From: Thermoplasmata archaeon
GTDB taxonomy: Archaea; Thermoplasmatota; Thermoplasmata; Lutacidiplasmatales; UBA184
DNA length: 64,000 bases
Assembly (NCBI GenBank): GCA_035502475.1
Contig: DATJUJ010000034.1
Location: forward strand, 532-64,531
Direction of reading: 5' to 3'
Part shown: piece by piece, positions 1 to 64,000 of the stretch
Position numbering within the stretch: position 1 is the first letter of the stretch
How the letters are laid out: every line of letters begins with the position of its first letter
Made by a program: the position numbers and the translations under genes
Notes under the pieces: model-generated
Told to the model about the DNA's origin: nothing
Database searches by the model: none
The model's input: the letters and a program-made list of their open reading frames with translations, nothing else

Positions 1-27
1 GGCCGACGCGCGCCTTCGCCACCCGGT

Positions 28-405
28 TCACTCCTTCTTCTCGGCCTCAGGGGCCGGAGCCGCTGCAGCGGGGGTCGGAGCGGCCGGCGCGGCCTCGGCG
101 GGGGCCGCGCCCTTCACGACCTTCTCCTTGAGACCGTTCCGTACGAGGATGTGGGCGCGCGAGGTGAGCTTCGCCGCATCGGCGGTCTCGTAGACGAGCG
201 CATCGCCGCGGGTGACGGCCGTGCCGAAGCGGGCGTGCATCCGCTCGATGATGACCCGGTCCTTCGGGGCCTTCACCATCTTCGAGAGCTCGCCGCGCAC
301 CGCGTCGCGCGTCGGCGTCGCCGCCGTCGCGTGGGCCACCTCGAAGCGGTACTCGTGCCGCTTCATGAGCGGGTTGGGCCGGTCCTCGAGGATCTTAATC
401 TCCAT
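28..405 (-). CDS. rps24e: 30S ribosomal protein S24e
   Basis: 125-aa ORF starting MEIKILEDRPNPLMKRHEYRFEV, with ERMHARFGT and ALVYE motifs typical of eS24 and an Ala/Pro/Lys tail. It lies in the conserved archaeal spt4-DUF359-S24e neighbourhood. Confidence 0.9.
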   Translation of the reverse strand: MEIKILEDRPNPLMKRHEYRFEVAHATAATPTRDAVRGELSKMVKAPKDRVIIERMHARFGTAVTRGDALVYETADAAKLTSRAHILVRNGLKEKVVKGAAPAEAAPAAPTPAAAAPAPEAEKKE

Positions 406-952
406 GGGGGATTCTCCGCAGTTCCATCTGGGCGATCAGGTGCCGTACGTGCTCCTTCGCGACCGCGTCGACGCGGACGAAGGAGACCCCCTCACCCGGG
501 ATACCGTATATAACGGTCGCTCCGGCGGGAAGCGACTCGATGAGCGCGAGCGAGCCGAGGTCCTCCTCGCCGTCGACCTCGAGGAGCCCGCCGCCGTCCG
601 CGATCAGGGCCTTCACCGCGGTGCGCAGCGCCTCGGTGAGGAGGCCGGGCGGGTTGCGGACGCGCACCGTCCGTCGGGCGCCGAGCGCCCGGAAGGTCCC
701 CCGGGGGATCGGCTCGTTGCGCCGGGTCCGGTAGTCGACGATCCCGAGGAGCGGCGGGTGCTTCAGCTCGAGCGCGCGGGCCGTCACCCGGTCGCCGCAG
801 GTCGCGAACGTGCCGAGGCGGACGATCCGCCGGTCCGCGTCGGGGCCCGAATAGACCGGTCCGTACTTTTCGGCGAGGGTCGGACGCAGGGAGTCCGGGA
901 CCGCCCAGGCACGCCCGTCACTTGACGCGGAGCGCGTACCGGCCCGCGGCAT
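395..952 (-). CDS. GTP-dependent dephospho-CoA kinase family protein (DUF359/COG1909)
   Basis: 185-aa ORF. The CGDRVT...PPLLGIVDYRTRR segment matches the GDxV...DxKTxR signature of the archaeal DPCK family. Its position between spt4 and rps24e is typical. The start overlaps the spt4 stop by 35 nt, and no alternative in-frame start is seen. Confidence 0.7.
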   Translation of the reverse strand: MPRAGTRSASSDGRAWAVPDSLRPTLAEKYGPVYSGPDADRRIVRLGTFATCGDRVTARALELKHPPLLGIVDYRTRRNEPIPRGTFRALGARRTVRVRNPPGLLTEALRTAVKALIADGGGLLEVDGEEDLGSLALIESLPAGATVIYGIPGEGVSFVRVDAVAKEHVRHLIAQMELRRIPHGD

Positions 953-1103
953 GGATCCCCATCTTCCGGGCGATCTCCGACTTCTCGGGGTCGATCACGA
1001 CGAGGTACCCCTGCCACTCGCGGGAGACCTCGCCGCCGCACCGCGGGCACTTCGCCTGGTCGGTGATCGTGTTGCAGCTCTTGCACGCCTTGAGGTTGAT
1101 CAT
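918..1103 (-). CDS. spt4: transcription elongation factor Spt4 (RpoE-double-prime)
   Basis: 61-aa product from the internal ATG at 1103: MINLKACKSCNTITDQAKCPRCGG...WQGYLVVIDPEKSEIA. This is the zinc ribbon plus NGN-binding motif of Spt4. The upstream part of track ORF 918..1250 is Arg/Gly-rich and rejected. Confidence 0.85.
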   Translation of the reverse strand: MINLKACKSCNTITDQAKCPRCGGEVSREWQGYLVVIDPEKSEIARKMGIHAAGRYALRVK

Positions 1104-1108
1104 CGGGA

Positions 1109-1771
1109 TCACCCGGAGGCCGGGGCTTCGCTCGCGGCCTTCGCCGGCGCGCTCGCCTTCGCGGGGGGCGCTCGCTTCCCGGCGGGTCCGCCAGACGGGC
1201 TCTTCCGGCCGCCCTTGTCGTCGGTCTTCTTGTGGGACTCCTGGATCCACTCGAGCCGTCCGAGCGCGGGCTGGCGCATGGTGAGGCCGATGCGGCTGTC
1301 GCGCGGAGAGATCTCCGAGAGCGAGAGCGAGACGACCCGGGCCCGCACCTTGTAGCCGACCTTCAGGTCCTTCTTGGATTCGATGCCGACGAGCCGCTGG
1401 TTGTGCTCGTCGATGTTGACGCGATCGTCCATGATCTGGGAGACGTGCAGGAGGCCGTCGAGCGGCCCGAAGCGGACGAACGCCCCGAACTTCCGGATCT
1501 CGACCACGGAGCCCTCGACGACCTCCTGGATCTCGGGACGGAAGAGGAGCGCCTCGTACTCGACCTCCTGGTAGACGCCGCCGTCCCCGTGGATGATGTG
1601 CCCCTCGCCGATCGACTTCACCTCGCGGATCGTGACGGCGAGGCTCTGGCCGTCGACCAGCTTCCCCTCGAACTGCTGCTGCGCGAGCTCCGTGAGCACG
1701 CCCGAGAGCTCGGGCCCCAGGCGCTCGGGCGGGATCCGCACGACGTCCCGCCGGTGATCGAGATAGTACAT
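1109..1771 (-). CDS. rpo7: DNA-directed RNA polymerase subunit Rpo7 (E-prime), S1 domain
   Basis: Real C-terminal 220 aa of the 1036-aa shadow ORF. The protein starts MYYLDHRRDVVRIPPERLG, carries the S1 fold segment GSVVEIRKFGAFVRFGPLDGLLHVSQI, and ends in a Lys/Ala-rich tail. ATG at 1771 verified in frame. Confidence 0.9.
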   Translation of the reverse strand: MYYLDHRRDVVRIPPERLGPELSGVLTELAQQQFEGKLVDGQSLAVTIREVKSIGEGHIIHGDGGVYQEVEYEALLFRPEIQEVVEGSVVEIRKFGAFVRFGPLDGLLHVSQIMDDRVNIDEHNQRLVGIESKKDLKVGYKVRARVVSLSLSEISPRDSRIGLTMRQPALGRLEWIQESHKKTDDKGGRKSPSGGPAGKRAPPAKASAPAKAASEAPASG

Positions 1772-1794
1772 GTGCCGCGCGCGAGCGAGGGGGG

Positions 1795-2853
1795 CTATTT
1801 GATTCTTGGGGCGGGCGGGGTCGGCCCCCCGGCGGTGAGGCCGAGCGCCCGGTCGGTCATCGCGACCGAGCTCGGTCCGTCCGGCGCCAACTCGAGGATC
1901 GCCCGGATCGCGTCGATGTTCTCCGGCACGACGATCGACTCCTGGTGGATCGCCTGGAAGAAGTAGAGGTCCCGCCCGTCCAGGCGGACCCCGTTCTCCC
2001 AGAGGACGTTCTCCATCATGTCGTTGAACCCGATCCCCCGGTCGCGGGCGTACTCCATCACCTGCGGGGTCCCGTCGACGTGCTCCCACGCCGCAAAGAG
2101 GTGGAAGCGGGGGGTCGAGCGGAACGCGGCCACGACCTCGGAGGCGTCCGGAGGCGGGCGCGCGAGGCGCACGTGGTTCACGTGGACGTGCATGAGGGTC
2201 GTGGGGACGACGACCGCGGTGGTCGCGATCGGCAGCTCCGGGAAGATGGTGTTGACGTCGGGTCCGTGGTGGGACGGCAGCTTGAACGTCGGCAGGATGC
2301 CGTTCACCGGACCGCGATCGGTCTCGGCGGGGTCGCCCGCCCGGCGCACGAGCGTGACCTCCCAGTGCTCGACCCCCCACCGGGGTACGAGGACCGAGGC
2401 GGCCCGGGCGATCCCGGTCGTGTTGCACGAGACGACGCGCAGGCTCCGCTTCCCCCGGCACGCCGCGAAGTTGCCGAGGGCGGTGAACGACGCCTCGGCG
2501 ACATCGGAGCTCTCCCCGCCCTGGAAGATCGCGGGGAGGTTCGCGGACTGGTAGAGGGCCCGATTGGTCTTTCCGACCTTGTCCGGAGCCGCGTCGACGA
2601 CGAGGTCGGCGCGGGCGAGGAGGTCGTCGACCGTCCCCGCGACCGGCAGGCCCGCGGCCCGGAACGGGGCCGGGTCGCCGCCGCCCGCCACGAACAGCGG
2701 ATAGCCCTTCTCCACCGCGCGACGGGCTTCGAAGCTGGGCCGGGTCTTCGTGACCCCGACGAGCTCCATGTCGGGTTGCTTCGCGACCGCGTCCGCGACC
2801 CGCTTGCCGATGGTGCCGAACCCGTTGATCGCGATCCGAGCCCGCGCCGTCGT
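1795..2853 (-). CDS. gap: glyceraldehyde-3-phosphate dehydrogenase, archaeal type II
   Basis: Catalytic SCNTTG and the downstream archaeal GAPDH pattern are present. The NAD-binding motif INGFGTIGKRVADAV is encoded upstream of the first ATG (2769). No ATG, GTG or TTG lies between the in-frame stop (2917..2919) and that motif. The 5' end is placed at ACG 2853 and is tentative. Confidence 0.8.
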   Translation of the reverse strand, partial: TTARARIAINGFGTIGKRVADAVAKQPDMELVGVTKTRPSFEARRAVEKGYPLFVAGGGDPAPFRAAGLPVAGTVDDLLARADLVVDAAPDKVGKTNRALYQSANLPAIFQGGESSDVAEASFTALGNFAACRGKRSLRVVSCNTTGIARAASVLVPRWGVEHWEVTLVRRAGDPAETDRGPVNGILPTFKLPSHHGPDVNTIFPELPIATTAVVVPTTLMHVHVNHVRLARPPPDASEVVAAFRSTPRFHLFAAWEHVDGTPQVMEYARDRGIGFNDMMENVLWENGVRLDGRDLYFFQAIHQESIVVPENIDAIRAILELAPDGPSSVAMTDRALGLTAGGPTPPAPRIK

Positions 2854-2881
2854 GCTCCCCTCGTCGTCGGAGCCGGGCCGG

Positions 2882-2889
2882 GGATAAAG
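2882..2889 (-). promoter_or_regulatory. putative TATA box for gap (CTTTATCC on minus strand)
   Basis: Isolated AT island in GC-rich DNA about 30 nt upstream of the proposed gap 5' end. Confidence 0.35.
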
Positions 2890-2950
2890 GGCTTGTCGCG
2901 GCCGCGCCGGGATAGGCTAAAGTCCCGGGGCGCGCGTCGCGCTCCCGCCC

Positions 2951-4138
2951 ATGGATTTCCGGCTGACCGACGAGGAGACGGCGTTCCAGGATGCGGTGCG
3001 ACGGTTCGGCGATCGGGTGCTGCGGACCCACGAGCGTCAGATCGATGCGGACGGCCGCATCCCGGACGAGGTGCTCGCGGCGATGGCCGACCTCGGCCTG
3101 CTCGCGATGCCGGTCCCCACCGAGTACGGTGGGATGGGCGCCTCCGCGGTCCTCACCGAGCTCGCGGCGGAGGAGATCGGGCGGGGCGACTTCTCGATGG
3201 CCACGGCCGTCTTCTTCCTGCTCGAGGCGGGTTGGGGCCACGTGCTCAGCCGGTTCGCCCCCGAGGAGACCCGGCAGGAGGTGCTCCCGGCCGTCTGCGC
3301 GGGCAAGGCGTTCCTCGGCATCGCCACGACCGAGCCGACCGGGGGCAGCGACCTCGCGCACCTGCGGACCCGGGTCCGGCGCGACGGCTCCGCGTTCGTC
3401 CTGAACGGCGAGAAGGCGTTCGTCTCCGGCGTCGAGGAGGCGAAGCGGCTCGGCGGCGGGCACTTGACCCTCGCCCGCGCGGAGTCCGGGTTCGATTTCC
3501 TCTACGTGCCGACCCGCTCGGACGGCATCACGACCCAGCGGTTCCAGAACCTGGGGCGAATGGGGATCTCGACCGGGGGGCTCTCCTACCAGGACGTGCG
3601 GGTGCCGGACCGGTACCTCCTCGGCGCGGAGGGCCAGGGGTTCGACGTCGCGATGCAGGGGTTCTCGGTCGCCCGAACGTTCGTGAGCGCGGCGTGCATC
3701 GGGGCCGCGGAGCGGGCGCTCGAGACCGGGATGACGTATATCCGGGAGCGGACCGCGTTCGGCCAGCCCCTTGGGAAGTTCGAGGGGATCCAGTTCGAGC
3801 TCGTCGATCTCTGGACCCAGGTCGAAGCGGTGAAGTGGCAGTGCCGCCGCGCCGCCTGGCTGCTCGACCAGTACCCCCTGAAGGGCGACGACTCCCACCG
3901 CTCCGAGGTCGACCGGGCCGTCGCCTCCGTGAAGCTCACGGCGCCGCCCATCGCGTTCGAATGCGTGAAGCGCGTGATGATGTGGTTCGGGGCCGCCGGC
4001 TACACGAAGGACGTCGGGCTCGAGCTCGGCTTCCGCGGCATCATGTCGTACCTCGTCGGCGCCGAGGGCGGGCTCAACATCATGCGGATCATCCTCGGAC
4101 GCGAGCTCCTCGGGAAGGAGTTCGTGCCGTACAAGTAG
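2951..4138 (+). CDS. acyl-CoA dehydrogenase family protein
   Basis: 395-aa ORF with the typical ACAD layout: EYGGMG, TEPTGGSDL, FVLNGEKAFVSG and a C-terminal helical domain. An AT island GATAGGCTAAAGTC (2911..2924) lies about 30 nt upstream. Confidence 0.9.
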   Translation: MDFRLTDEETAFQDAVRRFGDRVLRTHERQIDADGRIPDEVLAAMADLGLLAMPVPTEYGGMGASAVLTELAAEEIGRGDFSMATAVFFLLEAGWGHVLSRFAPEETRQEVLPAVCAGKAFLGIATTEPTGGSDLAHLRTRVRRDGSAFVLNGEKAFVSGVEEAKRLGGGHLTLARAESGFDFLYVPTRSDGITTQRFQNLGRMGISTGGLSYQDVRVPDRYLLGAEGQGFDVAMQGFSVARTFVSAACIGAAERALETGMTYIRERTAFGQPLGKFEGIQFELVDLWTQVEAVKWQCRRAAWLLDQYPLKGDDSHRSEVDRAVASVKLTAPPIAFECVKRVMMWFGAAGYTKDVGLELGFRGIMSYLVGAEGGLNIMRIILGRELLGKEFVPYK

Positions 4139-4147
4139 CGAGCTCCG

Positions 4148-5152
4148 ATGCCCGGCGGCCGACCGAGCGGGAACCGGGCGATCGACGAGCGCGGCTTCCA
4201 TGCCTGGCTGGCCGCCCATCTGCCGGCCGGACGCCGGGGGCTCCTCCCGCTCGGAGACGACGCCGCCGACCTATGCCCGCCCCCGGGCCGGGTCGCGATC
4301 CTCACCACGGACGCCCTCGTCGCGGGGACCCATTTCCGCCGGGGCTCGCCGCCGCGCCGGATCGGAGCGGCCGCCACGAACGTGAGCTTCTCCGACCTGG
4401 CGGCGAAAGGGGCCCAGCCCGCCGGGATCCTGCTCGCGGTGCTGGTGCCCCCCGGCACCCCGGCGGGGTGGGCCCGGGCCCTCGTGCAGGGCGCGGAGCG
4501 TGCGGCGGCCCGCTGGGACGCCCACGTGATCGGCGGGGACACGAAGCCCGGCCCCGTGCCCACCGTCGTCGGGACGGCCGTGGGCTGGGCTGTCCCGGGG
4601 CACCTCGCCCCGCGGCGGGGGGCGCGCCCCGGCGACGTGCTCGTGACGACGGGGACCGTCGGGCGCGGCGGGGCCGCGGCCGAGGCCCTCCGGGCGCGGG
4701 GCGAACGGCCGGACGTGCTCGCCCGGCTCCTCGACGTGCGCCCGAGGGTCGCCGCCGGCCGGGTCCTGGCCCCGCTCGCGCACGCGATGATCGACACCTC
4801 CGACGGCCTCGCGGAAGCGGCCCGGCTGCTCGCCCACAGCAGCGCGGTCCGTCTCGAGGTGGACGAGCGCACGCTGCCGCTCGATCCCGCCGTGCGGCGC
4901 CTGCCCGCGCGGCGGCGCCGCGCCGCCGCGTTCTTTGGCGGGGACTACGAACTGCTGGCGGCCGTGCCGCCCGGCCGGCTCCCGGCCGCCCGGCGGGCCG
5001 TCGGCGCGACGCGGACCCGGCTGACGGTCGTAGGTCGGGTCGCTCGGGGCCGGGGGGCGGTGCTGCTCAACTCGGCGGGCGCGCGTCCGATGCCACCGCC
5101 CGGGTGGGATCCGTTCGCCGCGGCGCGACCGCGCGGCCCGACGCCCGGATAG
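4148..5152 (+). CDS. thiL: thiamine-monophosphate kinase
   Basis: AIR-synthase-related fold motifs: LPLGDDAADL, TTDALVAGTHF, NVSFSDLAAKGA, GGDTKPG and MIDTSDGLAEA. Begins 10 nt after the acd stop. Confidence 0.85.
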   Translation: MPGGRPSGNRAIDERGFHAWLAAHLPAGRRGLLPLGDDAADLCPPPGRVAILTTDALVAGTHFRRGSPPRRIGAAATNVSFSDLAAKGAQPAGILLAVLVPPGTPAGWARALVQGAERAAARWDAHVIGGDTKPGPVPTVVGTAVGWAVPGHLAPRRGARPGDVLVTTGTVGRGGAAAEALRARGERPDVLARLLDVRPRVAAGRVLAPLAHAMIDTSDGLAEAARLLAHSSAVRLEVDERTLPLDPAVRRLPARRRRAAAFFGGDYELLAAVPPGRLPAARRAVGATRTRLTVVGRVARGRGAVLLNSAGARPMPPPGWDPFAAARPRGPTPG

Positions 5153-5247
5153 TTCGCCACCTGTCGAAGTCCGTGCCGCACCGTGGCAAGGTCGCGCTAC
5201 GCTCAAGTAGCCGGGGCCGGGTTCCCGGATGCCCCGAGGTGGGCTCG

Positions 5248-6510
5248 ATGCCGACCAGTGATTCCGTCATCAATCCGTTCGAGACCGCGCGCCAACAGAT
5301 CGATATCGTCGCCGACCTGCTCGGCCTGGACGTCGGCATGCGCGAGGTGCTGAAGCACCCGAAGCGCGAGCTGACCGTGAACTTCCCGGTCCGGATGGAC
5401 GACGGGTCGTACCGCGTCTTCACCGGCCACCGCGTCCAGTACAACATGGCCCGGGGCCCGACCAAGGGGGGCATCCGCTACCACCCGCAGGTCACGCTCG
5501 ACGAGGTGCGGGCGCTGGCCGCGTGGATGACGTGGAAGTGCGCCGTCGTCAACATCCCGTACGGCGGGGCGAAGGGCGGCGTCATCTGCGACCCCAAGCA
5601 CATGTCGAAGGGCGAGCTCGAGCGCCTCACCCGGCGCTACGCGAGCGAGATCGCGCCGATCATCGGCCCGGAGATGGACATCCCGGCGCCGGACGTCTAC
5701 ACCGACTCCCAGACCATGGCCTGGATCATGGACACGTACTCGATGCTGAAGGGGTACTCCGTGCCGGGCGTCGTGACCGGCAAGCCGATCAGCCTCGGCG
5801 GCAGCGAGGGCCGGGGCGAGGCGACCGGCCGCGGCTGCGCCTACGTCATCCGCGAGTCGGCGAAGGACGTCGGCCTCAAGATGAAGGGCGCGACCGTCGC
5901 CGTCCAGGGGTTCGGGAACGCCGGCAGCGTCGCCGCGAACCTCCTCTACGACGAGCAGGGCGCGAAGATCGTCGCCGTGTCCGACTCGAAGGGCGGGATC
6001 TTGAAGGCGGACGGATTGAACCCGCACGCGGTCGAGGCCCACAAGCAGAAGACCGGCTCGGTCGTCGGCTTCCCCGGCACGAAGGCGCTCAGCAACGAAG
6101 AGCTCCTCCAGACGAAGGTCGACGTCCTGATCCCCGCGGCGCTCGAGAACCAGATCACGCCCAAGAACGCCGACAAGATCCAGGCGAAGATCGTCGCGGA
6201 GGCCGCGAACGGACCCACGGTGCCGAAGGCGGACACGGTCCTGTTCGAGAAGGGGATCACGGTGCTCCCCGACGTGCTCGCGAACGCGGGCGGCGTGACG
6301 GTGAGCTACTTCGAGTGGGCCCAGGACATCCAGGGCTACTTCTGGGGCCTCGACGAGGTCAACTCGCGCCTCGAGCGGATCATGGTGAAGTCGTACGCCG
6401 ACGTCCACCAGGTCGCGACGGAGCGCAAGGTCCACAACCGGACGGCCGCGTACGTCCTCGCCATCCAGCGGGTCGTCGACGCCACGAAGATCCGCGGGAT
6501 CTACCCGTAG
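5248..6510 (+). CDS. gdhA: glutamate dehydrogenase
   Basis: Real C-terminal 420 aa of a 1521-aa shadow ORF. Motifs: GPTKGGIRYHP, KCAVVNIPYGGAKGG, VQGFGNAGS and ANAGGVTVSYFEW. A GAGGTG Shine-Dalgarno-like element lies 7 nt upstream of ATG 5248. Confidence 0.95.
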   Translation: MPTSDSVINPFETARQQIDIVADLLGLDVGMREVLKHPKRELTVNFPVRMDDGSYRVFTGHRVQYNMARGPTKGGIRYHPQVTLDEVRALAAWMTWKCAVVNIPYGGAKGGVICDPKHMSKGELERLTRRYASEIAPIIGPEMDIPAPDVYTDSQTMAWIMDTYSMLKGYSVPGVVTGKPISLGGSEGRGEATGRGCAYVIRESAKDVGLKMKGATVAVQGFGNAGSVAANLLYDEQGAKIVAVSDSKGGILKADGLNPHAVEAHKQKTGSVVGFPGTKALSNEELLQTKVDVLIPAALENQITPKNADKIQAKIVAEAANGPTVPKADTVLFEKGITVLPDVLANAGGVTVSYFEWAQDIQGYFWGLDEVNSRLERIMVKSYADVHQVATERKVHNRTAAYVLAIQRVVDATKIRGIYP

Positions 6511-6538
6511 GGTACCCCTTCCGGCGGCCCCGCTCCCG

Positions 6539-7153
6539 ATGGACGACCTCCCGCCCTGCCGGCTGGCGCGCTGGGCGGACGTCGATCGGTGGGCCGAGGC
6601 CGTCGCCGAGAAGGTCCGCGCCTCGGGCTTCGCGCCCGGGACGATCGTCGGGCTCACCCGCGGCGGCTGGGTCCCGAGCCGGCTCCTCTGCGACCGGCTC
6701 GGGGTGAAGCGGCTCGTCTCCCTGCGGGCCCAGCACTGGGGCGTGACCGCGACGCCGACGGGCGCCGCGGCCGTGACCGAGGGCCTGAGCGGCCCCGTCG
6801 AGGGCCACGCGGTGCTCATCGTCGACGACATCACCGACACCGGCCAGAGCCTCGCCCTCGCCGTGGAGCACGTGCGCGCCGGCCGACCGAGCCGACTCGA
6901 GACCGCGACGTTCCTCCACATCGCCCACTCGACGTTCGTCCCCTCGTACTTCGCGGAGGAGATCTCCCGGGAGGCCTGGGCGTGGATCGTCTTTCCCTGG
7001 AACTACTGGGAGGACCTCCGGGTGCTCAGCGGGCGCGCGGCGCGGATCGCCCCCGGCGTGGACGCCGTCCGGGCCACGCTCGCGGAACGGTGCGGGCTCT
7101 CGGTGCCCCGCGCCGACGTGGAGCGGGTCCTCGGAGACGCCCCGCTCGGATAG
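6539..7153 (+). CDS. purine phosphoribosyltransferase (Hpt/Gpt-like, COG2236)
   Basis: PRPP-binding loop VLIVDDITDTGQSL and the GLTRGGWVPSRLL motif. The 204-aa size fits archaeal HGXPRT-like enzymes. Confidence 0.8.
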   Translation: MDDLPPCRLARWADVDRWAEAVAEKVRASGFAPGTIVGLTRGGWVPSRLLCDRLGVKRLVSLRAQHWGVTATPTGAAAVTEGLSGPVEGHAVLIVDDITDTGQSLALAVEHVRAGRPSRLETATFLHIAHSTFVPSYFAEEISREAWAWIVFPWNYWEDLRVLSGRAARIAPGVDAVRATLAERCGLSVPRADVERVLGDAPLG

Positions 7154-7167
7154 CGCGAAGGGCTGCC

Positions 7168-8259
7168 CTAGGTCAACGAGGTCGGGTCCGGCGCGTCCCG
7201 CCGGGCGGCCGCCCGGAAGTACTGCTGCAGGATCCCGGCGCCGATCACGAGCCCGAAGCCGGTCGCGATGAGCCCGACCAGGAGCGGCAGCTGGGTCGCG
7301 GCCGTGCTGCCCTCGAGGTACCGGACGAGGAAGACGATCCCGTAGCAGACGAAGCCGATCCCGATGATCGAGGTCGTCGCGACCGCGAACGAGCGCGGGA
7401 ACCGGCCCCGCGAGAACGTCCGCCGGATCGCCCGTCCGGTCTCCCAGACGACCGCGCCGGCGATCCACCAGATGAGGCCCGCCTGCAGGAACAGGAGGCT
7501 GCGGTCGATCGGGGCCTGCGCGAGGTTGCGGGCGATGTCGTTGTAGCCCGTGAGGAAGCCGACCCCGACGAGCGCGAGGGCGAACAGCCCGAACCCGAAA
7601 GCGACCGAGCCGACCCGGATGTCCGCCGACGCGGACCGGATCGAGTCGATGATCGCCTCGTCGATGTCGAACGTCCAGAAGATGAGGTAGACGCCGAGGA
7701 GGATCGCGAGCCCGATCACCCCCCAGAGGAGGACGCCGCCGGCCGCGGCGATGCCCAGGATCAGGAGCACGAGGGCGAACGGCAGGACGGTCTTCGCCCG
7801 CAGCTTGGGGTCCTTGAGCGCGCGGACGACCGTGTAGTACGTCGACTCGATGCTGGCGCTCTGGCGGACGTAGACGCGCCGAACGCCGTCGACCTTCACC
7901 CGCGACGCGAGGATCGGGAACAGGTACTCGTCCTCCGCGCCGTCGCTGACGAGGTAGGCGCTCGTCGCCTGGACCTTCTCGAGGACCCGGTCGAACTGGT
8001 CCGCGACCTTCCGGTCCGAGAGGACCCCGACCTTCGGCGAGCCCGTGAGCACGCAGACCTCGCACTCCTCGCCCGCGCCGCGGAGCTCGTCGAGCAGCGC
8101 GACCGCGGCGAAGAGGGCGTTGGTGTCCGAGTCCTCCGGGTCGACGGTCCCGAGCCGGACGGCTGCGTCGAGGACCTCGGCCCGCCCGACGACGGGCCCG
8201 GCCACGCTCGCCTTCCGGCCGAGGTCGTCGTCCCGGTCGATGCAGACGACGAGCCGCAT
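7168..8259 (-). CDS. DUF373 family archaeal membrane protein
   Basis: The N-terminal soluble domain starts MRLVVCIDRDDDLGRK and includes DSDTNALF. It is followed by about 6 predicted TM helices. Family assignment is from memory of the DUF373 pattern. Confidence 0.7.
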   Translation of the reverse strand: MRLVVCIDRDDDLGRKASVAGPVVGRAEVLDAAVRLGTVDPEDSDTNALFAAVALLDELRGAGEECEVCVLTGSPKVGVLSDRKVADQFDRVLEKVQATSAYLVSDGAEDEYLFPILASRVKVDGVRRVYVRQSASIESTYYTVVRALKDPKLRAKTVLPFALVLLILGIAAAGGVLLWGVIGLAILLGVYLIFWTFDIDEAIIDSIRSASADIRVGSVAFGFGLFALALVGVGFLTGYNDIARNLAQAPIDRSLLFLQAGLIWWIAGAVVWETGRAIRRTFSRGRFPRSFAVATTSIIGIGFVCYGIVFLVRYLEGSTAATQLPLLVGLIATGFGLVIGAGILQQYFRAAARRDAPDPTSLT

Positions 8260-8407
8260 GGCCCGCGATGTATGGTCGGACCGGGGCTTAACAACTTGTG
8301 TCGTCCCCCGAGCGACACACGGGACCCGGGCGTCCCGGAGCGCCGTTCCGGCCGCCGCGCGCGGATACGCTTATACTCCGCCGGCCTCCCCGGGCCGCCC
8401 GGTACCC

Positions 8408-9835
8408 ATGGTCGACCTCCCCGACAAGGCGACGGCGTTCGTCGACTGGTACCTCGCCGCTGTCGAGGCGGCGGAGCTCACCGACAAGCGCTACCCGGTG
8501 AAGGGGATGAACGTCTGGCCCCCCTACGGGCTCGCCGCGCGCCGCCTCCTGGACGCCGTGCTCGTCCGCGCGATCGAGGCGACCGGATCGTCGGCGGTCG
8601 AGTTTCCGACCCTGATCCCCCGGACGGAGTTCCAAAAGGAGGCCGAGCACATCAAGGGGTTCGAGGGGGAGGTCTTCTGGGTCACCCGCGGCGGGACGAG
8701 CGAGCTCGACATCCCCCTCGCGCTCCGGCCGACCTCGGAGACGGCGATGTACCCCATCTTCGCGCTCTGGGTCCGCTCGCACCGGGACCTGCCGCTCAAC
8801 GTCTACCAGATCGTCAACACGTTCCGCTACGACACCAAGACGACGCGGCCGTTCTTCCGGGTCCGGGAGATCCACTTCTTCGAGGAGCACACCTGCCAGC
8901 TGGACGAGGCCGGCGGGGTCGGGCGCGTCCGCTCGAACCTCGCCGCGTTCCGGCAGATGGCCGAGGCGTTCGCCCTCCCGTACGTCACGCTCCGGCGGCC
9001 CGATTGGGACAAGTTCCCCGGGGCGCGCTACTCGCTCGCGTTCGACTCGCCCCTCGGGGGGCCGCACACGTCCCAGCTCGGGACGGTCCACTACTACCAC
9101 GAGAACTTCGCCCGCCCGTACCAGATCCAGTACGAGGCGGCCGACGGGACCCAGCGGTTCGTCCATCAGACGACGTTCGGGCTCTCCGAACGGCTCCTGG
9201 GCGGGATCGTGGCCGTCCACGGGGACGCGAAGGGGGTCGTGCTGCCGACCGCGGTCGCGCCGTACGAGGTCGTGATCGTGCCCGTCGTCACGGCCGCGTC
9301 GGGCGACGCGCCGCTCGAGGCGGCGCGCGCGCATGCCGACCGGCTGCGTCGCCACGGCCGTCGCGTGCACCTCGACACGCGGGACGACCGCCCGGGCGCC
9401 AAGTACTACCACTGGGAGGCGCGCGGGGTGCCGCTGCGCCTCGAGGTCGGCCGTCGGGAGGCCGAGCAGGGCTCCGTCACGGCCGTCGATCGGCTGGGCG
9501 GTCGCTCGACGATCGCCGCGGACGTGCTCGAGGCGGAGGTCGCGGCCCGGCTCGCGGACTTCGATGCCGCGCTCCGCGCGCGGGCCCGCGCGCAGTTCCG
9601 GGACCGGTTCCGGGTGGTCCGGTCCCTGGCCGAGCTCCCGGGGAGCGCGACGGTCGCGGTCCTCTCCTGGTGCGGCCGGGAGGCGTGCGGCCACGCGATC
9701 GAGACCGCGATCGACGGAGCGCTCCTGGGGACGCCCGAAGAGGAGCTCCCGATCCCGGTGGACGCCCCGGGTCCGTGCGTCGCGTGCGGGGAGACGGCCG
9801 AGGCGCGCTGGGCGGTCGCCGCGCGACCGATCTGA
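8408..9835 (+). CDS. proS: proline--tRNA ligase (archaeal/eukaryotic type)
   Basis: 475 aa from ATG 8408. Class II motifs LRPTSETAMYP, FRYDTKTTRPFFRVREIHFFEEH and the HQTTFGLSERLLG region, plus an anticodon-binding domain and a C-terminal zinc-binding domain. Confidence 0.95.
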   Translation: MVDLPDKATAFVDWYLAAVEAAELTDKRYPVKGMNVWPPYGLAARRLLDAVLVRAIEATGSSAVEFPTLIPRTEFQKEAEHIKGFEGEVFWVTRGGTSELDIPLALRPTSETAMYPIFALWVRSHRDLPLNVYQIVNTFRYDTKTTRPFFRVREIHFFEEHTCQLDEAGGVGRVRSNLAAFRQMAEAFALPYVTLRRPDWDKFPGARYSLAFDSPLGGPHTSQLGTVHYYHENFARPYQIQYEAADGTQRFVHQTTFGLSERLLGGIVAVHGDAKGVVLPTAVAPYEVVIVPVVTAASGDAPLEAARAHADRLRRHGRRVHLDTRDDRPGAKYYHWEARGVPLRLEVGRREAEQGSVTAVDRLGGRSTIAADVLEAEVAARLADFDAALRARARAQFRDRFRVVRSLAELPGSATVAVLSWCGREACGHAIETAIDGALLGTPEEELPIPVDAPGPCVACGETAEARWAVAARPI

Positions 9836-9842
9836 TCCGCGC

Positions 9843-10106
9843 CTACGGCTCGGTCGACAGCGGGGCCGGTGGGCTCGGCAGGACGAGCCACATCCCGGCG
9901 AGGCCGAACAGGAGCAGCGTGATGAACACGGCGTACACGCCGTTGTCGAACCAGACGCGGAACGAAACGCCCCACCAGACGTAGAAGGCGACCGCGAGCA
10001 CGACCAGGAACGCGAACCCCCAGAACGAGACCTTGCGCGCGAGCGACATCTCGCGCGGTCGGCCGGCGGGGGCGGGCGTCGGCGCAGCGGGCGCGTCCGG
10101 GGCCAT
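9843..10106 (-). CDS. small membrane protein, two predicted TM helices
   Basis: 87-aa ORF with hydrophobic spans FWGFAFLVVLAVAFYVWWGV and VYAVFITLLLFGLAGMWLVL. A TATA-like island lies 27 nt upstream of its ATG. Confidence 0.55.
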   Translation of the reverse strand: MAPDAPAAPTPAPAGRPREMSLARKVSFWGFAFLVVLAVAFYVWWGVSFRVWFDNGVYAVFITLLLFGLAGMWLVLPSPPAPLSTEP

Positions 10107-10128
10107 CGACGCGTTCGAGCCGGGGCGC

Positions 10129-10138
10129 GTTAGATAAC
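10129..10138 (-). promoter_or_regulatory. putative TATA box (GTTATCTAAC on minus strand) for 9843..10106
   Basis: AT island centred about 27 nt upstream of ATG 10106, implying a leaderless transcript. Confidence 0.4.
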
Positions 10139-10193
10139 CCTTGCGGGACCGCGACGGCGTGGGGGGTCGACCTCGCCCGGGGTCCGACGCCAG

Positions 10194-10203
10194 CCTTAAC
10201 GTT
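10194..10203 (+). promoter_or_regulatory. putative TATA box (CCTTAACGTT) for 10227..11834
   Basis: AT island centred about 28 nt upstream of ATG 10227. Confidence 0.4.
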
Positions 10204-10226
10204 CGCCGGCGGATAGAACGCGGTCG

Positions 10227-11834
10227 ATGGCGGGCAGCGCCGAAGGTCCCGTCGCGGCCCGGCGCCCGGGCGCGACGTCGTTCGAGGAGCTCTCAGCCGA
10301 GGAGCACCGGATCCTCGCGTACGCGAGCGCCATCGGCTCGGAGTTCGACTTCGACCTCCTGGTCGGGGCGATGGGGACCGACGAGGAGCTGCTCGCCGAG
10401 CGGCTCGAGCGCCTCGTCCACGCGGGGGTCCTGAGGGAGCGGCCCGGGGGGGACCGGTTCGGCTTCGTCGAGGAGGAGTTCCGCGCGCGGGTCTACCGGT
10501 CGCTCACGGAGAGCCGCCTCCGGGTGCTGCACCGGAAGATCGCCGAGGTCCTCGAGCGCATGCACCCCCAGCCGTCCGCGGAGATCCTGCGCGAGCTCGG
10601 CCGGCACTACTTCCTGGGGAAGGTCCCGGAGAAATCCTATCGCTACAACCGGCAGGCCGCGGAGGAGGCCCGGGCCGCCGAGGAGCCGGAGGTCGCGACC
10701 CACCACCTCCAGCGCGTCCTGGTCGACCTCGCGGCGCTCGGTGGAGAGCGCCGACGCGAGGAGGTCGACGTCGCCGAGAGCCTCGGCGACCTCTACTTCT
10801 CGATCGGCGACTACGCCGCGGCGGACCGGTACTACGCGGAGGCGCTCGACCGGATCGGCGTCGAGGAGCCGCGCGTCCGGGGCCGCCTGCGGCTCGCGCG
10901 CGCCGAGGTCGCGCGCGAGCAGCTCAACGTCCAGGAGGCGACGCAGGGCGCGGTCGAGGCCCGGCACCTGTTCGAGTCGGCCGAGGACCCGCTCGGCGTC
11001 GCCCAGACCTACCGCCTCCTCGGACGGATCGCCTTCCAGCGCGGCGCCTACCGGGATGCGCTCGAAGAGAACATGCGCGCGCTCGACCTCCTCGGGCCCA
11101 CCGCCGACCCCCGGCTCCTGGGCCGGCTCTCCATCGACATCGGCAACTCCTTCGCGCTGCTCGGCCCCGAGGTCCGCTCGGTGGCGGTCGAGTGGTACGA
11201 GCGGGCGATCGACCGCCTGCGTCAGGCCGCCGACTGGCCCGAGCTGTCGCGCGCCTACCACAACCTCGGCGTCGCGGTCGGCGAGCTCCAGCCGCAGGAT
11301 GGGCTCGACTACCTCGAGAAGGCCCAGGAGGCCGGGGAGCGGGCCCACGATCCGCGCTCGACGGGGCGATCGCTCCTGTCGGGCGTCGAGCTCCGGCTCG
11401 CGCTCGGCCAGCTCGACGAGGCGGAGCGGGACAACGAACAGGCGGGGCGCCTCCTCGGCCGGCTCACCGACGACCTCGGCCTCCAGCTCGTGGAGGTCAA
11501 CCGGGGCCAGATCGACGAACGACGCGGCCAGTGGGAGGACGCCGAACGCGCCTACGAGCGGGCCGCCGACATCTGCCGACGCTTCCACCTGCCCGCCGAC
11601 GAAGCGGAGGTCGAGTTCCACCTGGCCCGGCTCCGGTTCAAGACCCGCGATCTGGAGGGCGCCCGTCGGGCGCTGCGGCTCGCGGCCGATCTCGGCCTCA
11701 CCGAGCTCCGGCCGACGCTCGCTCCCGCGTTCGACGACCTCAAGCGCCAGCTCGACCGGGCCGGCCCCGAGGACTCCGCGGAGGCCCCCGGGAGCCTCCG
11801 GCCGGCCGACCCGCGCCCCGGAAGAGAGTTATAA
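10227..11834 (+). CDS. TPR-repeat protein, NTPase-less paralog of the downstream STAND ATPase
   Basis: 535 aa. The N-terminal segment ILAYASAIGSEFDFDLL...RLVHAGVLRERPGGDRFGFVEEEFRARVYRSLTESRLRVLHRKIAEVLE aligns by eye with residues around ILGKEFDFPKL...LHRKAGRALE of the next gene. The rest is TPR-like helical repeats. No P-loop is present. Confidence 0.75.
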   Translation: MAGSAEGPVAARRPGATSFEELSAEEHRILAYASAIGSEFDFDLLVGAMGTDEELLAERLERLVHAGVLRERPGGDRFGFVEEEFRARVYRSLTESRLRVLHRKIAEVLERMHPQPSAEILRELGRHYFLGKVPEKSYRYNRQAAEEARAAEEPEVATHHLQRVLVDLAALGGERRREEVDVAESLGDLYFSIGDYAAADRYYAEALDRIGVEEPRVRGRLRLARAEVAREQLNVQEATQGAVEARHLFESAEDPLGVAQTYRLLGRIAFQRGAYRDALEENMRALDLLGPTADPRLLGRLSIDIGNSFALLGPEVRSVAVEWYERAIDRLRQAADWPELSRAYHNLGVAVGELQPQDGLDYLEKAQEAGERAHDPRSTGRSLLSGVELRLALGQLDEAERDNEQAGRLLGRLTDDLGLQLVEVNRGQIDERRGQWEDAERAYERAADICRRFHLPADEAEVEFHLARLRFKTRDLEGARRALRLAADLGLTELRPTLAPAFDDLKRQLDRAGPEDSAEAPGSLRPADPRPGREL

Positions 11835-11836
11835 GC
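11827..11836 (+). promoter_or_regulatory. putative TATA box (AGTTATAAGC) for 11859..14279
   Basis: The AT island overlaps the TAA stop of the upstream gene and is centred 27 nt upstream of GTG 11859. Confidence 0.4.
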
Positions 11837-11858
11837 CGGGGCCGAGCTAAACGGGCGC

Positions 11859-14279
11859 GTGGCAGCGGGCCGGGACGCGCCGCGGGGGTCGGCCGCGCCG
11901 CTGTTCGGCCGCGAAGAGATCGCGCGCGACCTGCGCCGGCTGCTCGAGCAGGCGGCCGAGCACCACGGCTCCGGCGTCCTGCTCGTGGGCGCGGCCGGCA
12001 TCGGGAAGACCCAGATGCTGCGCTGGCTCGCGGCCCGCGCCCGGACGCGGGGGTTCGTGGTCCTCACCGGCCGCGCCCTGCCCGAGGAGCTGCCCGCCCC
12101 GTTCTCGCTCGTCCGGGACCTGACCCGATCTCCCGAGGCCCGGACGCCGCCCGAGCGTTCGGACGAGCCCGACGTGAGCCCCGGGGCGATCTTCCTCGCC
12201 CCGTTCGCCGACGCGGCCGGAGACCGCGAGCGGTCGGGAGCCGGTGCCGCGACCGACGACTCCGAGGCCCTGCTCGCCCCGATCTTTGGCGAGGAGGCGG
12301 GGGACGTCGCCTCGAGCCGGGACGAGCTGTTCGGGCGGCTCTCCGACCACCTCCTCGGCCTCGCTCGGACGCGGCCGCTCCTGATCGCGATCGACGACCT
12401 CGCCTTCGCCGACAGCTCGTCGCTCGAGTTCTGGCGCCGGTTCCTCGGCGAGATCGCCGGCGAGGCGGTCGCCTTCCTCGCGACCGCCCCGCTGCTCGAG
12501 GACGGGCCCCCGCGCTCGCGCGACGCGATCGCCGGCCTCGAGCGCCAGCCGACCGTGCGCACGATCCCGATGCGCCCGATGACCGTCCCCGAGGTCGGCG
12601 AGTTCGTCCGGTGGATCTCGGGCGGCCGGGACCCGGACCGGGCCGACGTGCTGCGCTGGCATGCCCAGACCGAAGGGAACCCGTTGTTCGTGGAGCAGCT
12701 CGTCCGGACGTCGATCGGGGGGACCCGGCCCGTGGCGCCCGTCGACGAGCCGTCGGGGCGCGATGTCACCGAGATGCTGCTGGCGCGCACCCGGGCCCTC
12801 GGCGAGGCTGAGGGGCGTCTGCTCACCTACGCCGCCATCCTCGGGAAGGAGTTCGACTTCCCCAAGCTCGCGGCCGTCGCGGGGAAGGGCGAGGAGCGGG
12901 TCACCGAGAGCCTCGACCGCCTGGTCCAGGACGGGCTCGTCCGAGAGAAGGGCGGCGAGGTCTACGAGTTCGTCTCGGAGGCGGTCCGCCTCGCGGTCTA
13001 CGGCGAGCTCACCGAGACCCGACGCCGGCTCCTCCACCGCAAGGCCGGCCGCGCGCTCGAGGGGTCGCGCACCGCGAGCGACACCGAGCTCGCGCGCCAG
13101 TTCTACCTCGGCCGGGACGATGCGAAGGCGATCGAGTACAACGACCGCGCGGCGCAGAGCGCGAAACGGGCGTTCGCGTTCGAGACCGCCGGCGCGCACG
13201 TCGCGCGCGCGCTCGAGGCGGCGCGGCGCTCCGGATCCGCAGACCCGCGGGCCGAGCTTCGCTTGCTGGTCGAGCAAGGACGGCTGTTCGAGGAGGTCGG
13301 GAACCTCCCGCGGGCCGACGAGGTCCTGCTCGAGGCCGTCGAGCTCGCCCGGGCGCGGCCGGGCTCCGACGCCGAGCTCGGCCGGGCGCTCCTGGGGCTC
13401 GCCCAGACCCGGACCGACCAGGCGCAGTACTCGTCCGCGGCGCTCCTGGGCAACGAGGCCGCGGAGCTCCTCGGACGGGTCGGGAGCTGGCGCGAGGCGC
13501 TCGACTCGCACCGGGTGCTCGGCACGATCGCCTGGCGGGTCGGCAACATCCCCGAGGCCGAACGGCACCGCCGGCAGGCGCTCGCGATCGCGGAGAGCGA
13601 CGGGAGCGCGCTCGACCAGGGCCAGGCGCTCGTCGACCTCGCGAACACCGTCGTGCCGCTCGGCGCCGACGGGTTCGAGTCGGCGCTCTCGCTCTACACG
13701 CGGGCCGCCGATCTGTTCGCGACCCTCGAACACCACGCCGCGCAGGCGCGCGTGCTGATGAACCGGGCCGTGCTCGAGTACGAGGCCGGACGGACCGACG
13801 AGGCGTTCGCCGACCTCGGCCGGGCGATCGTCGCCGCCGAGCGTTCCCGCTCGCCGATCTGGATCGGCTACTGCCATCTCAACCTCGCCCAGTGGAACGC
13901 CGAGCAGGGGCGCCCGGGTCCGGCGCGCGCCGCCCTCGACCGGGCGGTGCAGGCCGTCGGCCCGCTCGGCGACCGGCTCGCCACCCAGCAGGTGGCGATG
14001 ACCCGCGGCATGCTCGCGGAGGCCGAGCACGCGTTCGATCTCGCCGAGTCGCACTACCAGGACGCCCTCGCCCAGGCCCGGACGATCGGGATGCCGGTCG
14101 AGGTCTCCGAGATGCTGTTCCGCCTCGCCCACCTCGCCCACGCGCGCGGGGACGAGGCCGCCGCGCGCGAGCGGCTTACCGAGGCGCTCGCAGCCGACCT
14201 CCGCGCCCACCGCCCCGACCTGGTCGCGCGCGTGGCCGCGCTCGAGGAGGCCCTGCGCGGCGACGGGAGCCGGGGTTAA
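11859..14279 (+). CDS. STAND-type AAA ATPase (AAA_16-like) with winged-helix linker and C-terminal TPR array
   Basis: 806 aa. Walker A LLVGAAGIGKTQ, Walker B LLIAIDDLAFAD, a GNPLFVEQL motif typical of MalT/AfsR-like STAND regulators, then TPR repeats. No recognisable effector domain. Confidence 0.8.
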   Translation: MAAGRDAPRGSAAPLFGREEIARDLRRLLEQAAEHHGSGVLLVGAAGIGKTQMLRWLAARARTRGFVVLTGRALPEELPAPFSLVRDLTRSPEARTPPERSDEPDVSPGAIFLAPFADAAGDRERSGAGAATDDSEALLAPIFGEEAGDVASSRDELFGRLSDHLLGLARTRPLLIAIDDLAFADSSSLEFWRRFLGEIAGEAVAFLATAPLLEDGPPRSRDAIAGLERQPTVRTIPMRPMTVPEVGEFVRWISGGRDPDRADVLRWHAQTEGNPLFVEQLVRTSIGGTRPVAPVDEPSGRDVTEMLLARTRALGEAEGRLLTYAAILGKEFDFPKLAAVAGKGEERVTESLDRLVQDGLVREKGGEVYEFVSEAVRLAVYGELTETRRRLLHRKAGRALEGSRTASDTELARQFYLGRDDAKAIEYNDRAAQSAKRAFAFETAGAHVARALEAARRSGSADPRAELRLLVEQGRLFEEVGNLPRADEVLLEAVELARARPGSDAELGRALLGLAQTRTDQAQYSSAALLGNEAAELLGRVGSWREALDSHRVLGTIAWRVGNIPEAERHRRQALAIAESDGSALDQGQALVDLANTVVPLGADGFESALSLYTRAADLFATLEHHAAQARVLMNRAVLEYEAGRTDEAFADLGRAIVAAERSRSPIWIGYCHLNLAQWNAEQGRPGPARAALDRAVQAVGPLGDRLATQQVAMTRGMLAEAEHAFDLAESHYQDALAQARTIGMPVEVSEMLFRLAHLAHARGDEAAARERLTEALAADLRAHRPDLVARVAALEEALRGDGSRG

Positions 14280-14303
14280 GCCGCGGTCCCGCTCCCCCGC
14301 CGC

Positions 14304-15098
14304 GTGACGACCCCGCCCGGTCCGGGGCGCACCGCCCCCGACGGCTCCCCGTACCCGGACCGGACGACCCCGGGGTTCGAACGCGACGTGCGGCGGATGT
14401 TCACGCACATCGCCGAGCGCTACGACTGGTTCGATCACGTCGCCTCGATGGGGAACGACTTCCTCTGGCGACCGCGGGCGTTCTGGGACCTCGCCCGCTT
14501 CCGCGGGTCGCGACCGACCGAGCGCATCCTCGACGTGGGCTGCGGCACGGGCGACCTCGCGCGGCTCGGGGCCCGGCGGTTCCCTCGCGCCCGGGTCCTC
14601 GCCTCCGACTTCACCGCGGCCATGCTCCAGAAGGCCGAACGCCGGACCCGGGGCCGGCCCGAGGCCGTCCGCGTCGCCTTCGCCCGGGCGAACGCGCTCC
14701 GACTCCCGTTCCCCGACGCGACGTTCGACCTCGCGACCAACGCGTTCGTCGCGCGGAACTTCTCCGACCTCCCGGCCGCGCTGCGCGAGCTGCGGCGGGT
14801 GCTCCGCCCCGACGGGACCCTGCTCACGCTCGAGATCACGGAGCCGACCTCGTCCGGGTTCGGGGCGGTCTTTCACGCCTACTTCGACCGGGTCGTGCCG
14901 ATGATGGGGGCGGCCGTCGCGAGCGCCGGGCCGTACCGCTACCTGCCGGAGTCGCTCCGCAGCCTGCCGGACCGGCCCCGGTTCGCGGCCCTTCTGCGGG
15001 ACGCCGGCTTCGCCCGCGTCGTCGCCCGGCCCCAGTCGCTCGGGATCGTGACGACGTTCCTCGCCGACGTGGCCCCCGCTCCGCACCAAAGCCGTTAA
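14304..15098 (+). CDS. ubiE: demethylmenaquinone/ubiquinone C-methyltransferase (UbiE/MenG family)
   Basis: FTHIAERYDWFDHVASMG, the SAM motif ILDVGCGTGD and NAFVARNF fit the UbiE/COQ5 family pattern. GTG start. Confidence 0.8.
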   Translation: MTTPPGPGRTAPDGSPYPDRTTPGFERDVRRMFTHIAERYDWFDHVASMGNDFLWRPRAFWDLARFRGSRPTERILDVGCGTGDLARLGARRFPRARVLASDFTAAMLQKAERRTRGRPEAVRVAFARANALRLPFPDATFDLATNAFVARNFSDLPAALRELRRVLRPDGTLLTLEITEPTSSGFGAVFHAYFDRVVPMMGAAVASAGPYRYLPESLRSLPDRPRFAALLRDAGFARVVARPQSLGIVTTFLADVAPAPHQSR

Positions 15099-15124
15099 GC
15101 GGGCCCGGGCCGCTTCCCGCGTTC

Positions 15125-16246
15125 GTGGCCGCGGCTCCCTCGAGCGAGGCGTTCCGCTACGCCCACGCGCACCGGCACGAGGTGGCGTGGATGTCCCAGA
15201 ACACGAACCACCTCGTGCCTCCCGAGGTGATCCGGGACGCCGTCGAGCGCGCGCTCGCGGAGCGGCGCTACGAGGGCTACCCGCTCGGCACGGGCGAGCC
15301 CGAGCTGCTCGAGCTCGTGGCCCGCGACCTGGGCCGGCCCGGGCTCGTCCCGTTCCTCACGTCCGGCGGGACGGAGTCGCTCTACATGATCACGCGCGCC
15401 CTCCTCGGCGCCGGCGACGAGGTCCTCGCCTCGGATCCGAGCTACCTCATCATCCACCGCTTCGTCGAGCTGTCGGGCGCGCGCACGGTCAACCTCGACG
15501 TCTACGCGCCGCCGTACCGGCTCACCGCCGAGCGCGTCGCGGAGGCGATCGGCCCCCGGACGAAGATGATCCTGCTCATCGATCCGTTGAACCCGCTCGG
15601 CTCGGGCTATCCGCGCGACGAGGTGCGCGCGATCGCCGAGCTCGCGCACGACCACCACCTGACCCTGCTCAACGACGTCACGTACCGGGACTTCTCCGAC
15701 GGCCACGCGCTCGCGGCCGAGTTCGCGCCGGAGGAGACGGTCACCGTGTGGTCGGTCTCGAAGAACTGCGGACTCGCCGGGCTTCGGCTCGGCGGCCTCC
15801 TCGCGACGGCCGAGCGCGTCCGGGCCCTCGCGCGGTTCAACACGAACGACCTCGGGGTCAACATCTTCGCCCAGGTCGCGGCGATCGCCGCGCTGCGCAC
15901 GAAGGCGTCCTGGATCGGCCGGGTGGTCGCCCAGACCCGGGCCAACGGAGCGCGGATCCGCGAGGTCGTGGACGGCGTCCCGGGCACCGCGCTGCTGGCG
16001 TACCCCTCGCGCGCGAACATGCTGGCGATCGACGTCGCCCGCGCCGGACTCTCGCCCGAGGCGCTCCAGGACGAGCTGCTCCGCACGCACGGGGTGTTCG
16101 TCCGCGCGGGCAACTACCTCTCGCCGACGCACGGCCGCGAGTTCGTCCGGGTCTCGTTCTCGAACCCGCCCGCCGATCTCGAGCGGTTCGCGACGGCGTT
16201 CCCGACCGCGGTCCGCGCCCTGCGCCCCGTCAGCGCCCCGGCATAG
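15125..16246 (+). CDS. class I/II pyridoxal-phosphate-dependent aminotransferase
   Basis: PLP-lysine motif SVSKNCGLAGLRLG, plus IDPLNPLG and SFSNP. The start is set at GTG 15125; ATG 15191 is an alternative. Confidence 0.85.
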   Translation: MAAAPSSEAFRYAHAHRHEVAWMSQNTNHLVPPEVIRDAVERALAERRYEGYPLGTGEPELLELVARDLGRPGLVPFLTSGGTESLYMITRALLGAGDEVLASDPSYLIIHRFVELSGARTVNLDVYAPPYRLTAERVAEAIGPRTKMILLIDPLNPLGSGYPRDEVRAIAELAHDHHLTLLNDVTYRDFSDGHALAAEFAPEETVTVWSVSKNCGLAGLRLGGLLATAERVRALARFNTNDLGVNIFAQVAAIAALRTKASWIGRVVAQTRANGARIREVVDGVPGTALLAYPSRANMLAIDVARAGLSPEALQDELLRTHGVFVRAGNYLSPTHGREFVRVSFSNPPADLERFATAFPTAVRALRPVSAPA

Positions 16247-17123
16247 TGCCCGGCCGCGCCCCGGGGCCGTCGACCCGGGCGTCGACGACCACGTGGGTGC
16301 GACCGGGGCCGTACGGCTTCACCGCGCGGCCCCGCGGCGGCGCCCGCAGCGAGCCGCCCGCGGCGCGGACGGCCGCCTCGGTCGCGGCGACGGCCCGGGC
16401 CTCGGCCCCCCGGGCGTCCTCGATCGAGTGCACGTGGATCCACGCTCCCGGCCGGGCGAGGGCGAGCGCCCGCGGGATCCACGGCCGCGCGCTCGGAAGG
16501 TAGCCGAGGAACAGCCGATCCGCCGACGCGGGGGCCAGGTCGACGGTGCGGTTGTCCCCCAGGACGGGGACGACCCGCTCCGCGACGCCGTTGCGCGCCG
16601 CGTTCTCGGTGAGGTAGCGGATCGCGAGGGGGTTGTGGTCGACGGCGACGACCGCGCGGGCCCGGCCGGGCAGCGCGGCCGGGATCGAAAAGTAGCCGAT
16701 CCCCGCGAACAGGTCGACGACCCGCTCGTCGGGCCGCACGAGGGCGCCGGCCCGCCGACGCTCGGTCCGGTTCCCGGCGGCGAACATGATCCGGGCGGCG
16801 TCGAACCGCCAGCGCACGCCGTGCTCGAGGACCTCCGTCTCCGTCGGGCCGCCGGCGATCCGTTCGACGGTCGGGGTCCGACGGTCGCCCGCGATCGGTC
16901 CGGTGCGCACGAGCACGGTCGCGACCCGAAGGGTCTCCTGCCAGGCCGCGCCGAGGAGGGGGAAGTACGGCCGGAAGGCGTCGGGGAGCCGCAATACCAG
17001 CACGCGACCGAGCCGCTGGTAGCCGCGGGGCATCGCGGCGGCGAGCTCGGGTCCCGCGGCCTCGGCGAGCCGCGCCCGGACCCGCTCGGCCGGCGGGCGC
17101 CGGGCGGAGCGGGGCGGGGCCAC
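16230..17123 (-). CDS. tRNA methyltransferase/aminocarboxypropyltransferase of the Trm5/Taw2 (Met-10+) family
   Basis: VVDLFAGIGYFSIPAA SAM motif and DHNPLAIRYLTENAARNG (NP loop). The C-terminal about 40 aa are low-complexity, so the true stop context is uncertain. Confidence 0.75.
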   Translation of the reverse strand: MAPPRSARRPPAERVRARLAEAAGPELAAAMPRGYQRLGRVLVLRLPDAFRPYFPLLGAAWQETLRVATVLVRTGPIAGDRRTPTVERIAGGPTETEVLEHGVRWRFDAARIMFAAGNRTERRRAGALVRPDERVVDLFAGIGYFSIPAALPGRARAVVAVDHNPLAIRYLTENAARNGVAERVVPVLGDNRTVDLAPASADRLFLGYLPSARPWIPRALALARPGAWIHVHSIEDARGAEARAVAATEAAVRAAGGSLRAPPRGRAVKPYGPGRTHVVVDARVDGPGARPGTMPGR

Positions 17124-17145
17124 CGTCCTCCGACCGGACGCCGGC

Positions 17146-17901
17146 CTAGGCCGGCGCCTCGTCGGGCCCCTTCTCGAGGATGATCTCGAGGAACTGCTTC
17201 AGGTGCGCGATGAGGATCGGGTTGTCCGTGAACCCGCACGCGTCGAAGCCGGGCGCCGCGAGGAGCGCATGCTCGCCGTCGGCGAGCACCTCGGTGGCGC
17301 GGAGGTTCTCCCGCGGGACGTACTCGACGCCCTCGGGCACGCGCTGGAGCGGGGCCGTCACGAACGTGACCCGCACGCCCCGCTTCACCGCGTGCTGGAG
17401 CTTCTTCCCGAGCTCGTCGCGGACCTCGGAGACCTGCGGCGTCGTGAGGATGAACGTGCGCATCGACTGCTCCAAGAGCTCCCCGACCTTCGCGAGCACC
17501 TTCTCCCGACCGCTGAGGAGGTAGACCAGCTGCGGCTCGCCGTGCTCGGCGACGACCCGGTGCAGGGCGGCGAGCTGCTCGAAGACCTCCTGGATCGCGG
17601 TCTTCAGCGTCTCGGCGACGTCGAGCGGGGGGGTCGGGCGGAAGAGGATCGGCTTCCCCCCCGTCGGCTGGGCGTACCCCTTCGCGGCGAGCGACTCGAG
17701 CACCTTGTAGGCGCTCGTGCGCGGGATCCCGGCGGCGGTCGCGAGGGTCGCGGCGTCGCCGACGCCGCGGGCCACGAGCGCGATGTACGCCCGGGCCTCG
17801 TACTGGGTCAGCCCGACCTTCCCCAGGACCTCCGCGGCCCGGCGGAACTCGTCGGACGACTGGTTGCCGAGCGAGACGGCGGCCTGTTCGAGCGTCGCCA
17901 T
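17146..17901 (-). CDS. TrmB-family transcriptional regulator
   Basis: N-terminal wHTH LTQYEARAYIALVARGVGDAATLATAAGIPRTSAYKVLESLAAKGY followed by a TrmB-like C-terminal domain. Confidence 0.8.
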   Translation of the reverse strand: MATLEQAAVSLGNQSSDEFRRAAEVLGKVGLTQYEARAYIALVARGVGDAATLATAAGIPRTSAYKVLESLAAKGYAQPTGGKPILFRPTPPLDVAETLKTAIQEVFEQLAALHRVVAEHGEPQLVYLLSGREKVLAKVGELLEQSMRTFILTTPQVSEVRDELGKKLQHAVKRGVRVTFVTAPLQRVPEGVEYVPRENLRATEVLADGEHALLAAPGFDACGFTDNPILIAHLKQFLEIILEKGPDEAPA

Positions 17902-18027
17902 CCGGGCGGCCGAGGTACGCGGAGAGTCTTAACCTGTCACTGGGCGGCCCTCCGGGCGCGCGCCGGAAACCCTTAGGTCGGGTGTCGGTCTGGGGAGGCC
18001 CTCCTTCGGCGGGGCCGAGGCGCACCG

Positions 18028-19815
18028 GTGGTCGATCCGCTCGAGCTCGGGTACGACATCGGCGGCAACGCGGTCGCTCTCGCGTTGCCCGGGATCCTCT
18101 GGGCGGCCTGGTTCCTGCTCGCCTTCGAGCACGACGCCTTCGCCTCGAGCGTCGGCTTCGGCCGCAAGGCGTTCTGGCTGCTCCTCCCCGGGGCGCTCGC
18201 GGCGTCCCTCGCCCTCCTGCCGATCGCCCCGGTCACGAACGACTGGCTCGCGATCAGCTTCGCGGGGGCCGTGTTCCCGCTGTTCGCGATCGCACTTGCG
18301 TTCGACCGGTTCGCCCCGCCGCGCCGGCGCTCTCTGATCGCGTTCGTCAGCGGGCTCGTCGTGCTCACCGGGCTGCTGCTCGGGCTCGTGCTGCCCATCG
18401 GCGGACCGTTCGTCACCTCGGCGGCGGGCGCCCTCGGCGCGTCGGTCGGCGGGACCCAGGACCTCCTCGTGGCGGTGGTCGCGACCGTCCTCGCGGCGGC
18501 GGCCGTGGCGGTCGCCCGCGGGCCGACCGGTCGGGCGCTGGGCGCCCTCTTCGGCCTCACCGCCGGGGTCGTCGTCCTCACCTTCGCGTTCTCGGCCGCG
18601 ATCCCCGGCGTCGGGATCGAGGAGAACTTCCCGGCGTACCTCGTCCCTCCGATCGGCGCGGGCGTGGTCGCCGCCGCCCTGGCCGGGTACGTCGTGCCGC
18701 GTCGGGAGGCGCTCGCGCTGCCGCTCGCCTTCGCCGCGTCCACGTTCGGCGTGCTCGTCGGGGCCGACGTGCTCCGCCAGCCCCCGCTCTACAACGGGGG
18801 CCCGTCCGGGCTCTACACGATCGGGGGGGCGGGCGTCCTCGACCTCGTGTACCTCTCGGGCCTGCTCGGCCTCGTGAGCGCGTACGGGATGCACCGGCTC
18901 CTCGGGCGCGGGTTCGCGCCGGTCGGCGACCCGGCCCCGCCCGAGACCGTGGCCCCGACCGCCCGGCTGGTGCGGGCGTACAAGGCCGGCCTCGCGGGCC
19001 GGGTCGACGAGTCGCTCGCCGACGCGGCGGCGGCGGCGCGGGACGCGGCGCTCCAGGCCGGCCGGCTCCTCGGCCGACCGCCCCCACCGGACGATCGCCC
19101 GTGGGACGGGCTGCCCGTCCCGGGGTGGATCGTGAGCGACTCGGCGAACCTCGACTCGGCGGCGCGCGCGCGGCCCACGGACGCCCGGGAAGGGTACCGG
19201 GGCTGGCTTACCGCCCGCTGGATGGTCCACGTCGGCCGCGAGCTGGGGGCCCGCCGGTTCGGCTCGGTCGGCCGGCGCGCCGCGGCGTTCGGGATCGACC
19301 TCGCCGTCGTCACGCTGCCGGCGATCGCGATCTGGGCGGCCCTGTGCGCGACGTTCTCCGGAGGCCTGACCGCGCTCCTGGAGAGCGTGGCGTTCAACGC
19401 CGCGGCGTACGGCTTCGTCGCCGTCGCGTTCCTCTACTTCGTCCTCGCCGAGACCGTCGCCGGCACGACCGTGGGCAAGGGGCTCCTGGGGCTCGTCGTC
19501 CGGGACCGCGCGCTGGGCCGCCCGGGCTTCCTGAGCCTGCTCGTCCGCAATGCGCCGCTGCTGCCGGCCCTCACGGTGCTCGGCATCGGGGGTCCGGTCG
19601 CCGTCGCGTTCCTCGTGAAGGCCGGCGCCGCGGGGGGCGCGGTGCTCGATGGGGTCGTGCTGCCGGGCGGGTTGCTCGCGTTCGTGGCGACGCTCGGGTT
19701 CGTCGTGGGCGGGCTCGCCCTCCTCGGCTCGTTCGGGATCCTCCTCATGGTGCTCTCCGCCGAGCGTCAGCGGCTCGGCGACCTGCTCGCCGGGACGTGG
19801 GTCGTCCGCCGCTAG
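18028..19815 (+). CDS. polytopic membrane protein with C-terminal RDD domain
   Basis: 595 aa. The N-terminal about 290 aa is multi-TM and contains a YTIGGAGVLDLVYLSG motif, possibly DUF1614-like. The C-terminal RDD signature is RRAAAFGIDL...GTTVGKGLLGLVVRDR...RQRLGDLLAGTWVV. Confidence 0.7.
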   Translation: MVDPLELGYDIGGNAVALALPGILWAAWFLLAFEHDAFASSVGFGRKAFWLLLPGALAASLALLPIAPVTNDWLAISFAGAVFPLFAIALAFDRFAPPRRRSLIAFVSGLVVLTGLLLGLVLPIGGPFVTSAAGALGASVGGTQDLLVAVVATVLAAAAVAVARGPTGRALGALFGLTAGVVVLTFAFSAAIPGVGIEENFPAYLVPPIGAGVVAAALAGYVVPRREALALPLAFAASTFGVLVGADVLRQPPLYNGGPSGLYTIGGAGVLDLVYLSGLLGLVSAYGMHRLLGRGFAPVGDPAPPETVAPTARLVRAYKAGLAGRVDESLADAAAAARDAALQAGRLLGRPPPPDDRPWDGLPVPGWIVSDSANLDSAARARPTDAREGYRGWLTARWMVHVGRELGARRFGSVGRRAAAFGIDLAVVTLPAIAIWAALCATFSGGLTALLESVAFNAAAYGFVAVAFLYFVLAETVAGTTVGKGLLGLVVRDRALGRPGFLSLLVRNAPLLPALTVLGIGGPVAVAFLVKAGAAGGAVLDGVVLPGGLLAFVATLGFVVGGLALLGSFGILLMVLSAERQRLGDLLAGTWVVRR

Positions 19816-20141
19816 GGGGCGGCGGGGGCCGGCGCCCGGTCCGGCCCCGGTCCGGTCCGCGAGATCGGGATCGCGATGGACGAGACGTTCGCGTCGCGCC
19901 CGTCGCGGTTCGTGAGCCGCTCGGTGTCGATCGCGATCGGGCCGAGCGCGACCTGCCCCTCGAGGAACCGGCGCCGCACGACCTCGACCACGTCGACCGC
20001 CTTGCCGATCGCGTTCCCCCGGGCCCGCACGACGACCGGGCCGGCGCCGGAGTTGAGCTGCGAGACGACCTGGAAGACGTACGTCATCGTCGGCTTCTGG
20101 CCGATGAACACCGTCGCCCCGTCCCGGTCGCCGTGCTCCAT
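19812..20141 (-). CDS. albA: DNA/RNA-binding protein Alba
   Basis: VFIGQKPTMTYVFQVVSQL...VVVRARGNAIGKAVDVVEVVRRRF is the canonical Alba core. A Pro/Ala-rich tail follows. Confidence 0.9.
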   Translation of the reverse strand: MEHGDRDGATVFIGQKPTMTYVFQVVSQLNSGAGPVVVRARGNAIGKAVDVVEVVRRRFLEGQVALGPIAIDTERLTNRDGRDANVSSIAIPISRTGPGPDRAPAPAAP

Positions 20142-20222
20142 GGAGGGCCGACGAACGCACTACCCCACAAGGCGTTTTGCGGACGGCCGAGCGGTGGCCC
20201 GGCCGAGGGGCCGCGCCTTCGC

Positions 20223-20232
20223 AAAGGTTATC
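20223..20232 (+). promoter_or_regulatory. putative TATA box (AAAGGTTATC) for tRNA-Leu
   Basis: AT island centred about 35 nt upstream of the mature tRNA 5' end. Confidence 0.4.
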
Positions 20233-20261
20233 GCCCGCGCCCCGTAGGCGCGGGGGGCCGT

Positions 20262-20346
20262 GCAGGGGTGGCCCAGCTTGGTCAAAGGCGCCAGGTTGAG
20301 GTCCTGGTCTCGTAGGAGTTCGTGAGTTCAAATCTCACCCCCTGCA
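20262..20346 (+). tRNA. tRNA-Leu (anticodon GAG)
   Basis: Folded by hand. Acceptor stem GCAGGGG/CCCCTGC. Anticodon stem CCAGG/CCTGG with loop TTGAGGT. Long variable arm CTC-GTAG-GAG (class II). T arm GTGAG-TTCAAAT-CTCAC. Discriminator A. CCA is not encoded. Confidence 0.9.
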
Positions 20347-20364
20347 TACCTGTCCTGAGGATCG

Positions 20365-21354
20365 ATGCCTCCCGAGAACGCGCTCTGCGCCCACTGCGGG
20401 GCCCCGCTCGCACCGGACGGGCTCGTCTGCCCGGCGTGCCACCGCCCGGTCGACCCCTCCGCCGAGGACGCCCCGGTCGTCGATCCGCGCGAGCCCCCGG
20501 CCAGCCGGCGGCCGGCCGCCCGTCGGGGCGCGGCAACGCCCCCGAACCCGTTCGGCACCGAGCTGAGCCGACGTCTCGCCCGGGTCGCGCAGTGGGCCGA
20601 GGCGGCCCAGCCGCTCGGGGTCGAGATGCCCCGGCTGCCCGCGTGGGCGGAGGACGCGGCCCGGGCCGCGGCGAACCCCGAGCCGTGGGCCGAGGTCGTG
20701 CGCGGCATCGAACGGATCGCGCAGAAACGGATCGTGACGGCGTTCGAGGAGTGGGAGAAGGGCACGAAGTCCCGGCTCGCGCGCCTCGAGGCGTATGCGG
20801 TGGATAGCCGGCTCGAGCGCGACCAGATCGACGACGCGCTGCACGCTGCGCGGACGGGCGACGTCGCCCAGGCGCTCGCCACGTTCCACCAGGTCGACCG
20901 GGTGATCACCCTCAAGGAGCGGCACCTCGACCAGGCGCGCGAGGAGCTCGAGCGCGTCGTCGCGCTCCTGAAGGACATGCAGGCGCTCGGGATCGATCCC
21001 CCGCAGGACCCGGGCGAGGTCGCGGAGGACCTCGAGACCGAGCTTCGGGCCGGGAAGCTCGCGTCGCTGAAGCAGCAGATCCGCGCCCTTCGGCTCCAGT
21101 CCGTGAACCGGCTCAAGGCGGCGCTCCCGCGCTACATCGCGGAGTACGGCGACTACCTCGTCGAGGAGCGGGCCCACGGGATCGCGACCGAGCTCGAGGC
21201 GATGGACCTCGCGACCGGGGCCCGCGAGTTCTTCAAGGGCCATCCCGAGGACGGGCTCCGGCGGTTGCGGGCGCTCCAGCAGCGCCACGGGCTCCCCACG
21301 GGTCGCTCGACGCGCCCGACCGCCCGCGCCCGCGGGGCCGGCGGCGGCGCCTAG
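20365..21354 (+). CDS. zinc-ribbon protein with long coiled-coil/helical C-terminal region, function unknown
   Basis: N-terminal CAHCGAPL...CPACH ribbon, a Pro/Arg linker, then about 230 aa of helical sequence with normal composition (K, I, E, Q, Y present). Confidence 0.6.
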   Translation: MPPENALCAHCGAPLAPDGLVCPACHRPVDPSAEDAPVVDPREPPASRRPAARRGAATPPNPFGTELSRRLARVAQWAEAAQPLGVEMPRLPAWAEDAARAAANPEPWAEVVRGIERIAQKRIVTAFEEWEKGTKSRLARLEAYAVDSRLERDQIDDALHAARTGDVAQALATFHQVDRVITLKERHLDQAREELERVVALLKDMQALGIDPPQDPGEVAEDLETELRAGKLASLKQQIRALRLQSVNRLKAALPRYIAEYGDYLVEERAHGIATELEAMDLATGAREFFKGHPEDGLRRLRALQQRHGLPTGRSTRPTARARGAGGGA

Positions 21355-21875
21355 AGCAGGCGCTCGAACAGCCGGACGTCCTCGTTCCACTCGTGGCGGT
21401 GGAGCACGCCGGCCTCGGCGAAGCCGAGGCGCTTCAGGAGCGCCGCGGCCGCCGAGAACCGGGCGAGGGTATCGCCCCAGACGACCGGCGCGTTCGCGTG
21501 CTTCGCCCACTCGATCGCGGCCGCGATGAGCGCGGTCGCGACGCCCTGGCGCCGGGAGTCGGGGTCGACGGCGAGGTGCACGAGCTGGCAGGCCCCGTGC
21601 CGCACCTCGCAGCCGACGACCCCGATCAGCTTCTGCTCGCGGCGGGCGGCGAAGTACGTCACGCCCTCCATCCGGCTCGTGAACTCGAGCGGCGTCGGCT
21701 GCCACGCCTTGAGGAGCTCCGTGGGGACGCCGTTCGCCGGGCCGTCCCAGACCTTCTTGTAAAGGCCGCAGATCGCGGGCACGTCCTGGTGCGTGACCCG
21801 CTCGACCGAGAGGGGCGGGGCCGCGAGCCCGGCCTTTCCGTTGACTTCGCTCGTACGTTCCGCCCCCCGGTCCAC
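21351..21875 (-). CDS. GNAT family N-acetyltransferase
   Basis: Acetyl-CoA binding motif RRQGVATALIAAAIEWA; size of 174 aa. Confidence 0.85.
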   Translation of the reverse strand: MDRGAERTSEVNGKAGLAAPPLSVERVTHQDVPAICGLYKKVWDGPANGVPTELLKAWQPTPLEFTSRMEGVTYFAARREQKLIGVVGCEVRHGACQLVHLAVDPDSRRQGVATALIAAAIEWAKHANAPVVWGDTLARFSAAAALLKRLGFAEAGVLHRHEWNEDVRLFERLL

Positions 21876-21968
21876 GCCAGCTTGGGCACCGCGCTTCGGT
21901 TTCCCGGTCCGGGAGCGAACCCGCGAGAGTCGAGTCTCTTCTTGAACCTTGCCCCGCTCCGCGCGCGG

Positions 21969-23273
21969 CTACGGGGTATGGCGCGACGGCGTGCGCGGGA
22001 ACGGGGTCGTATCGCGGATGTGCTCGCGCCGCAGCATCCAGCGCAGGTACCGTTCGATGCCGATCCCGAAGCCGGCGTGCGGGATGTTGCCGTGCCGCCG
22101 GAGGTCGAGATACCACTCGTAGCCGGCGGGATCGACGCCCAGCTCGGCGAGGCGGCCGCGCAGCCGCTCCACGTCGGTCTCGCGGCACGACGCGCCGACG
22201 ATCTCGCCGTACCCCTCGGGGCCCAGGAGGTCGGCCGCCTCGACGGTCCGCGGGTCGTCGGGCGAGCGGAGCATGTAGAACGCCTTCAGTTCGCGCGGGA
22301 AGTGGGTCACGAAGAGCGGCTGGGGGGACTCGAGGGTGAGCGCGCGTTCCTCGGCGGCCCCGAGATCGCTGCCCCAGGCGACCGAGAACCCCTGGGCCCG
22401 GAGCCGCTCGATCGCCTCCGCATAGCGGAGGCGCGGGAAGGGGGCCGCGATCGCCCGGAGCTCGTCGGGGGGGCGTCCGAGCTGCTTCAACTCCTTCGGC
22501 CTCCGCTCGGCGACCGCGTGTGCGACCGAGACGAACATCCGCTCGATGAAGGAAAGGAGGCCCTCGAGGTCGCACCACGCGAGCTCCACCTCGAGGTGGA
22601 GGTACTCGGTGAGGTGCCGCGGGGTCCGCGACTTCTCGGCGCGGAACGACGGCGTGAGCGCGTAGACCCGCTCGTTGGGGAACAGGAGCGCCTCGAGGTA
22701 GAGCTGCGCCGTCTGCGAGAGGTAGCCCGGGCGGCCGAAGTAGTCGATCTCGAACGCCTCGGCCCCGCCTTCGGCGGCGTTCCCGCTGAGGACCGGCGGG
22801 GTCGTCTCGAGCACGTCCTCGGTGTCCAGGAACGCGCGGAAGGCGCGCAACGTCTCCGCCATCACGCGGAAGGTGGCGACCATCTCCTGCGACCGGATCA
22901 CGAGGTGGCGCTGGTCGAGCCGGAACTCCTCCGTCTGGTCGGACCAGATCGGGAACGGCGCGCCCGCGTCGATCACGCCGAGGCGGCTCGCCCGGACCTC
23001 GCGTCCGTCCGGCGCGCGCGGGTCCTCGGCGACCACGCCCTCGACCCAGACCGCGCCCTCGTTCTGCACGTGCTCGGCCGCGTCGAACGCGGCCGCGCCC
23101 AGGGCGTCCTTGCGGCCGGTGACCTGCACCGTGCCCGTCCGGTCGCGCAGCACGAGGAACAGGATGCCGCCCGACGAGCGCGAGCGGAGCACCCAGCCGC
23201 GGAGCCGGACGGTCGCGCCGACCGCGTCCGGCTGGAACGCCCGCGCGACGGGGTCGAACCCGCCGGCGCTCAT
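21969..23273 (-). CDS. asnS: asparagine--tRNA ligase (class IIb; AspRS not fully excluded)
   Basis: Real C-terminal 434 aa of an 1103-aa shadow ORF. N-terminal OB domain VRLRGWVLRSRSSGGILFLVLRD. YLSQTAQLYLEA and SFRAEKSRTPRHLTEYLHLEVE resemble archaeal AsnRS. C-terminal GFGIGIERYLRW...PFPR. Confidence 0.8.
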   Translation of the reverse strand: MSAGGFDPVARAFQPDAVGATVRLRGWVLRSRSSGGILFLVLRDRTGTVQVTGRKDALGAAAFDAAEHVQNEGAVWVEGVVAEDPRAPDGREVRASRLGVIDAGAPFPIWSDQTEEFRLDQRHLVIRSQEMVATFRVMAETLRAFRAFLDTEDVLETTPPVLSGNAAEGGAEAFEIDYFGRPGYLSQTAQLYLEALLFPNERVYALTPSFRAEKSRTPRHLTEYLHLEVELAWCDLEGLLSFIERMFVSVAHAVAERRPKELKQLGRPPDELRAIAAPFPRLRYAEAIERLRAQGFSVAWGSDLGAAEERALTLESPQPLFVTHFPRELKAFYMLRSPDDPRTVEAADLLGPEGYGEIVGASCRETDVERLRGRLAELGVDPAGYEWYLDLRRHGNIPHAGFGIGIERYLRWMLRREHIRDTTPFPRTPSRHTP

Positions 23274-23578
23274 TGGTACTCGCGCCACTTGGCGCCGCAC
23301 TTCGTGCACTCGAAGATCCGCGTCTCGGGCTCGTCCGAGCCGCGGGTCTGCCGCAGCACCCAGTACGCCTCCCCGTTCCCGCACTTGGGGCAGAGCTCCT
23401 CGGTCTTGGGGAGCGTCTGGACCTTCCCGTCGACGACGTCGACGCTCCGGGCCTTCGGGACGGTCTTGCCGACCTCGACGCCTCGGCCGAGCGGGACGGT
23501 CGTCCCGCACGCCGCGCATCGCCAGACGTGGGCGGCGCGGTCCGGCCGCATGAGCCGCTTGCACTGGGGACAGAACAT
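23270..23578 (-). CDS. tfs: transcription factor S (TFS) / RNA polymerase subunit M-like
   Basis: N-terminal ribbon CPQC...CAAC and C-terminal TFIIS-type ribbon CPKCG...LRQTRGSDEPETRIFECTKCGAKW. Overlaps the asnS start by 4 nt (ATGA). Confidence 0.9.
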   Translation of the reverse strand: MFCPQCKRLMRPDRAAHVWRCAACGTTVPLGRGVEVGKTVPKARSVDVVDGKVQTLPKTEELCPKCGNGEAYWVLRQTRGSDEPETRIFECTKCGAKWREYQ

Positions 23579-23626
23579 GGGGAGACCCCAACACCGGGCG
23601 CGCGGTATTTGACGCTTGGGCGGGCC

Positions 23627-25033
23627 CTAGCCCGCGAGGTGCTCGGGCGGCGCCGCGCTCGAGGGCGGAGCGTCGGGCGGCGCGACGCTGAGCGGCAGCG
23701 GGGACGGCTTCGCGCCCGGGGCCCGGAGCGCGCGCACGTGCTCCCAGCGCCGCGCGAGGTCCTCCTTGGTCCCGATGTCGTGCCGCACGTAGTAGTCGCC
23801 CTTCACGAACCGGAGCGCGGCCTCGACGCGGCTCCCCGCCTCGTGGATCGCGCTCGCTTCGCCGACGAGCGCCACCCCCCGGGAGGAGCCGAGCTTCACC
23901 GTACCGGGCCCCGCGGCGTCGACGGCCCCGTAGAAAACGTGGACCCCGGTCGCCTCGATCGCCTCCGCGTCGAGGAAGAGGAGTCCGCCCGGCTTCGGCC
24001 GGTCGCCGTAGCCCGGCGGCACGAGGTACTTCACGACCGTCGACCGGAGGCGGAAGGAGACCAGGTTCGGGTCGACGCGTCCGGTCGCGACCCCGAGCAG
24101 GAGCTCGGCGAAATCCCCCTCCTCGTAGAGCGTGAGCGCGTTGATCCCCTCGGGATCGCCGAACCGCGCGTTGAACTCGAGCAGCACCGGGCCGTCCGCC
24201 GTGAGCATGAACCCGCCGTAGAGGATCCCGCGGAACGGGCTGCCGTCCGCCGCGAGCGCGCGACGCGTGCGCTCGAGCAGGTCGATCGCGCGGTCGCGGT
24301 CCGCGGCCGGGAGGAACGGGAGGAGGTGGTCGCGTTGCGAGTACGACCCCATCCCGCCGGTGTTGCTGCCCTGGTCCCCCTCGCGGGCCCGCTTGAAGTC
24401 CTGGACCGCGGGCATCGGGTACGTCCCCGAGTCGGTGACGAACCCCATCTGGCTGAACTCCTCGCCCTCGAGCTTCTCCTCGAGGAGCACGCGGCCCCCC
24501 TGGACGAGGATCGACTTCGCGTAGATCGCGCCGTCCTTGGGATCCGTGAAGTCCGAGCCCTGGACCCAGACGCCCTTCCCCGCCGTGAGCCCGCTCGGCT
24601 TCACGACGAACGGTCGGCCGAACCCGGCGACGGCGGCCTCGACCTCCCCGACGGTCGCCGGCGCCGCCCACTTCGGCTGCGCGTCGATCCCGTGGCGGGC
24701 GAGGAGCTCGCGGCAGAACAGCTTCGACGACTCGATCCGGGCCGCGGCTTGGGACGGTCCGACCGTCGGGATCTCCGCGGCGCGCAGGGCGTCCGCGACC
24801 CCGGCCGCCAGCGGAGCCTCGGGGCCGATCACCGCGGCGTCGGCGCGCTCGGCACGGGCGAACTCGACCACGGACGCGGCGTCGGTGGGATCGGTCCGGC
24901 GGGTCGCCCGCGCGAGCCGGTCGAGGCCGGGATTCGCGTTCGCGCTGGCGACCACGATCTCGGCCTCCGCGCGGGCGAGCGTCGCGGCGATCGCGTGCTC
25001 GCGGGCGCCGCCGCCGACGACCAAGAAGCGCAT
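23627..25033 (-). CDS. purD: phosphoribosylamine--glycine ligase
   Basis: MRFLVVGGGAREHAIA start, ATP-grasp core and a GDQGSNTGGMGSY motif. Confidence 0.95.
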   Translation of the reverse strand: MRFLVVGGGAREHAIAATLARAEAEIVVASANANPGLDRLARATRRTDPTDAASVVEFARAERADAAVIGPEAPLAAGVADALRAAEIPTVGPSQAAARIESSKLFCRELLARHGIDAQPKWAAPATVGEVEAAVAGFGRPFVVKPSGLTAGKGVWVQGSDFTDPKDGAIYAKSILVQGGRVLLEEKLEGEEFSQMGFVTDSGTYPMPAVQDFKRAREGDQGSNTGGMGSYSQRDHLLPFLPAADRDRAIDLLERTRRALAADGSPFRGILYGGFMLTADGPVLLEFNARFGDPEGINALTLYEEGDFAELLLGVATGRVDPNLVSFRLRSTVVKYLVPPGYGDRPKPGGLLFLDAEAIEATGVHVFYGAVDAAGPGTVKLGSSRGVALVGEASAIHEAGSRVEAALRFVKGDYYVRHDIGTKEDLARRWEHVRALRAPGAKPSPLPLSVAPPDAPPSSAAPPEHLAG

Positions 25034-25164
25034 GCTCGCCGACCGGGGAGGCCGGCTGGGATATAGGGACGTCGGAACCGGCCCCGGTCCGGCGAGCGGC
25101 GCGCGCGCCGTTCCCCGCCACGCTTAAGAAGAGTGCGACGGTGGGCCGTCTCCCGAGTCCGCCG

Positions 25165-25452
25165 ATGGAGCTGCGCGTCGTCGAGAAGGAGCACGATCTC
25201 CTTCGGGTCGAGTTCCCGAAGGGCGAGGAGACGCTCCTCATCCCGCTGGTCGAGGCGCTCCAGAAGGAGGAGAAGGTCACCGAGGCCCGCTACTTCCTGG
25301 GTCACCCGTACCTCGACCGGCCGACGCTGCTCGTCCGCACGAAGGGCGAGAAGCCGCAGCAGGTCCTGAAGCGGGTCCTCAAGGACCTGACCGACCTCTA
25401 CGGCGACCTGCTCTCGGACTTCGAGAAGAAGGCCGACAAGATCAAGGCCTGA
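25165..25452 (+). CDS. rpo11: DNA-directed RNA polymerase subunit Rpo11 (L)
   Basis: MELRVVEKEHDLLRVEFPKGEETLLIPLVEAL...YFLGHPYLDRPTLLVRT is the RpoL fold pattern. ATG 25165 is preferred over the track GTG at 25141. Confidence 0.85.
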   Translation: MELRVVEKEHDLLRVEFPKGEETLLIPLVEALQKEEKVTEARYFLGHPYLDRPTLLVRTKGEKPQQVLKRVLKDLTDLYGDLLSDFEKKADKIKA

Positions 25453-25466
25453 CGGGGCGCGCAGCG

Positions 25467-26147
25467 ATGCTGAAGGAGTGCCCGCAGCACGGCTACTTCC
25501 GGGCCGAGACGTGCCCGGTCTGCGGGCAACCCGGCCGGTTCCTCATGAACGACCGGGAGCTCGATCACCTGGGGCGCGTCCTCACCGGGATCCTCCGCCA
25601 CTTCCCGGACCGCTACGGGCTCACGATGGAGCCGAACGGGTGGGTCTCGCTGCCCCAGATCGTGAGGGCGGTCTCCCAGAAGCACCCGATGTACCACTGG
25701 CTCCGCGTCACCCACCTGGTCGCGATCGCCGAGACCGACGCGAAGGGCCGCTACGAGGTGCGGGACGACCTCATCCGCGCGACGTACGGCCACACGGTCG
25801 AGGTGACGCTCGACCTCCCGACCGAGAACGTCCCGGACCACCTCTACTATCCGGTCACGCACGACGAGGCCGCGATCGTGCTCGAGGTCGGCCTGAAGCC
25901 GTCCGACCGCCGGAAGGTCCACCTCTCGAAGACCGCCGAGGACGCCCGCGCCGCGGGGGCGGTCCGGACGCCCGAGCCCGTGATCCTCGAGATCGACACC
26001 CGCCGCGCCCGCGACGCGGGGATCGTGATCATGCAGGCCGGCCGGACGGTCTATCTCACCGACGCGGTCCCGGCGGAGTACCTCCGGCGCCTCGAGATCG
26101 AGGCGCCGCCCGGCGACGCGCCCGCCGCGCCGGACGGATCGGCCTAG
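25467..26147 (+). CDS. kptA: RNA 2'-phosphotransferase (Tpt1/KptA) with N-terminal zinc ribbon
   Basis: LGRVLTGILRHFPDRYGL, IRATYGHT and VHLS motifs of the Tpt1 family. The N-terminus carries CPQHG...CPVCG. Confidence 0.85.
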   Translation: MLKECPQHGYFRAETCPVCGQPGRFLMNDRELDHLGRVLTGILRHFPDRYGLTMEPNGWVSLPQIVRAVSQKHPMYHWLRVTHLVAIAETDAKGRYEVRDDLIRATYGHTVEVTLDLPTENVPDHLYYPVTHDEAAIVLEVGLKPSDRRKVHLSKTAEDARAAGAVRTPEPVILEIDTRRARDAGIVIMQAGRTVYLTDAVPAEYLRRLEIEAPPGDAPAAPDGSA

Positions 26148-26773
26148 GCGCCGAACCCGTCGTCCCCGACGTTCGACTCGTACTCGGTGACGATGTAGAC
26201 CTCGATCGCGATGTGGCTCGCGATCGGGAACGGGTTCCCGAAGACGAAGTAGAACGTGTCCGTCACCGGCGCGGAGTAGATGATCCGGACGGCGGGGCCC
26301 GGCGAGGGGGACCACTGCGGCGGCCCGGGCAGCCCGCCGTTCGCGAGCGTGTCCCACTGCGTCGAGTTGTAGACCGAGAGCGTCACGTTGACGCCCGGGG
26401 GATCGACGACAGAGTAGTTCCCGAGGACGAAATCGCCCCCGGTGATCTCGCCGGAGATCACGGTCGTGTTGCCGGCGCCGATCGTGTACATCCCGGCCGT
26501 GGTCAGCGGGTCGGCCGCGACCGGCGGGCCGGCGAGCACCGCGGAGATCATCGCGTAGCCCAAGGCGGCGCAGACCCCGACCACGATCACCGTCCGGAAC
26601 GCGCTCGTCATGAACAGGCGGCGGCGCACCCGGGTCGGGGCGCTCCGGATCTCGGCCGCCGGGAGCGGGTTCGCCTCCCCGCAGATCGGACAGTGGGTCG
26701 CCCCGGCGGGCACCGCGACCCCGCAGAACCGGCAGGCGCCCCAGGTGCCGGGGGCGGTGGAGGGGTCCGTCAC
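26144..26773 (-). CDS. zinc-ribbon / single-TM protein with extracytoplasmic domain, function unknown
   Basis: CRFCG...CPICG ribbon and TM span VIVVGVCAALGYAMISAVLAG. The 130-aa outer domain carries four N-x-S/T sequons (NTT, NYS, NVT, NST). Confidence 0.6.
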   Translation of the reverse strand: MTDPSTAPGTWGACRFCGVAVPAGATHCPICGEANPLPAAEIRSAPTRVRRRLFMTSAFRTVIVVGVCAALGYAMISAVLAGPPVAADPLTTAGMYTIGAGNTTVISGEITGGDFVLGNYSVVDPPGVNVTLSVYNSTQWDTLANGGLPGPPQWSPSPGPAVRIIYSAPVTDTFYFVFGNPFPIASHIAIEVYIVTEYESNVGDDGFGA

Positions 26774-26830
26774 GGTCGGGGCTTCAGCCGGGCCGGGGGC
26801 TTTTGGGGTTTCGTACGAACCCGGCGGGCC

Positions 26831-28312
26831 CTACGCGCGCTTCTTCGGCGCGCCCAGGTGGACGAGGATGTTCTTGGTCCGGGTGTACGGCTCGAGCGCG
26901 CGCCGTCCCTGCTCGAACCCGAGCCCGCTCGCCTTGACGCCCGCGAACGGGGCCTGGGGGAAGGTGGTCGGGGCCTCGTTGAGGACGACCATGCCGGTCT
27001 CGAGCCGCCGGGCGATCGTGTGCGCGGTCCCGAGGTCGCGGGTCCAGACCGCGCCGAGCAGCCCGTAGGCGGAGTCGTTGGCGGCGCGGATCGCGTCCTC
27101 GGGGTCCGCGAACGACGTGACGGCGAGGACCGGTCCGAAGATCTCCTCGCGGACCGCCCGGGAGGCGGGCGGGACGTCCGCGATCACCGTGGGCCGCAGG
27201 AAGTTGCCGCCCGAGAGCGGGCCGTCGGTCGCCCGCGCTCCGCCCGCGACCACCCGGCCGCCGTCGGAGCGGGCGGACTCGATGTAGCCGAGGACCCGCA
27301 TCAGGTGGTCCGCGGAGACGAGCGGGCCCATCTCGACACCGTCCTCGAGGCCGGGGCCGAGCTTCAGGGACGACGCGATCGCCCCGAGCCGCTCGAGGAG
27401 CGGCGCGCGCAGGCTCTCGTGGACGAACAGGCGCGAAGCGGCCCAGCACATCTGGCCCGCGTTCCCGAAGATCCCGTAGCCGATCGCCTTCGCGGCCCGC
27501 TCGAGGTCGGCGTCGGGCAGCACGATCACGGGGCCCTTGCCCCCGAGCTCGAGGGTCGTCGGGACGAACCGACGCGCGGCGAGCTCGGCGATCCGGGCGC
27601 CCGCCTCACCGCTCCCCGTGAACGTGACCGATCGGCAGCGCGGATCGTCGACGAGCGCCTCGCCGATCTCGGCGCCCGCGCCGGCGACGACGTTGAGGAT
27701 CCCGTCCGGGATCCCGGCGGTCCGGGCGAGCCGGGCGAACGCGATCGCCGTGAGCGGGGTGAGGCTCGCCGGCTTCAGCACGACCGCATTGCCCGCGGCG
27801 AGCGCCGGAGCGACGGACCGCACGGAGAGGAGCAGGGGGTAGTTCCACGGCGCGATGTGGACCGTGACGCCGAGCGGCTCCCGGATCGTGTAGTCGAGCC
27901 GGGGGCCGGGCACCGGGATCGTCTCGCCTTCGATCTTGTCGGCGAGGCCGGCGAAGTACTCGAGGGTGCGGACGACGTAGGCGATGTCGCCCCGCGATTC
28001 CCGCAGCGGTTTGCCCATGTTGCGGGTCTCGAGCCGGGCGAACGTCTCCGCGTCGGCCTCGAGGAGCTGCGCGAGCTTCGTGAGCGCCCGCGCGCGTCGC
28101 GCCCCGTCGTCCGCCGCCCAGGCCGACTCGCGGAACGCGCGATCGGCCGCCTCCATCGCCGCGCGGGCATCGTCCCGGGTCGCCACGGCCGCGGAGGCGA
28201 GCGGCCGGTTGGTCGCCGGATCGAGCAGGACCCGCCGAGCGCCCCGCGAGCCCGGCACGTCCCGGCCCCCGATCACAAGGTCGTACTGGGTCGGCTCGCC
28301 GGCGTCCGCCAT
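26831..28312 (-). CDS. NAD(P)-dependent aldehyde dehydrogenase
   Basis: ELGGKGP, catalytic GQMCWAASR, FTGSGEAG and EEIFGPV motifs. Confidence 0.9.
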   Translation of the reverse strand: MADAGEPTQYDLVIGGRDVPGSRGARRVLLDPATNRPLASAAVATRDDARAAMEAADRAFRESAWAADDGARRARALTKLAQLLEADAETFARLETRNMGKPLRESRGDIAYVVRTLEYFAGLADKIEGETIPVPGPRLDYTIREPLGVTVHIAPWNYPLLLSVRSVAPALAAGNAVVLKPASLTPLTAIAFARLARTAGIPDGILNVVAGAGAEIGEALVDDPRCRSVTFTGSGEAGARIAELAARRFVPTTLELGGKGPVIVLPDADLERAAKAIGYGIFGNAGQMCWAASRLFVHESLRAPLLERLGAIASSLKLGPGLEDGVEMGPLVSADHLMRVLGYIESARSDGGRVVAGGARATDGPLSGGNFLRPTVIADVPPASRAVREEIFGPVLAVTSFADPEDAIRAANDSAYGLLGAVWTRDLGTAHTIARRLETGMVVLNEAPTTFPQAPFAGVKASGLGFEQGRRALEPYTRTKNILVHLGAPKKRA

Positions 28313-28360
28313 GTCGCGGTCCCCGGGAGCCGACCGTCCACTTAGCGGTTCGGGCGGCCG

Positions 28361-29500
28361 TCAGCCGGTGGGGTACGACCGACCCTTCCACGCGATCGGC
28401 CGCTTGCGGAGCTTCCGGACGAGCGAGGTACCGAACAGGGCGATGTAGAACCCGACCGCCACCGGGTAGAGGAGCCCGTAGGCGGGGCTCCCCCGAACCG
28501 CCCGGGTGAAGACGACGTGCTTCGCGAACAGGGCGCACCAGAGGACCGCGCCCACGGCGGCGACCGGTCCGGAGCCCTCGAGCAGGCCGACCGGGAGCAC
28601 CCCGAGCGGCAGCAGGAACAGGCCCACGAACCCCGCCAGGAAGCCGACCTCGCGGACGGGCGAGAACTCGGGGTCGCGGGTGTTCTTGAGGAGGCCCTCG
28701 AACATCTCGTGTCGGTCGCGGTACATCCGGGTCGTCCCGAGCTCGGGCCCCCACGCGACCCGCAGGTGGAGCCCTTCGGCCCGGTATCGCCGCGCGATCG
28801 CGACGTCCTCGTTGACCGCGGAGCGCACCGCCGCGTGGCCGCCGACCCGCGCGTACGCCGCGCGCGGGGTGATCCAGCACTGGCCGTTGGCGAACGCGCT
28901 CCGGGAGCCGGGCCGGTTCGTCCGCGGTACCCGGAAGTACGTGATCGCGACCTGAAGGAAGAACGGCAGCACGACCTTCTCCCAGAACCCGACCATCGCG
29001 ACCCGGACCCCGACGGACGCGAGGTCCGCGCGCTCCCGCTCCGCCCAGGCGAGCACGGTGCGGAGCGCGCCCGGAGCGAGGCGCACGTCGGCGTCGAGGA
29101 ACCACAGCCACTCCCCCTGCACCGCCTGTGCCCCGGTCCAGCAGGCCCAGCTCTTGCCGACCCAGCCGTCCGGGAGCGCCGGCTCGGCGACGCGCCGGAC
29201 CCGCGGCGCGCGCGCCTCGATGACGGCCCGGGTCCCGTCGGTCGACCCGCCGTCCACCACGACGATGTCGACGGCCGGATAGTCCTGCGCGAGGAGCGAG
29301 TCGAGGGTCGCCGGCAGGTCCGCCTCCTCGTCCCGGGCCGCGATGACGACACCCACCCGCGGGGCGGCCCCCGGGCCCACGCCGGGAGGCGCGGGATCGA
29401 GCTTCGGCATCTGGCGGCCCAGCCAGAGCGCGACGCCCTGGTAGACCAGCACGACCGCCGAGGCGCCGAGGATCCCAAGGGTAACGAGGAGCGGGAGCAC
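28361..29500 (-). CDS. family 2 glycosyltransferase, membrane-anchored
   Basis: VGVVIAARDEEADLPATLDSLLAQDYP...VVVDGGSTDGT and a DADV motif. TM helices at both ends. GTG start at 29500. Confidence 0.8.
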   Translation of the reverse strand: MLPLLVTLGILGASAVVLVYQGVALWLGRQMPKLDPAPPGVGPGAAPRVGVVIAARDEEADLPATLDSLLAQDYPAVDIVVVDGGSTDGTRAVIEARAPRVRRVAEPALPDGWVGKSWACWTGAQAVQGEWLWFLDADVRLAPGALRTVLAWAERERADLASVGVRVAMVGFWEKVVLPFFLQVAITYFRVPRTNRPGSRSAFANGQCWITPRAAYARVGGHAAVRSAVNEDVAIARRYRAEGLHLRVAWGPELGTTRMYRDRHEMFEGLLKNTRDPEFSPVREVGFLAGFVGLFLLPLGVLPVGLLEGSGPVAAVGAVLWCALFAKHVVFTRAVRGSPAYGLLYPVAVGFYIALFGTSLVRKLRKRPIAWKGRSYPTG

Positions 29501-29518
29501 CGTGCGCGTATCTGGCAG

Positions 29519-29528
29519 CTATTAAAGG
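29519..29528. promoter_or_regulatory. putative bidirectional TATA element (CTATTAAAGG)
   Basis: Only AT island in the 60-nt divergent spacer. Centred 24 nt from GTG 29500 (minus strand) and 37 nt from ATG 29561 (plus strand). Confidence 0.4.
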
Positions 29529-29560
29529 CACGACCGCTCCAGACGCCGGAGCGCTCGGCG

Positions 29561-31165
29561 ATGGGCACCGTGGAGCATCCGCGGGTCCGGCCCGGAGCGC
29601 TCGAGGACCGGCTCTACCAGCAGGCGATCGCCGACGCGGCGCTCGACTCCAACACGCTCGTCGTGCTGCCGACGGGGCTCGGGAAGACCGCGATCGCGCT
29701 CCGCGTCATCGCGGAGTACCTCCGCCGGGCGCCGACCCAGTCGGTGCTGTTCCTCGCCCCCACGCGCCCGCTCGTCGTCCAGCACGCCCGCAGCGTCGCG
29801 GCGGCCCTGTTCGCCCCGGAGCCGATCCCCCTCACCGGCGCGATCCCGCCGGAGCGCCGCGCGGCCCTCCTGCACCCGCCCCAGGTCGTGGTCGCAACGC
29901 CCCAGGTGATCGCGAACGATCTCGCCGAAGGGCACTTCCCGCTCGCGACGTGCTCGCTGATCGTCTTCGACGAGGCGCACCGGGCGGTCGGCGACTACCC
30001 CTACGTCGCGATCGGCCGGGCGAACCGGGAGGGGCCCCGGGCCCGGGTCCTCGCGATGACCGCCTCGCCCGGCGGCAGCCTGGGCCGGATCCAGGAGGTG
30101 TGGGCGAACCTCGGCATCGAGCGGTTCGAGTACCGGACGGAGCAGTCGGCGGACGTGCTGCCGTACATCCACGGGGTCGGCATCGAGACGGTCGAGGTGA
30201 CCGTCCCGCCCGAGGTCCGTCGGCTCGCGATCCTCCTCCGCGCCGCCGTGCAGCGGCAGCTCGACGTGCTGCGGCGCTTCGACCTCTTGCCCGCGGGGGA
30301 GGGCTCACGGCGGGCCCTCCTCGAGGTCGGCCGCGCGCTCCACCGACGGATCGACGCGGCCCGGCGGGGGACGGAGACCTCGGCGGCGGCCCTCTGGTCG
30401 GCCGTCACCGCGCAGTCCGCCGCGATGAAGGGGCTGCACGCGCTCGAGCTCATCGAGAGCCAGGGGGTCGAGGCCCTCCGGGAGTTCCTCGCGCGCCAGG
30501 ACCCCCAGCCCGGCCGCCGGGTGACGCCGGCCCAGCGGGCGTTCCTCGGCGACCCGGACGTCGTCGAGCTCCGCCGCGAGCTCGACCGCCTCACCCTCGA
30601 GCACCCGAAGGTCGCCACCGCCGTGCGGATCGTCCGGGGGGAGCTCACGTCCCGGCCCGAGGCGCGCGTGATCGTCTTCTCGCAGTATCGCGACACGGTC
30701 GACCGCCTCGTGGACGAACTGCGGAAGCTCGCCGATCCGGCCGTCCGCCCCGCCCGCTTCGTCGGGCAGGCTTCGCACGGCGACGACCTCGGGCTCTCGC
30801 AGAAGGAGCAGGTCGGCGTCCTGGACCGGTTCCGGGCCGGGGCCGTGAACGTGCTCGTCGCCACCTCCGTCGCCGAGGAGGGGCTCGACATCCCCGCGAC
30901 CGACCTCGTCGTCTTCTACGAGCCGATCCCCGACGTGATCCGCACGATCCAGCGACGCGGGCGCACCGGACGGGCCCGGACGGGACGGGCGATCGTCCTC
31001 GTCGCGGAGGGCACCCGCGACGTCGGCCTCCATCGGGCCGCCTTCGCCCGCGAGCGCCGGATGCACGCGATGCTCGAGCGGGTGCAGGCGGCCGCGGCCG
31101 GGGGCCGCGCGCTCCCGCCGCCCCGCCCGAAGCAGGTCCAGCGCGACCTCTCCGACTTCGCCTAG
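29561..31165 (+). CDS. Hef/FANCM-like superfamily-2 helicase (helicase module only)
   Basis: LYQQAI, PTGLGKT (motif I), DEAH (II), TASP (III) and QRRGRTGR (VI), with an inserted helical domain between the RecA lobes as in Hef. The protein ends about 60 aa after motif VI, with no ERCC4 nuclease or HhH2. Confidence 0.8.
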   Translation: MGTVEHPRVRPGALEDRLYQQAIADAALDSNTLVVLPTGLGKTAIALRVIAEYLRRAPTQSVLFLAPTRPLVVQHARSVAAALFAPEPIPLTGAIPPERRAALLHPPQVVVATPQVIANDLAEGHFPLATCSLIVFDEAHRAVGDYPYVAIGRANREGPRARVLAMTASPGGSLGRIQEVWANLGIERFEYRTEQSADVLPYIHGVGIETVEVTVPPEVRRLAILLRAAVQRQLDVLRRFDLLPAGEGSRRALLEVGRALHRRIDAARRGTETSAAALWSAVTAQSAAMKGLHALELIESQGVEALREFLARQDPQPGRRVTPAQRAFLGDPDVVELRRELDRLTLEHPKVATAVRIVRGELTSRPEARVIVFSQYRDTVDRLVDELRKLADPAVRPARFVGQASHGDDLGLSQKEQVGVLDRFRAGAVNVLVATSVAEEGLDIPATDLVVFYEPIPDVIRTIQRRGRTGRARTGRAIVLVAEGTRDVGLHRAAFARERRMHAMLERVQAAAAGGRALPPPRPKQVQRDLSDFA

Positions 31166-31605
31166 CGGCCGGTGCTGCCGAAGCCGCCCTTCCGGGCCCC
31201 GGTCCAGCGGACCCGGCCCGGCGCGAACCGGGTCGGGAGGTCCTCGACCAAGCGGACCTGCGCGATCCGGTCCCCGGCGGCAATGGGGTACGCGCCCGCG
31301 AACAGGTAGGTCAGCGGGACCCGGATCTCGCCCGCATAGTCCCGGTCGATCGTGCCGGGGGCGTTCGCCATCAGGACCCCCTTCGTGCTCAGCCCGCTGC
31401 GCGGACGCACCTCCAAGAACGTGCCGGCCGGGCAGCGCATCGTGAGCCCGGTGCGGACCAGCGTGACCCGGCCCCGCGAGAGGACGGTCGCCTCGGCGGC
31501 CGCGAGATCGAAGCAGGCCGAGCCGCGGGTCGCGCGGCCCGGGAGCGGGAGCTCGGGGAAGTCGGGCACGCGCTCCACGACGACCGTGCGGGCGCGGGAC
31601 GGCAC
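31162..31605 (-). CDS. dut: dUTP diphosphatase (trimeric dUTPase)
   Basis: GSACFDL, RSGL, GTIDRDYAGEI and C-terminal KGGFGSTG motifs. The start is set at GTG 31605, 24 nt downstream of the upstream gene's stop. Earlier parts of the track ORF are Arg/Pro/Gly-rich. Confidence 0.85.
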   Translation of the reverse strand: MPSRARTVVVERVPDFPELPLPGRATRGSACFDLAAAEATVLSRGRVTLVRTGLTMRCPAGTFLEVRPRSGLSTKGVLMANAPGTIDRDYAGEIRVPLTYLFAGAYPIAAGDRIAQVRLVEDLPTRFAPGRVRWTGARKGGFGSTGR

Positions 31606-31628
31606 GGCGGGGCGAGACGCCCGCGGGC

Positions 31629-32363
31629 TTAACGGTCGCCCGCGCGGTCGACCGCCTCGACGGCCGGTTCCGGGACCGCGCCCTCCGAGGCGAGCCACCG
31701 GACGACCAGCCGGCCCTCGGCGCGCCTCAGGATCTTCCCCAGCGCCGGCGCGCTCCGGCCGCTCTGCCGAGCGAGCCGGGAAAGCGTGATCCGCCGGGGG
31801 ACCGCGTAGTAGCCGAGGACCCACGCCCGCGCGAGGAGGCGGGCCTGGAGCGGGGTCAGGGAGGTCTGGCCGGCGTCCGCCACGTACGGCCGGCCGGACG
31901 CGCGCACGATCCGGTACGGGAACTGCTCCCGGTCGAGGCGTTTCAGCACGCGGCGCAGCGCCCGCTCCTCGCCCAGGAACGAGGCGACGACCTTCTCGGC
32001 GGTGAGGCGGAACGGGGCCGTCGGCGAGATCTCGCCGCCCGCGAGGGCGAGGAGGCGCCGGAGCCCTTCGGGGTTGCGTTGTCGGACCAGCAGGATGTAG
32101 TCCCGGGTTCGCGGGCGCCGCTCGACCAGCTCGAACGTCTCGAGGCCGTAGAGCGCCCGGATGCGGCGGGATTCTCGCTCGAGCTCGGCCGCGGAGCGGA
32201 GCGGACCGCGTCGCCGCACGCGCAGGAGCTGGAGCCGCCAGCCCTGTTCCAGGCGCAGCGTCTCGAGGAGCTCGATCTCCTCGTACCGGTCGAAGAGCCC
32301 GGGGGGCACCACCCCGAGGGCGGCCAGGTCCTCCGTGCGCACCTCGAGCGTGACCGACTGCAT
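31629..32363 (-). CDS. HTH_10 (bacterio-opsin activator-like) transcriptional regulator
   Basis: C-terminal LTPLQARLLARAWVLGYYAVPRRITLSRLARQSGRSAPALGKILRRAEGRLV is the classic HTH_10 motif. The N-terminal domain is uncharacterised. Confidence 0.8.
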   Translation of the reverse strand: MQSVTLEVRTEDLAALGVVPPGLFDRYEEIELLETLRLEQGWRLQLLRVRRRGPLRSAAELERESRRIRALYGLETFELVERRPRTRDYILLVRQRNPEGLRRLLALAGGEISPTAPFRLTAEKVVASFLGEERALRRVLKRLDREQFPYRIVRASGRPYVADAGQTSLTPLQARLLARAWVLGYYAVPRRITLSRLARQSGRSAPALGKILRRAEGRLVVRWLASEGAVPEPAVEAVDRAGDR

Positions 32364-32395
32364 CGCCGTGGGAGCGTCCGAGCCGGGGTTCCGAT

Positions 32396-33934
32396 ATGAA
32401 CCTTCACGCCGGCGCCCGCCCGTTTAATAAGCGCAAGGGTTCGGCGGCGGTCGTGCCGTTCCGATCGTTGGGCGACTTCCTCGCGACGCTCGAGCGCGAG
32501 GGGGATCTCGTGCGGGTGAGCCGGCCCGTCGCGCGCGACCTCGAGATCACCGAGATCTCGCAGCGCGTCCTGCGCCGCGACGGCCCCGCGCTCCTCTTCG
32601 AGCACGTGACCGGCGCCGCGATGCCGGTCGTCACGAACCTGCTGGGCTCCCCGCGCCGCATCGCCCGGGCGTTCGAGGCCCCGGACCTCGACGCGGTGGC
32701 CGAGCGGATCGAGCGGCTGGTCCACCTCAAGCCCCCCGGGGGCGTCCTCGGCGCGATCCGGGACCTCTCGGGCACGATCGAGGCGCTCTCCACGCTCCGC
32801 TCGCTCGCCCCGAAGCGGGTGCGCAGCGGCCCGGTCCAGGAGGTCGTGGAGCCGACGGTCGACCTCGATCGGCTCCCGATCCTCAAGTGCTGGCCGAAGG
32901 ACGGGGGCCGGACCGTGACGTTCCCGGTCGTCGTCACGAAGGACCCCGAGACGGGGGAGGCGCACGCGGGCATCTACCGGCTCCAGCAGTACGGTCCGGA
33001 CACCCTCGGCATGCACTTCCAGGTGCATCGGGTGGGGGCGAGCAACTACCGGAAGTGGGCGGCGCGCGGCGAGCGCATGCCGGTCTGTGCCGTCGTCGGC
33101 GCCGACCCCGCGGTCGTCTTCTCGGGGCTCGCGCCGGTCCCCGAGGGGATCTCGAACTTCGTCTTCGCGAGCTTCCTGCGGGGCGAGCCGGTCGAGCTCG
33201 CGCCCGCGAAGACCGTCGACCTCGAGGTGCCGGCGCAGGCCGAGATCGTGCTCGAGGGGTACGTCGACCCGACCGAGCGGCTCGTCGAGGGGCCGTTCGG
33301 GGACCACACGGGCTACTATTCCGCGCCGGAGCCGTTCCCCGTCTTCCACGTGACCGCGATCACGCGGCGGAGCGCGCCCGTCTACCTCGGCACGGTGACG
33401 GGAAAGCCGCCCACCGAGGACAGCGTCCTCGGGCAGGCCGTGGGCCGGATCTTCCGGCCGGTGATCCGCCTCGTCCTCCCCGAGGTCGTCGACCTCCACC
33501 TGCCGGCGGAAGGGTTGTTCATCAACGTCGCGGTCGTCGCGATCCGCAAGAGCTACCCGGCCCACCCGCGCAAGGTGATGCACGCGCTCTGGGGCCTGGG
33601 GCAGATGATGTTCGTGCGCTACCTCATCGTCGTGGACGCGGACGTCGATCCCCACGACCTCTCGGAGGTCCTCTACCGGGTGGGGCTCCAGGCCGACCCG
33701 GGTCGCGACTTCGAGCTCGTCCACGGGCCGGTCGACCAGCTGTCGATCTCGAACCCCGAGCCGAACCAGGGGGCCAAGGTCGGGATCGACGCGACGCGCA
33801 AGGGGCCCGAGGACGGGTTCCCCCGGCCGTGGCCGGAGGAGATCCGCTCCGACCCGGCGGTCGTCGCCTCGGTCGAGCGCACGATCCGGGAGGACCCGGT
33901 GCTCGCCCGCCTCCTCGGCCGGCCGGCCCCGTGA
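32396..33934 (+). CDS. ubiD: UbiD-family (prenylated-FMN dependent) decarboxylase
   Basis: LGDFLATLEREGDLVRVSRPV start region, YRLQQYGPDTLGMHF and GPFGDHTGYY motifs. An alternative GTG start lies at 32453. Confidence 0.9.
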   Translation: MNLHAGARPFNKRKGSAAVVPFRSLGDFLATLEREGDLVRVSRPVARDLEITEISQRVLRRDGPALLFEHVTGAAMPVVTNLLGSPRRIARAFEAPDLDAVAERIERLVHLKPPGGVLGAIRDLSGTIEALSTLRSLAPKRVRSGPVQEVVEPTVDLDRLPILKCWPKDGGRTVTFPVVVTKDPETGEAHAGIYRLQQYGPDTLGMHFQVHRVGASNYRKWAARGERMPVCAVVGADPAVVFSGLAPVPEGISNFVFASFLRGEPVELAPAKTVDLEVPAQAEIVLEGYVDPTERLVEGPFGDHTGYYSAPEPFPVFHVTAITRRSAPVYLGTVTGKPPTEDSVLGQAVGRIFRPVIRLVLPEVVDLHLPAEGLFINVAVVAIRKSYPAHPRKVMHALWGLGQMMFVRYLIVVDADVDPHDLSEVLYRVGLQADPGRDFELVHGPVDQLSISNPEPNQGAKVGIDATRKGPEDGFPRPWPEEIRSDPAVVASVERTIREDPVLARLLGRPAP

Positions 33935-34824
33935 GCGCTCCCGACCCCGCCCCGCGGGGCCGGGCGGCCGAGTGGGCCCGCTTCCTGGAACTCCAGAACC
34001 TGGGCCTCAACCTGCCGTTCGCGCTCGCCTTCCTCGTCCTCGCCTCGAAGGGCGTGCCGTCGTGGACGGTCGTCGTCCTCGTCGTGATCGCCTTCGTCGC
34101 CGCCCGCAACGCGGGCCACAGCTTCAACCGCTGGGCGGACCGCTTCCTCGACGCGCAGAACCCCCGGACCCGCGACCGGGCCCTCGCCGCCGGCCGGACG
34201 CGGCCCGGGGTCGCGCTCGGGATCGCCGCCGCCTGCGGGGCGGTCGTCGTCGTCGTCGCCTACCTGCTCAACCCGCTCGCCTTCGCCCTCGCGCCGGTCG
34301 CGCTCGCCCTGGTCTTCGGCTACAGCTACACGAAGCGGGTCTCGTCGCTCACGACCGCGTTCCTCGGCCTCGTGGAGGCGATCACGCCGGCGGCCGTCTA
34401 CGTCGCGGTCACGGGCACCCTGCCGCTCGCCGTCCTCCTCGCGGTCGGTGGCCTGCTCGCCTGGGGGACCGCCTTCGAGACCGTCCACAGCCTGGGCGAC
34501 CTCGTGAGCGACCGGGCGCTCGGCCTCTTCTCGATCCCGGTCCGCTGGGGGGTCCGGCGCTCGGTCGCGCTCGTGCCGGTGCTCCACGCCGTCGCGCTCG
34601 GGCTCCTCGCGCTGTTCGGGATCGCCCTCGGGCTCCGCCTCCCGTACTTCCTCGCGCTCGTCGCCATGGCGGCGGTCGCCGCCGGAGGCGACGTGGCGCT
34701 CGCCCGGGACCCGACGGCGACCCGCGGACCGTTCCGTCGGCACTTCGTGACGAGCGCCCTCTTCCTCGCGGGCGTGCTGGTCGCCGTCTTCGGGCCGTGG
34801 GGCGCGCTCCCGATGGGCGTCTAG
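33931..34824 (+). CDS. ubiA: UbiA-family aromatic prenyltransferase
   Basis: 297 aa with about 8 TM helices, an NAGHSFNRWADRFLD Asp-rich motif and a second DLVSDRALG motif. The GTG start overlaps the ubiD stop (GTGA). Confidence 0.85.
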   Translation: MSAPDPAPRGRAAEWARFLELQNLGLNLPFALAFLVLASKGVPSWTVVVLVVIAFVAARNAGHSFNRWADRFLDAQNPRTRDRALAAGRTRPGVALGIAAACGAVVVVVAYLLNPLAFALAPVALALVFGYSYTKRVSSLTTAFLGLVEAITPAAVYVAVTGTLPLAVLLAVGGLLAWGTAFETVHSLGDLVSDRALGLFSIPVRWGVRRSVALVPVLHAVALGLLALFGIALGLRLPYFLALVAMAAVAAGGDVALARDPTATRGPFRRHFVTSALFLAGVLVAVFGPWGALPMGV

Positions 34825-34846
34825 CGGAGCGGGCCCCGCTCCCGAC

Positions 34847-34856
34847 AGCTAAAAGG
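34847..34856 (+). promoter_or_regulatory. putative TATA box (AGCTAAAAGG) for 34884..35240
   Basis: AT island centred about 32 nt upstream of ATG 34884. Confidence 0.4.
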
Positions 34857-34883
34857 GTGCGGCCGGCTCCCCGGCCCGGGACC

Positions 34884-35240
34884 ATGCCGCAGGTGATGAT
34901 CGGGCTCTCGGCTCGCGACTACCGGACGACCAACGAGGTCTGGCGCCTCGCGAAGCGGCACCTCAACCCGGCGGTCCGGCGCCGCATCGGATGGCGCGGG
35001 CGCTCGAGCTTCCTGCGCGAGCTCATCCTGTTCGGCTTCGAGAAGGCGAGCGAGCGACCCGAGGAGTTCCTGAGGACCGTGCGCGACACCCACGACCCGA
35101 TGTTCGGCCGCCGCGGTCGCACCGAGGCGGGCGCGGAGAAGCGGGCCGAGCTGGTCGCGGCGTGGGCGGCGTTCTTCCCGTCGGCCCCACCGGCCGCCCG
35201 CGCCCGGCGCCGGGGCCCCCGGCTCCCCGAGACCGGCTGA
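34884..35240 (+). CDS. small hypothetical protein, possible ribbon-helix-helix fold
   Basis: 118 aa. N-terminal MPQVMIGLSARDY (beta strand) plus TTNEVWRLAKRHL and SSFLRELILFGFEKA helices resemble CopG/RHH. It has its own TATA-like island. The C-terminus is low-complexity. Confidence 0.5.
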   Translation: MPQVMIGLSARDYRTTNEVWRLAKRHLNPAVRRRIGWRGRSSFLRELILFGFEKASERPEEFLRTVRDTHDPMFGRRGRTEAGAEKRAELVAAWAAFFPSAPPAARARRRGPRLPETG

Positions 35241-35259
35241 CGGGACGTCGGGGCGAGGC

Positions 35260-37125
35260 GTGGCGCGGTCGGTCGAGCGGCTGGAAGGGCTCGCCCTCGT
35301 GGGGCACGCCGCGATCGGTCCGCTCGCGATCGCGACGCCCGGGCTCCTCGAGAGCCGCCCGGCCGGCGGCTCCGCGCCGGGCCTCGCGCTCTCCGAACGC
35401 GCGGGGCCGCTCGGGACCCGACGGCTCGTGCTCTCGGACGGGCCCGCGGCGCTCGAGCTCGAGATGCCGGTCCTCGCCCCGGAGATCACGGGGACGGCGG
35501 GCGTCTATCTGCCGGTCGGGCCCGGGGCGTGCCTCGTGCGGCCGCCGATACCCCCCGAGGGGGTCGCCGCGGCCCGCGACTCCGGGCCCGAGCTCCTGGT
35601 GCTCGGCAACGCCCGCGCGCTCTGGGCCGACGGGGAGCCGTTCGTGCGCGCGATCGCGGACGTCCGCGAGCGGCTCGGGGGCCGACCGGTCCTCTGGGCG
35701 CCCCGGGTCGGGCTTCCGCACCGCCTTCCGCTGCTCGCCTACCTCGGGGTCGACCTCGCGGACACCACCGAGGGCCTCCTCGCGGCCGCCGACGGGACCT
35801 ACCTCGACGCGACCCTGGGGTCGTTGCCCGGCGCGATCGCCCGGTCGGAGCGGGCGTGCGCCTGCCCCGCGTGCGCGGGGGAGGGTTCGCTGGAGGACCA
35901 CGCGCTCGGGGCGTACCGGGCCGCGATGGCCGAGACCCGGGCCGCCGCCCGCGCGGGCCGCCTGCGCGAGCTCGTGGAGGCCCGGCTCACGGCCGAGCCC
36001 GTGCTCGCGGAGATGCTCCGCTACGCCGACCGGATCCTCGGGCCCCTCCTCGAGGAGCGGACCCCGGTCACGGGCGAAGGATCCCGGACGTACGTGCTCG
36101 CCGAGTCGTTCCGACGCCCGGAGATGGCCCGGTTCCGCGCGCGGCTGAGGGAGCGGTATCGACCGCCCCCCTCGAAGTCCGTCCTGCTGCTGGTCCCGTG
36201 CTCGAAGACCAAGCCGTACCGCCACTCGCGTTCCCACCGACGCTTCGCCTCCGCCCTCGAGGGGCTGCCCCGTCTCGAGCGCGTCCACGTCGTCTCGGTG
36301 AGCTCGCCGGTCGGCCTCGTGCCCCGCGAGCTCGAGGACGTGCCGCCGGCGCGCCACTACGACATCCCCGTCACGGGCGACTGGTCGGAGGCCGAGCGCT
36401 CGGCGGTCGGCGCCGGGCTCGAGCACCTGCTCGCGACCGGCGCCTACACGTCGGTCGTGCTGCACCTCGACCCGGACGAGTACGCCTTCCTGCGCGAAGT
36501 CGTCCCGGAGCGGTACGCGGCGCGCTGGACGATCCCCGACGGCCGGACCACGGCCCCGGCGGCGCTCGCCGCGCTGCGCGCCCACGTGGCGGAGGCCCTC
36601 GCGGACGGGCCGGGCGTCCCGGGGGGCCCGCTCGCCGTCGTCCGGGAGGAGCTGCGGGCGGTCGCGGCGTTCCAGTTCGGGGAGGCGGCGGCCGACCGGC
36701 TGTGCGCCGCCCCCTTCCGGCTCGCCGGGCGCCCCTGGTTCCAACGGCTCACCGACGGGGGTCGCGATCTCGCCACGCTGCGGGAGGAACGCGGCCTCTT
36801 CCACCTCACCGTCGCGGGCGCCCAACGGCTCGTCCCCGACCCCCCGCTCGCGGTCTCGGTGGACCCCCGGCTCCCCCTCACCGGGGACCTCTTCTGCCCG
36901 GGCGTCCGCGGCGCCGACCCCGGGATCCGGGCCGGGGACTCGGTCGTGCTGCTCCGGGACGGGACGCTCGCCGGCGTCGGGGAGGCGGCCCTGCCGGGAC
37001 GCCTCATGACCGAGCTCGCGCACGGGCTCGCGGTGCGCGTACGGCACCGGGCGGGGGCGCCCACCGACACGGCCTTGGGGGAGGAGTCTCCTCGGGCCGG
37101 CGAGGGGCCGGTCGTCCAGCGGTGA
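35260..37125 (+). CDS. arcS: archaeosine synthase ArcS (TgtA2-like) with C-terminal PUA domain
   Basis: 621 aa. TGT-like N-terminal region with CACPAC zinc motif, a central LLLVPCSKTKPY segment (DUF5591-type) and a C-terminal PUA-like LFCPGVRGADPGIRAGDSVVLL. The stop lies inside tRNA-Val. Confidence 0.8.
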   Translation: MARSVERLEGLALVGHAAIGPLAIATPGLLESRPAGGSAPGLALSERAGPLGTRRLVLSDGPAALELEMPVLAPEITGTAGVYLPVGPGACLVRPPIPPEGVAAARDSGPELLVLGNARALWADGEPFVRAIADVRERLGGRPVLWAPRVGLPHRLPLLAYLGVDLADTTEGLLAAADGTYLDATLGSLPGAIARSERACACPACAGEGSLEDHALGAYRAAMAETRAAARAGRLRELVEARLTAEPVLAEMLRYADRILGPLLEERTPVTGEGSRTYVLAESFRRPEMARFRARLRERYRPPPSKSVLLLVPCSKTKPYRHSRSHRRFASALEGLPRLERVHVVSVSSPVGLVPRELEDVPPARHYDIPVTGDWSEAERSAVGAGLEHLLATGAYTSVVLHLDPDEYAFLREVVPERYAARWTIPDGRTTAPAALAALRAHVAEALADGPGVPGGPLAVVREELRAVAAFQFGEAAADRLCAAPFRLAGRPWFQRLTDGGRDLATLREERGLFHLTVAGAQRLVPDPPLAVSVDPRLPLTGDLFCPGVRGADPGIRAGDSVVLLRDGTLAGVGEAALPGRLMTELAHGLAVRVRHRAGAPTDTALGEESPRAGEGPVVQR

Positions 37126-37177
37126 GGACACCGCGCTTACAACGCGGAGATCGACGGTTCGAATCCGTCCCGGCCCA
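37105..37177 (+). tRNA. tRNA-Val (anticodon TAC)
   Basis: Folded by hand. Acceptor stem GGGCCGG/CCGGCCC. D arm GTCC-AGCGGTGA-GGAC. Anticodon stem CCGCG/CGCGG with loop CTTACAA. T arm GACGG-TTCGAAT-CCGTC. Discriminator A. No CCA encoded. Confidence 0.9.
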
Positions 37178-37218
37178 CGCCCGCCCGGGCCGCCGGGCCG
37201 GCCGCGGGTTCGAGGGCG

Positions 37219-37881
37219 CTAGCCGCCGACCACGAACGAGTCGAGGAAGCCCCACCACGCGTCGATCGAGCGGCGGCAGTGCCGCTCCATCGTCGCGGCC
37301 TCGGATGGGGTCGCGCGGAGGACCGCACGCATCACGGCCCGCTCCGCGGCGGAGTGCTCGACGTCCGCGGCCGTGTGGACCCGGAAGAACTCGTGCGCCT
37401 TCGGATCCGAGAGGCCGTACTGCTCGCGGAGGCCGCGCGATTTCTCGGCGGCGACCTCGGGGAAGATCGACTCGTAGGCGTAGAGGGCGCCCAGGCCCGC
37501 GGCCGCGGATCGGCCGAACGTCGCGTCCGCGTAGGTGCGGAGCAGCCGCCGGGTCGCGGGGGTCGGTCGGGCCTCCTCGACCGCGCGGCGCGAGACCCCC
37601 AGGGCGGCCGCGAAGTCGAGCCAGAGCGCGGGATGGGTCGGGTCACGCCCCTCCTCGTCGACCAGGTTCTCGAGCAACGTGCGGCGCAGCCGCGCGACCG
37701 GCAGGCGGGCGTACGTCGCGGCGACGTACCGGGGGAAGTTCGACTCGAACTGGTAGTACTGCTGGGCGTAGCGACCGAGGGTCGGGAGCGACACCTCGCC
37801 GCGCGACCACGCGGTGTAGAATGGGTGCTTCAGGAGGTGGCGTGCGCGGATCATCCGGTCGAGGCCGCCGACGGTCGTCAC
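37219..37881 (-). CDS. heme-oxygenase-like di-iron protein of the TenA/PqqC/CADD family
   Basis: HPFYTAWSRGEVSLPTLGRYAQQYYQFESNFPRYV, ENLVDEEG and YAYESIFPEV patterns typical of CADD/PqqC-like proteins. GTG start at 37881 with a TATA-like island at 37907..37916. Confidence 0.75.
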   Translation of the reverse strand: MTTVGGLDRMIRARHLLKHPFYTAWSRGEVSLPTLGRYAQQYYQFESNFPRYVAATYARLPVARLRRTLLENLVDEEGRDPTHPALWLDFAAALGVSRRAVEEARPTPATRRLLRTYADATFGRSAAAGLGALYAYESIFPEVAAEKSRGLREQYGLSDPKAHEFFRVHTAADVEHSAAERAVMRAVLRATPSEAATMERHCRRSIDAWWGFLDSFVVGG

Positions 37882-37980
37882 GGGAACGCCGGAACCGGAA
37901 CGGAGGGGTATAGGTTTCGGTGCCCCACCCGGCGGGGCGGGGGGTGCCGCACGCCGGGCGCGCGGCTACGACCCTACCCC

Positions 37981-38026
37981 ATAGCTATAGTTTCTAATAT
38001 AGTCTCAATTGAAATTCTATATATGT
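37981..38026 (+). promoter_or_regulatory. 46-nt AT-rich island with nested palindromes; likely strong promoter/operator of the PhoU-like gene
   Basis: The sequence is ATAGCTATAGTTTCTAATATAGTCTCAATTGAAATTCTATATATGT. It contains the palindromes ATAGCTAT, CTATAG and CAATTG, and two TATA-like boxes (TCTAATATAG, TTCTATATAT). It is the most AT-rich stretch I saw in the window. Confidence 0.55.
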
Positions 38027-38048
38027 GCTGCCACCGATGAGCCGACCG

Positions 38049-39017
38049 ATGACGACGCGACCCGACCGTTCCGCCCCCCGCCCGAGCGCGGGAGCCTCCC
38101 CGGGCCGCGGCCGGCGGGGCGCCTCCTCCCGGTCGGCCACCCCCGTCCTGGTCGCCACGATCGTGGTCGGGCGGGGCGAGCCCCCCGAGCATCTCTTTCG
38201 CCGACTCCTCGGCGTCTACCTCGGGGGCGCCCGGGAGTTCGTCGTGCGCGAGCGGCCCACCGTCCGTTCCGACACCCGCGAGGTGATCCGGTCGTTCTGC
38301 CGCCGGACCCGCCAGCCCGAGATCGTGTCGGAGGAGGGCGGGGTGGTCCGGCTGCGCGACATCGCGTTCGAGAACCGGGTGCCGCTGCCCCAGCGGATCG
38401 CGCGCATGGGTCGGCTCGTCGTCGACTTCCATCGCGAGGCGGTCGACAGCTGGGCCCGACTGCCGTTCGGCGAGGACTCGTTCTGGGAGCGGCGGGACGA
38501 CGAGATCGACCGGGAGGCCTGGTACATCCAGCGCCTCGCGGCGCTCGGGCCGGACGGCGACGGCGTCGCCCTCCTGGGCCCGTTCTCGATCGCCCGCAGC
38601 CTCGAGCGGATCGCCGACCATGCGGTCGCGCTGGGGGAGACCGGCCGCCGGCTCGTCGACCTCCCGCAGTCCGCGGGTCCGCTCACCTCCTTGAAGCAGT
38701 TCCACCGCCAGGCGATGGAGCACCTCGAGGGCGTGCTCGCGACGCCCGACGGGAACGTCGCCAACGAACTCCTCGACATGGGCGAGGCGCTCCTCGCGTC
38801 GGGCCGGGCGCTCGCGGACCGGCTCCTGCCGGCGGTCGAGGGCGGCACGATGCCCCCCGCGACGGCGGCGGCGATCGGTCGGATCCTCGAGTCGATCGGC
38901 CGGACCATCGCCTACGCCCAGGACATCGCGCAGGTCGTGCTCGACCGGTCGCTGCCGCTCGCGGCCCCCGAGCCCCGGGGGGCCGCCCGCTCCGTGGCCG
39001 CCCCGTTGGCGGCCTAG
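38049..39017 (+). CDS. PhoU-domain protein (phosphate-signalling regulator-like)
   Basis: Two PhoU-type helical repeats: IARSLERIADHAVALGE and ILESIGRTIAYAQDIAQ. The N-terminal about 45 aa are Arg/Ser/Pro-rich. ATG 38049 is chosen as about 25 nt downstream of the TATA; 38025 (GTG) and 38037 (ATG) are alternatives. Confidence 0.7.
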   Translation: MTTRPDRSAPRPSAGASPGRGRRGASSRSATPVLVATIVVGRGEPPEHLFRRLLGVYLGGAREFVVRERPTVRSDTREVIRSFCRRTRQPEIVSEEGGVVRLRDIAFENRVPLPQRIARMGRLVVDFHREAVDSWARLPFGEDSFWERRDDEIDREAWYIQRLAALGPDGDGVALLGPFSIARSLERIADHAVALGETGRRLVDLPQSAGPLTSLKQFHRQAMEHLEGVLATPDGNVANELLDMGEALLASGRALADRLLPAVEGGTMPPATAAAIGRILESIGRTIAYAQDIAQVVLDRSLPLAAPEPRGAARSVAAPLAA

Positions 39018-39080
39018 GGGCAGGGGACCGCGAGCCGTTTTCTCCTCGCTCCGCTCGACGCGGGCGCCGGGGGTCATGAG

Positions 39081-39608
39081 GTGCCGGAGAGCGGGGTGCG
39101 GCTGCGCGTGGTCCTCTTCCGCCACGGCCCCGCGGAGCTCCGGGACCCCGCGCGCTGGCCGCGGGACGAGCAGCGTCCGCTCTCCGCGAAGGGAATCGTC
39201 CAGACCCGCCGTGCGGCCCGCGGCCTCGTGCGCGCCGCGGGTCCGGTCGACCTGGTCGCGACGAGCGCCGCGGTCCGGGCCCGGATGACGACCGAGGCGC
39301 TCGCCGGCGCGCTGGGGACGCGCGTCGCGACCGAGGTCTGGGAGGAGCTCGCGGTGGGACGCCTCGCGGGGGCGATCCTCGAGCGGCTGCACGCCCTCCC
39401 GCGCGCCCGGCGGAGCGTCGTGCTCGTGGGGCACGAGCCGGCCCTCGCCGAGCTGGCGGGGCTCGCGCTCGTCGGCGACGGCGTACCGATCGTGAAGCTG
39501 GCGAAGGCGGGGGCGGTGCTGGTCGAGTTCCCGAGCGCGGTCGCCCCCGGGGCGGCGCGGCTCCGCTGGGCGCTCACGCGGAAGCAGCTGGTCGCCCTGC
39601 GGTCCTAG
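39081..39608 (+). CDS. sixA: phosphohistidine phosphatase SixA (histidine phosphatase superfamily)
   Basis: VVLFRHGPAE (RHG motif), LSAKG and VLVGHEP motifs; about 170 aa. GTG 39096 is an alternative start. The 3' end overlaps the convergent kinase-like gene by 35 nt. Confidence 0.75.
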   Translation: MPESGVRLRVVLFRHGPAELRDPARWPRDEQRPLSAKGIVQTRRAARGLVRAAGPVDLVATSAAVRARMTTEALAGALGTRVATEVWEELAVGRLAGAILERLHALPRARRSVVLVGHEPALAELAGLALVGDGVPIVKLAKAGAVLVEFPSAVAPGAARLRWALTRKQLVALRS

Positions 39609-40335
39609 GGCGCCCCGCCGGGGGCCGGGCCCCGGGGCGGGGGACCGGCTTCGCCCCGTAGAGCGGGGCCACCAGCGCGACCACGTCCTGGTGCACCTGG
39701 TCGGGAGCGCGGTTCGCGTCGACCCAGTGGAAGACGTACTCCGGGCGCATCCAATCGAACTCCTTCGAGAGCCGGTCCTGGTAGAGGAAGAAGCTCTCGA
39801 ACAAATCGCGCGAGAGCGAGAGGTCCATGCCGGATTCCCAGTAGTCGAGGCTGCCGTACTTCCCGATCGCCCGGTGCAGCAGGATCACGGGCCGGGCGTC
39901 GAGGAAGAGGACGAGGTCCGGGCGCAGCGCGAATCCGTAGAGCTCCCGGGCCCACGCCCGCGAGGCGCCGCGGACGATCGCCCGGGCCATCAGCGTGTAG
40001 ATGTACCGGTCGGCGAGCACCGTGGAGCCGGCGGCGAGCGCCGGCACGATCTTGTTCTCGAGCTGGTCTGCGAAGTCGACCGCGTAGAGGAGCGCCATCG
40101 TCGTGGCGCCGAGCGTGTGGCCCTGCTTCGCGCGGTCGATCTCGCCGCTGACGAGGTCGGAGCGGCGGAGGCCCGTGTCGACGACCGCGTGGCCCTCGAT
40201 CTCGAGCCACTCCTTCAGCATCGCGACCTCGGTCGAGCGACCGGAGCCGTCCGCCCCCTCCACGACGATGAGCCGTCCCGGGAGCGCCTCGGCGGAGAGG
40301 CCCGGAAGGCGCGTTCCGTAGTTCCTAGCCGTCAT
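39574..40335 (-). CDS. thymidylate-kinase-like P-loop protein B (Walker A Lys replaced by Arg)
   Basis: 253 aa. LIVVEGADGSGRST P-loop variant, LADRYIYT (DRY motif), and LDYWESGMDLSLSRDLFESF shared with paralog A. Pro/Arg-rich tail. The ATG overlaps the stop of paralog A by 11 nt. Confidence 0.8.
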   Translation of the reverse strand: MTARNYGTRLPGLSAEALPGRLIVVEGADGSGRSTEVAMLKEWLEIEGHAVVDTGLRRSDLVSGEIDRAKQGHTLGATTMALLYAVDFADQLENKIVPALAAGSTVLADRYIYTLMARAIVRGASRAWARELYGFALRPDLVLFLDARPVILLHRAIGKYGSLDYWESGMDLSLSRDLFESFFLYQDRLSKEFDWMRPEYVFHWVDANRAPDQVHQDVVALVAPLYGAKPVPRPGARPPAGRPRTAGRPAASA

Positions 40336-41026
40336 GCATGAGCCGCTCCCCCGTCGGGAATCCCGCGAGGAGGGGGCGCACCTCCGTCCGCAGGGCGCGC
40401 TGGATCGCTTCCACGTTCCGGGTCGCGTCGATCACGGTGAAGCCGTCCGTCCGCGCGAGCCGGTCGTACTCGTGCTTGAGGCGGGTCTGGAACCGCTCGT
40501 AGCTCTCCTGGAGGTCGTCGGAGAGCCCCAGGTCCATGCCGGCCTCGTAGTAGTTGATCTTGAGCCGCGAGGCGATCTTCCGCTTGAGGGAGACCGAGAC
40601 GGGCACCCGGAAGTAGAACACCCGGTCCGGCCGCGGGGCGAACGAGTAGATGTTCCGCACCCAGGCGGGTTCGCATCCGCGCGCGGCGTCCCGCACGAAC
40701 GCGGTGAACGCGTAGCGGTCGCAGACGACGACGTAGCCGGCGCGCAGCGGGGGGAGGATCTTCCGCTCGAAGCGATCGGCGAAGTCGGTGGCGTGGAGGA
40801 GGCTGAACGTGGTCGGGGTGAGCAGGTTCTTCTTCTTGCCGCGCCGGATCGTCTCGGCGGTCAGCTCCGACGAGTTCCACTCGGTGAAGAACACCCGGTA
40901 CCCCTGCGACTGGAGCCACTTGCCGATCAGGGCGGCCTGGGTCGACTTGCCGCTCCCGTCGAGCCCCTCGAAGACGAGGAGGCGGCCGGGGTAGCCGTGG
41001 CTCGGCAGCGGGCGCTCAGGGCTCAC
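40325..41026 (-). CDS. thymidylate-kinase-like P-loop protein A (canonical Walker A)
   Basis: 233 aa. LLVFEGLDGSGKST, VCDRYAFT and INYYEAGMDLGLSDDLQESY motifs. The dTMP-binding TREPGG-type motif is replaced by TEWNSS. The GTG start overlaps the ppx stop by 11 nt. Confidence 0.8.
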   Translation of the reverse strand: MSPERPLPSHGYPGRLLVFEGLDGSGKSTQAALIGKWLQSQGYRVFFTEWNSSELTAETIRRGKKKNLLTPTTFSLLHATDFADRFERKILPPLRAGYVVVCDRYAFTAFVRDAARGCEPAWVRNIYSFAPRPDRVFYFRVPVSVSLKRKIASRLKINYYEAGMDLGLSDDLQESYERFQTRLKHEYDRLARTDGFTVIDATRNVEAIQRALRTEVRPLLAGFPTGERLMHDG

Positions 41027-42572
41027 GGACCTTGAGCTCCAGGTCGAGGGCGCGTTCCATCGGCTTGCGGATCTTCTCCGGCCATCGGGGGGACAGGGCC
41101 GTATCCGCGAGCGCAGAAAAGGCCACGGTCAGGCCCCGCCCTCCGCCCCCCAGGGTGAAGCGCGGGTTCGCCGCGGCCGTGAGCTCCGCGAGCTCGAGCA
41201 GGACGCCGAGCCGCCGCGCCGCGTCCAGTTCGGCCGCCCCGATGATCGGCTGATAGCCGCGCTTCCAGTCGGACGGGAGATCGTCGCCCTCGTGCAGGTA
41301 GGCGATCATCGACGCGAGCAGGACCTCGCGCTGGTCGAGGCCCCAGATCGGATAGTTCCGGATGAGGTAGGCGGAATGGACCGCGTGCTGCCAGAGGTCG
41401 ATCGCGGTCCCCGCGTCGTGCATCCGGGCCGCGACCCCGAGGGCGAGCCGCTCGCTCGGCCCCCACTCGAAGCGACCGGCGAGGAGGTCGAACAGCGCGA
41501 GCGCCGTCTCGGCGACCTCGAGGCCGTGGTCGGCCCGGAACGAGAACGACTCGGCCGCCGCCGCGGTCGACCGCTCCGCGAGCTCGGCGCTGGACGCCGG
41601 CAGCTTCGCGCCGATCGCCTCGAGCGCGATCCCCTCGCGGATGCCGGTGCCGGAGACGACGATCCGCTCCGCCGAGGTGGCCCGGAGGAGCTCCTCCAGC
41701 ACGACGATCCCCGCGAGCACCACGTCCGCGCGGTCCCCGCCGATCCCGGGGATCGCGCGGCGCTTCTCGGCCGACATCTCGCCGAGCAGCTCGGCGAGCG
41801 CCTCGATCTCGCTCGCGTAGAGCGGATAGCCGTGGACGCGGCCGATCGGGTACTGGCGCATCTCGATCGCGGCCCGGGCCAGCGAGCGCACGGTGCCGCC
41901 GATCCCGTGGAGCCGGTACGCGGTGCGCCCGAACGCCTCGAGGACCGAGGCGAGCGTCTCCCGCACGTGGTCCCGGAGCGCCTCCAGTTCCCGGTGCTTC
42001 GGCGGGTCATGCTCCAGGAACCGCTGGGTCAGCCGGAGGACCCCCAGCGGGAGGCTCACGGAGTTGCGTTCGCGGCCCGCACGGACGTCGATCATCTGCA
42101 TCGACCCGCCGCCGAGATCGAAGACGAGGTCGTTCTCGAGCGCCCAGGCCCCGGCGACGCCGAGGTACCCGTAGTGCGCCTCCTCCCCTCCCGAGAGCAC
42201 GCGCAAGAGGACGCCCGTCTGGCGCTCGACGCGGCGCACGTAGTCGGGCCCGTTCGGCGCGTCGCGGACCGCGCTGGTCGCGACCGCGAGCGTGCGCGGG
42301 AGGCCGAGGTCGCGCACGATCCGGGCGAACCGGCGGACGGTCTGGACGCCGCGGTCGATCGCGTCGTCCGCGAGCCGCCCGTCGTCGCCGGTGCCGCTGC
42401 CGAGCCGGGGGACATCCTTCGCCTCGAAGAACGCCCGCACCGTGCCGGCCCGGGTCGTCTCGAACGCGACGAACCGCGCGGTGTTGGACCCCATGTCGAT
42501 GACGCCGAGCGTGGCGGCCGGCCGCGCGCGGGAGCGTTCGCGGTCGGTCTCGGCGAGCCGGCTGCGGTCCAC
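41016..42572 (-). CDS. ppx: exopolyphosphatase / guanosine pentaphosphate phosphohydrolase (Ppx/GppA) with C-terminal HD-like domain
   Basis: LGVIDMGSNTARFVAFE and DLGGGSMQ motifs (ASKHA fold). The C-terminal region has HDAG, consistent with an HD-type domain. GTG start at 42572. Confidence 0.9.
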   Translation of the reverse strand: MDRSRLAETDRERSRARPAATLGVIDMGSNTARFVAFETTRAGTVRAFFEAKDVPRLGSGTGDDGRLADDAIDRGVQTVRRFARIVRDLGLPRTLAVATSAVRDAPNGPDYVRRVERQTGVLLRVLSGGEEAHYGYLGVAGAWALENDLVFDLGGGSMQMIDVRAGRERNSVSLPLGVLRLTQRFLEHDPPKHRELEALRDHVRETLASVLEAFGRTAYRLHGIGGTVRSLARAAIEMRQYPIGRVHGYPLYASEIEALAELLGEMSAEKRRAIPGIGGDRADVVLAGIVVLEELLRATSAERIVVSGTGIREGIALEAIGAKLPASSAELAERSTAAAAESFSFRADHGLEVAETALALFDLLAGRFEWGPSERLALGVAARMHDAGTAIDLWQHAVHSAYLIRNYPIWGLDQREVLLASMIAYLHEGDDLPSDWKRGYQPIIGAAELDAARRLGVLLELAELTAAANPRFTLGGGGRGLTVAFSALADTALSPRWPEKIRKPMERALDLELKVREP

Positions 42573-42592
42573 GCGGGGTCAGTCCGTTCGCC

Positions 42593-42602
42593 CTCTAATA
42601 GG
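42593..42602. promoter_or_regulatory. putative bidirectional TATA element (CTCTAATAGG) between ppx and the CHAD gene
   Basis: Only AT island in the 109-nt divergent spacer. Centred 25 nt upstream of ppx GTG 42572. Confidence 0.45.
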
Positions 42603-42681
42603 GCTGGGGTCGCCGAGCCGAACGGCTTACTACGACGGGCCGCTTGGGGTCCCCGTGCCCCCCGACCGGGACGTCCGACCG

Positions 42682-43548
42682 ATGGCGCCGGCCGTCCTCG
42701 TGGACGAGCTCGACCGGATCCTCGCGGCCGTCGTCGGGGCCGCGCAGGCGGTCATCGACCGCCCGCATCCGACGGCGGGCAGCCTCCACCGGCTGCACCG
42801 CGAGCTGCGCCGGCTGCGGACCGCCCTCGGCGTGTGGGAGGCGCTCCTCGCGCGCCCGGACCGCGCGCGCCTTGCCCCGCTCGATCAGCGCCTGAAGCGC
42901 CTCGCGCGCCTCGTCGGCCGGATCCGGGACCGGGACGTCTCGATCGATCTCCTGGCGCAGGTCGACGGCGCGCGCTGGCCCCCGGACGAGGCGGTCCGGC
43001 TCGCCGGGTACCGGACCCGGCTCCGCGACGATGCGCGGACGGGGCGGGAGCTATTGCGGGCGTTCCTGCGCGCGGAGCAGGAGGCGGGGCTGTTCTCCGC
43101 GGTGCGCGCCGAGTGGAGACGCCCGGGCGTGCGGTACCGATCGCGCGACGTCCGGTCCGTCCTCTCCGAGGCGAAGGGGCAGGGCGAGGCGCGCGTCCGC
43201 AAGGCGCACCGTTCGGCGCGACGCAAGCCGAGCGTGGGCCGCCTGCATCGGCTGCGGATCCGCGTGCGGGGACTCCGTCACATCACCGACCTCCTGGACG
43301 CGGTCGATCCGGAGGATGCGCGTCCGCTCTCCGCGCCGGTCCGCCGGCTGCAGCGGGACCTCGGTCGCCTCCACGACCTCGACATCACGCTGGACGGGCT
43401 CGCGGCGCCCCTCCGGGAGACCGCGTGGGCCGAGGCCCTGCGCGGGGAGCGGTCGCGTCTGCGCGGCACCCTGCTGCTCGAGCTCGAGCAGAAGCCGTCG
43501 CCGCTGTTCGCCACCCGCCGGCCGCGGACGCGGAGGGCGGCTCCGTGA
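42682..43548 (+). CDS. CHAD domain-containing protein
   Basis: Repeated helical HRLRxxxxxLR motifs (LHRLHRELRRLRTAL, LHRLRIRVRGLRHITDL) and LQRDLGRLHDLDI fit the CHAD pattern. GTG 42655 is an alternative start. Confidence 0.75.
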   Translation: MAPAVLVDELDRILAAVVGAAQAVIDRPHPTAGSLHRLHRELRRLRTALGVWEALLARPDRARLAPLDQRLKRLARLVGRIRDRDVSIDLLAQVDGARWPPDEAVRLAGYRTRLRDDARTGRELLRAFLRAEQEAGLFSAVRAEWRRPGVRYRSRDVRSVLSEAKGQGEARVRKAHRSARRKPSVGRLHRLRIRVRGLRHITDLLDAVDPEDARPLSAPVRRLQRDLGRLHDLDITLDGLAAPLRETAWAEALRGERSRLRGTLLLELEQKPSPLFATRRPRTRRAAP

Positions 43549-45044
43549 CCGCGCTCGCGGCGGACCCCCTCTGCGAGGCGCTCGGGGAGTCGGGGGGACT
43601 CGGCGCGACCGTCCGACAACTGGCCTCCCGGCTCGAGACGAGCCCCGACCGGGTCGCGGAGGCGCTCGACCGCCTGCACGCGCGCGGCGACGTCCTGCGG
43701 ATCGGGCGGGGGCTCTGGGTCCTGCGGGCGTTCGAACGGCTGGACGGCCGGGAAGATTTTGTGGACCCGGCCGAGTTCTCCGAGCGGTTCCTCGCGGAGC
43801 ACGGGATCGCCCTCGGCCGGTACACCGGGCCGATCACGTTCCGGGCGAACGACGCGCTTCCGATCCACCGCTGGTGGCCCTACGTCCAGGGGTACTCGGC
43901 CGAGTTCGTCCGCGCCGTGGTCGAGGCCGCGGCGCTGCCGCGCGGGGCGACCGTGCTCGACCCGTTCGCCGGGAGCGGCACGACGCTCGTCGAGGCCCGG
44001 CGGGCCGGCGCGCGGGCCTGGGGCGCCGAGCTCCTGCGCCCCGCGGTCCTCGCGGCCCGGGTGAAGACCGAGTTCGAGCTCGACCCGGTCGAACTTGGCC
44101 GCTCGGCGGACCGCCTCGTCGCCCGCGCCCGGCGGCGCGCCCCCGGTCGCCTGCCGTTCCTGCGCGAGACCCGACGCCAGTTCACCCCGCGCGCGCTCGC
44201 CTCGCTCACCTGCCTCCGCGACGCATTGCCTCCCGAGGGCACGCCGGTCGCTGACGCGCTCCGTCTCGCCTTCGGGAAAATCCTGATCCCCTCGAGCCGG
44301 CTCCACCGCTCCCCCTGCCTCGGCTACGACCGGCGGCCGCCGACCGACGGACCGGATCCGTACGATCGGTTCGCGGAGGCGATCGCGACCATGACCGGCG
44401 ACCTGGGCCGGGTCGCGGAGGAGCGGGCCCGGTGGGGCCCCACCGCCCGGGTCGTCGCCGGCGACGCCCGGAGCGTCCCGTGGCCCCGGGGCTCGGTCGC
44501 CCTCGCCGTGACGAGTCCGCCGTACGTGAACGGGATGGACTACGTGATGAACTACAAGCTCGACCTCGCCTGGCTCGGCTACGCCGCCTCGTACGCCGAC
44601 CTTGCGGCGCTGCGGAGCGCGGAGGTCGCGTGCGACAACCTCCCCCGGTCCGAGACGGCGCCCTACGTGGAGGCGGCCCGGCCTCCGGACCCCTGGCTCC
44701 CGGCGATCCTGGCCCGGATCCGGCAGAACGTCACGCGCAAGGGCACGTACCGGCGCGCCGACATGCACGCGGTCGTGCACCGGTACTTCGCGGACCTCGT
44801 GCCGGTGATGCGCTCGGTCTACCGGGCCCTCCAGCCCGGCGGGCGGTTCGTCCTGGTCGTTGGCGACTCGCTGCTCGCGGGCACGTACGTTCCCGGGGAC
44901 CTCCTGCTCGCCCGGGTCGGTGCGTCGGTCGGCTTCTCGATCCGGTCGGTCGAGGTCGCGCGGAGCCGACGCAGCGGGCAGCGCCGCTCCTTCGAGCTCC
45001 GCGAATCGGTCGTCACGCTCGAGCGTCCGCACCGGGCCGGCTGA
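43545..45044 (+). CDS. putative N4/N6 DNA methyltransferase with N-terminal winged helix; motif I precedes motif IV
   Basis: 499 aa. wHTH-like LASRLETSPDRVAEALDRLHARGDVLRIGRGLWVL. SAM motif VLDPFAGSGTTLVEA. About 170 aa later comes the catalytic LAVTSPPYVNGMDY, then YRALQPGGRFVLVVGDS. The GTG start overlaps the CHAD stop (GTGA). Confidence 0.75.
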   Translation: MTALAADPLCEALGESGGLGATVRQLASRLETSPDRVAEALDRLHARGDVLRIGRGLWVLRAFERLDGREDFVDPAEFSERFLAEHGIALGRYTGPITFRANDALPIHRWWPYVQGYSAEFVRAVVEAAALPRGATVLDPFAGSGTTLVEARRAGARAWGAELLRPAVLAARVKTEFELDPVELGRSADRLVARARRRAPGRLPFLRETRRQFTPRALASLTCLRDALPPEGTPVADALRLAFGKILIPSSRLHRSPCLGYDRRPPTDGPDPYDRFAEAIATMTGDLGRVAEERARWGPTARVVAGDARSVPWPRGSVALAVTSPPYVNGMDYVMNYKLDLAWLGYAASYADLAALRSAEVACDNLPRSETAPYVEAARPPDPWLPAILARIRQNVTRKGTYRRADMHAVVHRYFADLVPVMRSVYRALQPGGRFVLVVGDSLLAGTYVPGDLLLARVGASVGFSIRSVEVARSRRSGQRRSFELRESVVTLERPHRAG

Positions 45045-45119
45045 CCGACGAGCCGCGGTGCGCGTGCACGGAAACCCTTAATCGTCCCTCCCGGCCGTCG
45101 GAGTCTCGGAGCTGGGCAG

Positions 45120-45866
45120 ATGCCGCCCCGCGGTCCCAACCCGCACTTCCTCGAGCCGCTGCTCGGCGTGGCGTTCGACCTCGACGGCACGCTCGTCCTG
45201 TCGCACCACGACTTCCGCCGGATGCGGGTCGAGGTGATCCGGATCGCGGAGCGCTACGGGGTCATGCCGGGCCACCTCTCGATCGAGCAGCCGATCCACA
45301 AGACGATCGAGGCGGCCCGGGACGAGATCCACAACTCCGGCGCACCGGACGGGACGCTGTTCCGGTTCGAGGCCGAGTACCGGAAGACGCTCGATGCCAT
45401 CGAGATGGAGGCGCTCCCGCGCAGCACGGCGCGGCCCGGCGCCGAGCCGCTCCTGAAGGCGCTCGGCGACCGCGGGTTCCGCCTGGGGCTCCTCACGCGG
45501 GCGTCGGAGGAGTTCGCTCGGGCCGCGCTCGCCCGCACCGGGCTCGCCCCGTACTTCGGCTACCTGAGGAGCCGCAGCGCCGAGGGCCCGGCGAAGCCGT
45601 CCCCCGAGTCGCTCCTCCACCTCTTGCGCGAGATGCAGGTCCCGATCGACCGGGCGGTCTACGTGGGCGACCACCTCCTCGACGCCGAGTGCGCGGTCGC
45701 CGCGCACGTCCGCTTCTACGCCGTCCTGCCCGACCCCAGCGAGAGCGCGGGATCGGCGATGAGCGCGGACCGCTTCCTGGCCGCCGGTGCGAGCGCGGTT
45801 GCGACCGACCTGCGCGAGCTCGCGCGGCAGCTCGACGTGATGCCGCCCCCGACCGCCGCCCGCTGA
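45120..45866 (+). CDS. HAD-superfamily hydrolase (phosphoglycolate phosphatase/PpaX-like)
   Basis: VAFDLDGTLV (motif I), LLTRAS (II) and YVGDHLLDAE (IV). Confidence 0.85.
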   Translation: MPPRGPNPHFLEPLLGVAFDLDGTLVLSHHDFRRMRVEVIRIAERYGVMPGHLSIEQPIHKTIEAARDEIHNSGAPDGTLFRFEAEYRKTLDAIEMEALPRSTARPGAEPLLKALGDRGFRLGLLTRASEEFARAALARTGLAPYFGYLRSRSAEGPAKPSPESLLHLLREMQVPIDRAVYVGDHLLDAECAVAAHVRFYAVLPDPSESAGSAMSADRFLAAGASAVATDLRELARQLDVMPPPTAAR

Positions 45867-45873
45867 GCGCGGC

Positions 45874-46869
45874 TCAGAGATAGCTCGCGTAGGCGTGGAT
45901 GATCGCCCGCTCGGCGGTCGCCCACGCCTCGGGGATCTGGTTCCAGCCGTTCCTCAGGTCCCCCACGGCGTAGAGGCCGGGGATCGGCTCGCCGGTCGCG
46001 TCGGCAATCGCCCGGCAGTCCTCGTCGGTCACCACGAAGCCGTCGGCGTCGAACCGGCAGCCGAGCGACCGGGGGATCGCCTGGTGCATGTCGAACCAGC
46101 CGAGCGCCGAGAAGCCGCGGTCGTAGCTGCGATGGCTTCCGTCCGCGAACCGGACCCCGAAGCGGTGCTCCCGGATCTCGTCGAAGCCGACCATCGGGCT
46201 CTCGACCACGCCGATCCCGTGCTGCGTCAACGCCGCGCGCAGGGCGGCGGCGTCCTCGGGCCGGGCCCCGGCCAGCAGGGAAGCGCCGTGGGTCAGCAGC
46301 TCCACCGACCGGGGATGGAAGTGGAGGATGTCGAGCGCGTTGCGGACGGCGAACTCGTCGGACCCGATGACCGCGATCGAGCGCTCGGGGAACTCGTGTC
46401 CGTCGCAGAGCAGGCAGAAGTCGACGAGCGCCTGGTTCGCCCACGGGAAGATCGGGTCGATCGCCCCGCCGACCTCGGGGATCCGGTCGACGACCCCGAG
46501 CGCGAGCACGACCGCGCGCCCGCGCGCGGTCTGGGGCTGCTTCAGCCAGTCGAAGGCCACCACGAACCGATCGCCCTCGCGCACCACCGACTGGGCCCGG
46601 GCGGGGGTGAAGTAGCCGACCGACGCCTCGGCCGCGCGCACGGCGGCGATCTGGAGGTCGAGCAGCTTGTGGCCGGAGATCCCCTCGGGGAACCCGGGGA
46701 TGTTGTCCATCCGCGGCGCGTAGTACGATCGGGAGTACTTGGGTCCGCGATCGACGATCGCGGCGGTGTGGCCGAGCAGCGCCGTCTTGAGCCCCGCCTG
46801 CAGGCCGGCGTGCCCGCCCCCGACCACGACCACGTCGTACGATTCCCGCAGGCGAGGGAAGCCCGGCAC
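45874..46869 (-). CDS. thioredoxin-reductase-like FAD-dependent pyridine nucleotide-disulfide oxidoreductase
   Basis: YDVVVVGGGHAGL FAD motif, redox CLLCDG (CxxCDG as in TrxB) and C-terminal YAVGD. Confidence 0.8.
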   Translation of the reverse strand: MPGFPRLRESYDVVVVGGGHAGLQAGLKTALLGHTAAIVDRGPKYSRSYYAPRMDNIPGFPEGISGHKLLDLQIAAVRAAEASVGYFTPARAQSVVREGDRFVVAFDWLKQPQTARGRAVVLALGVVDRIPEVGGAIDPIFPWANQALVDFCLLCDGHEFPERSIAVIGSDEFAVRNALDILHFHPRSVELLTHGASLLAGARPEDAAALRAALTQHGIGVVESPMVGFDEIREHRFGVRFADGSHRSYDRGFSALGWFDMHQAIPRSLGCRFDADGFVVTDEDCRAIADATGEPIPGLYAVGDLRNGWNQIPEAWATAERAIIHAYASYL

Positions 46870-47003
46870 GTCCGCTCCACCGGGCGGGGGGATTTGATGC
46901 CTCGCGACCGTCGGAAGGCCCTGCCGGAGCCCCGCGCGCTCCGACGCGACGGCAAAAGTTAAGCGCGACCCGCCTCCTCGGACGATTCGGGTTCTTCACG
47001 ACC

Positions 47004-48149
47004 GTGCCTTCCCGCGCCGATCCCGACGCGCTGGGGGGGACCTTGCTGCTCGAGGACGGCATGCGCCTCGACGGGCGCGGGCTGGGGCCGAGGGGCCGGC
47101 GCGTCGGCGAGGTCGTGTTCACGACCGGGATGGTCGGCTACCCCGAGTCGCTGACAGACCCGTCGTTCCGCGGCCAGATCCTCACGTTCACCTATCCGCT
47201 CCTCGGCAACTACGGGGTACCCGCCGCAGGGGCGACCGACCACTACGGCCTCCCCGTCCTCGAGAGCGGCGAGCTTCAGGTGCGCGGGGTCCTCGTGCGC
47301 GGCACCACGCGGCCGCACCACTGGGGCTCCGGCCGGTCCCTCGAGGACTGGCTGCTCGCGGAAGGGGTCGGGGGGATCGCGGGCGTCGATACCCGACGGC
47401 TCACGGAGCACCTGCGCGCGCGGGGCGTCGTGCGCGGGGTGCTCGACGTGCACGCCGGGGACGATCGGCCGTCCGACGACGAGCTCGCCCAGGCGATCGC
47501 ACGAGCGCCCGCGTACGACGAGGAGAACTACATGGCCGAGGTCGCGCCGAAGCGCCCCGTCCTGCTCGCGCGCCCCGGCGGCCCCACCGTCGCGGTCCTC
47601 GACTGCGGCATCAAGCTGAGCATCGTCCGGGCGCTCCTCGATCGGGGCGTCTCGGTCCTGCGCCTGCCCTACGACCACGAGGTGCCGACCCGGTGGGAGG
47701 GCCGCCGGATCGGCGGGCTGCTCGTCGGGAACGGACCGGGCGATCCGTCCGACCTCGCGGCGACGATCGAGGAGCTCGGACGGCCCGCGAACCGGGAGCT
47801 CCCCACGCTGGGGATCTGCCTCGGGCACCAGCTCCTCGCGCTCTCGCGCGGCGCGACGACGTACAAGCTCAAGTACGGCCACCGGGGCCAGAACAAGACG
47901 ATCGACTTCTCGGACGGCCGGGCGCTCATCGTGAGCGAGAACCACGGCTACGCGGTCGATCCCAAGTCGCTGAAGGCCTCCGGGCTCGAGCCGTGGGCGA
48001 CCAACCCCGACGACGGGACGCTCGAAGGGTTCCGGGACCGCGGCGGCCGCCTGCTCGCGCTGCAGGGCCACCCCGAGGGCCATCCCGGCCCCCAGGAGGC
48101 GTCGTTCGCGTTCGACCGGTTCGTCGCGCGGGTGAGGCGACGCGCATGA
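47004..48149 (+). CDS. carA: carbamoyl-phosphate synthase small (glutaminase) subunit
   Basis: LLLEDGMRLDGRGLG...GEVVFTTGMVGYPESLTDPSF N-terminal domain and GATase triad region GICLGHQLL...HGY. GTG start. Confidence 0.95.
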   Translation: MPSRADPDALGGTLLLEDGMRLDGRGLGPRGRRVGEVVFTTGMVGYPESLTDPSFRGQILTFTYPLLGNYGVPAAGATDHYGLPVLESGELQVRGVLVRGTTRPHHWGSGRSLEDWLLAEGVGGIAGVDTRRLTEHLRARGVVRGVLDVHAGDDRPSDDELAQAIARAPAYDEENYMAEVAPKRPVLLARPGGPTVAVLDCGIKLSIVRALLDRGVSVLRLPYDHEVPTRWEGRRIGGLLVGNGPGDPSDLAATIEELGRPANRELPTLGICLGHQLLALSRGATTYKLKYGHRGQNKTIDFSDGRALIVSENHGYAVDPKSLKASGLEPWATNPDDGTLEGFRDRGGRLLALQGHPEGHPGPQEASFAFDRFVARVRRRA

Positions 48150-51100
48150 CCCACACGCTGCCCTCGAAGGTCGTGCTGCTCGGCAGCGGCGCGCTCAAGA
48201 TCGGCGAGGCCGGCGAGTTCGACTACTCGGGCAGCCAGTGCCTCAAGGCCCTCGATGAGGAGGGCGTCTACGCCGTCGTGGTGAACCCGAACATCGCGAC
48301 CCTGCAGACCGACCCCCCGCGCCACGGACGGGTCTACTTCCAGCCGCTCACCCCCGACTTCGTCGCGCCGATCCTCGAGGCGGAGCGTCCCGACGGGCTC
48401 CTGCTCTCGTTCGGGGGTCAGACCGCGCTCAACTGCGGCGTCGCGCTCCACGACCAGGGGATCCTGAAGCGGACCCAGACCCGGGTCCTCGGCACCCCGC
48501 TCTCCGGCATCAAGGCGACCGAGGACCGGGCCCGGTTCGTCCGCGCCATGGCCCGCGCCAAGGTCCCGACCCTCCCGAGCCGGGCGGTCTACTCCTACGC
48601 GGACGCGCTCGTCGTGGCCGAGGAGCTCGGCTACCCCGTGATGATCCGCGTCGCCTACACGCTCGGCGGGAAGGGCGGCGGCGTGGCGCGCGACCGCGCC
48701 GAGCTCGCGGAGGTCGTGAGCCGCGGGCTGCGGGCGAGCCCGGTCGGCCAGGTGCTCCTCGAGCGGTACGTCGGCTCGTTCAAGCAGCTCGAGTACGAGG
48801 TCGTGCGCGACGCGAAGGGCAACACGCTCACCGTCTGCAACATGGAGAACGTGCTCGGGATGCGCGTCCACACCGGCGACAACGTCGTCGTCGCCCCCAG
48901 CCAGACGCTCACCGACGAGGAATACCAGATGCTCCGCCAGGCCGCGCTGCGCGCGGTCGGGGTCTGCGGGATCGTCGGGGAGTGCAACATCCAGTTCTGC
49001 CTCAACCCCGAGAGCCGGGAGTACTACGCGATCGAGATCAACGCGCGGCTCTCCCGCTCGAGCGCGCTCGCGAGCAAGGCGACCGGCTACCCGCTCGCGT
49101 ACGTCGCCGCGAAGCTCGCGCTCGGCTACACGCTCCCCGAGCTCCAGAACCGGGTGACCGGCGTCACGACCGCCTGCTTCGAGCCGGCGCTCGACTACGT
49201 CGTCGTGAAGCTCCCGCGCTGGGACCTCGAAAAGTTCGCGCGGGCGGACCGACGGCTCGGTCCCTCGATGAAGTCGGTCGGGGAGGTGATGGGGATCGGC
49301 GCCTCGTTCCCCGAGGCGCTCTCGAAGGCGGTCCGGATGAGCGACCCGCGCTCCGACCTCGTACCCCCGACGGAGGTGCGCGAGCCGTCCCAGATCCTGG
49401 CCGACCTCGCCGCCCCCACGCCGGACATCCTGCAGCGCGTCCTCGAGGCGCTCCGGGCCGGCCTCGACAGCGAGACGATCGAGCGGGTCTCCTTCATCGA
49501 TCGGTGGTTCGTCGACTGCCTCGCGGAGATCGACACCGCCCACCGGGCGCTCTCGGCCGCGCCGCCCGGCGACGTCGCCCCGGCGCTCCTCGCCCGGGCC
49601 AAGGAGCTCGGCTTCTCGGACCGGGCGGTCGGCCGGGCGGCGCGGCTCGACGAGGAGGAGGTGCGCCGCCGCCGCCTCGCCGCGGGGATCCGGCCGCGCA
49701 TCCGCATGATCGACACGCTCGCCGGCGAGTGGCCGGCGCGCACGAACTACCTCTACCTCACGTACCGCGCGGACGCCGACGACGTCGCGCCGATGCCGCC
49801 CGGCTCGGTGCTGGTCGTCGGCGCGGGCCCCTACCGCATCGGCTCGAGCGTCGAGTTCGACTGGTCGACGATGAACCTCGCCGACGGGCTGAAGGCCGAG
49901 GGGGTCCCCGGCGTCGCCGTGCTCAACTCGAACCCCGAGACGGTCTCCACGGACTACGACCGCTCCGACCGGCTCTACTTCGAGGAGATCACGCTCGAGC
50001 GGGTCCGGGACATCGCCGAGTTCGAGTCGTTCCGGGGCGTGGTGACGTGCGTCGGGAGCCAGCTCGCCCAGAACCTGACGCCGCTGCTCGACCTCTTCGG
50101 CATCCCGATCCTCGGGACGGCGTCGCGCTCGATCGACACCGCCGAGAACCGCGCCGAGTTCGCGCGCCTCCTGGAGCGGCTCGAGATCCCGCAGCCCGCC
50201 TGGCGGGCGTTCACGACGGTCGAGGCGGCGTCGGAGTTCGCGGACGAGGTCGGCTACCCGGTCCTCGTGCGCCCGTCCTACGTGCTGTCGGGCCAGGCGA
50301 TGCGGGTGATCGCCGGCCGGGCGGACCTCGCCCGCTTCCTCTCCGAGGCGACCCGCGTCTCGCCGGAGCACCCGGTCGTGATCACGAAGTTCGTGGAGGG
50401 CGCGGACGAGGTCGAGCTCGACGCCATCTCCGACGGCGAGCGGGTGCTGGTCGCCGGCGTGCTCGAGCACGTCGAGCGGGCCGGGGTCCACTCGGGCGAC
50501 GCGATCTTCTGCCTGCCGCCCCGGCACACCCCGCCCGCGGTCCAGGCGCAGCTGATCGAGGCGGCCGGCCGGCTCGCCCGGACCCTCAAGATCCGCGGGC
50601 CGTTCAACGTCCAGTTCCTCGTGAAGGACGCGGCGTACCAGATCATCGAGCTCAACCTGCGCGCGAGCCGGTCGCTGCCGTTCCTCGCCAAGGCGACGGG
50701 CGTGCCGCTCCTCCGCGAGGCGGCCCGGGCGATGCTCGGCCGCCCGATCGAGCGGGAGGGGGTCGCCCGGCTGCCGCGGGGCCGCTGGGGCGTCAAGGTG
50801 CCGCAGTTCTCGTTCCTCCAGCTGGCGGGCTCGGACCCGCTCCTCGGCGTCGAGATGCAATCGACCGGCGAGGTCGCCTGCTTCGGGCCCACGTTCTCGG
50901 ACGCGCTCGTCAAGGCGCTGGTCGCGACCGGCGTCCGCTTAGTGCCGAAGCGGGGGACGGTGTTCCTCTCGGTCGGCGGGCCCGCGCTCAAGGAGGCGCT
51001 GCTCCCGGTCGCCCGACGGCTCCAGGACCACGGCCTGCGCATCGCCGCGACGGAGGACACCGGGGCGTTCCTCGCCGCCCGCGGCTTCCGCGGGGTCCGC

Positions 51101-51460
51101 ATCCTCCACAAGGTCTCGGAGCCGGACCGGCACCCGAACGTGCTCGAGGCGCTCGACCGCGACGAGATCGACCTGCTGCTCAACGTCCCGCTCTCGCTGA
51201 CGCAGGAGAAGTTCGAGCGGATGCTGGAGGACGAGTACGTCCTTCGGCGCCGGGCGGTCGAGCTCGCGATCCCCCTGTTCACGAGCCTGGAGGCGTTCGC
51301 CGCCTACGTCGACGGGGTGATCTGGCTCGAGGACCACCCGCTCACGGTCGACGCGCTCTACGGGACGCCCGAGCCCGGCGGACCGGAACGCGTGCCGGCG
51401 AAGCCCCGGGACCTCCCGCTCCACCCGCGGCGCGCGCGCCGACGGCGGACGCGCCGCTAG
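48146..51460 (+). CDS. carB: carbamoyl-phosphate synthase large subunit
   Basis: 1104 aa from an ATG that overlaps the carA stop (ATGA). VVLLGSGALKIGEAGEFDYSGSQ and two ATP-grasp halves plus an MGS-like C-terminal domain. The last about 40 aa are Arg/Pro-rich. Confidence 0.95.
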   Translation: MTHTLPSKVVLLGSGALKIGEAGEFDYSGSQCLKALDEEGVYAVVVNPNIATLQTDPPRHGRVYFQPLTPDFVAPILEAERPDGLLLSFGGQTALNCGVALHDQGILKRTQTRVLGTPLSGIKATEDRARFVRAMARAKVPTLPSRAVYSYADALVVAEELGYPVMIRVAYTLGGKGGGVARDRAELAEVVSRGLRASPVGQVLLERYVGSFKQLEYEVVRDAKGNTLTVCNMENVLGMRVHTGDNVVVAPSQTLTDEEYQMLRQAALRAVGVCGIVGECNIQFCLNPESREYYAIEINARLSRSSALASKATGYPLAYVAAKLALGYTLPELQNRVTGVTTACFEPALDYVVVKLPRWDLEKFARADRRLGPSMKSVGEVMGIGASFPEALSKAVRMSDPRSDLVPPTEVREPSQILADLAAPTPDILQRVLEALRAGLDSETIERVSFIDRWFVDCLAEIDTAHRALSAAPPGDVAPALLARAKELGFSDRAVGRAARLDEEEVRRRRLAAGIRPRIRMIDTLAGEWPARTNYLYLTYRADADDVAPMPPGSVLVVGAGPYRIGSSVEFDWSTMNLADGLKAEGVPGVAVLNSNPETVSTDYDRSDRLYFEEITLERVRDIAEFESFRGVVTCVGSQLAQNLTPLLDLFGIPILGTASRSIDTAENRAEFARLLERLEIPQPAWRAFTTVEAASEFADEVGYPVLVRPSYVLSGQAMRVIAGRADLARFLSEATRVSPEHPVVITKFVEGADEVELDAISDGERVLVAGVLEHVERAGVHSGDAIFCLPPRHTPPAVQAQLIEAAGRLARTLKIRGPFNVQFLVKDAAYQIIELNLRASRSLPFLAKATGVPLLREAARAMLGRPIEREGVARLPRGRWGVKVPQFSFLQLAGSDPLLGVEMQSTGEVACFGPTFSDALVKALVATGVRLVPKRGTVFLSVGGPALKEALLPVARRLQDHGLRIAATEDTGAFLAARGFRGVRILHKVSEPDRHPNVLEALDRDEIDLLLNVPLSLTQEKFERMLEDEYVLRRRAVELAIPLFTSLEAFAAYVDGVIWLEDHPLTVDALYGTPEPGGPERVPAKPRDLPLHPRRARRRRTRR

Positions 51461-51475
51461 CCGAAGGGGACCCGC

Positions 51476-52162
51476 TCAGAACAGCGGGAACTTGGTGAGC
51501 GTGTACTCGGGGACGACCGTCGAGGTGTCGAGCACCTCGGGGATCCCCCGGATCCGCTCCGTCACGAAGTCGAGGACCGTCCGCTTGTTCGAGCCCGCGG
51601 TCGGGAACTCGAGGACGACCAGGATGTCCCAGTCGCCCGTGAGGAAGTGGAGCTCCTTCACGGGCGTGAGGGTCTCGAGGATCTGCCGGATCCGGTCGAG
51701 GTCGCCGCCCCGTACCTTGAGGTAGGTGAAGGCGCGCACGGCCTTCAACTCCGCCGGCATGAGCTCGGCGAGCTTCACGGGCGTGAACTCGGGGACCCCC
51801 TCGAGCCGGGCACCCCGCGGGGTGATGAGGACGGGGAACCGCTGCACGCCCTTGAGGTGCTCCGCGATCAGGCGCTCGATCCGGCCGACCTTCTCGATGT
51901 CGACGACGTTCACGCGGTAGCCGCGCTGGGCGGCGATCTCCTCCGTGACCGCGACGCACCGCGCCTGGTCGTCGGAGAGGAAGTGAACGGACGAGTCCGA
52001 GACGCCCGGGGCCTCGTCCGGGCTCGTCGGCGCGGCCGGCACCGAGCCGATGCCGATCCCGGCGTAGTTCGAGCCGCCGGGGCCGACGGGGGCGCGGTAG
52101 AACGAGGTGACCGCCTTCTTCGACTGGACGTAGAGCGTGAGCTGCCGGGGGTCGTCGGCCAT
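51476..52162 (-). CDS. protein with C-terminal Lrp/AsnC-type ligand-binding (RAM-like) domain and uncharacterised N-terminal domain; no HTH
   Basis: The C-terminal AFTYLKVRGGDLDRIRQILETLTPVKELHFLTGDWDILVVLEF...IRGIPEVLDTSTVV matches the AsnC_trans_reg fold pattern. The N-terminal 140 aa have no recognisable HTH. Confidence 0.65.
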   Translation of the reverse strand: MADDPRQLTLYVQSKKAVTSFYRAPVGPGGSNYAGIGIGSVPAAPTSPDEAPGVSDSSVHFLSDDQARCVAVTEEIAAQRGYRVNVVDIEKVGRIERLIAEHLKGVQRFPVLITPRGARLEGVPEFTPVKLAELMPAELKAVRAFTYLKVRGGDLDRIRQILETLTPVKELHFLTGDWDILVVLEFPTAGSNKRTVLDFVTERIRGIPEVLDTSTVVPEYTLTKFPLF

Positions 52163-52185
52163 ATCGGCGGGCGAGACGGCCCGGG

Positions 52186-52195
52186 CTATTTAAAC
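52186..52195 (-). promoter_or_regulatory. putative TATA box (GTTTAAATAG on minus strand) for 51476..52162
   Basis: Near-consensus archaeal TTTAAATA centred 28 nt upstream of ATG 52162. Confidence 0.5.
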
Positions 52196-52272
52196 CAGTT
52201 CGGGCGCCGGGCCGAGGCGCCCCGCCCGGAGGCGGGGCGGGAAAGGGTTCGCGCGAGGTCCGGGGGTCCGGA

Positions 52273-52788
52273 TCAGTAGCGCTTGTAGCTGTCGGACCGT
52301 TCCCGGCCCTGACCGCCCCCACCGCCGCCGCCGCCCCCGCTGCCGCCGCCGGAGTACCGGCCGCCGCCGCCGTAGCCACCGGAGCCGCGGTCACGGTATC
52401 CGCCACCGCCGAACGAGCGCCGCTCGTTCTCGAACTCCTGCTGGCTCATGTCGAGCGACTGATTGATCTCGCCGATCGACTCGGTCGACTTCGACAGGTT
52501 GCCGTAGCGGCCCACGTTGAGCCGCATGTGGCCGCGCACCAGGGAGACGTAGCCGTTGTCGATGAGGATGACCTCATCCTTCGCGATCGTCCCGATCTGC
52601 TCGTTCCACAGGGAGAGGGTGATCGTGGCGGTGTCGTCGCCGACGACCGCCTCGCACACCTTCCTCGGGTCGCCGAACTTGCCCATGACCTCTTTCGGCT
52701 CTCCGACGGAGAGCACCTTGGCCAGGACGTTCACTTGCTTCGAGTTCGGCGTCAGGTCTCGCACTTTCGTCAGGGGTTTGTCCACCAT
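52273..52788 (-). CDS. ssb: single-OB-fold ssDNA-binding protein (SSB) with Gly/Arg-rich C-terminal tail
   Basis: 171 aa from ATG 52788. VRDLTPNSKQVNVLAKVLSVGEPKEV...ATITLSLWNEQ OB-fold pattern resembles the Sulfolobus-type SSB. Tail: GGGGYRDRGSGGYGGGGRYSGGGSGGGGGGGGGQGRERSDSY. Confidence 0.8.
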   Translation of the reverse strand: MVDKPLTKVRDLTPNSKQVNVLAKVLSVGEPKEVMGKFGDPRKVCEAVVGDDTATITLSLWNEQIGTIAKDEVILIDNGYVSLVRGHMRLNVGRYGNLSKSTESIGEINQSLDMSQQEFENERRSFGGGGYRDRGSGGYGGGGRYSGGGSGGGGGGGGGQGRERSDSYKRY

Positions 52789-53076
52789 GTTGGGTCGCCT
52801 CTTTCGCTCCGCGTTCCGCGTTGTGTTGTCGTGAGGGATCCTCGGCCGATACCAGTCGTGCGGACACTCGTCGCAAAAGGGGGACGGGCGGGACGCTCGA
52901 TGCGGGCTAGGCGCTGGGACTCCTCGGTCCCGAAGGGAGCGCGGGGGGATATAAGCCCGTCCGTGTGCGTCGCCGTAGCGCGTCGGGGCGCCGCCGGGGC
53001 GTCCCGCTCGAGGGGATGCGCCTCCGGCGTCAGCCTTTTGCCCCGGCCCGCGGTCCCCGCGCTCCGGTACTCGTCC

Positions 53077-53817
53077 GTGCACCCGCGCTACGATCTCGGG
53101 GTCCACTACTTCCTGCGCCAGGACTACGAGAACGCGGCGAAGGCGTTCCGGGACGTGCTCCGGGACGAGCCCGCCGACGGGCGGGCGTGGTCGTACTACG
53201 GGATCTGCCTCGCCCACCTCGGCCAGAGCGCGGACGCGGAGGCGGCGCTCGCCCGGGCGATCGGGCTCCAGCCCGCCAACGGGGAGGCGTGGTTCCATCT
53301 CGGCGTCGCCCGCTCGCTCCGGGAGGAGTGGCGGGACGCCGCGACCGCCTACCGGCACGCCGTGGGCCTCGTGCCGGACGACATGGTCGCCTGGCACCGG
53401 TTGGGGGTCGCGCTCGCGGAGTCGGGCGACGAGGCGGGCGCGTCCGTCGCCTTCGAGCGCGCGCTGGTCCTCTCCCGGGAGGTGCCCCCGGCTCCCGCCG
53501 GCCCCGAGCGGGGCGGGCCGGCGCCCGACGACGACCACCTCGACGAGGGGGGCGTGCGCGAAGGGAGCCGCGAGGCGAAGAGCTGGCTGGAGCTCGCCCT
53601 CTCGCTGCTGAGCCTCGGCGAGGAGGAGGAGGCGGTGGCGGCGTACGAACGGGCGTACACGCTCGACCCCGAGCGGGCCGGGCACTCCCTGTTCCGTCCG
53701 ATGCTGCGGCTGCTCACCGTCGTGGAAGGGGGCCCCGAAGCGGAGCTCCCGCCCGACGAGCCGACCGGGCCCCCGACGGGGCGCCCGGCCCGGGACCCCC
53801 GGCCCGAGGTCGGCTAG
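53077..53817 (+). CDS. TPR-repeat protein
   Basis: At least 4 TPR units: YFLRQDYENAAKAFRDVLRDEP, AWSYYGICLAHLGQSADAEAAL, AWFHLGVARS and AWHRLGVALAESGD. The start is uncertain; GTG 53077 was chosen and GTG 52963 is possible. Confidence 0.6.
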   Translation: MHPRYDLGVHYFLRQDYENAAKAFRDVLRDEPADGRAWSYYGICLAHLGQSADAEAALARAIGLQPANGEAWFHLGVARSLREEWRDAATAYRHAVGLVPDDMVAWHRLGVALAESGDEAGASVAFERALVLSREVPPAPAGPERGGPAPDDDHLDEGGVREGSREAKSWLELALSLLSLGEEEEAVAAYERAYTLDPERAGHSLFRPMLRLLTVVEGGPEAELPPDEPTGPPTGRPARDPRPEVG

Positions 53818-53823
53818 CGCCCT

Positions 53824-54969
53824 TCAGAGCGGCTTCGGCGCCTCGGTCACGATCGCCGACTCGGCCCACGTCTTCGCCTTCTCGCGGGCGATCGCGTGCT
53901 GCGCGTAGAACGCGTGCACCCGCTCGAGGAGCTGGGACTTGCAGTCGCCGCACAGGAGCTCGCCGGACCGGCACTGCCGGGTGACCTCCTCGAACTGGGC
54001 GTCCGACTCCGCGAACCGGGTCCGCCAGAGCGCCCAGACCGAGCAGATCTCGGGCACGGCGCCGATGCGGCGCTGCTCCTCGACGGTCGCCCGTCCCCCC
54101 GTGAACGCGTGGCGGACCTTCCGTTCGACCGTCGCCGGCGGGTCGTTGAGGAACAGCGCGTTGTCCGCCGCGTTCGCGCTCGTCGACATCGCCGCCTCCC
54201 CGAGGAGTCCCGGGACCATCCGGGAGTGGAGGAGCGCCGGCTTCGGGTAGCCCAGCCCCTCCGCGATGTCCCGCGTCACGCGGAAGTGCGGGTCCTGGTC
54301 GATGCCGCACGGGATGAGGCACGGGACGCTGCGGCCCTCCGCCCACGACGGCCAGAACGCGGGGACCGTCTGGAGCGCCGTGAAGAAGACGAGCCCGATG
54401 TTCGCGCTCGGCTCGAAGCCAAAGACCGCCTTCACCGTGGAGTACGGGATCTTCCGCGCGACCCGGATCGCGAGCGGGTAGAGCGCGGCGATCGACCGGG
54501 AGTCGAAGAAGACGTGCGTCCGCTTGGGATCGAAGCCGAGCGCGAGGATGTCGTAGAGGTTCTCGAGCCCCCAGTGCGCCGTCTGCTCGCGGGAAAGGCC
54601 CGCGCGGGCCCAGTACTTCTCGTCGTCCGTGATCTGGATGTACATCGGCACGCCGAGCCGCCGCTGCAGCCAGAGGCACAGGTCGAACTGGACGAGGTGC
54701 GACGTGTGGAGCGGGCCGGACGGCCCGCGTCCGGAGTAGACGAAGAACGGCTTCCCGTGCGCGAACCCGTCCAGGAGGGGCCCCAAGTCCCGGTGCGAGT
54801 AGTAGATCCCCCGCGTGAGGAGCGGGGGGAGGTCGGCGCCGGCGATGTGGTGCAGCTTCGCAAGGAGGTCGGGGGTGAGCGCCTGGGTGCCGAACTGCTC
54901 GCGGAGCCGGTCGTAGTCGACCCGGCCCTTCACCTCGTACGGCGTGACGACGAACTCCTCGTCGGGCAT
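53824..54969 (-). CDS. trpS: tryptophan--tRNA ligase (archaeal type)
   Basis: VTPYEVKGRVDYDRLREQFGT, YSGRGPSGPLHTSHL (HIGH-type), ITDDEKYW and KMSTS-like AMSTS motifs. Confidence 0.9.
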   Translation of the reverse strand: MPDEEFVVTPYEVKGRVDYDRLREQFGTQALTPDLLAKLHHIAGADLPPLLTRGIYYSHRDLGPLLDGFAHGKPFFVYSGRGPSGPLHTSHLVQFDLCLWLQRRLGVPMYIQITDDEKYWARAGLSREQTAHWGLENLYDILALGFDPKRTHVFFDSRSIAALYPLAIRVARKIPYSTVKAVFGFEPSANIGLVFFTALQTVPAFWPSWAEGRSVPCLIPCGIDQDPHFRVTRDIAEGLGYPKPALLHSRMVPGLLGEAAMSTSANAADNALFLNDPPATVERKVRHAFTGGRATVEEQRRIGAVPEICSVWALWRTRFAESDAQFEEVTRQCRSGELLCGDCKSQLLERVHAFYAQHAIAREKAKTWAESAIVTEAPKPL

Positions 54970-54985
54970 CGGGTTCCGGCCGCCG

Positions 54986-55294
54986 CTACCCTTCCGGGAA
55001 CGTGATCTTGGCGAGGATCGACTCGCGTTCGCCGAGGGGCACGCCGGCGGCGGCCAACGCGTCGGCGACGCAGGAGCGGGAGTGCTCGAAGTGGATCGTG
55101 TGGCCGCACGCCGGACAGCTCGCCCACCCCTGGATCAGGCTCCGGAGGCCCTCGCGCGACGTCGACGAGTCGCGGCGCGCGAACCGGTCGACGAGGATCG
55201 CGCCGCCGGCCGCGTTCTCGAGGTTGGTGAGCGGGACCCGGACCGGCGTGTTGCAGATCGGGCACCGGGCCGGATTGCGGCAGGTACACGCCAT
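54986..55294 (-). CDS. small Cys-rich zinc-binding protein, function unknown
   Basis: 102 aa with CTC, CPIC and CPAC cysteine clusters. It lies 16 nt upstream of trpS on the same strand. A TATA-like TCCTTTTAGA lies about 30 nt upstream. Confidence 0.5.
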   Translation of the reverse strand: MACTCRNPARCPICNTPVRVPLTNLENAAGGAILVDRFARRDSSTSREGLRSLIQGWASCPACGHTIHFEHSRSCVADALAAAGVPLGERESILAKITFPEG

Positions 55295-55395
55295 CGACGC
55301 CTCCGTACCACTCCGCCCCCTCTAAAAGGACGCGGGGGACCGGCGGCTTCCGATGGACGCGGAAGGACTATGGAGGGGATGCCTTCCCCTCTCCG

Positions 55396-55734
55396 ATGCC
55401 CGAGACCCCGCAGGAGGCCGCCCGCGAGCTCCGCGAGGAGATGATCGAGGTGCTGAAGTTCCTCAACCGCGCCGAGGAGGAGCACCGCGACGTGAACGGC
55501 TACGAGCTGAGCGAGGTCGTCCACCTGCTCGCGAAGGGCCCGTATCCCAACATCACCTCGCCCGACGTCGAGCGGGCGCTCGCCGTGCTCGTCGGCAACC
55601 GGTTCGCCGCCGTGCTCGCGGACTCCGAGTACGCGTGGGAACGCGGCCGCGTCGTGGGCCCCCGGTACGTCGTGACGTCCCGGGGCAAGGAGTACCTGCT
55701 GCAACGCCTCCAGAAGGTCGACCGGATCGAGTGA
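55396..55734 (+). CDS. small winged-helix-like protein, paralog 1
   Basis: 112 aa. Shares L-NRAE-x-H near the N-terminus and RY-x-[IV]T-x-x-GK-x-[FY]L-x-x-x-LQK-x-DRI at the C-terminus with the next gene. Confidence 0.6.
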   Translation: MPETPQEAARELREEMIEVLKFLNRAEEEHRDVNGYELSEVVHLLAKGPYPNITSPDVERALAVLVGNRFAAVLADSEYAWERGRVVGPRYVVTSRGKEYLLQRLQKVDRIE

Positions 55735-55755
55735 TCCCGCCCCGCCGCTCGCCCG

Positions 55756-55766
55756 CTTTTAAGTAG
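55756..55766 (+). promoter_or_regulatory. promoter box CTTTTAAGTAG
   Basis: Ends 27 nt upstream of ATG 55793. The identical 11-mer recurs at 56174..56184. Confidence 0.55.
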
Positions 55767-55792
55767 AGGAAGCTCGCGTAGTGGAAGGGCGC

Positions 55793-56134
55793 ATGCCGAC
55801 CGGGGAGGCACCCGATCCCGTCCGGTCGACGCTCGTCGCCATCCTTCAGCAGCTCAACCGCGCCGAGTCGGTCCACGAGGGCCGGGAGCGCGACCAGAGC
55901 CTGACGCTCGCCGACCTCGAGCGCATCCTGCGGAAGCTCCCCGCCGTCGAGGACGGGCAGGTGAAGGTCGCCCTCGCGCTCGGCCTGCTGGTCCGCAACG
56001 CCTTCGTCGAGGCGGAGGCGGCCGGGGCCTGGGGCGGCCGCAGCGCCGCCGCCCCGAAGGCCCGCTACCGCATCACCGCGACCGGCAAGCAGTTCCTGAT
56101 CGACGCCCTCCAGAAGTCCGACCGGATCGCCTGA
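55793..56134 (+). CDS. small winged-helix-like protein, paralog 2
   Basis: ATG 55793 is preferred over track GTG 55781 because of the promoter spacing. C-terminal ARYRITATGKQFLIDALQKSDRIA parallels paralog 1. Confidence 0.6.
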   Translation: MPTGEAPDPVRSTLVAILQQLNRAESVHEGRERDQSLTLADLERILRKLPAVEDGQVKVALALGLLVRNAFVEAEAAGAWGGRSAAAPKARYRITATGKQFLIDALQKSDRIA

Positions 56135-56173
56135 CGGGACGCCCGCCCCCGGCGACCGGCTCCGCCGCCTGAA

Positions 56174-56184
56174 CTTTTAAGTAG
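56174..56184 (+). promoter_or_regulatory. promoter box CTTTTAAGTAG for rps15
   Basis: Ends 24 nt upstream of ATG 56208. Identical to the box at 55756..55766. Confidence 0.55.
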
Positions 56185-56207
56185 CGAACCGATGTGGCCG
56201 CATCCCC

Positions 56208-56663
56208 ATGTCGCGCATCCACTCCGGGCATAAGGGCCGGGCCGGTTCCCACCGCCCGTACCCCCTGACCAAGCCGGAGTGGGTCACGGCCACGACCGAG
56301 GAGATCGTCACCCAGGCGGTTCAGATGTCGAAGTCGGGCCTCCTCGCGGCCCGGATCGGCCAGACGCTGCGCGACGGCTACGGCGTCCCGTCTACGCGCG
56401 CGGTGACGGGCAAACGCCTCGGCGCGCTCCTCGCCGAGCACGGCGCGAAGCCCGAGATCCCGGACGACCTCCAGGCGCTCCTCAAGCGCGTCGTCCACCT
56501 GCAGCACCACCTGGACGCGCACCCGAAGGACCTCGCGAACCGGCGGGGCCTCACGCTGATGGAGTCGCGCATCCGCCGCCTCGCCCGCTACTATCGGCAG
56601 CACCACCGGATCCCGGAGAGCTGGCGCTACTCGGCGGCCGGCGCCGCGCTCCAGGTGGAGTGA
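56208..56663 (+). CDS. rps15: 30S ribosomal protein S15 (uS15, S13e type)
   Basis: [19 protein letters not shown]-terminal extension typical of archaeal S15/S13e. C-terminal [33 protein letters not shown]. Confidence 0.9.
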
Positions 56664-58057
56664 TGCCCTCGGGTCCCGACGGATTCGTCGCGGATCCACG
56701 GTACGGGACCGAGTTCGAGCGCGCCCGCGCGCTGCTGCTTGGCCACCCCCGCCGCTGGCGGGTGATCTACCACTACGACGCGGACGGCATCGCCTCCGCG
56801 TCGAGCGCGCTGCGCGCGTTCGCGCGCCTGGGCTACCCGGCCCAGGCGACGCCGCTCGTCGGGGTCGAGCGCGACCGGATGGAGGCGCTCCTCCGCGCGA
56901 CGGCCGGGCCGGTCCTGGTCGTCGACACGGGCGCGAGCTGGCTCGAGCTCTTCGCCCAGCACCCGCACCCGGTCGTGGTGCTCGACCACCACAAGTACCC
57001 CGGGGTACCGACGCCGCCCGAGCTTCCCGGCCACGTCGCGTTCGTGAACCCGCTCGACTGGGGCGTCGATGGGATGAGCGAGCTGTGCGCCTCGACCCTC
57101 ACCTGGCTCTACACGGTCTTCCTCGACCCGATCAACTGGGACAACGCCCCGTGGGGGCTCTCCGGGGCGATCGGCGACCGACAGCACGTCGGCGGCTTCC
57201 GGGGACTCTCGGCCCTCCTCGTCGCCGAGGCGGTCCGGCGCTCCCTCGTGGTCTCCCGGCCCGGCGTCGCGCTGTTCGGGGCCGACGTCGGCTCGGCGCT
57301 CGAGGAGAGCATCGACCCGTTCGTCCCGGGCCTCTCCGGCCGTCGGGCGGCGGTGGACGCGTTCCTCGGCAGCCTCTCGATCGATCCCGCCCAGCCGGTG
57401 CCGGCGCTGTCCGACGCGGCGCGCGATCGGCTCGTCACCGCGCTCAAGCGCCGGCTCGCAGAGGCGCACGTCCTCCCCGAGTTCGTGGCGATCCTCGACG
57501 AGCCGCGCTGGTACCTCCCGTCGTGGGGGATGGACGCGGAGGAGCTCTCGAACCTCCAGAACGCGAGCGGGCGCGCCGGCCTCCCGGGCGTCGGGGTCGC
57601 GCTCGCGCTCGGGGATGCGGGGGCGCTCGCGCGGGCCCGGACCGCCGAGCGCGACTGGCGGAGAGGCATCCTCAAAGGGCTTCGACGCGTAGAGGACGGT
57701 GGGGTCCACGACGGGCGCGCCCTGCGCTGGTTCGAGAGCCCCGAGACCACCCTCGCAGGAACGCAGGCCGGGCTCGCGATGAACTATCTGCTCCCTCCGG
57801 ACCGCCCCGTCTTCGTCTTCTCGGAGCACGAGGGCGAGCCGACCAAGGTAAGCGCCCGGGGGACGCTGCGCCAGGTGGCGAACGGGCTCGACCTCGCGCT
57901 CGCCTGCCGCACCGCCGCGGCGTCGGTCCAGGGCGAGGGGGGCGGGCACCGGGTCGCGAGCGGCGCGACGATCCCGCCGGGCCGCCGGCCCGCCTTCCTC
58001 GACGCCGCGGACCGGGTCCTCGTAGACCAGCTCGCCGGCCGCCCGGGGTTCGCATGA
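56663..58057 (+). CDS. RecJ/Cdc45-like DHH-family phosphoesterase (GAN/RecJ-like)
   Basis: DHH motifs [12 protein letters not shown] and VVLDHHK, and DHHA1 [10 protein letters not shown]. The rps15-recJ-like adjacency is a common archaeal arrangement. The ATG overlaps the rps15 stop (TGATG). Confidence 0.8.
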
Positions 58058-60714
58058 GCGGGACTCCCCCGGCCGCCGACCCGCCCGTCACCGACCGGAT
58101 CCACGACCGGACGCTCGAGCAGGAGATGCACCGCTCGTACATCGATTACGCGATGAGCGTCATCGTCGGGCGCGCCCTGCCCGACGGACGCGACGGGCTG
58201 AAGCCGGTCCACCACCGCATCCTCTGGTCGATGTGGGAGTCCGGGGCGACCCACGACCGCGCCTACCGGAAGTCGGCGCGCACGGTCGGGGAGGTCCTCG
58301 GGAAGTACCACCCCCACGGCGACCTCGCGGTCTACGACGCGCTCGTCCGGATGGCCCAGCCGTTCAGCCTCCGCTACCCGCTGATCGACGGGCAGGGGAA
58401 CTTCGGATCGATCGACGGCGACTCGCCGGCGGCGATGCGGTACACCGAGGCGCGCCTGTCCGCCGTCGCCGAGGAGATGCTCGTCGACATCGAGAAGGAC
58501 ACGGTCGACTGGACCGACAACTTCGACGGGACGCTCAAGGAGCCCGTCGTCCTCCCCTCGAAGGTCCCGAACCTGCTCGTGAACGGGTCGAGCGGGATCG
58601 CGGTCGGCATGGCGACGAACATGCCGCCGCACAACCTGCCCGAGGTCGCGGACGCGCTCCTCCTGCTGCTCCGTTCGCCCGACGCGTCGCTCGACGAGAT
58701 CCTGAAGGTCCTGCCCGGTCCCGACTTTCCCACGGGCGGCTACCTCTCGTCCGAGGGGATCCGGGAGGCGTACGAGACCGGCCGCGGCACCGTCCACCTC
58801 CGCGGGACCGCCGAGATCCGGGAGCGGGACGGGCGCGACGAGATCGTGATCACCGAGATCCCGTACGAGGTCAACAAGACGACCCTTCTCCAGCTGATCG
58901 CCGACCTCGTGAAGTCGAAGCGGATCGACGGCATCACCGATCTGCGCGACGAGTCGGACCGGCACGGCACCAGCGTCGTGCTCGAGCTGCGGCGCGACGC
59001 GCCGAGCGAGATCGTCCTCAACCGGCTCTACGAGCACACCCCGCTCGAGACGAGCTTCGGCGTGATCAATCTCTGCCTCGTCGAGGGGCGTCCCAAGGTC
59101 CTGCCGCTCCGGGAGCTCCTCGCCCTCCACCTCGCGCACCGGCGCACGACGCTCACCCGACGCACGACGTTCGACCTCCAGAAGACGGAGGAGCGGCTCC
59201 ATCTCCTCGAAGGGTTCCTGACCGCGATCGACCACATCGACGAGGTGATCCGGATCATCCGCCGCTCGCGCGACGTCCCCACCGCGGAGACGAGCCTCAT
59301 GGGGAAGTTCCTCCTGTCGAGCGAGCAGGCGAAGGCGATCCTCGACATGCGCCTCGCGCGGCTCACGGCGCTCGAGCGCGAGGCGGTCGAGAAGGAGAAG
59401 AACGAGAAGGAGGCGCTCGCTCAGGAGCTGCGGGCGATCCTCGCGTCGCCCGAGCGGCTCGACCGGCTCATCGCGGACGAGCTCGCGGACCTGAAGGCCC
59501 GGATCGGGGACGCGCGGCGGACCCGGATCGTCCCCGCGTTCACCGAACGGACGCTCGAGGACCTGATCCCGGACGCGGACGTCGTCGTCCTCGTCACCCG
59601 GGACGGCTACATCAAGCGCCTGCCGCTCGACCAGTACCGGCGCCAGCGCCGGGGCGGCCGCGGCCTGGTGCAGATGGCGACGAAGGAGGAGGACATCGTC
59701 ACGCGCACGTTCGTCACGCGCACGCACGACAACGTCCTCTTCTTCACCAACCTCGGTCGCGTCTACGTCCTCAAGGCCTACGAGCTGCCCGAGGGGAGCC
59801 GGCACTCGAAGGGCAAGGCGATCATCAACCTCCTGCCGAAGCTCAAGGACGGCGAGCGGATCCAGACGCTCCTCCCGCTCCACGACCTCGAGGGGAGCGG
59901 CGCGCTCCTGTTCGCGACCCGCCGGGGCCTCGTGAAGCGCACGCAGCTCGACCAGTTCCAGAACATCCGTACGAGCGGCATCCAGGCGGTCCTGCTCGAG
60001 GAGGGCGACGAGCTCGTGAACATCGCGCTCGTCGACGACGAGGCGACCGAGATCCTCCTCGCGACCCAGGCGGGCCAGCTGGTCCGGTTCCCGCTCGCCG
60101 AGGTCCGCCCCATGGGCCGCGCGACGTACGGGGTCATCGGCGTCCGACTCTCCGGCGAGAAGGGCGACCGGGTCGTCGCGATGTCGCCCGTCAGCGCGGC
60201 GTTCCCCGCCCTGCTCACGCTCACCTCCACCGGCTACGGGAAGCGGAGCCCGACCGACGACTACCGGCGCACCCGCCGCGGCGCGAAGGGGGTCCGGACG
60301 ATCCGGACCGGCGGCCGCAACGGCTCGGTGGTCGCTGTCCTCCCGACGACCGACTCCTCCGAGGTGCTCGTCACGACCCAGCACGGCATCACGATCCGCA
60401 TGGCCGTGCGGGGGATCCGTTCCCAGGCCCGCAACACCCTCGGCGTCCGCGTGATCCGGCTCGACCCGGGAGACGAGGTCCGGGACGCGGTCGCGCTCGA
60501 GATCGCGCCGGGCGACGCGGCCGACGCCGCCGCCCCCGGCGCACCGCCCGAGGCTCCGCCCGGGCCCGACGAGGGACCGGGGGCTCCGGACGAGCCCGAG
60601 GCGCCGGAGGAGGGGCCCGAGGACGAGGACGGTGAGGCGCCCTCCGACGACGCGGAGGACGAGGGCGAAGACGACGACGAGGGAGACGATGCGTCACCGC
60701 CCGAAGCGGGGTAA
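58054..60714 (+). CDS. gyrA: DNA gyrase subunit A
   Basis: 886 aa. [29 protein letters not shown] and catalytic [10 protein letters not shown] motifs, beta-pinwheel CTD repeats and an acidic Asp/Glu tail. The ATG overlaps the recJ-like stop (ATGA). Confidence 0.95.
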
Positions 60715-60877
60715 GCGGATCCTCCTCTGCCCCCAGTGCCGCTCGTCGCAGATCACGCCCGTCGCCGGGATGATCATGGGCCAGGTCTACCACTGCCAGA
60801 AGTGCGACTACGTGGGCTCGCTCGTCTTTGAGGCCGAGGTCGCCGACGACGGGACGCCGCGCGAGGACGCGGAGTAG
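60689..60877 (+). CDS. small zinc-ribbon protein, function unknown
   Basis: 62 aa from internal ATG 60689: [21 protein letters not shown]...[10 protein letters not shown]. Overlaps the gyrA 3' end by 26 nt. Confidence 0.5.
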
Positions 60878-60929
60878 CGGACCCCTTCGGACCCGGAAAC
60901 CCTATGCTTCCCCTCCCTTCGTCGCTGGC

Positions 60930-61325
60930 GTGCCGCGCGTGAAGGTCGAGCTGATCTACAGCGGGATCCGCGTCCGGGACCTCGCCCGGTCCCTGCGCTT
61001 CTACCGGCGCCTCGGGTTCCGACTCCACCGGCGAGGTCGCATGGGGCACGGGGGGACCTGGGTCCACCTCGCCTTCCCCGGGGCCGGCCAGCGCCTCGAG
61101 CTCAACTACTACCCGGCCGCGAACCGGTACTTCGAACCGTTCCGGCGCGGCACCGAGTTCGACCACTTCGGTTTCCGCGTCTCGGACGTCGAGGCATGGG
61201 AGGCGCAGCTCCGGCGCTGGAAGCTTCCGATCGTCGCCCGCATCCGCGAGGCGCACGAGAACCTCGTCTACACGAAGGACCCGGACGGGAACTGGCTCGA
61301 GTTCTTCGGCCCGCCGCCCGGCTGA
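60930..61325 (+). CDS. VOC/glyoxalase-family protein
   Basis: IRVRDLARSLRFYRRLGF and FDHFGFRVSDVEAW...DPDGNWLEF are glyoxalase-fold motifs. GTG start at 60930 or 60939. Confidence 0.75.
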   Translation: MPRVKVELIYSGIRVRDLARSLRFYRRLGFRLHRRGRMGHGGTWVHLAFPGAGQRLELNYYPAANRYFEPFRRGTEFDHFGFRVSDVEAWEAQLRRWKLPIVARIREAHENLVYTKDPDGNWLEFFGPPPG

Positions 61326-61342
61326 CCCCGTCGACCCCGGCC

Positions 61343-62644
61343 CTACTCCGGCGCCCCGGGGCGGAGCGCCTCGACCCCCTGCGGGGTCGCGGGCGGCCGG
61401 TCCGCGAGACGACGGCCGGCGGCGACCAGGCGCAGGGCCCGCACCGTCTCCGCGACGTCGTGGGTGCGCACGAGCTCCACGCCCCGCTCGGCCGCCAGGA
61501 CGGCGGCCGCGATCCCCGCCGCCAAGCGGTCCGCCGGGGTCTCGCCGCCCCCGAGCGCCCCCAGGAACGACTTCCGGGAGGCCCCGACGACGACCGGGTA
61601 CCCCAGGCTCCGGAACTCCCCGGCGTGGACGAGCAGCTCCAGGCTCTGCTCGGCGGACTTCCCGAACCCGATCCCCGGGTCGACGAGCAGCCGCTCCGGC
61701 GCGACGCCGTCCGCGACCGCCCGCGCCGTCGCCTCCGCGAGCGCGTGGTAGACCTCCCCCCGCAGGTCCGCGTAGACGAGGTCCTGCTGCATCGTGGCGG
61801 GCTCGCCGCGCAGGTGCATCGCGATCGCGGCCGCCCCGGTCCCGGCGACGACCCGACGCATCGCCTCCGCGCGCAGGCCCTCGACGTCGTTGATCAGATC
61901 GGCGCCGGCGTCCACGGCACGGGAGGCGACCTCCGCGTGCCGGGTGTCGATCGAGATCGGCACCTCGAGCCGGCCGCACAGGGCGTCGAGCACGGGGCCG
62001 ACCCGGGACCACTCCGCGTCGGGCGTCACCGGTCGCGCGCCCGGTCGCGTCGACTCCCCGCCCACGTCGATCACGTCTGCCCCCTCGGCGGCCAACGCGA
62101 CGGCGCGCCGAACGGCCTCCTCGGTCGTCGGGACCCGGCTGCCTTCGAAGAACGAGTCCGGGGTCACGTTGACGACCCCCATCACGCGGGGCCGATCGCC
62201 GAGCGTGAGAGCGCGGTGCGCGCCCGGGACCGTGCGGGGCCCCGTCCGGGTGTAGGCCCGGAGGGCGCGGTCGATCGCGTCGGCGACCTCGGCGAGACGG
62301 AACGGCTGCCGCCGCAGTTTCGGCAGCAGCCGCTGGTACTGGCCCCAGGTCGCGATCAGCAGGGCCGGGCTCTCCGAGAGCGAGTGGTCGGCGATCCCGC
62401 GCGCGTGCGAGGCGTCCCCGCCGACCGAGAGCAGCTCCTGCTTGAGCAGCGGCGAGGCCTTCAGCGACACGTGCTCGAGCCGGACGAGGTAGGTCCGCCC
62501 CTTGCGGGCCATGATGCCGACGCCCTCGGGGTCGCTGGCGGTCGCCTCGACCGCGCGGGCGACCTCCGCGAGGGAGCCCGTTTCGAGCACGCGCGCGTCG
62601 AACCGCGGGCGCCGCGGCGCCGTGCCGACGCTGCCCTCGGCCAC
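61343..62644 (-). CDS. folP: dihydropteroate synthase with about 150-aa N-terminal extension
   Basis: VMGVVNVTPDSFFEGSR, GADVIDVGGESTRPGA and DPGIGFGK motifs of the pterin-binding domain. The N-terminal domain, with SPLLKQELLSVGGDASHARG, is of unassigned function. Confidence 0.9.
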   Translation of the reverse strand: MAEGSVGTAPRRPRFDARVLETGSLAEVARAVEATASDPEGVGIMARKGRTYLVRLEHVSLKASPLLKQELLSVGGDASHARGIADHSLSESPALLIATWGQYQRLLPKLRRQPFRLAEVADAIDRALRAYTRTGPRTVPGAHRALTLGDRPRVMGVVNVTPDSFFEGSRVPTTEEAVRRAVALAAEGADVIDVGGESTRPGARPVTPDAEWSRVGPVLDALCGRLEVPISIDTRHAEVASRAVDAGADLINDVEGLRAEAMRRVVAGTGAAAIAMHLRGEPATMQQDLVYADLRGEVYHALAEATARAVADGVAPERLLVDPGIGFGKSAEQSLELLVHAGEFRSLGYPVVVGASRKSFLGALGGGETPADRLAAGIAAAVLAAERGVELVRTHDVAETVRALRLVAAGRRLADRPPATPQGVEALRPGAPE

Positions 62645-62727
62645 GGCGCGGCAAGCCGGTGGGGCGATAAAAGCCGCGAGCCGGGGACAGGAGCGAGCGT
62701 TTTGCTCCGGGTCTCGTCCGGGGCACG

Positions 62728-63474
62728 ATGACCCCCGCCTCCCGATCCCGCGGAGCGATCGTCGCCCTCGAGGGTGCGTCCGGTAGCGGAAAGACCACCG
62801 CGAGCACGCTGGTCGCCCAGCGGCTGGGTGGCTGGGTCGTCGCGGAGGCGTGGCAACGGCTAGGACGCGCCCCCTCGCTCTCCTTCCGCTCCCCGTCGGA
62901 ACTGCTCCGGCTCGAGACCGACCTCCTCGTCGAGGAGGGGCGTCGATACCAGGAGGCGCGCAGGCTCGCAGATCGGGGTCGACTCGTCGTGGCAGACACC
63001 GGGTTCCTCGGGCCGATGGCCTACACCTCGGGGCTCGTCGCGCGGAAATTCGCTCCCGCTCGGGTGCTCCCTCCGCTGCTCCGGACGGTTAGGGCCTGGG
63101 CGTCGGACGGACGCTGGGGCATGCCGGATCTCACCGTCTATCTGGTCACCGATGCGCGGACCCGCCGGCGCCGAGTCTCGGGGGATCCGAGGGGCCACCC
63201 CGCCGAGCTCGCGGAACGCCACGAGGCGGTCGGCCGATGGGAGCGGAGCTGGTTCCTCCGTCGGCTGGCCCCGGTCCTCGGGTCACGATTTCGGTTGGCG
63301 ACCGGGGTCGGGACCCCCCTCGAAGTGGCGCGGGGCGTCGCGCGCGTGATGCACGGCATACCCGGGAACAGTGGGACCCCGGAGATCGCCCTTGAGGTCG
63401 TGCAAACGCTCGCCGATTCGGTGCCCCAGCAGTGGGAGCGCGACAGGGGCGTACGGTGGATGCGTCGGTTCTAG
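62728..63474 (+). CDS. P-loop nucleoside/nucleotide-kinase-like protein (Tmk/dNK fold), function unknown
   Basis: IVALEGASGSGKTT Walker A, a VVADTGFLGP segment and a lid-like RTRRRRVSGDPRG segment. Divergent from folP. Confidence 0.6.
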   Translation: MTPASRSRGAIVALEGASGSGKTTASTLVAQRLGGWVVAEAWQRLGRAPSLSFRSPSELLRLETDLLVEEGRRYQEARRLADRGRLVVADTGFLGPMAYTSGLVARKFAPARVLPPLLRTVRAWASDGRWGMPDLTVYLVTDARTRRRRVSGDPRGHPAELAERHEAVGRWERSWFLRRLAPVLGSRFRLATGVGTPLEVARGVARVMHGIPGNSGTPEIALEVVQTLADSVPQQWERDRGVRWMRRF

Positions 63475-63671
63475 GCCACGGGGGTCCGCGCTTGGAGGGG
63501 CAACTTCAACCGACGAAGTCCAACACGCATCGGACACTTTATAGTGCTCCACAACTTGCCCCACGCTGATGAGTCACGTGGCGTGGTCGAGGAGGACTCG
63601 CGCCTACGATCGCTCACCCCGCGGCTCGGTCACACCGGGTACCGCTCCGCGGAACGCCCTCGCGAGGAGCC

Positions 63672-64000
63672 ATGGCCGAGGGACGGGACCCGGTCGCGCG
63701 GAGCGGGTCGACTAGGCCGATCCCTCTCCGGTCCCGGTCCCTCCGGGGCCATCGTCCGGGCGTCGCCGCTCTGACCGTCGCGGTCGCGCTCTTCGCCGGC
63801 CTCTTGATGGTCGTGCCTTCCGACCTCAACGTCCTTCACTCCGAGACCGACGCTTCCAACCTCTCGACGGCGACCAACTCCCTGGCGACCCCCACCAACA
63901 CCTTCTACCCGTATCTCGTGGATCCGGGGCTCTACCCGGACCCGGACATCCTGCAGTCACCGGCCCAAGGGTACTCCTACACCCTCCCCCAGGTCGCGAC
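63672..64000 (+). CDS. partial (3'-truncated by window) membrane-anchored or secreted protein
   Basis: Open frame from ATG 63672 to the window edge; an in-frame stop upstream at 63570..63572 leaves no earlier start. Basic N-terminus, then TM/signal-like VAALTVAVALFAGLLMVV, then a Ser/Thr/Asn/Pro-rich segment. It is absent from the track because no stop is reached. Confidence 0.5.
   Translation, partial: MAEGRDPVARSGSTRPIPLRSRSLRGHRPGVAALTVAVALFAGLLMVVPSDLNVLHSETDASNLSTATNSLATPTNTFYPYLVDPGLYPDPDILQSPAQGYSYTLPQVA

Follow-up and report, generated by a model that had tools for sequence, protein, structure and literature searches.

A predicted family-3 polyphosphate kinase (PPK3) at the centre of a polyphosphate-turnover cluster in a Thermoplasmata archaeon from soil

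Why should the exopolyphosphatase gene (ppx) of a Thermoplasmata archaeon be followed by two overlapping genes for thymidylate-kinase-like (Tmk-like) proteins, here called A and B, and be flanked by a divergent gene encoding a CHAD-domain protein? A preliminary description of this locus had taken A and B together for a heteromeric polyphosphate (polyP) kinase or a polyP-dependent nucleotide kinase, homologous to a Tmk-like pair reported next to ppx in Sulfolobus acidocaldarius. That report exists: Hofmann et al. (J Biol Chem 2026, PMC12995831) described the PPK3 family, including its neighbourhoods with PPX, SixA and CHAD in bacteria and archaea. The proposed homology and activity are supported by all the homology tests run here, while the novelty that had been implied for the locus is gone, since the family and its neighbourhoods are already published. 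As judged from sequence, the ppx-A-B locus and its flanking genes are the copy of the two-subunit PPK3 operon carried by this archaeon, that is, another member of a known system and not a novel one. The best explanation, which is very likely to be correct, is a polyP-turnover cluster built around PPK3 with A and B as its subunits, the function being predicted from homology. Modestly new are the occurrence of PPK3 in the Thermoplasmata, which the PPK3 paper (PMC12995831) does not name, the combination of a long-form PPX with a syntenic PhoU-like gene, and the retention in B of the DRX arginine. The MAG sources point to a mesophilic soil or peat archaeon as the host, and not to a thermoacidophile.

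Gene arrangement and putative promoter

The window, meaning the whole 64-kb stretch of DNA that was analysed, carries on its minus strand ppx (41016..42572; 518 aa), followed by the genes for A (40325..41026; 233 aa) and B (39574..40335; 253 aa). These coordinates, and the two 11-nt start/stop overlaps that had been noted between the genes, were recovered as ORFs and again when genes were called independently on the source contig. The start of A overlaps the stop of ppx in the junction GTGAGCCCTGA, and the start of B overlaps the stop of A in the junction ATGACGGCTAG; a GGAG-like element precedes each of the two at a distance of about 10 nt. With this second overlap, the genes for the cPPK3-type catalytic subunit (A) and the rPPK3-type partner subunit (B) are adjacent in one operon, of which ppx is the first gene; the overlap from the c to the r gene is 8 or 11 nt in 18 of 23 Thermoplasmata loci.

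A TATA-like box, TATTAG (42595..42600, minus strand), can be read in the sequence 22 nt upstream of the GTG start of ppx. An AT-rich island had been described earlier at this place as the only one; the box before ppx is indeed present, but it is one of two, a second AT-rich box, TTACTA (42627..42632, plus strand), facing the CHAD gene. In 14 of 17 aligned Thermoplasmata loci an AT-rich hexamer precedes the ppx start by 21-24 nt, a count whose P value overstates independence because the loci are mutually related, and the remaining intergenic sequence upstream of ppx is poorly conserved. TATTAG is a putative promoter from which a leaderless ppx-c-r transcript may be produced. The TTACTA box, partly conserved in the alignment as a gtaag/gaaag box, sits 22 nt ahead of an in-frame GTG at 42655, which is a possible alternative, leaderless start of the CHAD gene. 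Its most likely start is the ATG at 42682 given by the contig gene call, and not the long-ORF start at 42292.

The CHAD gene so delimited (42682..43548, plus strand; 288 aa; Pfam CHAD, 2.4e-19) diverges from ppx and adjoins it in most Thermoplasmata loci. The idea that this archaeon had extended the module by CHAD does not hold, because both CHAD and SixA are already part of the Sulfolobus operon (PMC12995831) and of the Metallosphaera locus. The ppx product matches Ppx-GppA (4.6e-57) and, for domain III, Ppx-GppA_III (3e-12), and scores 275 bits against the exopolyphosphatase model TIGR03706, under the cut-off of 307.

Two genes of the plus strand on the side of B were absent from the preliminary description. 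One encodes a SixA-like phosphohistidine phosphatase (39096..39608; 170-175 aa; Pfam His_Phos_1, 4.9e-9), in whose translation RHG and GHEP motifs are visible and which scores 70.9 bits against TIGR00249 (sixA), slightly below the cut-off of 74.5. It is convergent with B, the 3' ends overlapping by 35 nt; its position is conserved in Thermoplasmata loci, and SixA is adjacent in Sulfolobales and Bacteroidota/Ignavibacteriota loci as well. PPX, SixA-like and CHAD genes, which form the polyP-gene neighbourhood of the family, are all adjacent in the window. The other gene, located upstream of sixA, encodes a PhoU-domain protein (38049..39017, plus strand; 322-330 aa; Pfam PhoU, 1.7e-6) with a weak match to TIGR02135 phoU_full (1e-4). 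Synteny of this PhoU-like gene extends to at least 15 Thermoplasmata loci, PhoU is not mentioned in PMC12995831 as a PPK3 neighbour, and its product is a candidate phosphate-responsive regulator of the cluster.

Assignment of the two kinase-fold proteins

Pfam searches placed Thymidylate_kin (PF02223) in both A (1e-29) and B (3e-17), Ppx-GppA in ppx and CHAD in the CHAD gene, in agreement with the domains named beforehand. The PF02223 matches, together with alignments to ST1543 of Sulfurisphaera tokodaii and an AF2 model of B, assign the two proteins to the dTMP kinase fold. Both keep the P-loop, the DRY motif and the lid, and have in common a Y-[YW]-E-[AS]-G-M-D-L motif; the TREPGG of canonical dTMP kinases aligns with TEWNSS in A and with DTGLRRS in B, so that the motif claims of the preliminary description stand in the alignments. 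As in PPK3, the residues that bind ATP/ADP are conserved (P-loop, DRY, R112, R116 and the lid arginine) and the dTMP-binding segment is replaced. The positively charged cleft that is present in c and absent in r subunits can likewise be followed at the sequence level through conserved K/R positions. In a neighbour-joining tree (100 bootstraps; not maximum likelihood), all 100 bootstraps separated the PPK3 clade, including A and B, from the canonical dTMP kinases, and held-out HMMs, built without Thermoplasmata, assigned A to the c type and B to the r type, matching the tree.

These comparisons identify A clearly as an ortholog of cPPK3. It scores 338 bits with the c-HMM versus 240 bits with the r-HMM, belongs to the c clade (bootstrap 89) and aligns over the full length with ST1543 (PDB 2plr/5h70; phmmer E = 3e-57), TEWNSS being common to both. 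It carries the Walker A sequence GSGKS, DRY and all the c-specific conserved basic residues (K36, R44, R61, K65, K66, R85, R95, R140 and R154), all at positions that are occupied by K or R in at least 85% of the c-type proteins. A also clears the cut-off of the NCBIfam equivalog TIGR00041 'dTMP kinase' (105.3 vs 83.25 bits), which explains its database name.

No match to the Pfam domains of PPK1 (PP_kinase) or PPK2 was obtained for A, B or the other called genes of the 64-kb window, which agrees with what had been said of the window before, and there is no third Tmk-like gene among these called genes. A genome with PPK3 is expected to have a canonical dTMPK besides, and usually to be free of PPK1 and PPK2 (PMC12995831). 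The statement that the pair is unrelated to PPK1/PPK2 was only partly right, as PPK2, like PPK3, is a P-loop kinase (PMC12995831). Some Thermoplasmatales carry PPK1 (PMC6864096). A stretch of the window at ~5153..6538 is without a Pfam match.

The partner subunit B and competing readings

B scores 300 bits with the r-HMM versus 202 bits with the c-HMM, a preference that is thin with Sulfolobales-only models (134.5 vs 125.9 bits), and it lies in the r clade (bootstrap 86). It is 40% identical to A and aligns over the full length with ST1543 (E = 5.6e-33), whose structures are the top PDB matches of its AF2 model (pLDDT 80.6; TM 0.85-0.90); its C-terminal tail is disordered. The Walker A lysine of B is replaced by arginine (GSGRS), as in 48/48 r-type proteins, and its residues at the nine c-specific cleft positions are E, A, D, Q, G, Q, A, D and Y, none of them basic.

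The inactivity of rPPK3 has been attributed to a missing DRX arginine (PMC12995831). B does not show this loss, the motif being kept as DRY, and DRY is found in 45/48 r-type proteins, with DGY only in three of Sulfolobales type. In this sample, therefore, loss of the DRX arginine describes the Sulfolobales and not the whole family. A sharper family definition follows, in which the Walker A Lys→Arg change, found in every r subunit aligned, is the family-wide hallmark. B also retains 41/61 c-invariant residues, versus 24-29 in Sulfolobales-type r subunits, and, with its DRY, the label 'inactive regulatory subunit' transfers to it less safely.

It could accordingly be asked whether the same PPK3 complex contains, in Thermoplasmata and in most bacterial PPK3s, an r subunit with a working nucleotide/phosphate site, which would either sense energy charge allosterically or provide a second catalytic site, for instance for polyP-dependent AMP→ADP conversion. 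Besides DRY and a number of c-invariant positions well above that of the Sulfolobales-type subunits, the type tested biochemically, B keeps the P-loop aspartate, R118, R122 and, in the lid, R155 and the E-x-G-x-D motif, and the r subunits have conserved residues of their own (R58, Y84, Y185) that suggest selection on a ligand site. Such a role is nevertheless unlikely, considering that the invariable replacement of the Walker A lysine by arginine is of a kind that usually abolishes phosphotransfer in P-loop kinases, and that B is missing the basic polyP cleft of the c type. Moreover, the sole biochemistry at hand shows rPPK3 to be inactive (PMC12995831). In a wider proposal, of low but not negligible probability, the r subunit of Thermoplasmata and most bacterial PPK3s would be a module that binds a ligand or is itself catalytic, its DRX clamp and lid intact and its Walker A residue an arginine, and the inactive r subunit of Sulfolobus, which lost the DRX arginine, would be a derived special case; taken together with its conserved PhoU-like and SixA genes, the cluster would then act as a polyP switch that senses phosphate and energy and is peculiar to these abundant soil archaea.

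The pair might also belong to the PPK3 family and yet differ from the S. acidocaldarius enzyme (SaPPK3) in direction or substrate, serving as the main polyP synthase, or using GDP or AMP as acceptor, instead of being an ADP-specific emergency generator of ATP. The mesophilic soil or peat host and the identity of only 46-52% between A and Sulfolobales c subunits would fit this, as would the PhoU-like gene and the long-form PPX, which suggest control of phosphate storage. It is, however, a very improbable reading, given the conservation, in all c-type proteins, of the residues that bind ADP or belong to the cleft, and given that the equilibrium ATP/ADP ratio of ~3-4 is thermodynamic and common to PPK1 and PPK2 (PMC12995831). 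Finally, that A and B are dTMP kinases or broad-specificity (d)NMP kinases merely adjoining ppx, as their Pfam matches, the TIGR00041 score of A and their NCBI and JGI names (dTMP or thymidylate kinase) would have it, is hardly credible, and canonical Tmk (EC 2.7.4.9) is rejected as the preliminary description had anticipated, in view of the tree, the replaced dTMP-binding segment, the ppx/sixA linkage conserved across phyla, the existence of fusions to PPX domain III and pyrophosphatase, and the lack of dTMP kinase activity in Saci_2019 and Saci_2020, an activity that the third paralog Saci_0893 does have (PMC12995831).

Distribution, proposed mechanism and known systems

The cluster layout recurs in ~23 species-level Thermoplasmata genomes and in many soil/peat metagenome contigs, so PPK3 may be the usual polyP enzyme of these common soil archaea. 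In all PPK3-like loci (L005-L056) an r gene comes directly after the c gene, usually with ppx and sixA adjacent to the pair, and this linkage spans archaea and bacteria; the association of ppx, Tmk-like and CHAD genes first seen in the window is conserved in related genomes. Fusions also exist among related proteins, joining c to r, c-r to PPX domain III/HD, and kinase to pyrophosphatase. The distribution of PPK3 was reported as narrow (PMC12995831); with the Thermoplasmatota, the family now extends to a second phylum and a third lineage of archaea. Public databases give both subunits the name dTMP kinase; with these names, and with A above the NCBIfam cut-off, polyP surveys restricted to PPK1 and PPK2 wrongly score these organisms as free of polyP kinase.

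If the S. acidocaldarius enzyme is taken as a guide, ppx, A and B would be transcribed into one mRNA, probably leaderless, from the TATA-like box that precedes the ppx start by 22 nt, and PPX, A and B would be made by coupled translation. A would bind ATP/ADP at its P-loop and polyP in the basic cleft, whereas B, its paralog with the altered Walker A and without such a cleft, would oligomerise with A, probably as A2B2, and raise its activity. The complex would reversibly transfer phosphate between polyP and ADP, generating ATP from polyP at a low ATP/ADP ratio and synthesising polyP only at a high one. PPX would convert polyP to Pi, CHAD would bind polyP granules, and SixA and the PhoU-like protein would probably link the system to phosphate and energy signalling.

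SaPPK3 consists of Saci_2019 (cPPK3) and Saci_2020 (rPPK3), encoded in the operon sixA-ppx-cPPK3-rPPK3-CHAD; cPPK3 is active, rPPK3, inactive itself, activates it at 1:1, and the α2β2 complex prefers polyP + ADP → ATP by a factor of roughly 50 (PMC12995831). The present locus resembles it in having two dTMPK-fold paralogs whose genes adjoin and overlap, ordered as ppx→c→r, a c subunit with Walker A lysine, TEWNSS and basic cleft, an r subunit with Walker A arginine and no cleft, and all five of its gene families (SixA, PPX, c, r and CHAD), a set also found in the Metallosphaera locus. It differs in its host (Thermoplasmatota instead of Thermoproteota), in the divergent CHAD and convergent SixA genes, which in Sulfolobus are co-oriented with the operon, in the syntenic PhoU-like gene, and in an r subunit that keeps DRY and many more catalytic-type residues. 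Furthermore, PPX has here 518 aa and a domain III, whereas that of Sulfolobales has ~420 aa and lacks it.

Among proteins of known structure, cPPK3 is represented by ST1543 (STK_15430; PDB 2plr, 4nzy, 4rzx, 5h70), which is labelled 'dTMP kinase'. It has the P-loop, TEWNSS, KKK-LLTP, HATDF-DR-ER, DRY and EAG-D motifs in common with A, and differs in the lid segment (KINYYEAGMDLGLS in A, KIKPQEAGADIFPG in ST1543) and in the 15-residue N-terminal extension and the C-terminal extension of A. Class II two-domain PPK2 (P. aeruginosa PA3455) offers an analogy, with an active P-loop module, an inactive, oligomerising paralogous module and a preference for polyP-dependent nucleotide phosphorylation (PMC12995831). 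PPK2 is, however, a separate family, with its two modules fused in one chain and with the nucleotide and polyP sites swapped relative to PPK3 (PMC12995831). Canonical Tmk (T. thermophilus 5x7j, A. aeolicus 2pbr) shares with A and B the fold, the P-loop, DRY, the lid layout and PF02223, but is only ~25-30% identical to them, forms a distinct clade and has the TREPGG segment that is replaced in A and B, whose genes, in contrast, encode a heteromeric pair linked to ppx.

Gene organization of the locus

The family 3 polyphosphate kinase of Sulfolobus acidocaldarius, SaPPK3, is an α2β2 complex of a catalytic subunit, cPPK3 (Saci_2019), and a regulatory subunit, rPPK3 (Saci_2020). It works reversibly, with polyP + ADP → ATP being strongly preferred, and synthesizes polyP only when the ATP/ADP ratio is high (PMC12995831; Hofmann et al., J Biol Chem 2026). 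In the same study, dTMP kinase activity was absent from both subunits and present in a third paralog, Saci_0893. The preliminary description had referred to a report of a ppx-linked pair of thymidylate kinase (Tmk)-like proteins acting as polyP kinase in this species; the report exists, and by homology the locus analysed here belongs to this system, already published in 2026.

The core of the locus lies on the minus strand and comprises ppx (41016..42572; 518 aa; Pfam Ppx-GppA, 5e-57, plus Ppx-GppA_III) and the genes of two Tmk-like proteins, A (40325..41026; 233 aa; Pfam Thymidylate_kin, 1e-29) and B (39574..40335; 253 aa; Thymidylate_kin, 3e-17). Independent gene calls on the public contig gave identical coordinates for the three genes and, together with translation, showed that the positions first reported were exact. 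Divergent from ppx, a CHAD gene on the plus strand most likely starts at ATG 42682 and encodes 288 aa (Pfam CHAD, 2e-19), the Pfam families to be checked being thus matched in all four proteins. Two neighbours absent from the preliminary description were found near B, namely a SixA-like histidine phosphatase gene (39096..39608, plus strand), convergent with B, and a PhoU-domain gene (38049..39017, plus strand), the latter being syntenic in 15 or more Thermoplasmata loci.

The chaining of ppx, A and B by two 11-nt start/stop overlaps is present as proposed: the ppx stop/A start junction reads GTGAGCCCTGA and the A stop/B start junction ATGACGGCTAG, each overlap being 11 nt long, with a GGAG-like element some 10 nt ahead of it. 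An overlap of 8 or 11 nt between the catalytic-type (c) and regulatory-type (r) genes, with an upstream GGAG, is seen in 18 of 23 Thermoplasmata loci, when those with mis-assigned start codons are left out. Such conservation speaks for translational coupling, which would match the 1:1 subunit ratio that gives the highest SaPPK3 activity.

The 3' ends of B and the SixA-like gene overlap by 35 nt (39574..39608), and an overlap of 32-41 nt is seen in most Thermoplasmata loci; in B this stretch encodes a C-terminal tail predicted to be disordered (pLDDT < 50, AF2). On the other side of the locus, a gene for an N6/N4 DNA-methyltransferase-like protein of 499 aa (43545..45044, plus strand) has its start 4 nt ahead of the CHAD stop codon. 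Synteny of this gene with CHAD holds in at least 12 Thermoplasmata loci, but the linkage is perhaps plain synteny rather than function, because the gene sits elsewhere in one surveyed locus (L024).

Two AT-rich boxes lie between ppx and CHAD. The first, TATTAG (42600..42595, minus strand), is 22 nt upstream of the ppx GTG, and an AT-rich hexamer precedes the ppx start at 21-24 nt in 14 of 17 aligned Thermoplasmata loci, which are not independent of one another; the sequence around it is poorly conserved across these loci. The spacing would fit an archaeal TATA box for a leaderless mRNA. The mirror box, TTACTA (42627..42632), is 22 nt upstream of an in-frame GTG (42655), where CHAD could alternatively begin.

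The gene content of the window was established from gene calls on the contig and one Pfam scan of the remainder. With a G+C content of 70-77% and genes for archaeosine synthase, an HTH_10 regulator, ribosomal protein S24e, Alba, RNA polymerase subunit L and a TFS-like zinc ribbon, the host was correctly described as a distant GC-rich archaeon, Thermoplasmata being part of the phylum Thermoplasmatota. NCBI assigns a protein with 100% identity to A to a 'Thermoplasmata archaeon' MAG. The called genes of the 64-kb window include no PPK1, PPK2 or third Tmk-like gene, so that the earlier remark on the lack of PPK1/PPK2-like ORFs was borne out by gene calls and Pfam over the 64 kb covered. The criterion of Hofmann et al. 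(PMC12995831) is a separate canonical tmk elsewhere in the genome, with PPK1/PPK2 usually absent; PPK1 is present in some Thermoplasmatales (PMC6864096). Elsewhere in the window, long ORFs with no Pfam match occupy both strands at about 5153..6538, and a tRNA-Val(TAC) gene (37105..37178, plus strand) starts 21 nt ahead of the stop of the ArcS-like archaeosine synthase ORF (35260..37125, plus strand).

Relationship of A and B to PPK3 subunits

By name, both proteins would be dTMP kinases: NCBI and JGI call both subunits dTMP or thymidylate kinase, and A scores 105.3 bits against the NCBIfam equivalog TIGR00041 'dTMP kinase', whose cut-off is 83.25. The alignment points elsewhere. TEWNSS of A stands opposite TREPGG of the Thermus Tmk, with DTGLRRS of B at the same place, while P-loop, DRY and lid are present in both proteins, which also have in common the lid motif Y-[YW]-E-[AS]-G-M-D-L; the motifs had therefore been rightly described. 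The Sulfurisphaera tokodaii protein ST1543/STK_15430 (PDB 2plr/5h70), structural representative of cPPK3, matches A over its full length at E = 3e-57 and B at 5.6e-33, whereas canonical dTMP kinases score 1e-18 or weaker. Similarly, the AF2 model of B (pLDDT 80.6) has the ST1543 structures as best matches (TM 0.85-0.90), against 0.74-0.81 for canonical Tmks.

The two proteins are also distinguished from each other. With c and r HMMs built without Thermoplasmata sequences, A obtained 338 bits (c) versus 240 (r), and B 300 bits (r) versus 202 (c); HMMs from Sulfolobales alone separate B weakly (134.5 versus 125.9 bits), and its c/r assignment was based on the tree and the HMMs of wider sampling. 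Neighbour-joining, with the canonical Tmks taken as outgroup, gave bootstrap values of 100/100 for PPK3, 89 for the c clade and 86 for the r clade. Thermoplasmata were monophyletic within each of the two clades (100 each), as expected of a pair acquired once that then co-evolved. The conserved basic cleft residues specific to c-type proteins (K36, R44, R61, K65, K66, R85, R95, R140 and R154) are all found in A, and B has a non-basic residue at all nine positions. Taken as homology evidence, these data support the initial reading of A and B as a putative heteromeric polyP kinase or polyP-dependent nucleotide kinase and not dTMP kinases, and PPK3 subunits look systematically misannotated as the latter.

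Hallmark residues of the regulatory subunit

The inactivity of rPPK3 has been attributed to replacement of the DRX arginine (PMC12995831). B has DRY and so does not present this feature; DRY is kept by 45 of 48 sampled r-type proteins, DGY occurring solely in three Sulfolobales-type r subunits. In all 48, the Walker A lysine is changed to arginine, whereas it is intact in each of the 50 c-type proteins. This change, rather than DRX loss, would mark r subunits family-wide, a modest new point. Of the 61 positions invariant in c-type proteins, 41 are conserved in B, compared with 24-29 in the Sulfolobales-type r subunits, which also lack D23, R112 and the lid E/G residues. As judged by these residues, B is clearly an r-type paralog, far less degenerate than the biochemically tested rPPK3; its inactivity is presumed on the grounds of the altered Walker A motif and the lack of the basic cleft.

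Two divergent PPK3-like adjacent pairs, from Gracilibacteria (L057) and Altarchaeum (L058), have the Walker A lysine in both copies and a long lid insertion in one. They may be a forerunner of the c/r pair or an alternative form of it.

Distribution and comparison with the Sulfolobales system

A pattern scan of species genomes recovered A homologs with 70-91% identity in about 23 Thermoplasmata MAG species, followed by bacteria from numerous phyla together with Nitrososphaeraceae (54-59%), Sulfolobaceae-type archaea (47-48%) and canonical Tmk-like genes (about 30%). In every PPK3-like locus surveyed a B-like gene directly follows the A-like gene, with ppx and sixA usually adjacent to the pair. 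An exhaustive homolog search of 1.84 billion representative proteins yielded 358 clusters with E ≤ 1e-30, and 2259 when the limit was relaxed to E ≤ 1e-10. Among the best matches, P0241, P0242, P0254, P0302 and P0353 are fusion proteins according to Pfam, the fusion types being a c-r fusion of two kinase domains (460 aa), a pair of kinase domains followed by PPX domain III/HD at the C-terminus (680-696 aa), and a kinase joined to an inorganic pyrophosphatase (InPase) domain. As Rosetta-stone evidence, these fusions support a role in phosphoanhydride (polyP or PPi) metabolism.

A reading of the matches of about 1200 aa as PPX–c–r fusions was rejected when Pfam showed MFS, kinase and DUF2252 domains instead. 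In these proteins (P0285, P0287, P0323 and P0360; about 1200-1280 aa), an MFS transporter domain is combined with a PPK3-like kinase domain that has 44-47% identity to A and with a DUF2252/APH-like domain.

Thermoplasmata are mentioned neither in the article text of PMC12995831 nor in its preprint, and the literature search found no paper pairing PPK3 with this lineage. Also new, in a modest way, are the Thermoplasmata lineage, abundant in metagenomes from soil, the long form of PPX, the neighbouring PhoU-like gene and the systematic naming of PPK3 subunits as dTMP kinases.

The S. acidocaldarius operon has the order sixA-ppx-cPPK3-rPPK3-CHAD (PMC12995831), and the Metallosphaera locus runs on a single strand as SixA → PPX (420 aa, without domain III) → c → r → CHAD-like. 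The idea that CHAD extends a Sulfolobus-type module had to be abandoned, since Metallosphaera already has a CHAD-like gene and the same five families (SixA, PPX, c, r, CHAD) are common to the Sulfolobales locus and the window. The differences concern arrangement and domain content: CHAD is divergent from ppx and SixA convergent with B in the window, whereas the Metallosphaera genes are co-oriented; the window PPX is of the long type and includes domain III, which the 420-aa protein lacks; and a PhoU-domain gene is added to the window locus.

Follow-up and report, generated by a model that had tools for sequence, protein, structure and literature searches.

A tandem pair of thymidylate kinase-like genes in a Thermoplasmata archaeon that probably encodes a heteromeric family-3 polyphosphate kinase

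What do two adjacent genes of the thymidylate kinase fold encode when the second of them has arginine in place of the Walker A lysine? This question is raised by a locus in the 64,000-nucleotide DNA stretch analysed here (the window; ~73% GC), where gene A (minus strand, 40325-41026; 233 aa; Walker A sequence GLDGSGKST) is followed by gene B (minus strand, 39574-40335; 253 aa; GADGSGRST), with the start of B overlapping the stop of A by 11 nt as read from the sequence. The translation of A contains LLVFEGLDGSGKSTQ, VVCDRYAFT and YYEAGMDLGLS, and that of B contains LIVVEGADGSGRSTE, VLADRYIYT and YWESGMDLSLS and ends with AKPVPRPGARPPAGRPRTAGRPAASA. That is, A has its Walker A Lys27 (codon AAG at 40946-40948) and a DRY motif (40712-40720), while B has Arg33 at the Walker A position (codon CGC at 40237-40239) and keeps DRY (40003-40011). 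The initial annotation had described these genes as an asymmetric paralog pair with GSGKST in one member and GSGRST in the other, DRY in both, a common insertion, and a Pro/Arg-rich C-terminal tail in B alone, and the translations and alignments bear out each of these features. A and B align without gaps over 219 aa at 40% identity (BLASTP E 1e-55), which places their paralogy far beyond chance; both match the Pfam model Thymidylate_kin (1.1e-29 and 3.3e-17, respectively), and both have the signature of real genes, with GC3 values of 0.94 (A) and 0.92 (B).

The answer that we favor, at a probability of roughly 85%, is that A and B together make up a family-3 polyphosphate kinase (PPK3) of a Thermoplasmata archaeon with high GC, A being the cPPK3-like, putatively catalytic subunit and B the rPPK3-like, putatively regulatory one. 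PPK3 is a heteromeric polyphosphate kinase family first described in 2024-2026 (PMC12995831; bioRxiv 10.1101/2024.08.28.610084), and the Sulfolobus acidocaldarius enzyme, SaPPK3, consists of Saci_2019 (cPPK3) and Saci_2020 (rPPK3) (Hofmann et al., J Biol Chem 2026; PMC12995831). SaPPK3 is an alpha2beta2 complex in which r, inactive alone, boosts the activity of c about 10-fold; reversible ATP:polyP phosphotransferase activity, alpha2beta2 assembly, and activation of c by r are known for SaPPK3 only (PMC12995831). Like A and B, the SaPPK3 subunits are tandem dTMPK-fold paralogs whose genes follow ppx and have SixA and CHAD genes close by, the c subunit being basic with an intact P-loop and DRY, and the r subunit its sister paralog. 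Unlike SaPPK3, the pair studied here belongs to a high-GC Thermoplasmata archaeon, has SixA and CHAD genes that lie on the other strand and not in a common operon with it, and includes in B a basic, disordered C-terminal tail. A and B belong to PPK3 by sequence, fold, tree position, and gene context, and they most likely represent a new Thermoplasmata member of this already described family; for the enzymatic activity, the stoichiometry, and the inactivity of B, we infer from the Sulfolobus work.

A simpler reading would be that A and B are ordinary thymidylate kinases derived from a duplicated tmk gene. Both proteins match Thymidylate_kin, databases label their homologs 'dTMP kinase', the structurally solved homolog ST1543 was deposited as a dTMP kinase, and A scores 105.3 against TIGR00041 (the NCBIfam dTMP-kinase equivalog; cut-off 83.25), even though it lacks the dTMP phosphate-binding Arg; therefore, automated annotation will name A a dTMP kinase. 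B, however, stays under the same cut-off (72.7), and the residues that bind dTMP are not conserved in either protein. Canonical dTMP kinases have an F-x3-R motif, whose Phe (F65 in T. thermophilus numbering) and Arg (R69) we take to be the stacking and the phosphate-binding residue, respectively; this motif is replaced by H78-x3-F82 in A and Y84-x3-F88 in B, and the Arg position is occupied by Phe in 98% of c and 94% of r sequences. The canonical enzymes (PF02223, TIGR00041; e.g., 5x7j of T. thermophilus and 4tmk of E. coli) do share the P-loop kinase fold, Walker A, DRY/DRX, and lid with A and B, but A and B have H/Y-x3-F for F-x3-R and an extra lid insertion of ~16 residues, and they form a tandem heteromeric pair linked to polyphosphate genes. 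The insertion common to both paralogs includes the Y-x-E-[AS]-G-M-D segment, where gaps of 7 and 9 columns appear in the alignment with the thymidylate kinase of Thermus thermophilus; hence, this segment is an insertion relative to canonical dTMP kinases. Further against the duplicated-tmk reading, Saci_2019 and Saci_2020 are without dTMPK activity, which is found instead in the separate Saci_0893 (PMC12995831), and the linkage to ppx is conserved, as is, between the window and the published neighbourhood, that to CHAD and SixA. Hence, we regard ordinary thymidylate kinases as a very improbable identity for A and B. A genome with PPK3 is expected to have a canonical dTMP kinase as well and, as a rule, neither PPK1 nor PPK2; no third dTMPK homolog is present within the 64-kb window, and a Pfam scan of ten further window ORFs detected neither PPK1 nor PPK2.

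The structural relatives of the two proteins lead to PPK3 as well. The best PDB relative of A is ST1543/STK_15430 (2plr, 5h70; E 3e-57), as compared to 2.5e-18 for the best canonical dTMP kinase, and B likewise matches ST1543 at 5.6e-33 vs. about 1e-13 for the canonical enzymes. ST1543 of Sulfurisphaera tokodaii (2plr, 4nzy, 4rzx, 5h70), which entered the PDB as a dTMP kinase but is now seen as a homolog of cPPK3, has the same fold as A and B and the same lid insertion with E-A-G-x-D, and is the best solved relative of both, but it is a c-type protein with GSGKSS and DRY; among the PDB matches there was no structure of an r-type subunit or of a c-r complex. An AlphaFold2 model of B (mean pLDDT 88.1) was closest to the ST1543 chains, with target TM-scores of 0.87-0.92. 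The placement of A and B in the PPK3 clade, indicated by this ranking of ST1543 far above the canonical enzymes, is also obtained in a neighbor-joining tree (i.e., by a distance method, with the T. thermophilus TMK as the single outgroup and root), in which c and r are each monophyletic, A falls with c, and B falls with r. The r clade, with the Sulfolobales-type r genes inside, was monophyletic in 86 of 100 neighbor-joining bootstraps, and the identities of c are correlated with those of r across loci (r = 0.86).

The residues and charges of the two proteins fit this division. A has the K27 and D103-R104-Y105 of a c subunit together with the conserved basic positions K64, R85, R112, R116, R124, R149, and R154, and carries c-specific residues (EWNSS, H78, R85, D113, R154), although Asn158 stands where 90% of c subunits have Lys. 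Residues specific to c, among them EWNSS, R85, and the lid R154, are missing from the r sequences. The net charge is +9 for A and -6 for the core of B; on average it is +7.3 for c and -2.4 for r, with c exceeding r in 74 of 76 pairs, which fits the positively charged cleft reported in cPPK3 and not in rPPK3 (PMC12995831).

The genes that surround the pair are further evidence. The published PPK3 neighbourhood or operon, which was used in defining the family, includes PPX, SixA, and CHAD (PMC12995831), and the window has, in order, a CHAD gene and the ppx-A-B genes, which successively overlap by 11 nt and face a SixA-like and a PhoU-domain gene, all of them adjacent to one another. The first gene of the ppx-A-B unit (minus strand, 41016-42572), whose stop lies in an 11-nt overlap with the start of A as read from the sequence, encodes an exopolyphosphatase of the Ppx/GppA family (Pfam Ppx-GppA 4.6e-57 and Ppx-GppA_III 3.1e-12; TIGR03706 exopolyphosphatase 5.2e-82, with a score of 275.5 that is under the curated cut-off of 307). 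Convergent with B lies a SixA-like histidine phosphatase gene of uncertain start codon (plus strand, 39081-39608; Pfam His_Phos_1 4.9e-09; TIGR00249 SixA 1e-19, with a score of 70.9, just under the cut-off of 74.5), and upstream of it a gene for a PhoU-domain protein (plus strand, 38025-39017; Pfam PhoU 1.7e-06), possibly a phosphate-signalling regulator, whose match to TIGR02135 phoU_full is weak, partial, and far under the cut-off. The CHAD-domain gene (plus strand, 42682-43548; Pfam CHAD 2.4e-19) is divergent from ppx; the Pfam match covers residues 143-367 of a long ORF starting at 42292, but this longer ORF would overlap ppx, and thus the ATG at 42682 is the likely start. A Ppx homolog was found within 6 kb in 66 of 80 related loci and within 4 kb in 18/20, and tblastn with the window CHAD, SixA, and PhoU-domain proteins gave matches in 5, 15, and 7 of the 80 loci, respectively, low numbers that probably reflect a sensitivity limit.

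Whether the lysine-to-arginine change belongs to this family or to this one genome is decided by the orthologous pairs. Searches of protein databases with A and B retrieved relatives of 77-100% identity only, which show local rather than family-wide conservation, and the latter was therefore drawn from a representative library and a genome scan. The same c-then-r tandem, adjacent and on one strand like A and B, was present in 78 of the 80 best GTDB loci. The alignment of these pairs that the initial annotation had called for returned Lys at the Walker A position in 81/81 first genes (window A plus 80 fetched loci) and Arg in 77/77 second genes (window B plus 76 fetched loci, the non-Sulfolobales set); Arg was also present in 120/120 of the closest B homologs, contrary to the possibility that B orthologs generally carry Lys. 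An explanation that takes the change for a substitution of this one strain, an error in sequencing, or a consequence of high GC could point to the ~73% GC of the window, the GC-rich CGC codon, and the general preference for Arg over Lys codons at high GC. However, the second-gene Arg persists in loci of 31-45% GC (encoded by AGA, AGG, CGT, and CGA), while first genes still use AAA or AAG for Lys in loci of 70-73% GC, and these data, together with the counts above, leave such an explanation a negligible probability. The tandem pairs with the Lys/Arg split span at least ten phyla, 31-73% GC, and six Arg codons; hence, as judged from these alignments, the change is ancient in the lineage and not peculiar to one strain.

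The characterised enzyme comes from Sulfolobus, and the corresponding sequences were obtained by scanning metagenome contigs with ST1543 and reading the downstream gene in 18 hot-spring loci, the Sulfolobales label standing for 66-87% c identity to ST1543 and low GC. These r genes combine Arg at Walker A (all distinct sequences but one) with a change of DRY to DGY. Therefore, the B lineage connects to the characterised Saci_2020 type, for which the Walker A Arg is judged from these metagenomic orthologs, and on sequence grounds the Walker A Arg most likely marks the regulatory subunit throughout the PPK3 family. Three sequences that keep the Lys and have NKY or NQY for DRY (P0349, P0375, and P0364) were considered as Sulfolobales rPPK3 and rejected; a profile search assigned them to Margulisbacteria, and they fall beside the c clade in the tree. 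The inactivity of rPPK3 has been ascribed to the lost DRX arginine (PMC12995831), but B has D109-R110-Y111, and the published cause does not apply to it; since DR[YF] is kept in 77/77 second genes of the non-Sulfolobales set (window B included), the loss is a feature of the Sulfolobales branch and not of the family. The Arg signature is derived here and is absent from the main text of PMC12995831. The published DRX criterion is valid only for Sulfolobales-type r; as a marker to tell c from r, G-S-G-K in the first gene and G-x-G-R in the second has the wider reach.

By analogy with SaPPK3, the pair could then work as follows. The ppx-A-B genes would form a translationally coupled unit, with A and B co-expressed with the exopolyphosphatase. 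A, with its intact P-loop Lys, intact DRY, conserved lid arginines, and net positive charge, would be the catalytic subunit, would bind ATP/ADP and polyphosphate, and would catalyse the reversible reaction ADP + polyP(n) <-> ATP + polyP(n-1). B, from a sister lineage that arose by an early duplication and has Arg fixed in place of the Walker A Lys, would be the regulatory subunit; it would itself transfer no phosphate but would assemble with A (as alpha2beta2, if like in Sulfolobus) and raise the activity of A. An active P-loop kinase module combined with an inactive paralogous one is also found in two-domain class II PPK2 (e.g., P. aeruginosa PA3455), where the inactive module serves oligomerisation and activation (PMC12995831), although PPK2 enzymes belong to another family of P-loop kinases, have fused rather than separate modules, and are without the Walker B/DRX motif in the inactive module, a motif that B keeps.

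The initial annotation had read the pattern as that expected of a catalytic subunit and a degenerate partner with a regulatory or scaffold role. The pairing agrees with the published PPK3 architecture; a role as scaffold only is not established for B because nearly all other active-site-equivalent residues are conserved at 95-100% in the r lineage, where G27, D29, G32, R33, S34, T35, D87, D90, D109, R110, Y111, R118, R122, R155, E167, G169, and D171 stand at 91-100%. As a separate observation, that annotation had missed that the pair would be a polyphosphate kinase and not a nucleotide-monophosphate kinase, that the system was already described, and that B is far from generally degenerate. Alternatively, then, B might not be inert, its Arg P-loop binding ATP/ADP or a polyphosphate end and making it a sensor of energy charge or polyP that works allosterically; or else B might be a weak second active site. 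The near invariance of the r residues across at least ten phyla speaks for such a role, as do the decayed P-loops of r domains in fused proteins, by contrast (GSDYSGHYQ, GAHHAGVTH, GVPGSGTSL, GADKHATAR), the frequent ability of Walker A Lys-to-Arg mutants to bind ATP without hydrolysis (PMC6254361), and the trace ADP produced by Saci_2020 (PMC12995831). On the other hand, Saci_2020, the sole r subunit assayed, showed no PPK and no dTMPK activity (PMC12995831), though its type is also without the DRX Arg; the absence of EWNSS, R85, and R154 from r and its net negative charge count against such a role too, and constraints on the interface or on folding are another possible cause of the conservation. 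Hence, we advance only tentatively, as the less probable reading, that most PPK3 regulatory subunits, B included, are ligand-binding pseudo-kinases rather than dead scaffolds and set the direction or rate of c by energy charge; the invariant G-x-D-G-x-G-R-S-T loop and the retained DRY, lid Arg, and E-x-G-x-D may in that case bind ATP/ADP or a polyP end with no phosphate transfer. If so, the Sulfolobus enzyme, whose r is without the DRX Arg, would be a derived, atypical model of the family.

Returning to the favored identification of A and B as PPK3, tandem pairs were found in at least 78 GTDB species genomes, from Acidobacteriota, Nitrospirota, Chloroflexota, Bacteroidota, Planctomycetota, Verrucomicrobiota, Armatimonadota, Nitrososphaerota, and Thermoplasmata. 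The hosts named in the main text of PMC12995831 are only Sulfolobaceae, Nitrososphaeraceae, and 'a few bacteria', and our results suggest a far wider spread of PPK3 than the latter phrase. Under this identification, a gene pair that is annotated as 'dTMP kinase' in a widespread soil group of Thermoplasmata is almost certainly a polyphosphate kinase, an identity by which polyP synthesis and ATP buffering would be functions of this lineage.

Finally, the Pro/Ala/Arg-rich tail of B (residues 228-253; minus strand, 39577-39654) has a net charge of +6 and is predicted to be disordered; in the AlphaFold2 model it has no secondary structure and block-mean pLDDT values of about 62-71. The coding sequence of the tail shares its final 11 codons with the 3' end of the SixA-like gene, which is convergent with B. 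If the r subunits are indeed ligand-binding pseudo-kinases, this basic, disordered tail would add a polyP or partner contact in Thermoplasmata. In other phyla, the tails of the second genes are unrelated to that of B or absent, and among Thermoplasmata orthologs the tail is variable, with R-R-(R)-A-A-S-[GA] as the usual ending.

The two genes are minus-strand neighbours that share their ends, the cPPK3-like gene A (40325-41026, GTG start, 233 aa) and the rPPK3-like gene B (39574-40335, ATG start, 253 aa), with an 11-nt overlap of the stop of A with the start of B. Third codon positions in both are GC-biased, as in genuine genes of this window of 73% GC, both match Pfam Thymidylate_kin, and their products align over 219 residues without gaps at 40% identity (E 1e-55). 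The strings quoted in the initial annotation match the ORF translations exactly, that is, FEGLDGSGKST, VCDRYAFT and YYEAGMDLGLS in A, and VEGADGSGRST, LADRYIYT and YWESGMDLSLS, followed by a Pro/Ala/Arg-rich end, in B. Residue Asn158 of A (40553-40555) occupies a lid position that is Lys in 90% of c subunits.

A heteromeric polyphosphate kinase of this architecture, PPK3, has been described in Sulfolobus acidocaldarius, where two 'thymidylate kinase' genes that neighbour ppx, SixA and CHAD genes encode it (Hofmann et al., J Biol Chem 2026, PMC12995831; preprint 2024). There, Saci_2019 (cPPK3) is the catalytic subunit; Saci_2020 (rPPK3) has no activity by itself but stimulates the enzyme about 10-fold within an alpha2beta2 complex. 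Neither protein has dTMP kinase activity, and the reaction is reversible with ADP + polyP -> ATP as the favoured direction (PMC12995831). ST1543/STK_15430, for which a crystal structure has been solved, is a cPPK3 homolog. The main text of PMC12995831 does not mention Thermoplasmata or a Walker A change in the r subunit. The name 'PPK3' also occurs in many papers outside the dTMPK-derived family, biocatalysis papers included, which suggests a separate earlier use, so that name-based searches may mix unrelated enzymes.

Several lines of evidence place the window pair in this family. The best solved relative of A is ST1543 (E 3e-57, the top-scoring canonical dTMP kinase reaching 2.5e-18), and B likewise matches ST1543 (5.6e-33) over canonical dTMP kinases (about 1e-13); the AlphaFold2 model of B (pLDDT 88.1) has ST1543 chains as its nearest structures (target TM-score 0.87-0.92). 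In canonical dTMP kinases, the phosphate of dTMP is bound by the Arg of an F-x3-R motif, which is replaced by H-x3-F in c subunits and by Y-x3-F in r subunits. The best 80 loci from a search of one genome per GTDB species with a c-type alignment belong to Thermoplasmata, Nitrososphaerota and eight or more bacterial phyla, and 78 of them have the same tandem c-r pair. The only two loci without a tandem partner, L014 and L021, are on two contigs of one Thermoproteota MAG, each with a c-type gene and no detectable adjacent r gene. A linked Ppx homolog was found in 66/80 and 18/20 related loci. In a neighbour-joining tree rooted on one canonical dTMP kinase, first and second genes formed two clades; the second-gene clade, with B and the Sulfolobales-type r genes inside, was recovered in 86/100 bootstraps, and the less stable first-gene clade in 47/100. 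The identities of c and r co-vary among loci (r = 0.86), with c the more conserved in 96% of comparisons. Mean net charge is +7.3 for c and -2.4 for r (+9 for A and -6 for B), in agreement with the positively charged cleft reported in c only (PMC12995831). Hence, A is a cPPK3 ortholog and B a member of the rPPK3 lineage, and the earlier reading of the pair as a catalytic plus a regulatory subunit is supported by its match to the published c/r architecture. The pair is a new Thermoplasmata member of an already known system, whose spread among soil bacteria and archaea is far wider than the summary in PMC12995831 suggests.

The surrounding genes form a polyphosphate cluster, within which A and B make up a translationally coupled unit with ppx (ppx-c-r). 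A Ppx/GppA exopolyphosphatase gene (41016-42572, minus strand) lies directly upstream of A, its stop overlapping the start of A by 11 nt, and a CHAD-domain gene (probable start 42682) diverges from ppx. On the other side, a SixA-like histidine phosphatase gene, preceded by a PhoU-domain gene, converges with B; their 3' ends overlap by 35 nt (39574-39608), so that opposite strands of one DNA segment encode the last 11 codons of each. The cluster is adjoined by a homolog of archaeosine synthase ArcS (35260-37125, plus strand; NF040592, 3e-111, score under the cut-off) and a CADD-family protein (37219-37881, minus strand; TIGR04305, 2.7e-64, over the cut-off). At about 43550-45044 (plus strand, gene boundaries approximate), a very long ORF matches the DNA methylase N6_N4_Mtase in its C-terminal part (1.3e-10), with weak winged-helix matches (GntR, MarR) ahead of it. 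The remainder of the window contains housekeeping genes, and the presence of ArcS among them indicates archaeal DNA; proteins identical or near-identical to A and B are labelled 'Thermoplasmata archaeon'.

The Walker A asymmetry extends well beyond this pair. Lys was found in 81/81 first genes (A plus 80) and Arg in 77/77 second genes (B plus 76 from fetched loci), DR[YF] being retained in both, and all 120 of the closest B homologs have Arg. In a representative library (50% identity), where only 198 clusters were found at E <= 1e-30, Arg predominated in the non-Lys type, alongside some Cys, His and Thr. Base composition (high GC) was rejected as the cause, since the r Arg is kept across loci of 31%-73% GC using six codons, and first genes retain AAA or AAG even at 73% GC. 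For comparison with the characterised type, hot-spring metagenome loci were fetched with the ST1543 sequence; in the second genes of these loci, the two motifs are G-I/V-E-G-S-G-R and A-D-G-Y. These Sulfolobales-type r genes share the Walker A Arg with B but have also lost the DRX arginine (DGY), whereas B retains DRY. Of all second genes examined, a single one departs from Arg, a Sulfolobales-type r gene (L092:4599-5234) with GSGKTS (Lys, codon AAA) plus DGY. The Lys-to-Arg change is therefore the family-wide mark of the r lineage, and loss of the DRX arginine, through which the inactivity of rPPK3 has been explained (PMC12995831), is a feature of the Sulfolobales branch. Regulatory subunits are thus recognised in general by Arg in Walker A and not by a lost DRX arginine.

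By analogy with SaPPK3, A would bind ATP/ADP at its P-loop and hold polyP in a basic cleft, with reversible transfer of the terminal phosphate, and B would form a dimer, bind A and activate it without catalysing transfer itself. In the r lineage, nearly all other active-site-equivalent residues are conserved at 91-100% (the P-loop glycines, Ser/Thr, D87, D90, DRY, R118, R122, lid R155 and E167-G169-D171), and r domains within fused proteins have decayed P-loops, unlike free r subunits. Together these two patterns suggest that free r subunits may have kept a ligand-binding role as opposed to being a bare scaffold, a possibility that we consider less likely than not. Proteins mutated from Lys to Arg in Walker A frequently still bind ATP yet fail to hydrolyse it (PMC6254361). 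The tail of B (residues 228-253; 39577-39654, minus strand) is predicted to be disordered, with a net charge of +6, and we can only guess that it might contact polyP or bind a partner. Among the closest B homologs (P0001-P0120), Thermoplasmata tails are Pro/Ala/Arg-rich and variable in length and sequence, R-R-(R)-A-A-S-[GA] ending most of the 15 tails compared; r tails of other phyla are unrelated or absent.

Other architectures were also found among the gathered homologs. Some homologs (P0242, P0248, P0272, P0280, P0319 and P0367) naturally combine a c-like with an r-like domain in one protein; they include a 460-aa Alicyclobacillaceae protein (P0242) and a 696-aa protein with an extra Ppx domain III/HD module (P0248); r-domain P-loops in fusions read GSDYSGHYQ, GAHHAGVTH, GVPGSGTSL and GADKHATAR, whereas in free r subunits G-x-D-G-x-G-R-S-T is invariant. 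A Margulisbacteria group (P0349, P0375, P0364 and relatives), placed beside the c clade in the tree, keeps the Walker A Lys with N-K-Y or N-Q-Y for DRY. Finally, some large proteins contain PPK3-like domains of the c type (P0338, P0376, P0340 and P0359, 1030-1237 aa; P0324, 1610 aa; P0339, 2575 aa), with D-R-W instead of DRY in P0338, P0376 and P0359. In some of these the domain is joined to an MFS transporter plus a DUF2252/APH kinase-like module, in others it adjoins InPase pyrophosphatase domains, and P0339 also carries an ART-PolyVal domain of the kind seen in the 'polyvalent' proteins that mobile elements encode.
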